From an uncultured virus (IMG/VR IMGVR_UViG_2562617116_000002) (lineage: Duplodnaviria; Heunggongvirae; Uroviricota; Caudoviricetes): DNA of 20,000 nucleotides. Under the pieces are notes generated by a model, which saw only the letters and a list, made by a program, of their open reading frames with translations, searched no databases and was not told where the DNA came from. Positions 1 through 20,000 of the stretch are shown here, piece after piece. Numbering within the stretch: position 1 is the first letter of the stretch; each line of letters starts with the position of its first letter. Position numbers and translations under genes: made by a program. The DNA is taken from positions 47,580 through 67,579 of IMG/VR virus record IMGVR_UViG_2562617116_000002. The stretch is one strand, 5' to 3'.

Positions 1-314
1 GTGCTGACGCGATCTTCTAATGACGGATGGGATGCGGAGACTTTGCGGAAAGCGATACCATCGCCATTCCTCTGAGTAACTGTAGCGCTACCTAAAAATC
101 TTGTCGGAATAAAAATAGCGCCCGTCTGATGCTTTTCGGTGAGGTAAAATTCGCCAGACTCTCCGCCAATAACCATGTGTCCTTCCGTTAATAGGAATAG
201 ATCGCCCTCCTGAACGGGACTTTCCGTCTTCACATACTCCGCTCCACCATACGCAACCTTCGTAATTTCACCGTTCACCATATCGAGAGTTTTAACGCCT
301 TCTAATTTCGCCAT
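1..314 (-). CDS. Hypothetical phage protein, partial (MAKLEGVKTLDMVNGEITKVAYGG...), runs off the window edge
   Basis: ATG at 314 preceded by AAGGAGG; frame open to position 1; absent from the ORF track because no stop lies in the window. Confidence 0.8.
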   Translation of the reverse strand, partial: MAKLEGVKTLDMVNGEITKVAYGGAEYVKTESPVQEGDLFLLTEGHMVIGGESGEFYLTEKHQTGAIFIPTRFLGSATVTQRNGDGIAFRKVSASHPSLEDRVS

Positions 315-354
315 CGAATCGTCCTCCTTTTATTGACCGTCCGACCCGGTAAGG

Positions 355-786
355 TCAAACCGCCTCCGCTTCGTTATTTTCCGCAAAATCTTCCCGCATG
401 AAATTCAGATCCATTTCGACCCAACGCTTGCCTTCCCGTTCTGACGGCCCCCAATAGTCCGTAATGCCGCGGTTCTCGAACATCCAGACGCGAGGGAATT
501 TGCCCTCACCGATTAGCACTCCGATGAAGAAGTCGGCATCTTCCGCCGTGTATGGCTGTCCGTCTCCTTTGCGTCCGCTTACCGTTAAGTAGCCGCGTTT
601 TTCCGTACGGTCCCGGATCGTCTTAACCTGGAACGTCTTCCATTCGCCAGTGCCCGGATCTTTTGCGCTGATATCGAACGGTTCTTCTGTGTCCGCTGTT
701 GATACCGCCTGCCACCCGCTAGCCATTAAAGCTGCGCGGGCGATCAGTTCGGAATACTTGCCGATAGTTTCCTTGAGATGCGCCAT
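355..786 (-). CDS. PD-(D/E)XK-superfamily endonuclease (Holliday-resolvase-like or homing-nuclease-like), 143 aa
   Basis: G-x-x-S-E helix, PFD and FQVKT motifs; GGAGG RBS; TGATG overlap with the upstream ORF. Confidence 0.7.
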   Translation of the reverse strand: MAHLKETIGKYSELIARAALMASGWQAVSTADTEEPFDISAKDPGTGEWKTFQVKTIRDRTEKRGYLTVSGRKGDGQPYTAEDADFFIGVLIGEGKFPRVWMFENRGITDYWGPSEREGKRWVEMDLNFMREDFAENNEAEAV

Positions 787-941
787 CACTCCGCCTCCAA
801 TAACTTGTATAGTCTAGCCGTCTCTAAAAGCAACACGCCGCATGTTAAGTTTAAAACTCCGACTACAATATCTTCGTAAAGCATTCGACCAGCTGCTAAA
901 CCGAAAAATATAATCGCGAGTACAATTCGAGTTTGATACAT
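786..941 (-). CDS. Small membrane protein, 51 aa (MYQTRIVLAIIFFGLAAGRMLYEDIVVGVLNLTCGVLLLETARLYKLLEAE)
   Basis: Hand-translated; AAGGGGG RBS; two hydrophobic segments; stop overlaps the next start. Confidence 0.7.
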   Translation of the reverse strand: MYQTRIVLAIIFFGLAAGRMLYEDIVVGVLNLTCGVLLLETARLYKLLEAE

Positions 942-963
942 TCAAGCGTCCCCCTTCGTTTTA

Positions 964-1719
964 TTAAAACGGTAGATCATCGTCGTTGATTTCTTCGTTA
1001 GGTTTTTCGTTATTGGATTCCGATACTGGTGGCAGTTTATCGCGATCAATCTTCGCTTCCTCATCCGCTTCATGCAGTAGTTTAACGATGTCGGCCTCTT
1101 CACGGAAGTTAGCGAGTTCTTCATACTCGTAGTCGATTCCGATGAACTTTTTCGCTTCCTCAAGCTGTTCCGGAGAGGCATCGCCAGATTCTAACGAGAA
1201 CGACTTGTCGACTTGTTTGATATGAACGGCTTCACCGACGAGAGTGTAGTCCGGATTAAACTTGCGACCCATCTTTTCGGCTTTGTCATAGTCCGCGATC
1301 AAGTTGTTAATGTGGAACTCTTTCGTATCGATCACGCGATATGTTTTGTATTCGAGATCATAAACCGGAATCATCGCGTACAGCTTACGAGGCGCACCGA
1401 CTAAGCAAGACGGGCAAGCGTCAGGGTTCGGTTTCTTAAATGCGCTTTGATCAGCACGGATTCCTTTCGGAGAGTGCAGGCACGTATGCTTTCGGAAGTG
1501 GTAGATCGTCCTCTGCCCGTTAAATGTGCTTTGCTCATGCACATAGTACGCAAACCAGTCGTCTGGATCAGCGAGAATAACGAATGTGCGTCCTTCCGCG
1601 TTTACTTCTCCGTGTTTACCCATACGGACATAACGAGTGACACCTTCCGGGAACTCCCCGCCTGATTGCGCTGCCTCACGCTGTTCCTCGCGTTGCTTCA
1701 AAGTATCTCTTAGACTCAT
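964..1719 (-). CDS. ssb: Single-stranded DNA-binding protein, T4 gp32-like (Zn-binding), 251 aa
   Basis: H...HTC...CPSC Zn-ligand pattern as in gp32, acidic C-terminal tail DDDLPF, AGGGGG RBS, replication-module context. Confidence 0.78.
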   Translation of the reverse strand: MSLRDTLKQREEQREAAQSGGEFPEGVTRYVRMGKHGEVNAEGRTFVILADPDDWFAYYVHEQSTFNGQRTIYHFRKHTCLHSPKGIRADQSAFKKPNPDACPSCLVGAPRKLYAMIPVYDLEYKTYRVIDTKEFHINNLIADYDKAEKMGRKFNPDYTLVGEAVHIKQVDKSFSLESGDASPEQLEEAKKFIGIDYEYEELANFREEADIVKLLHEADEEAKIDRDKLPPVSESNNEKPNEEINDDDLPF

Positions 1720-1734
1720 TCGATTTCCCCCTAC

Positions 1735-1878
1735 GTTTTAATTTTGAGGCTTTTAGCCCTCGCAAAATGCCGGTAACTGCGTCCGAAACGCCGCCAGCGC
1801 TAAGCCGTAGCGACGCGACTCTGTTACTTAACGTCCGCCCCGACATTCTCCGAGCGCCGGGCCGCATATCCGCCGCCC
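1735..1878 (-). ncRNA. Candidate structured RNA leader upstream of ssb
   Basis: GC-rich non-coding gap with several stems: CGCUC/GGGCG; GUAAC/GUUAC enclosing CGCUA/UAGCG plus GUCGC/GCGGC or the alternative GCGU/ACGC; AUUUUG/CAAAAU enclosing GGCU/AGCC. Confidence 0.4.
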
Positions 1879-1974
1879 TCATTCGCCTTCTTCGCGATTA
1901 ACTTCGTAAATAAGTCGGCCAATTACAAGCGCGGCAATCACCGCAAATATTTCGAACAACCATGCGTTAGACAT
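1879..1974 (-). CDS. Small single-TM protein, 31 aa (MSNAWLFEIFAVIAALVIGRLIYEVNREEGE)
   Basis: Hand-translated; AAAGGAG RBS; start overlaps the end of the previous gene. Confidence 0.6.
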   Translation of the reverse strand: MSNAWLFEIFAVIAALVIGRLIYEVNREEGE

Positions 1975-2479
1975 AGGCGGCGACTCCTTTTTCCTTATCG
2001 GCTAATTCCGAGCGTTTGGCCGCAAGATCGCTATATTCGGATTTCAAAACGGAAATCTTTTCGTCAATACTTGCGATAACCTTATTCGAACGTGCCTTTG
2101 CGCGATTTAATTCGAGCTGCGCAATTTCGAGGTTCTTTTCCGCAAGCTGGACGTTAAGTGCGCGAGTCTCGCGTTTGATACGACGGATCATTGCGTTTGC
2201 TTTGCGCCGTAAAGCCGTCTTCATTTCGTCAGGGATTGCGTCGAGTGGTTCGGGCATTTTGTAAACGGTCACGATTTTATTTTTATATACGATAAATCGA
2301 ACTCTGCTCTTGTGGTGATCGTATACTTCCTGCCGACCGCCTCGTTTATCCGGATTGCTTCCGACATAGACTGCCGTCTGCATTAATTGAACGAGGTGAT
2401 TAGGAGCGACTGACCGCAAGACACCGAGACGTTCGACTGCGCGATCAATAGCGTGCTTTGTGACTTCGTATTGTTTCAT
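1967..2479 (-). CDS. Hypothetical phage protein, 170 aa: N-terminal DUF4258-like (T-x-HA-x-x-R...ER...IVTV) domain plus C-terminal coiled coil
   Basis: Start re-assigned to ATG 2479 (RBS AAAGGCGGTG, ATGA overlap); motif recognition; heptad-rich C-terminus. Confidence 0.65.
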   Translation of the reverse strand: MKQYEVTKHAIDRAVERLGVLRSVAPNHLVQLMQTAVYVGSNPDKRGGRQEVYDHHKSRVRFIVYKNKIVTVYKMPEPLDAIPDEMKTALRRKANAMIRRIKRETRALNVQLAEKNLEIAQLELNRAKARSNKVIASIDEKISVLKSEYSDLAAKRSELADKEKGVAAYV

Positions 2480-2628
2480 CCGACGCGCACCGCCTTTATC
2501 GATTGTGGTCGGTAGTAGTCCGCCGGATCTTCGTCGGCCGGCCATGCGCCTTGATATAAAATTTCGGTAAGTTTGCGCGGATCTAGCGCTGGATACGTAT
2601 TGGAATCGGAAATTTTGGGGATATTCAT
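2476..2628 (-). CDS. Hypothetical protein, 50 aa (MNIPKISDSNTYPALDPRKLTEILYQGAWPADEDPADYYRPQSIKAVRVG)
   Basis: Hand-translated; GGAGG RBS; ATGA coupling to the downstream gene. Confidence 0.7.
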   Translation of the reverse strand: MNIPKISDSNTYPALDPRKLTEILYQGAWPADEDPADYYRPQSIKAVRVG

Positions 2629-2697
2629 AGTACGTTCGCCTCCATATTATTTAGGTAAAACGTACTAGATCGGAAGGTGTGTTCGCATTCTGTTCGC

Positions 2698-2726
2698 TTG
2701 TCTTTTGACATGAGAACGGTTATCAT
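2698..2726 (+). promoter_or_regulatory. Candidate SigA promoter pointing antisense toward the 3' end of the sigma-like gene
   Basis: TTGTCT-17 nt-TATCAT, followed by a hairpin and T-run at 2734-2764. Confidence 0.4.
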
Positions 2727-2762
2727 GAGGATGTGGCTACGCCTCCCGAGGCTAGTTACGTT

Positions 2763-3398
2763 TTATACAGCAAGATAAACACTAATATCGCCGTGCTGTG
2801 ATGCGTCATAGTTTTTCGCAAGTTTGCGAATCTCACGTGTTACGGTGTAGTGGTGAACACCTAGCTTACGTCCAATTTGCCGGGCGCTAGGTTGTTCGGG
2901 TGAAAGATGTTCTTTAACGATTGCCGTCGTTAAAGCATCTGAGTTATTCGTTAGGGCCTCGATAAGTTGCCGCTTATCGTGGTCCGTTTTTATTTCGCCT
3001 GATACTCGATCAACTACATAAGATTCTAAATCGAAATCCGATGCAGATTCGAATGTTGCCGCATTCTCCTCCGCGGTCGTGTCTAACGGAATTGATCGCT
3101 TAACATATGTCCCATTCTTTTTCCTGGTAACATCGATCGCAGCTCTTGCTAAGTGTAGTTTGAAGTGGCTAACAACATCGGTTGATTTTTGCTTGTCGAA
3201 GTTCTTTGCACACCACCAAACTCGTTCGTTTAATTCACTTACAATTTCATCCCGCAATACCGCGCTTGTTCTTGAGTATTTCCTCGCGATATTTGAAACC
3301 ATAGATTTGAAATGATCAAATATGTTTCGGAATGATTGGCTGCTCCCTGTGGTCTGGAACTCATCAATCAGCTTTATTAAGTTTTTTTCGTGTTCCAA
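2763..3398 (-). CDS. Phage-encoded sigma-70-family (SigH/ECF-sized) RNA polymerase sigma factor, 211 aa
   Basis: Region-2-like segment (IARKY...DEIV...VWWCAKNFDKQK...AAIDVTRK) and C-terminal HTH (SARQIGRKLGVHHYTVTREIRKL); TTG start with AAAGGGG RBS. Confidence 0.75.
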   Translation of the reverse strand: MEHEKNLIKLIDEFQTTGSSQSFRNIFDHFKSMVSNIARKYSRTSAVLRDEIVSELNERVWWCAKNFDKQKSTDVVSHFKLHLARAAIDVTRKKNGTYVKRSIPLDTTAEENAATFESASDFDLESYVVDRVSGEIKTDHDKRQLIEALTNNSDALTTAIVKEHLSPEQPSARQIGRKLGVHHYTVTREIRKLAKNYDASQHGDISVYLAV

Positions 3399-3414
3399 CT
3401 ATCATTTCCCCTTT

Positions 3415-3451
3415 CAATAATAACTGCGAATCTTGGATAAAGATTGGCACA
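3415..3451 (-). promoter_or_regulatory. Phage-specific promoter motif upstream of the sigma gene
   Basis: Minus strand TGTGCCA-N16-CGCAGTTATTATTG with an upstream A-tract; same motif as the 14783-15065 array and 3832-3868. Confidence 0.65.
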
Positions 3452-3526
3452 TGTTTTTTTATTTTTTTTATAAGTTTTTCTTCCATGACCATATATTAGC
3501 ATGATTTGATATTGAATTTTCTGAAA

Positions 3527-3560
3527 GTGAACAAGGTTTTGAAATACTACTTTTGTTCAC
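3527..3560. promoter_or_regulatory. Candidate AimR operator (inverted repeat GTGAACAA-N18-TTGTTCAC)
   Basis: Perfect 8-bp arms with a long spacer, downstream of aimP. It lies just upstream of an extended -10 (TG-C-TAATAT, 3501-3493) that lacks a good -35. Confidence 0.55.
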
Positions 3561-3580
3561 ACGTTTAAACAAAATGGATA

Positions 3581-3608
3581 AATAAAAGCCGCCCTAAATG
3601 GGCGACCT
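3581..3608 (-). terminator. Intrinsic terminator after aimP
   Basis: GGTCGCCC-ATTTA-GGGCGGCT hairpin followed by TTTATTT. Confidence 0.7.
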
Positions 3609-3612
3609 TGTC

Positions 3613-3741
3613 CTAACCTCCTATGATATTAATTGCAAGTTCTTTCTGCTGTTCTACTCCGCCACCATTAATTGATTTAAGCGCTAACCCTCCTGCCACA
3701 ACTACTCCCAACACTAAAGCAACTGATAAAATCTTTTTCAA
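3613..3741 (-). CDS. aimP: Arbitrium pro-peptide AimP, 42 aa (MKKILSVALVLGVVVAGGLALKSINGGGVEQQKELAINIIGG); predicted mature peptide INIIGG
   Basis: TTG start with AAAGGAGAGG RBS; Sec-type signal (MKK plus hydrophobic core); C-terminal hexapeptide after ...ELA; overlaps the aimR 3' end. Confidence 0.85.
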   Translation of the reverse strand: MKKILSVALVLGVVVAGGLALKSINGGGVEQQKELAINIIGG

Positions 3742-4906
3742 ATAAAACCTCTCCTTTTGGATTACCTTTACTTAGATTAGCAAGAGATTTAACAAACTCG
3801 GAATTTTCCCCCGCGTTGATCAAATCCCTCACAATAATAACTGCGAAATAAAGATTGGAATTGGCAACGAAATAGTGAAATTTTTTATACAAACTTTCAA
3901 CTTTTTTTCCTTCCATACTTCTAAGGTAATCCAATAAATCGAGATCGCCGACTTTTTTAACATTTTTCTCTGCTTCAGAAAAGGAGATTTTTCCTTCTTT
4001 ATAGCGCTGAACTGATAAAACTGATTCGTGATCATCTTTATCTAATTCAATAGACAGGAGAAGTTTCCCCATACTCAGGTTATATTCTGAAACCTCCATT
4101 ATTAACTCTGAATTAGTTTCCGCGGCCGTAGCGCAACTCTTCTCAAGGAAAAAAAGACATTTTTTGGGGCTTTTAATTAGATAAGACATACCTAACACAT
4201 AATAGGCATCTGATTCAGCTCTTTTGTTGATATTAGATTGCAGAATAATACTAGCGTAGTGCCTAGCCTCTTCTAAGTTGTTCAAAAACAAATTCGCGAC
4301 GGAAAGTACCTCCGATAGACGAAACAGATAGCATTCCTTTAAGAACAGCCGTGTCTTGTCGCTCAAAGATTTAATTTCGGCCTCGATATCAGCTGCCTTA
4401 TCTATTAAGTAGGAGAATTGACGTTTGTGTAGTAGAACGATGCATTTGTAGATATTCAAGAGAATTTTTAAAGAAGCATCACTGATGTTTTTTAAGGCAG
4501 ACAGCGCGTCGCCCATTTGGTGAAATTTTGTTTCGCCAGTCATATAACTGTATATAAAAGAGTAAACCTTCACATACTGACCAATAACTCCTTTTGTTGT
4601 CCTGTGTTTGGTTAACAATTGGTTTAATAGTCCAACATCACGTGTTACAGCAGCATACTCAAATGTGTTTTTAATACAATCATCTGTTCTCATTTTAAGG
4701 CACCACTGACGCATTTTGCTTTTATAATTTTTAGGATCTACAAGAAGAATTAGGCGCAATACATTTCTAAAAGTTAACTCCCTCTGTCCGCTTTTTAGGT
4801 AATAAACCTGTCTTGTAGAAATATTTAAAAAGTCCGCAACTTTTTTGTCATCCAAGTCATCTCTGTCTTCAATTTTATTAAATAAGAACTCCCTTACACC
4901 TTCCAT
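3677..4906 (-). CDS. aimR: AimR-family arbitrium peptide receptor (N-terminal HTH plus TPR), 409 aa
   Basis: Start re-assigned to ATG 4906 (GGGGTG RBS). N-terminal HTH (VADFLNISTRQVYYLKSG), FEYA motif, TPR-like helices (AYYVLGMSYL), adjacent secreted pro-peptide gene. Confidence 0.85.
   Translation of the reverse strand: MEGVREFLFNKIEDRDDLDDKKVADFLNISTRQVYYLKSGQRELTFRNVLRLILLVDPKNYKSKMRQWCLKMRTDDCIKNTFEYAAVTRDVGLLNQLLTKHRTTKGVIGQYVKVYSFIYSYMTGETKFHQMGDALSALKNISDASLKILLNIYKCIVLLHKRQFSYLIDKAADIEAEIKSLSDKTRLFLKECYLFRLSEVLSVANLFLNNLEEARHYASIILQSNINKRAESDAYYVLGMSYLIKSPKKCLFFLEKSCATAAETNSELIMEVSEYNLSMGKLLLSIELDKDDHESVLSVQRYKEGKISFSEAEKNVKKVGDLDLLDYLRSMEGKKVESLYKKFHYFVANSNLYFAVIIVRDLINAGENSEFVKSLANLSKGNPKGEVLFEKDFISCFSVGSSCGRRVSA
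3832..3868 (-). promoter_or_regulatory. Phage-specific promoter motif inside aimR, ~90 bp upstream of the aimP start
   Basis: GTTGCCA-N16-CGCAGTTATTATTG; its 16-nt core (plus strand CAATAATAACTGCGAA) is identical to 3415-3430, with identical spacing. Confidence 0.6.
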
Positions 4907-4931
4907 GTAATTCACCCCGATTAAATAATGA

Positions 4932-4960
4932 ATGACTTTTATTCCCTGATTAAGTATAAT
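4932..4960 (+). promoter_or_regulatory. SigA promoter of the XRE gene at 5016
   Basis: ATGACT-17 nt-TATAAT. Confidence 0.55.
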
Positions 4961-4963
4961 TGA

Positions 4964-4992
4964 ATTATAACGAAAATGTTTATACGTGTAAA
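4964..4992 (-). promoter_or_regulatory. SigA promoter of aimR
   Basis: TTTACA-17 nt-TATAAT on the minus strand. Confidence 0.65.
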
Positions 4993-4995
4993 CAT
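4976..4995. promoter_or_regulatory. Palindromic operator ATGTTTATACGTGTAAACAT overlapping the aimR -35
   Basis: 20-bp near-perfect palindrome between divergent regulator genes. Confidence 0.55.
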
Positions 4996-5015
4996 ATTTT
5001 TTAGGAGGATTTTCA

Positions 5016-5237
5016 ATGGTTGATTTTTCGCCTTTATTCGATACTTTAAGAGAAAAAGGAATGAAACTGAGTGATTTGAGACAAGTTATCAGTTCCAGGA
5101 CGCAAGCTAGTATTAAAGAAAACCACTTACAAAAAAATCTCAAAATGTATATAGGTACCCTGGAAAAAATCTGCTTATTCCTAGAGGTGCCCGTTGAGAA
5201 AGTCATTAAAATAGTTCCTGATAACGTAGAAAAATAA
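5016..5237 (+). CDS. Cro/C1-type (HTH_26-like) transcriptional regulator, 73 aa
   Basis: F-S-P-L...L..KGM N-terminus and TLEKICLFLEVPVEKVI C-terminus; AGGAGG RBS. Confidence 0.8.
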   Translation: MVDFSPLFDTLREKGMKLSDLRQVISSRTQASIKENHLQKNLKMYIGTLEKICLFLEVPVEKVIKIVPDNVEK

Positions 5238-5283
5238 CGATATTTAAGCTATAATTTCCCCGTGAAGCAAAAGCTTTGCGGAG

Positions 5284-5511
5284 GTGTTTAATACGGTTAA
5301 GTATCGTCGAGGTAAATGTTTACTTCGCGACCGACTCCGTGAAGCTGGAATGAACCAAGCGCAGCTCGCCGATAGGTCTGGCGTTAAAGAATCGCATGTA
5401 TCCGGTTATGTACACGGAACAAAACGGATGAACCTTGATACTGCGAAAACTTTTTCGGTAATTCTAAACTGCCGCATGGACGACCTGTACGAATGGATCG
5501 TCGAGGAATAA
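5284..5511 (+). CDS. XRE-family HTH transcriptional regulator (~72-75 aa; start uncertain)
   Basis: GMNQAQLADRSGVKESHVSGYVHG HTH; C-terminal DDLYEW; TATAAT at 5250-5255. Confidence 0.85.
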   Translation: MFNTVKYRRGKCLLRDRLREAGMNQAQLADRSGVKESHVSGYVHGTKRMNLDTAKTFSVILNCRMDDLYEWIVEE

Positions 5512-5534
5512 CCGGTAGTCGGTCGCTGACGGGA

Positions 5535-6548
5535 TTAAGTGTCGCCCGTCAACGAAAAACTTACCCGTTTAGGTAACTTCACCCGCCACCTCTTAACGTC
5601 CTCCGCACGCTCATACACCGCCTTCAACTCCGCTCTCCCTCTCGCAAGCAAAAATTCATTCGCATCCTTCCCTTCCGTAATATATCCGTGTGCCAGTCCG
5701 ACTTTCCCGTATAAATAACGCTCGACCTCCGCCCGCAGCTTCTCGCCGGCCTTATCGTTATCCGTCACGATGGTTACGTGTTCGATCGGAGACTGGATGA
5801 TAATGTCCGCCTTCTTTTGGTTGAACGAAGATCCTCCGGTCCCGATCGCCGGCACTCCCGCCGTCATCCACGATTGCGCATCGATCTCCGCCTCGCATAA
5901 GACAACGCGGTTCAGCCGCCTGTCATATACGACATTCATTCCGTAAACAAGGTCCCGTATCGGCCATCCGCCTTTGACGTACCAGAACGCCTTACCCCGG
6001 GTTGACCGATACTTTACGTTGGCGAGCCGTCCGTTCGGCAGCCGCCAGGGCAACGCAACCGCACCGCCAACCATTCCTACACCCATTAGACGCTGGACCG
6101 CCGGCATGATGCCGCGCTTGTTTAAATAATCGTTAGGCCCCGCAACCACGCCGCCGAGAATCGATTCGCTTAGAGGTTCGCGATTCTTTGCGATCTTCAG
6201 CTTCGGCAGCCTGAGCGTTAATTTACCGTCATCTGATTCCGGCGCATACGCATCGATCAGGTATTCGATCGTCTCCTCTTCGGTTTCTTCGCGCAAGAAC
6301 GCCAGCAACTTAACGAAGCCACCCCGTGCATACTCTGCGTCATAATAGCCGCTATCGCCCCAATAGCCGGCCTTTGCGGATGCCGTGTCGTCAAGATATA
6401 CGTAAAAACTTGGCGTCCGGTCATATCGGAAAGGGCTTGCGGCCAGGAGTCGCTCATCCGTCCAAGTCGGCCGCGTCCATTCGAATTGTTCGAGTTCATA
6501 TCGTATGTCAACGTCGACCTGACGGCCATTTAACGTTAAAATCGGCAC
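5535..6548 (-). CDS. DNA primase (TOPRIM domain), 337 aa
   Basis: CEAEIDA, TDNDKAG and KDANE motifs; GTG start with AAAGGAG RBS; follows the helicase. Confidence 0.88.
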   Translation of the reverse strand: MPILTLNGRQVDVDIRYELEQFEWTRPTWTDERLLAASPFRYDRTPSFYVYLDDTASAKAGYWGDSGYYDAEYARGGFVKLLAFLREETEEETIEYLIDAYAPESDDGKLTLRLPKLKIAKNREPLSESILGGVVAGPNDYLNKRGIMPAVQRLMGVGMVGGAVALPWRLPNGRLANVKYRSTRGKAFWYVKGGWPIRDLVYGMNVVYDRRLNRVVLCEAEIDAQSWMTAGVPAIGTGGSSFNQKKADIIIQSPIEHVTIVTDNDKAGEKLRAEVERYLYGKVGLAHGYITEGKDANEFLLARGRAELKAVYERAEDVKRWRVKLPKRVSFSLTGDT

Positions 6549-6693
6549 TTTCGTATCACTCCTTTCGTCCTAATTAGGCCGGATTGTTCTATATATTACG
6601 CCCTGATTTCGAAAAATTCCATCGTATTTTGTCGAAAGTATTCAGAATTCCCCCGGTAAATGTTTACAATATCAACCGCTATTTTCCACCGTC

Positions 6694-8037
6694 TTAGAAA
6701 TCGAATTGATCCGCAGCATCTTCGCCTTTCGGAAATTCTCGCAAAACACCGTAGTCGAATAGCGCAACTAGCTCGAGCATGAAATCTTCGCCACCATTCC
6801 GGCCTTTCTCGATCCCGATTCCGGCTATTCCCTCTTTCGATACCGAATCAAAGCCGATCAAATTCGTCGCGATATCTAACAGACGAGAGGTGGTTTTTAC
6901 CTTTTCGCGAGTAGGAATTCGTAGCTCCCTCACGCCGTCTTCGCTAACCTCTTTTTTATCTACGGTCGCCTGAACGGTGTAAAATCCAACTACGTCATAA
7001 TCACCCACTATATTTTCGAAACGTGTTGCAGCGTACTCGGCTGCGCCCCCTGCTGTTTTATTTACGTTCTTTCCGTAAACATCTGAAAGTCCATAGAATG
7101 GATCAAGAAAAACGGCGTCAATTTTTCCTGTACTCAGCTCCCGTTCAAGATCCGCTAATGACCGCGTCAACTCTCTTCCGCTTTTCCCTTGGAAATAAAG
7201 TGTTCCAGGGTAGTACGAATCGAGTAACTCCAAGACTTCGAAGAACTTTTCCCGAACAACATCATCCAGTTTTCCCGATAAAATAGCTTTGTTTGGTATG
7301 CCTACCTTCCGTCCGAGCTCGTCAATCAATACCTCGTCAACCGCTGTCGCAATTGAAATAAGACGGGAAATAAACGTGTATTCTTTAACTTCGAATGATT
7401 TAACGAGACAGTTTGCACCTTGGCGCAGTAATGAATCGAGAATTCGACAGACTAGGTATGTTTTACCGCGCCCTGACTCGCCCATGATTCCATAAATATC
7501 GCCTGTAAACCACCCCGATATCTCATTATCAAGAGTAGGAAAAGGCGTCTTATAAATCCGGAATGACTTGCCTTCTTCGCGCTTTTTATACTCGTCTCTA
7601 AACGATTCTTTAATTTCACTCAACGTCCGACCGATAGAACTACGAACGTTTGTTCTTATTTTAAGACTTTCGACTTTTTCCGTCAACCACGAAAATAATT
7701 CTTCCGGATTATCTTGCGCTTGACTAAACCGGTCCGGAAGCTCCTTTTCCGCGATATCAACGAACTCTCGCAACGCAGCCTGTTTCCGTAGTTTTTCCGC
7801 AAGGTAATCGTAATTGGCATCGATATTAAAATCCGGCTGGAAGTCCGGCACCTCATTCGCAACCATCTCGGCCGTCGGCGCCTGGCCTCCGTGTTTCTCC
7901 GCATATTCCGTGATGTATCGGAGTGCTTTGCGTTCGCCTTCCGTTGGTAAGTCCTCGGCGGTAATATTAAAGCGCAGCAGCGCGTTCGGATCGTTCTGTT
8001 CGATTACTTTCGATAGCATTAAAACACCGTAGTTCAT
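6694..8037 (-). CDS. Replicative DNA helicase, DnaB-like (SF4), 447 aa
   Basis: Walker A GESGRGKT, Walker B AVFLD, EKGRNG arginine-finger motif. Confidence 0.88.
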   Translation of the reverse strand: MNYGVLMLSKVIEQNDPNALLRFNITAEDLPTEGERKALRYITEYAEKHGGQAPTAEMVANEVPDFQPDFNIDANYDYLAEKLRKQAALREFVDIAEKELPDRFSQAQDNPEELFSWLTEKVESLKIRTNVRSSIGRTLSEIKESFRDEYKKREEGKSFRIYKTPFPTLDNEISGWFTGDIYGIMGESGRGKTYLVCRILDSLLRQGANCLVKSFEVKEYTFISRLISIATAVDEVLIDELGRKVGIPNKAILSGKLDDVVREKFFEVLELLDSYYPGTLYFQGKSGRELTRSLADLERELSTGKIDAVFLDPFYGLSDVYGKNVNKTAGGAAEYAATRFENIVGDYDVVGFYTVQATVDKKEVSEDGVRELRIPTREKVKTTSRLLDIATNLIGFDSVSKEGIAGIGIEKGRNGGEDFMLELVALFDYGVLREFPKGEDAADQFDF

Positions 8038-8237
8038 CCGCGATCCCTCCTCTTCTTCTCGATATAAATGACTCTCACGCCTCTTTTCCGCTGTTCTGCG
8101 ATTTCGATACTTATACGGAAGTAGTCGGCTGCCTCACCGAACATACCCGAAATGTAATCCGCAGCAACACCGATGTAGTAGAACGCCCAATCCAGCGCAG
8201 CAAACGTCCACTTTAACGGATAGAGTAGGCGGTACAT
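8034..8237 (-). CDS. Hypothetical protein, 67 aa
   Basis: GGAGG RBS; start and stop overlap both neighbours. Confidence 0.6.
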   Translation of the reverse strand: MYRLLYPLKWTFAALDWAFYYIGVAADYISGMFGEAADYFRISIEIAEQRKRGVRVIYIEKKRRDRG

Positions 8238-8569
8238 TATTCCGACGCCTCCAACTCATAGAGCCGCTGAAAAGATTGGATAACGCGTGCTCCTGACTCA
8301 TAAAGTTCGACGGCGGGTGCGTCAAGTTTGAACGCGGGCTTATCGTCAATCAAAATAACCTTATTTCCGTTTTCATCTACCTTAATCTGACCGCGTTCCT
8401 TAGCTTCATCAAATGTTAAGCCGAAATGATCAAACGCCCTTTGAAATTCCGAATACATCCATCCTTGAACTTTTTTAGAAAATTCATCAAATAGTGCGCC
8501 ATCACTCTTTCTCTCATTTTCAATATCCTTGAAATACTGTTTAAGTCTCGGACTTAGTTTATAAGTCAC
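8237..8569 (-). CDS. Hypothetical protein, 110 aa
   Basis: GGAGG RBS, GTG start, overlaps with neighbours. Confidence 0.7.
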   Translation of the reverse strand: MTYKLSPRLKQYFKDIENERKSDGALFDEFSKKVQGWMYSEFQRAFDHFGLTFDEAKERGQIKVDENGNKVILIDDKPAFKLDAPAVELYESGARVIQSFQRLYELEASE

Positions 8570-9069
8570 TACCGCTCGACCTCCCGCTTTAATTTCGCCT
8601 TCGCCTCGTCCTGCTTCGCCTTGTATTCCTCGTCGCCGTACATCGCTTCCAAACGCTTGTAATCGTTATATTCATCGAGCAGCTCATCGATTTTCTTCGT
8701 CTTGTCTTTCGCCATTTCACTCCCCGCCTTTTCTAGTCTTTCGCTAAGCTTAGCTATGGTATCGGCACTCGGTAATTCCGGAAGAAATTCCGCAAAGTGA
8801 AACGCCGTTCCCTCTGGCTTCGGATAGTTTTCGTAATCAACTCCGTCAAGATATTCGTCAACAAACTGACTCCGGCAGACTAGACGGATATCGTTCGCAT
8901 CAGCGAGAATCCATTCGCCGTGTATTGCGTCTGTCAGATCGAACTCAACGTAAGTAGAGACGCCGGTATCATCCGTTTCCTCAATGTCCCGACGCGCATC
9001 CACGAAGAAAATGCGGTCAGGGTAGCCGTCTACTGCGACTAGGTCTCCGAAAGCGATGTCCGTTTTCAT
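8569..9069 (-). CDS. Hypothetical protein resembling the C-terminal part of Bacillus YodN, 166 aa
   Basis: GDLVAVDGY...GEWILAD..D and IDELLDEYNDY...DEEYK recall YodN (from memory, unverified). Confidence 0.55.
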   Translation of the reverse strand: MKTDIAFGDLVAVDGYPDRIFFVDARRDIEETDDTGVSTYVEFDLTDAIHGEWILADANDIRLVCRSQFVDEYLDGVDYENYPKPEGTAFHFAEFLPELPSADTIAKLSERLEKAGSEMAKDKTKKIDELLDEYNDYKRLEAMYGDEEYKAKQDEAKAKLKREVER

Positions 9070-9893
9070 CTCCGCAGCCCCCTTTTCGATTCGCCTTCGA
9101 ATTCAATCACGCGACATAGGTCACGGACCCGATCCGCTAGTCTTCCTTCACCGAATACGTCGGCTATATCGTACGGCTTATTCGCGGGTACACGTTTTCT
9201 CGGTTCGACGTCGGATTTCAACGGAATATTGCTCGTATATATTGTCGGTAATTGGTTCGTAACTCTCGCGTTAATTATTCCGTGCAGATCGCCGCGAAAT
9301 CCGTCTGATGGGCTCCGAACGCCTATATCGTCTAGTACCACAAAGGGCGCCGTTTTAGCCGCTTCTAACGCGTGATAATAACGGGTGGCCGCCTGCTCTG
9401 CGACTGAGTCCGGAACGCGCGGTCGATTGAATTCGTTATAGTCGTTCTGCCATTCGTTCACATCGAGGAAATAGGCCGGGCGCAGTGACGGCGTTAAACC
9501 TCTCCGCAAAGATCCGCTGTAATGGACGCGCAGCCATTCGTTAAGGAGCGCCGCCGCTGTCGTCGTCTTGCCGGTTCCGGAGTTCGCGCTGTAGAGATAC
9601 AACGACTTGATCCGGTCAGCCGGTTCGATATAGCCTTCCGTTTGCTCGAATTGGCGTTCGAACGTCTTGACGTAGTTTTCAACCGATTTATATACCGCAG
9701 GCTGATCCGCTCTGGCCGGAGAGTTGGCGAGCGTTGTCAGTCGATATTCTCGCGGTAAGTCTGCCGCCGCAGACCGGCCGCCGTTGCCAGACGCGCCATG
9801 CATTCCGATAAAAAACGTACAGTGTTGCGTGCAAGATGCCGTGCCGGCCGCTTTACATCCGTTAGCCAGGACGCAGTTTCTTTCGTTAGTCAA
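9066..9893 (-). CDS. DnaC/IstB-like AAA+ helicase loader, 275 aa
   Basis: Walker A SGTGKT, Walker B VVLDD, TIYTSN sensor, RLADRV, N-terminal Cys cluster; AGGAGGTG RBS with TTG start. Confidence 0.88.
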   Translation of the reverse strand: MTNERNCVLANGCKAAGTASCTQHCTFFIGMHGASGNGGRSAAADLPREYRLTTLANSPARADQPAVYKSVENYVKTFERQFEQTEGYIEPADRIKSLYLYSANSGTGKTTTAAALLNEWLRVHYSGSLRRGLTPSLRPAYFLDVNEWQNDYNEFNRPRVPDSVAEQAATRYYHALEAAKTAPFVVLDDIGVRSPSDGFRGDLHGIINARVTNQLPTIYTSNIPLKSDVEPRKRVPANKPYDIADVFGEGRLADRVRDLCRVIEFEGESKRGLRR

Positions 9894-9906
9894 TCACGAT
9901 CACCTC

Positions 9907-10053
9907 CTACTTTTCTCGGATAATAAACTCCGCTCTAATTTCTTCAAAATTAACTAATATCTTTCCGCGTACAGGTGCATAACCTTTTCGTGTGAGCCAC
10001 TGCGCCATAGCTTCGATCATTTCGTCTTTATTCATCGTATACTTTAAAGCCAT
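9907..10053 (-). CDS. Hypothetical protein, 48 aa (MALKYTMNKDEMIEAMAQWLTRKGYAPVRGKILVNFEEIRAEFIIREK)
   Basis: Hand-translated; GGAGGTG RBS; fills the gap between neighbours. Confidence 0.65.
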   Translation of the reverse strand: MALKYTMNKDEMIEAMAQWLTRKGYAPVRGKILVNFEEIRAEFIIREK

Positions 10054-11060
10054 TCGCCCACCTCCGTACGGCTGTCATCGATGATTTTTAATGTACGTTT
10101 AGGCGCCCAAGTGTTGTTATGATCGTACACCCGGTCGTCTTCTATCTTAACCACGAGATATTCATCGATCACTTCGCCATTATGAATTAGCTTTACAGCG
10201 TCTCCCACACGAACCTCAGTCGGCTGCGGTGCGTTCAGATATTCGTCAGGCACTTCGAGTCCAAGTGCGCGATGGAGAGCGATAGCCTTTCCGATATGTT
10301 CGTTGAAGCAGTCGTCCGGGGCGGCCTTGGCGATCCCTCTTGCGTAGACTTTGCTCGTATTAGCACCACGCAATAATGCTACAACAGTTCGTTTTTGGTT
10401 GTTTACAATAAACTCCGCAGTACAAATGTAGGGGTTATAGAAATTATCAGCGTCTGGCACTTCGTAGAAATTGCGATTTTTCAACTCATTGATATCAGCC
10501 TTCGCCTGCTCAACGATTTCATCCCGGCGTTCTTGTGCAGTCTTTTCAACCGGTGCCGTCGCCGTTAACTCACGTCGCGCATCTTCGAACCCTTTTGCGT
10601 AAGCAGCTAGCCGCAATTCCTCGATCGCCTCTCTCGCATTTTCTACCGCAGTATCATATCGTTCCACTTCGTCAGCCTCCCCGTTTTTAACTTCGTTATT
10701 GACGATGACTTCGTATTCTGAAGTCCAGAATACAAACCCTGCGTCAGTTACAATGTGTTCGTTATTATCGCTCGACGCACTTACGTATTTATGAACCTTG
10801 TGAATTTGTCCGTTGTTATACGTACCCAATTCAGCATTAACAATCAGAATTCGCTCGCCAACTTTGGCCGGACGCTTTTCTGTGACGATAAGTTCGGCGT
10901 CTTCTTTTCGTATTACTGCTAAACTACCGTCTTTTTCTCTTGTTTTGTACGTAAAATCACCCTCTCTTTCGAACTCAAACATCCGACCGATCTTATTTAT
11001 ATACCAATACGAAGGTTCTCCCGCCTTCAAAATCCGCACATACTTTTTCGTTTTGGTCAT
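10044..11060 (-). CDS. Hypothetical phage protein, 338 aa (contains GIAKAAPDDCFNEHIGKAIALHRA motif)
   Basis: Start re-assigned to ATG 11060 (GGAGG RBS); motif of a type common in phage proteins. Confidence 0.75.
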   Translation of the reverse strand: MTKTKKYVRILKAGEPSYWYINKIGRMFEFEREGDFTYKTREKDGSLAVIRKEDAELIVTEKRPAKVGERILIVNAELGTYNNGQIHKVHKYVSASSDNNEHIVTDAGFVFWTSEYEVIVNNEVKNGEADEVERYDTAVENAREAIEELRLAAYAKGFEDARRELTATAPVEKTAQERRDEIVEQAKADINELKNRNFYEVPDADNFYNPYICTAEFIVNNQKRTVVALLRGANTSKVYARGIAKAAPDDCFNEHIGKAIALHRALGLEVPDEYLNAPQPTEVRVGDAVKLIHNGEVIDEYLVVKIEDDRVYDHNNTWAPKRTLKIIDDSRTEVGEWL

Positions 11061-11074
11061 CGCAATCCCTCCGT

Positions 11075-11458
11075 TTAATAAAAGTCGTCGCCGATTTCCG
11101 CCTGCTGCTCCCGCCTTTGTTGCGCCGCTTCTTCGTCCCTGATTTCCGCCACTGCCCGCTGCAAATTCCGCCCCATATACGTCTGCATAAATCCGAAGCT
11201 GATGCCCGGCCATTCTGCCGTCGGCCGGTATTCCGCAAAGCACAGATCTATGAAGCGCTTCGTTACTTCCGGGCCGTATTCGCCTGGCTTCCGCTTCGTC
11301 CCGACCCATCGACCGAGCATTCCCGCTTCCGCCTTCCAAGGTTCGCGAGTAGGCATCGGAACGTAAGGGACACCGTACAGCCGCTCATGCTCCGCTTTTA
11401 AGTACGATTGAAAGTCGCGCACATTCCACTTGGATACCGATTTATCTATCGTCGGCAT
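11075..11458 (-). CDS. Hypothetical phage replication-region protein, 127 aa
   Basis: Start re-assigned to ATG 11458 (GGGTGA RBS); helical domain with an acidic GDDFY tail. Confidence 0.7.
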   Translation of the reverse strand: MPTIDKSVSKWNVRDFQSYLKAEHERLYGVPYVPMPTREPWKAEAGMLGRWVGTKRKPGEYGPEVTKRFIDLCFAEYRPTAEWPGISFGFMQTYMGRNLQRAVAEIRDEEAAQQRREQQAEIGDDFY

Positions 11459-11870
11459 TTTCGTCACCCATTTCGTTAAGAATCGCATAATAATCGTATT
11501 CTTGCGCATAGGCTTCGTAGAGATCGATTTTACGCCGCAAGTCCGAAATTTCCTCCGCCATGTGATCCTTTTCCGCTAACAACGATTCAACAATTGGTCG
11601 GTCGGCAATCGGACACATTCTCGCTATATCCGACGCAAGCTCCGCAATGTGATCGAGTAAAGCCGGAATGTCTTGGCGAGCGTTTGCGATGAATTCTGCG
11701 TCTTCTTTCGTTACTGCCGCCGCAACGCCGTCCCAATGTGTTTTTACCCAATAGCGAAGATTTTCGTTTCCCGGCCACTCACAATCATCTGCGGCCCAAT
11801 AGCTCTCCGTTGCCGCTTCCGTACGCTGACGGATCGCTTCGAGTTCGTCTTTCGTTAGTTTAGAAGTCAT
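11442..11870 (-). CDS. Ead/Ea22-like phage protein, 142 aa
   Basis: DAEFIANARQDIPALL motif; start ATG 11870 with AAGGTGA RBS. Confidence 0.6.
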   Translation of the reverse strand: MTSKLTKDELEAIRQRTEAATESYWAADDCEWPGNENLRYWVKTHWDGVAAAVTKEDAEFIANARQDIPALLDHIAELASDIARMCPIADRPIVESLLAEKDHMAEEISDLRRKIDLYEAYAQEYDYYAILNEMGDENADDR

Positions 11871-11895
11871 ATTTTTCGTCACCTTCTTCGTATAT

Positions 11896-12147
11896 TTAAT
11901 CGTTATCAATTGGTTCAGCCACTACGGACACGCCGTCAACACGCCTTTCGGAAAACTCGTGGTCTATTCCCATAATATCCACGTTGCCTCTGTAAGTGTA
12001 ATAACTATAATCAATCGATTTGACGCGCTGTCCATACTTTCTCAAATCAGCGTTGACAATTCTCCTGAATTCGGAAAGATCGTAAGACACTAGATCAGAG
12101 CCACTAATCCGCTTTAAATCGGAAAATTCATAAACCATTCTCATCAC
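11896..12147 (-). CDS. Hypothetical protein, 83 aa
   Basis: Co-oriented ORF overlapping the upstream stop; AAGGGGTG RBS. Confidence 0.6.
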   Translation of the reverse strand: MMRMVYEFSDLKRISGSDLVSYDLSEFRRIVNADLRKYGQRVKSIDYSYYTYRGNVDIMGIDHEFSERRVDGVSVVAEPIDND

Positions 12148-12521
12148 GCATTCACCCCTTCGATTTTGATTCCGAGACTATCGAGTGTATTTCGGACTCC
12201 TTCCGCAACGCCTGATGTGTAAAAATCGTCCTTACTGCGAGGCATGGATTGCTCATGTCGCTGGTAATTGGCCGCGTAATACTCCCGCACCTTCTCCTCC
12301 GGCGTCTTTTCGACTTCATATCCGTTGATTAATGCGGCTGCGAGAGTTAACATATCCATTTTGTCAAGCTCGCATATGCTATAGCCCCAAGTCGACGGTC
12401 GGCCCGATAAAACGTCGGCGTGACTCGCTAATATCCAGTCGTCGCCGTGCCCCCATCGCCTTACCTGTTCGATCGCCCCCGCCTGCTCCTTCGTAATTAA
12501 CGGCCTTTTAATTTCGCTCAT
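12144..12521 (-). CDS. Hypothetical phage protein (DUF1642-like ALINGYEVE motif), 125 aa
   Basis: AAGGAGG RBS; ATGA overlap. Confidence 0.7.
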   Translation of the reverse strand: MSEIKRPLITKEQAGAIEQVRRWGHGDDWILASHADVLSGRPSTWGYSICELDKMDMLTLAAALINGYEVEKTPEEKVREYYAANYQRHEQSMPRSKDDFYTSGVAEGVRNTLDSLGIKIEGVNA

Positions 12522-12853
12522 CTTAGCGCCTCCTTTGCGTGTAAATTTATTTCGTATAACTCAGTAATCGGAACTAAATCGACTGATTCTTCGGGAATCT
12601 CCGACTTCGATTCGATTAATTTCAGAGCCTTCTTCAGCCGCTCGTTTTCCGCAATCAATCCGGCAAGGGCACAACGTAGGTCTGCGATTTCTTTAGTTTC
12701 CGGAAACAGATCGAACGTCGTCAACTCACGCTCTGATCCGTCTTCCTCCTTGATAAAAACGCCGCCCTCTCCCGGAGCAACCTCCCGCACCTCAATGCCG
12801 AGTTCCTTAGCGACCTTGATAATGTGGTCTATATCGAATTTTGGAACGATCAT
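12518..12853 (-). CDS. Hypothetical protein, 111 aa
   Basis: GGAGG RBS; coupled to the next gene. Confidence 0.7.
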   Translation of the reverse strand: MIVPKFDIDHIIKVAKELGIEVREVAPGEGGVFIKEEDGSERELTTFDLFPETKEIADLRCALAGLIAENERLKKALKLIESKSEIPEESVDLVPITELYEINLHAKEALR

Positions 12854-12892
12854 TTTAACGCCTCCATTCCGTGTATTTTCGCCCTTCCAACG

Positions 12893-13234
12893 TCAGCCCT
12901 TACGATTACCCTCGAGCGTCAGCAAAGCCGCTAATTCCCCGCGAAATTCCCGTATAATTCGTGCGAGTTCTTCCAGCGTCTTGGCGTCGGATAATTTAAT
13001 CCGCCGATCTATGACGAACTCGATTGCGCGGTCAATCGATGAGAAGTACGCGACCTCCCGCCAACGTGCGATTGGTGACGGATCAAGATCGGGATTTTCG
13101 GCTAGCCGCTTCGGCCAGTTCGGCGCTTTCGTTGGATCGGTGAAATAGCGTTCATTGACGATGATATTGCGTTCGTCTGACGTGAGTTTGTAATCGGGGG
13201 AAATCGGGATTTCAATCGGCATGATTTTCGTCAT
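12893..13234 (-). CDS. Hypothetical phage protein (DUF5405-like); true start may be ATG 13222
   Basis: YKLTSDERNIIV...YFSSI pattern; AAGGAG abuts the first ATG, so the second ATG is better spaced. Confidence 0.65.
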   Translation of the reverse strand: MTKIMPIEIPISPDYKLTSDERNIIVNERYFTDPTKAPNWPKRLAENPDLDPSPIARWREVAYFSSIDRAIEFVIDRRIKLSDAKTLEELARIIREFRGELAALLTLEGNRKG

Positions 13235-13242
13235 CTCCTTCG

Positions 13243-13728
13243 TTATCTGTTTTTAAAAACTTCGGTTACTGCACCGTTCTTATAGAAGATTCGAGCATCG
13301 GGCGTCGTCCATCCGTATTCGTCCGCTAGGAATTGAGCGTACTGTTCGACATTTTCGAAGGATACCTTTCCGGAGTAACTTCGGAATATATAATCGGACC
13401 AAGTTGGCGCAGTGTGGATCGGGTAATTACCGTATCGCGCCTTCCATTCCTCCTCTTTTTCAGGCGAAGCTATATTCGAGTAAACCCCTGCTTCCCATCC
13501 TTTTTTGTTAATACGATCTAAATCGACTGGGTCTGCGATTCCCCAACGATCTCCACAACAGTCGCAGTCAATACCTTCGCTTACTCCGTTCCAATAGACG
13601 CCAAGGCCTTCTGCAATTGTGTCCGCTTCTTCGTAAGAATTCGCCTCAATGAAGATCCGGTGACAAAGTTTATCATTCGTAAGGAAAGACCCACCGCTAT
13701 TGTTCTGTGTATATTCGTAAAAAGCCAT
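13243..13728 (-). CDS. Conserved phage protein with QNNSGG and DCDCCGDRW (probable metal-binding) motifs, 161 aa
   Basis: AAGGGAG RBS; motif pair recognised from phage hypothetical proteins. Confidence 0.75.
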   Translation of the reverse strand: MAFYEYTQNNSGGSFLTNDKLCHRIFIEANSYEEADTIAEGLGVYWNGVSEGIDCDCCGDRWGIADPVDLDRINKKGWEAGVYSNIASPEKEEEWKARYGNYPIHTAPTWSDYIFRSYSGKVSFENVEQYAQFLADEYGWTTPDARIFYKNGAVTEVFKNR

Positions 13729-13794
13729 ACTATCGTACTCCCTTCGTTATTATTAAAACCTAGCAATCGTTCGCATACGCTCACTCTTGCAGAT

Positions 13795-13958
13795 GTTATT
13801 AATCGCGATATATCTTTTATTAAAAATATCCGCGCGAATGTATATGAGCGCTATTATTAGTTTAGATAAATAAGTATAGTTAAATGAGTTTAGTTCGTCT
13901 TCAAACTGTGAAGTAGGTCACTTCAAGTCATGAAGGGGGTTACTATCGTTTTTTGAAG
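13795..13958. other. Putative phage replication origin: iteron-like CTTCA-N5-TGAAG repeats plus an adjacent AT-rich tract
   Basis: Palindromic units at 13899-13913 and 13921-13935 and a half unit (TGAAG) at 13954-13958, with a 22-23 bp period. AT-rich 13795-13895. Lies at the 3' end of the HTH initiator gene. Confidence 0.55.
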
Positions 13959-14292
13959 TGCCGGAGTAAAACCACTCCGCCGGCTCCCACAACGTATACT
14001 CATTCGACGTCTGCCCGTTCTCTGTTTTGCGCTCGGTAATATCGATTAATTCGAGTTCCTTTAGTCGACGCAATGCTGCCCGAACTGTATTCGAAGAGCA
14101 TCGACATTTGTCTGCGATAGTCTGTACGCTTGGATGCGATTTCTTACTCGTGTTGTCTGCGTAAAAACACAAGATCGAATATACGAGTTTCTGTATCGGC
14201 TTATCTAAATACGTCTCGTCTTCGAGGACCGCTTTCGTAACGCGGACGAACCTGTGGTCGTGGAAATCAATCGGTCGCTTTTCGTTTGTCAT
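13918..14292 (-). CDS. Winged-HTH (HTH_36-like) replication initiator, N-terminal-domain-sized, 124 aa
   Basis: KLVYSILCFYADN...PSVQTIADKCRCSSNTVRAALRRLKELELI...SNEY signature; start ATG 14292 with GGGGTGA RBS. Confidence 0.75.
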   Translation of the reverse strand: MTNEKRPIDFHDHRFVRVTKAVLEDETYLDKPIQKLVYSILCFYADNTSKKSHPSVQTIADKCRCSSNTVRAALRRLKELELIDITERKTENGQTSNEYTLWEPAEWFYSGTSKNDSNPLHDLK

Positions 14293-14299
14293 TCGTTTA

Positions 14300-14731
14300 T
14301 CACCCCGCAATCTCTTTCGTAATGATCTCCGGAAATTCTAAGTGGTCATCGAAAAATAACCGGCCATTTGCGCCTACAAAAGCGTTGCTTCCGACCGTAT
14401 TCGAATACCTCAGCGTAATGCTTCTCTTATGCGGAAGATCCCGCCAAACTAGATACGCCGTTTTTCCGGAGTAAAAGTCGTGTAGCGCGAGGATGTCGAA
14501 ATCCTCTTTGCTGTAATGCTTACTAGATGCACTCGGCCGGGTGATATCAAATTTAACCTTTTCGCCGTCTTCTGAACGCGCGCTTTTCACCTGAACCCGA
14601 TATGCCTTTCCGTCTTTCTCAACGAGCATGTCACATTCCGTATTCCCCATCGTAGGCAAGTACGGCTCGTAGCCCTTCAATATAAGATCGCTTACTACGA
14701 GCATTTCCGCCGCTGCTCCCGTAATCCTCAT
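14300..14731 (-). CDS. PD-(D/E)XK endonuclease (PDDEXK_5 / I-Ssp6803I-like), ~143 aa
   Basis: G..AE...L...GY, CDMLVEK, RVQVKS and YSKEDFD motifs. Confidence 0.75.
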   Translation of the reverse strand: MRITGAAAEMLVVSDLILKGYEPYLPTMGNTECDMLVEKDGKAYRVQVKSARSEDGEKVKFDITRPSASSKHYSKEDFDILALHDFYSGKTAYLVWRDLPHKRSITLRYSNTVGSNAFVGANGRLFFDDHLEFPEIITKEIAG

Positions 14732-14782
14732 TCTCGGTAATATGACAACCGCCTCCTTTGCGTTAGTAACTCCCCGCTGTAG

Positions 14783-15065
14783 CCTTCACAAGATAATACC
14801 CGCGACTTTTCAAAACCGCACAATAAATCCGGAAATTTTTCCGTCTTCACTTATACAACCCCACAAGTAACGCCGTTTTTGGGACATCGACTCCGAGAAA
14901 ATTATTTTCCGCCTTCACTTATAACTGCGCAACGACTTTCCGAAATGGACACCGTTTTTAAAATTTCGCTGTCATAGATAACTGCGAAGTCATTTCCGGA
15001 ATGGCACACGTTTTTCTGCGTTCATTATTAGTTGCGTATAAAGTTTCCGGATCGGACAGCGTTTT
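14783..15065 (-). repeat. Five tandem degenerate 50-68 bp units, each a bipartite promoter-like motif TGT(G)C(C/G)-N15/17-CGCAGTTAT-like-N3-TGA
   Basis: Plus-strand TCA anchors at 14786, 14847, 14915, 14972 and 15022; lies between the integrase terminator and the first gene of the replication operon. Confidence 0.75.
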
Positions 15066-15069
15066 AGAC

Positions 15070-15098
15070 AAAAAAATAACCCGGCCAATCGGCCGAGT
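15070..15098 (-). terminator. Intrinsic terminator after integrase
   Basis: ACTCGGCC-GATT-GGCCGGGT hairpin followed by TATTTTTTT. Confidence 0.8.
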
Positions 15099-16157
15099 CT
15101 ATTTGCGTCGCGTTTTTCGTTCCTTATTAAGTTTTCCAGTTATTTGTGCTAGAGGAGAATGTTTTTTATGTTGGGCTTTTAGCGACTGCTTTGACAAGTG
15201 AGTATATCGTTTCACCATTCGCATATCTGCGTGACCTAGAAGGGCTTGTAGGTGTCTTATATCTCCGCCATCCTCTAAAAACATCGTAGCGCCTGTGTGT
15301 CTTATCAGGTGTGGATGTACTCGTTTCTTTATGCCCGCTTTCTCCGCATAAGTATTTAGTCGCTGTCTGAAATGGTTTGTTGTCATTTTTTCTCCATAGT
15401 TTGTTAGGAAGACATAGTCACTATCAAAATCCTCATTTTCCTTAATTAATTCTTTTAAGAGGTTCATCGTCCTTTTTTCTAACGGGACAAATCTCCCTTT
15501 CCGTGTTTTGACGTCCCACGCGCTAAGATACACTGTGTCAGATGAGAAATCGACATTGTCCTCAGTTAACGACAATATCTCACCGACACGTGTCATCGAG
15601 TCGATTAAACAGGTTAACGCAACATAATCGCGAAACCCTACATACGAACGTTGATCCGGAATGGAAAGTAATTTCCGCATTTCATCCGGAGATAAGATAT
15701 TGACCATCTCTTCCGGATCTGTCACCAATTTCGTCTCTTCGAAAGGATTTTCAGCCGCAGACCCTGCTTTTATACAAAAACGAAAAAACGTCCGCATAGT
15801 TTTTATGTAGTCGTTAACCGATTTCGGGGAGAGTCCGGGCGTCTTATGTTCGTCCTTCTTAAATTTATGGCCGTCGAATTTTACGCGCTCATGCAGGAGC
15901 CACGATACGAATCCGCGCGCAAAGTCAACGTCGATATCTCGTATATCATCGCCTACACCGACCATCTTCGCGTACTCAAGTAAATAACGACAGGCACGCA
16001 TATACCGATCTATTGTTTCGGGAGCCCTATTTTCCGCTCTCTTTGCGTCGCATAGTTTTTCAAACATCGTTGTTATCGAATAAATACCACTGCGTTTAGT
16101 CTTCGTTAAAGACCTTCCGTTTTTAACTCGCTTCCCCTTCCGTCGTTCTGAATGCAT
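15099..16157 (-). CDS. int: Tyrosine recombinase / phage integrase, 352 aa
   Basis: Catalytic R (TRVGE), K (KTRK), HLIRH, LGH and Y (KRYTH); AGGAGG RBS; next to tRNA. Confidence 0.93.
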   Translation of the reverse strand: MHSERRKGKRVKNGRSLTKTKRSGIYSITTMFEKLCDAKRAENRAPETIDRYMRACRYLLEYAKMVGVGDDIRDIDVDFARGFVSWLLHERVKFDGHKFKKDEHKTPGLSPKSVNDYIKTMRTFFRFCIKAGSAAENPFEETKLVTDPEEMVNILSPDEMRKLLSIPDQRSYVGFRDYVALTCLIDSMTRVGEILSLTEDNVDFSSDTVYLSAWDVKTRKGRFVPLEKRTMNLLKELIKENEDFDSDYVFLTNYGEKMTTNHFRQRLNTYAEKAGIKKRVHPHLIRHTGATMFLEDGGDIRHLQALLGHADMRMVKRYTHLSKQSLKAQHKKHSPLAQITGKLNKERKTRRK

Positions 16158-16158
16158 G

Positions 16159-16191
16159 AAAAAACCGCCTCCTAAATTCGTTTAGAAGACG
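16159..16191 (-). terminator. Terminator-like hairpin that contains the integrase RBS
   Basis: CGTCT(T/C)CTAAA-CGAA-TTTAGGAGGCG followed by GTTTTTT and then CATG. Confidence 0.65.
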
Positions 16192-16203
16192 ATTGATAAT
16201 CGA

Positions 16204-16275
16204 TGCGCTACACTGTCGGATTTAGGTGCGTTACACTGCGATTAGTCATCGTGTAAGTCACCGTTTAGTCATCGT
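16204..16275. repeat. Candidate integrase arm / Xis binding sites
   Basis: TGCG(C/T)TACACTG at 16204 and 16227; T(T/A)AGTCA(T/C)CGT at 16242, 16254 and 16265; all between the att core and int. Confidence 0.55.
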
Positions 16276-16301
16276 TGATATAGCGCTGTTTATTCGCAAG
16301 A

Positions 16302-16343
16302 TGGAGCATAGCGGGCTCGAACCGCTGACCTCTACACTGCCAG
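16302..16343 (-). other. 3' 42 nt of tRNA-Ala (anticodon loop to discriminator); probable att core sequence
   Basis: Begins exactly at the first base of the 7-nt anticodon loop (CTGGCAG). Confidence 0.55.
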
Positions 16344-16481
16344 NCCGCCTCCTAAATTCGTTTAGGAGACGATTGATAATCGATGCGCTACACTGTCGGA
16401 TTTAGGTGCGTTACACTGCGATTAGTCATCGTGTAAGTCACCGTTTAGTCATCGTTGATATAGCGCTGTTTATTCGCAAGA

Positions 16482-16554
16482 TGGAGCATAGCGGGCTCGA
16501 ACCGCTGACCTCTACACTGCCAGTGTAGCGCTCTCCCAGCTGAGCTAATGCCCC
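16482..16554 (-). tRNA. tRNA-Ala(GGC), 73 nt, CCA not encoded; prophage attachment site
   Basis: GGGGCATTAGCTCAGCTGGGAGAGCGCTACACTGGCAGTGTAGAGGTCAGCGGTTCGAGCCCGCTATGCTCCA folds as a cloverleaf; anticodon GGC; G3:U70 identity pair. Confidence 0.96.
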
Positions 16555-16574
16555 GTATATTTAAGACATGATTT

Positions 16575-16603
16575 ATTATAGATGGATTTTTGGAGAAAAG
16601 CAA
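16575..16603 (-). promoter_or_regulatory. SigA promoter of tRNA-Ala
   Basis: TTGCTT-17 nt-TATAAT, 20 nt upstream of the tRNA. Confidence 0.75.
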
Positions 16604-16615
16604 GTGGTTTTTGAT

Positions 16616-16658
16616 GTGAAAAAGAAAATGCTCTGTCAGCCGGCATTTTCTTTTTCAC
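16616..16658. terminator. Long hairpin, probable terminator after the ARH gene
   Basis: GTGAAAAAGAAAATGC-11 nt-GCATTTTCTTTTTCAC perfect inverted repeat. Confidence 0.7.
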
Positions 16659-16669
16659 CTAGACAAGCG

Positions 16670-17656
16670 CTATTGCTTTGATTTTTCAAAACAGAACTGA
16701 GTGAACCTTTCAGACAAATCCAGAATGTCATCTATCCTAGGCAAGGCAGTGATCCATTCTTCCGGGATGCTTTCCATTTGATCATACATTCCAGCCATTG
16801 TACCTGTAATAAAGGCAATTGTATCTGTGTCTTCCCCCAGGTTCACTGCTTCCAATACAGCATCAGAATAACGGTCTGAATTGAGGAAACACCACAATGC
16901 CGCTTCTAAAGAGTGCACAACATAGCCGTCTGACATGATGTTTTCTCTTTTAACACTCGCAATGTCATCATTAAGTATCCTCTTATACGAAGAAAACTCA
17001 TTTTCATACTCGGTTCCTCTCAAATTCTCCAAACAAGAATGGACTGCTTGTTTATACGCCTCTTTAGGAGAATGATCAAACAAGTTTATTAAGAATTCTA
17101 TATAAATGATACATCCCAGCGTAGATCGGGGATGACGATGTGTAATAAATGCCCACCTTTCGATCTCAGCTTGTCTTTTTGAAAAATCTGATTCGTTCCA
17201 TAGCATAAAAGCCAACGGAGATATTCTCATCAATGCTCCGTTTCCATTATCAAACTCAGACGCTCCGCCGCATTGTTCAATTGGAACGCCCCTTTTGAAG
17301 CGCTCGATTGCATCATCAGTCGCTCTGCCAATATCAAACATGCTGCCGTATGGAGTCCAGTACCCTTCCCGATACGCAGCAAACTTTTTCATCAATTCGG
17401 TCTCATCTTTTTCTTCGATCAGATTCTCCATTAAACACAAAGTGAGTGATGTATCATCTGACCATGTCCCAGGCGGTTGATTATAAGTCCCGTACCCTAT
17501 CATTCCAGTGATATTTAATTTTCTAGCTTTAAATTCCACAGGGACGCCCAGCGCATCACCGATAACCCCGCCAAGGATAGTGGAGTACAGTCTTTTTTTA
17601 AATTGTGAGATATGGTTATCATCGTTCCACTGAAACGATATTATTCTTCTTTTCAT
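16670..17656 (-). CDS. ADP-ribosylglycohydrolase (ARH/DraG family), 328 aa
   Basis: GDALG, WSDDT, GNGALMR, ITH and DTDT motifs; start re-assigned to ATG 17656 (upstream ATG 17695 also possible). Confidence 0.92.
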   Translation of the reverse strand: MKRRIISFQWNDDNHISQFKKRLYSTILGGVIGDALGVPVEFKARKLNITGMIGYGTYNQPPGTWSDDTSLTLCLMENLIEEKDETELMKKFAAYREGYWTPYGSMFDIGRATDDAIERFKRGVPIEQCGGASEFDNGNGALMRISPLAFMLWNESDFSKRQAEIERWAFITHRHPRSTLGCIIYIEFLINLFDHSPKEAYKQAVHSCLENLRGTEYENEFSSYKRILNDDIASVKRENIMSDGYVVHSLEAALWCFLNSDRYSDAVLEAVNLGEDTDTIAFITGTMAGMYDQMESIPEEWITALPRIDDILDLSERFTQFCFEKSKQ

Positions 17657-17754
17657 TTGGCACACCCGCTTTGTTGATTCATCTTGAAAACGCATGGAGA
17701 TCGATTTCCATGCGTTTTAGTTTTATTTGCTCTTCTTTTTTTTAACCCATTCAA

Positions 17755-18393
17755 TTAATTATTAAAATAGTCACTAACTATTCTATCTAATTTGTCGTTT
17801 CCTTTTTCATTTTCAGAAAGATATTCTATAAAAAAATTATCAATTTCTTCATTTTTAAAATGACTAATATATAAGAACAATGTTTCCAAACTATGATTTG
17901 TTGTCCACTCTTTCAATTGTCTGCGTCCTATCTTAATCGAATCCTCTATAAAATAGTCATCCTTTATTTCCATTAATAATTCTAAAATAAAATCTCTCTC
18001 ATCCTGATTCTCTCCTTGCAATATCTCGCGCATTTCATCTTGACTCATTTCTTGTATATATATATCCTTTTTCGCCCTCCAAAAATCATCTAAGGCAGTA
18101 CCATCTTCCTCATAAAACATGGACCAAAATCCACTATAAGAAATAAATTTATGAGTAAGCTTATACTCATCTTCTGCTATTTTTTTTTCAACATAATTAG
18201 AATTGTTGTTTGAGACAGTTTTAAAATATTTTGCTTCATATGGAATTACACTTCCGTAATCATCCTGAATTCTAAATGAGTTATAATTAATTTCTTCATC
18301 ATTTTTTTTATACTCACATTCATAAACGGAATAGATTTTGTTTTGTGTTATATCAGGTAAACTATTGTCTCTTTCTATACACTTTACTCTCAT
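17755..18393 (-). CDS. Probable cognate immunity protein, 212 aa
   Basis: Directly follows the toxin; shares the low GC of the toxin tip; acidic; GAGGTG RBS before ATG 18393. Confidence 0.7.
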   Translation of the reverse strand: MRVKCIERDNSLPDITQNKIYSVYECEYKKNDEEINYNSFRIQDDYGSVIPYEAKYFKTVSNNNSNYVEKKIAEDEYKLTHKFISYSGFWSMFYEEDGTALDDFWRAKKDIYIQEMSQDEMREILQGENQDERDFILELLMEIKDDYFIEDSIKIGRRQLKEWTTNHSLETLFLYISHFKNEEIDNFFIEYLSENEKGNDKLDRIVSDYFNN

Positions 18394-18398
18394 TTTAA

Positions 18399-20000
18399 TC
18401 ACCTCAGTTTAGACGGTACAAAATTGTCATCTAAATCTATAATCCAAAATAAATCCTTCGAGTCTTTTCGTAAATCTTTTGGTTTCGGGATTTTCAATTT
18501 ACTATCAAATGAGCTTACTTCACCAGTTCTTGAGTTTTGATAGTAATGTATCTTTCCCTCTCCAAACTCTGTTTTATATGAATATATCGATTCCATTTTC
18601 CACCAATCACTAATGTTCGAACCATCTCTAGTCAATATATCAACTGCCTTTTGATCCCATAAGTCGGCTCCATTAATTATTTTTTTTGAGTTGCTTATTA
18701 TATCACCTTTTAATAATTCCTTTTTTAGTAGTTGATATGCATATATATCAATAGAAACTGGATTATATTTTTCCGAACTATTTGTTGTCTTAGCACCAGA
18801 AGAACTACTCCCTTTGCCGACTTTCCCAGCCTCAATCTCCTTCTCAACCCGCTGAATCGAATCCTGCATCTTCGCTTTCGACGCCTTATGGGCGTCGTTG
18901 ACGTGGGCGGAGTAATTGGACCCTTTTCGGACGAGGGTGCCGCCGGCTCCTGCTTCTGCACCGCGGGCAATATCGCTCAAAGCGTCGGCGCTTTTGGCGA
19001 ATTGTTTTTTGATGGCGAAGCCTGCGTCGTTGAGTCGGTCTTGAGCTTTCAGCCCATTCACCTTCATGCGGTTCGCCCAGATGTTTTTGCTGTCTTTAAA
19101 AGATTGTACCATATGTTCTGTTTTGCTTGAAATTTGGCCGATTGTGGCTGCGCTTTTAAATGTACCTTTTGCCGCGGCTGCCCCCGGGATGATGTCAAGG
19201 GCGCCGAACACGCCTCTTTCAAACCTTTCGTCTGTGTTTAACTCCCGTTGTGTCATCCAGTCTTTTCCGGTTGCGGCGCTCGAAATATTGGCTCCTCCGT
19301 AGGCGACGGCCACCGTGAGACCTGCCGGTGCACAAAAGATGGTGAGCACGATGATGCCTGCACCGGCCAGAAGATCCCGCCACAATTCCTGATTCTTTTG
19401 GACATCTCCGATTGATTCGTATTCAAATCCGCGGGAAGAGGCAATCGCTTTCATGTATTCTTCATACGATAATTCGATGTCGGGGTGGTTGATCTGGAAT
19501 TCTTCAAATTCTTTGCTCAGTACGTGATCAAACGATTCCGAGTCTTTGAAGATATCATTTACGCTCACTTTCGCTTTGTCGGTTTCGACCGCTTGTTTGG
19601 ACATGCCGTATCCGACGTAAGTGGTTTCCTTGGAGCCGATCCGGTTCGCGGTCGTGTAATTATGTATCGTCAGTCCGCGCATTTTTTCGGCGAACGCGTC
19701 TATTTTTTTATAAAAAGGGCTGTCAATGTGATCTTCCACCAAACTGCCGGCTTTCATGCAAAAGTCAGCCAGCTTTTGATAATCCTTAAACAGTTCCTCG
19801 ATCTTGCTTTTTTTGCTTGTGTGGGTAAAGCTGATCGCCCTGTCGCTGTCCTTGTCTTTGATTTTGGATTCGATATCTTCCAAGAGATCGTTGAGTTTGA
19901 TAAGGCCGGCTTTCATACCGCCGCCATATGGTCCGCCCGTCAGCGCATCGAGCCCGTCTTTCATGCCCTGCCATTCTTCCGGTACGTATTTCACATCCAT
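18399..20000 (-). CDS. T7SSb polymorphic toxin, EsaD-like N-terminus plus pre-toxin TG domain plus variable C-terminal domain, 533 aa
   Basis: DSDRAISF and IDSPFYKKID recall the S. aureus EsaD N-terminus (from memory). Hydrophobic segment followed by AATGKDWMTQREL...ER (PT-TG). Abrupt GC drop near 18810. Start lies at the window edge, so the RBS is not visible. Confidence 0.8.
   Translation of the reverse strand: MDVKYVPEEWQGMKDGLDALTGGPYGGGMKAGLIKLNDLLEDIESKIKDKDSDRAISFTHTSKKSKIEELFKDYQKLADFCMKAGSLVEDHIDSPFYKKIDAFAEKMRGLTIHNYTTANRIGSKETTYVGYGMSKQAVETDKAKVSVNDIFKDSESFDHVLSKEFEEFQINHPDIELSYEEYMKAIASSRGFEYESIGDVQKNQELWRDLLAGAGIIVLTIFCAPAGLTVAVAYGGANISSAATGKDWMTQRELNTDERFERGVFGALDIIPGAAAAKGTFKSAATIGQISSKTEHMVQSFKDSKNIWANRMKVNGLKAQDRLNDAGFAIKKQFAKSADALSDIARGAEAGAGGTLVRKGSNYSAHVNDAHKASKAKMQDSIQRVEKEIEAGKVGKGSSSSGAKTTNSSEKYNPVSIDIYAYQLLKKELLKGDIISNSKKIINGADLWDQKAVDILTRDGSNISDWWKMESIYSYKTEFGEGKIHYYQNSRTGEVSSFDSKLKIPKPKDLRKDSKDLFWIIDLDDNFVPSKLR

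Follow-up and report, generated by a model that had tools for sequence, protein, structure and literature searches.

The DNA analyzed here, a stretch of 20,000 nucleotides referred to below as the window, comes from a 67,579-base record of a temperate Bacillus phage, of which it forms the left arm, and its genes lie mostly on the minus strand. Judged by the sigma gene, the annotated relatives nearest to it are phi18-2, 268TH002, and 268TH007 (48% identity; 5 records matched). Searches of GTDB returned few relatives (2 loci; 4/91; 5/401 genomes), and the 12 related loci that were scanned fall into 7 cassette types with AimR identities of 41 to 84%. The cassette contains the following features, given in window coordinates and in the order of the genes:

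4964..4992, minus strand: sigma-A-like promoter of aimR, TTTACA-17-TATAAT, 11/12 consensus
3677..4903, minus strand: aimR, arbitrium receptor, 408 aa (PF22871, E 1e-22; NF038310, 200.8 bits, cut-off 70)
3748..3754, minus strand: ribosome-binding site of aimP, GGAGAGG, from the sequence
3613..3741, minus strand: aimP, ORF for a 42-aa pre-peptide with C-terminal AINIIGG, TTG start at 3741
3585..3609, minus strand: intrinsic terminator 3' of aimP (z -4.3; in 7/7 types)
3529..3558, no strand assigned: inverted repeat GAAC-N22-GTTC, candidate AimR operator (8/14 loci, namely the 7 types and L039)
3493..3501, minus strand: extended -10 box TGCTAATAT, candidate AimR-dependent sigma-A promoter of the sigma gene (14/14 loci)
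2763..3398, minus strand: sigma-70-family factor, 211 aa, regions 2 and 4 (PF04542, 26.7 bits, cut-off 24)

Both NF038310 and PF22871 place the receptor in the AimR family. The adjacent 42-aa ORF has the KK, hydrophobic stretch, and GG end of a short secreted pre-peptide; the name aimP is based on this shape and on position, as the product has no family match in profile searches. Similar ORFs can be found by pattern search in 22 of 24 loci of relatives. The gene shares 65 nt with the 3' end of aimR, the only terminator-like match between the two is a stem of 5 pairs, and the promoter of aimR, read by eye, is similar in all 7 types. The sigma factor has the region 2 and region 4 HTH of the sigma-70 family; its HTH matches are weak, the TIGR02937 score is under the cut-off, and a predicted fold of moderate quality (pLDDT 68, pTM 0.45) has sigma factors as its top structural matches (best E 8e-4). 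A gap of 215 nt separates the aimP terminator from the sigma gene. Here the extended -10 sits 26 to 27 nt behind the GAAC-N22-GTTC box in 8/8 loci, and the distance of the box from the terminator looks less fixed by eye. This repeat appears to be a better AimR site than the motif inside aimR described below. A LexA site was also considered at 3529-3558 and rejected, as the spacer is 22 and not the 4 of a LexA site. Divergent from aimR are two small HTH genes (5016-5511, plus strand), kept in most relatives, which are candidates for a repressor pair, though they lie upstream and not downstream of aimP.

A sequence-only reading of this DNA proposed that a copy of a phage promoter motif is hidden within aimR, positioned to drive aimP. 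The features that bear on this proposal are:

3867-3837, minus strand: internal promoter motif TTGCCA-15-TCGCAGTTAT, at aimR codons ~346-357
3862..3867, minus strand: -35 box TTGCCA of the internal promoter, tracking sigma region 4
3837..3846, minus strand: -10 box TCGCAGTTAT of the internal promoter, tracking sigma region 2
3780..3832, minus strand: 53-nt stem-loop with which the predicted aimP transcript begins, inside aimR (-23.7 kcal/mol, z -4.3)
3420..3450, minus strand: sigma-proximal copy of the motif, candidate self-activating promoter, by sequence match
14921..15058, minus strand: three tandem motif variants ahead of the early replication operon, by motif scan

The description of the motif given in that reading is borne out. 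The 16-mer shared by aimR and the region upstream of the sigma gene is exact at 3832-3847 and 3415-3430, and TGCCA (3866-3862, minus strand) lies 16 nt ahead of CGCAGTTAT with the same spacing in the sigma-upstream copy. The predicted start, at ~3832, is 91 nt ahead of the aimP TTG at 3741, where about 90 bp had been claimed. A chance match had been called unlikely, and the window indeed holds 4 matches (≤3 mismatches) against 0.28 expected, a number reached in 0/200 shuffles. When a matrix is built from the 5 non-coding copies only, the aimR copy ranks first of 135,158 positions in the 67.6-kb contig. The exact motif occurs in 0/20,000 codon-order shuffles of aimR and is kept in 615/200,000 synonymous recodings of the same residues.

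Searching the contig with a relaxed form of the motif gives 6 copies, all 6 on the gene strand (aimR, sigma, three at the early operon, and dUTPase). The four beyond the aimR and sigma pair are the tandem copies at window positions 15058, 15007, and 14951, and one ahead of the dUTPase gene. Near-fixed boxes that are upstream of and co-directional with genes are the mark of an alternative-sigma promoter; the spacer here is 14 to 15 (6-mer frame).

The prediction that the motif would be conserved in homologues also holds, as 12/12 scanned loci carry the motif both ahead of sigma and at the equivalent position in aimR. Excess synonymous conservation had been predicted as well and is found: synonymous identity is 0.76 over the 14 motif codons versus 0.47 gene-wide. 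Among other aimR windows outside the aimP overlap, 1/356 is as high, and it is located just upstream of the motif. The raised identity in fact spans ~28 codons, extending ~14 codons upstream of the motif, which an A-rich upstream element would explain. Four outgroup AimRs have partly conserved residues at this place and the motif in 0/4. The internal and proximal copies are not homologous, yet they vary together. Taking both boxes, 3/5040 pairings of internal with proximal copies across the 7 types are as good as the true one, although the types are related and the P values of this and of the correlation tests below are optimistic. For the -10 box the figure is 4/5040. The -35 box is weak alone, at 600/5040 with 6 columns and 120/5040 with 5 columns chosen afterwards, one -35 class being common to 5/7 types, and the spacer does not co-vary (3857/5040). 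Changes in the motif alter AimR residues, with V/T/S at the -10 box and A/S at the -35 box.

A conserved structure lies at the predicted start. In both the aimR and the proximal copies a G is found 8 nt behind CGCAGT, corresponding to 3832 in aimR, and the hairpin begins at the predicted +1 in 7/7 types; its beginning at 3832 fits the predicted start. In all 7 types the 60-nt window of the hairpin is among the 3 most stable of ~390 in aimR, and 0 to 13 of 400 synonymous recodings fold as well. In an alignment of 10 rows (3 near-duplicates), 90% of hairpin cells pair, with 13 cells changed on both sides (0/500 shuffles) and 5 pairs showing two-sided change (32/500 shuffles), both values being inflated by relatedness. 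When four outgroup aimRs are folded at the same place, two show some structure, though weaker (15 and 6 of 400), and the other two show none. Rfam gave 0 matches at E ≤ 1 within 3300-4000. As a terminator the hairpin was rejected, there being no U run behind it in the 7 types, and a role as an RNase III site is possible. Since RppH of B. subtilis requires unpaired 5' nucleotides (PMC3997798), its likeliest role would be that of a 5' stabilizer of the message.

Co-variation can also indicate which protein reads the motif. The -10 box follows sigma region 2 (r 0.69 for the internal copy, 12/5040, and 0.79 for the proximal, 6/5040) and does not track region 4, while the -35 box follows region 4 (r 0.75 to 0.90, 84 to 168/5040) and does not track region 2. 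This is the domain-wise correspondence of an alternative sigma factor, seen here by co-variation in 7 types only. Against AimR, the AimR HTH, and the flanking residues, the boxes give |r| ≤ 0.20 throughout, none of it significant (7 types). Cassettes with exchanged parts in more distant phages point the same way. For example, near-identical AimRs accompany different sigma families and proximal motifs (L054/L056, 95%; L055/L061, 99%), while L029 and L056 have AimRs that are 27% identical, yet share sigma family and motif. Across L053-L064, aimR-aimP pairs that hardly differ stand next to sigma genes of two unrelated-looking families, which shows swaps at the aimP-sigma junction. Mgbh1, which is without an annotated aimR, has its own bipartite motif ahead of a sigma homologue and in 2 to 3 further places; when word pairs were sought de novo in KLEB27-1, Mgbh1, and Tripp, the result was mostly noise. 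By these sequence comparisons, the cassette swaps and the aimR-less phage show that such motifs follow the sigma gene.

Taken together, the motif is probably a sigma-dependent aimP promoter inside aimR, and the proposal that sigma would raise aimP output is well supported by sequence comparison. The analysis shows sequence, conservation, co-variation, and predicted folding, and we infer transcription at this site, its sigma dependence, the mode of action of AimR, and the effect on peptide level. An alternative that is unlikely, though partly compatible with sigma-driven aimP, is that the promoter serves mainly an AimR-gated positive loop, in which AimR antiterminates the aimP-promoter transcript into the sigma gene, with surplus AimP as a side product. 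Antitermination by AimR is known for the aimP-promoter transcripts of phi3T and SPbeta (PMC10769878), and the order of terminator, box, and output gene matches that of these phages. However, the fixed 26- to 27-nt distance from box to extended -10 (8/8 loci) is as expected for an activator, the terminator distance is by eye the less fixed, and the proximal copy of sigma itself makes a second positive route less needed.

The motif might also be read by another factor, either a conserved phage protein or a host sigma, and not by the adjacent sigma, which we consider improbable. In its favor, GTGCCA..CGCAGTT copies, which are of the kind seen in this window, lie near the early operon or dUTPase of 7/8 relatives with other sigma alleles, the eighth being G002, which is missing the early region. 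This persistence beside other alleles means that specificity is not strict, or that the sites serve another allele or factor. However, each of those relatives has its own motif type as well, within aimR and at the sigma gene, and also at the early operon where that region is present, and both the domain-wise co-variation and the cassette swaps tie the motif to sigma. It is very improbable that the motif is instead an AimR operator through which AimR activates aimP. TGCCAA..TTCGCA in the window is an imperfect inverted repeat, and SPbeta AimR binds additional operators (PMC6458997), but its binding is lost on short spacers (PMC6458997), a separate inverted repeat is already in the usual place, the motif lacks any correlation with AimR or its HTH, near-identical AimRs are paired with different motifs, and the same kind of motif occurs in the aimR-less phage. 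Coincidence, with conserved AimR residues happening to spell the motif, has hardly any chance of being correct: the residues S-N-x-F/Y-F/Y-A/S are kept in outgroup AimRs too and in L039 the codons TAC GCA are present there with no promoter to match, but the residues vary with the non-coding copy, few synonymous recodings keep the motif, and none of the 4 outgroup AimRs has it.

With a sigma-dependent aimP promoter as the preferred reading, a circuit can be outlined. In the absence of peptide, AimR would turn on the sigma gene, as the box and extended -10 behind the aimP terminator suggest. Sigma would then amplify its own gene from the proximal copy, open the replication operons, and initiate, from the copy within aimR, a short aimP message beginning at ~3832. 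This message would have a base-paired 5' end, which should stabilize it, and its 3' end would be set by the aimP terminator. On entering the lytic program, cells would thereby make extra AimP above the basal aimR-aimP supply, and this AimP would push neighboring infections towards dormancy, forming a delayed negative loop. The negative feedback on AimR that had been suggested is likely, and since AimR control is exerted upstream of the self-activating copy, it would act mostly on neighboring infections. If AimR antiterminates here as in phi3T, the internal promoter would also feed sigma while peptide is low. The stronger claim that only cells committed to lysis broadcast the signal is not supported. 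The aimR gene has a conserved sigma-A-like promoter, aimP overlaps aimR, and only a 5-pair stem lies between, so that basal, sigma-independent AimP is to be expected. AimP is made by SPbeta lysogens (10.1101/2021.09.20.460909, PMC8612738).

Beyond the close relatives the element becomes rare. Of 17 outgroup aimR-sigma loci from ~7 AimR lineages, 16 are without their own proximal motif in aimR. This count relies on a choice by eye of the proximal motif in L071 and L073, and it does not include L065, which is partial, or L072, which has no aimR. The internal copy is therefore optional and not needed for the aimR-aimP-sigma wiring. The internal site of L008 matches its own proximal copy at only 12/15 (16/1000 shuffles). 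The outgroup locus that has a copy, L040 (G048:C22:47502-47530), matches its own motif at 16/16, where 15 is reached in 0/5000 shuffles, and the motif pattern has 4 occurrences in this 3.1-Mb genome and 0 when read backwards. The copy lies 509 nt ahead of the aimR stop and ~440 nt ahead of aimP, at other aimR codons than in the window, which suggests a second origin. Its site folds less distinctively than those of the 7 types (51/400).

A broader synthesis can be offered only tentatively, as we judge it slightly more apt to fail than to hold as a whole. A sigma factor switched on by arbitrium would drive a stabilized aimP message from a promoter in aimR codons, coupling the signal to lytic commitment; receptor, promoter, and sigma specificity would evolve as one unit; the promoter would have arisen independently at least twice, each time at other aimR codons; and the early operon would keep promoters for several alleles for cassette swaps or cross-activation. 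The amount and timing of signal per infected cell decide what arbitrium measures, whether lysogen number or recent lytic events. A promoter tying AimP to a lytic sigma would make this a separable, mutable element. The family includes the cultured B. subtilis phages 268TH002, 268TH007, and phi18-2.

Some parts of this design have precedents. In the rap-phr systems of Bacillus subtilis, the receptor gene contains a phr promoter besides the bicistronic promoter (PMC5199041, S2 Fig legend), and phr genes are controlled by an alternative sigma, sigma-H (PMC7641744). The likeness is that the peptide gene downstream has a promoter within an RRNPP receptor gene, with an alternative sigma involved. However, the receptor here is AimR, and the sigma, which is phage-encoded, varies together with the promoter and is likely the receptor's own output, whereas sigma-H reports host state and not the output of the circuit itself. 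The cassette would work alike without belonging to rap-phr, which is defined by a Rap receptor and a host sigma-H promoter. In phi3T and SPbeta, aimP has its own promoter (PMC10769878) and the gene order is the same up to the AimR box (aimR-aimP-terminator-AimR box); a terminator behind aimP and then a conserved inverted repeat, the candidate AimR box, are both present here. Unlike in those phages, the output is a sigma factor and not AimX, and the box is GAAC-N22-GTTC followed by an extended -10, with a spacer of 22 rather than 25. The extended arbitrium module (aimX-aimC-aimL; phi106, phiW23) is similar in that AimR and AimP control lytic entry, but here a co-directional sigma gene takes the place of an opposed aimC behind aimP, and the two small HTH genes are upstream of aimR rather than opposed directly behind aimP.

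The cassette would fall in the generic RP class of a recent arbitrium survey (10.1101/2025.11.23.689978), in the accessible text of which the word sigma does not occur. The accessible text of the announcement of 268TH002/007 (PMC9476937) likewise makes no mention of arbitrium, AimR, or sigma. A literature search, with most subscription papers outside its scope, returned no description of a phage-sigma promoter for aimP. Receptor-internal peptide promoters are thus known from rap-phr; what appears to be new is the probable phage-sigma promoter in aimR, the conserved hairpin at its predicted start, and the separate site of G048.

Several minor observations can be added. The tandem variants at 14921-15058 fit three sigma alleles, namely the L008 type, the window's own type, and the L007 type, and the early operon of relatives also has 2 to 3 motif variants. 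With such multiple variants, related prophages could exchange cassettes or cross-activate one another. The sigma genes of L005, L008, L012, and L013 are mosaic; their regions 2 and 4 group differently, which suggests recombination within the gene. In L014 and L023 (G009, G006) the sigma gene is split over two frames, and both promoter copies are intact there. Close to the integrase is a tRNA-Ala (16482-16554), adjoining a stretch of ~180 nt at the attachment site that is doubled (window 16165-16525, with an N at 16344) and may be an assembly artifact or an att duplication. Past the prophage end, 16670-20000 on the minus strand carries what we take to be host genes: an ADP-ribosylglycohydrolase-like gene, a 215-aa gene, and a long LXG-like polymorphic toxin ORF.
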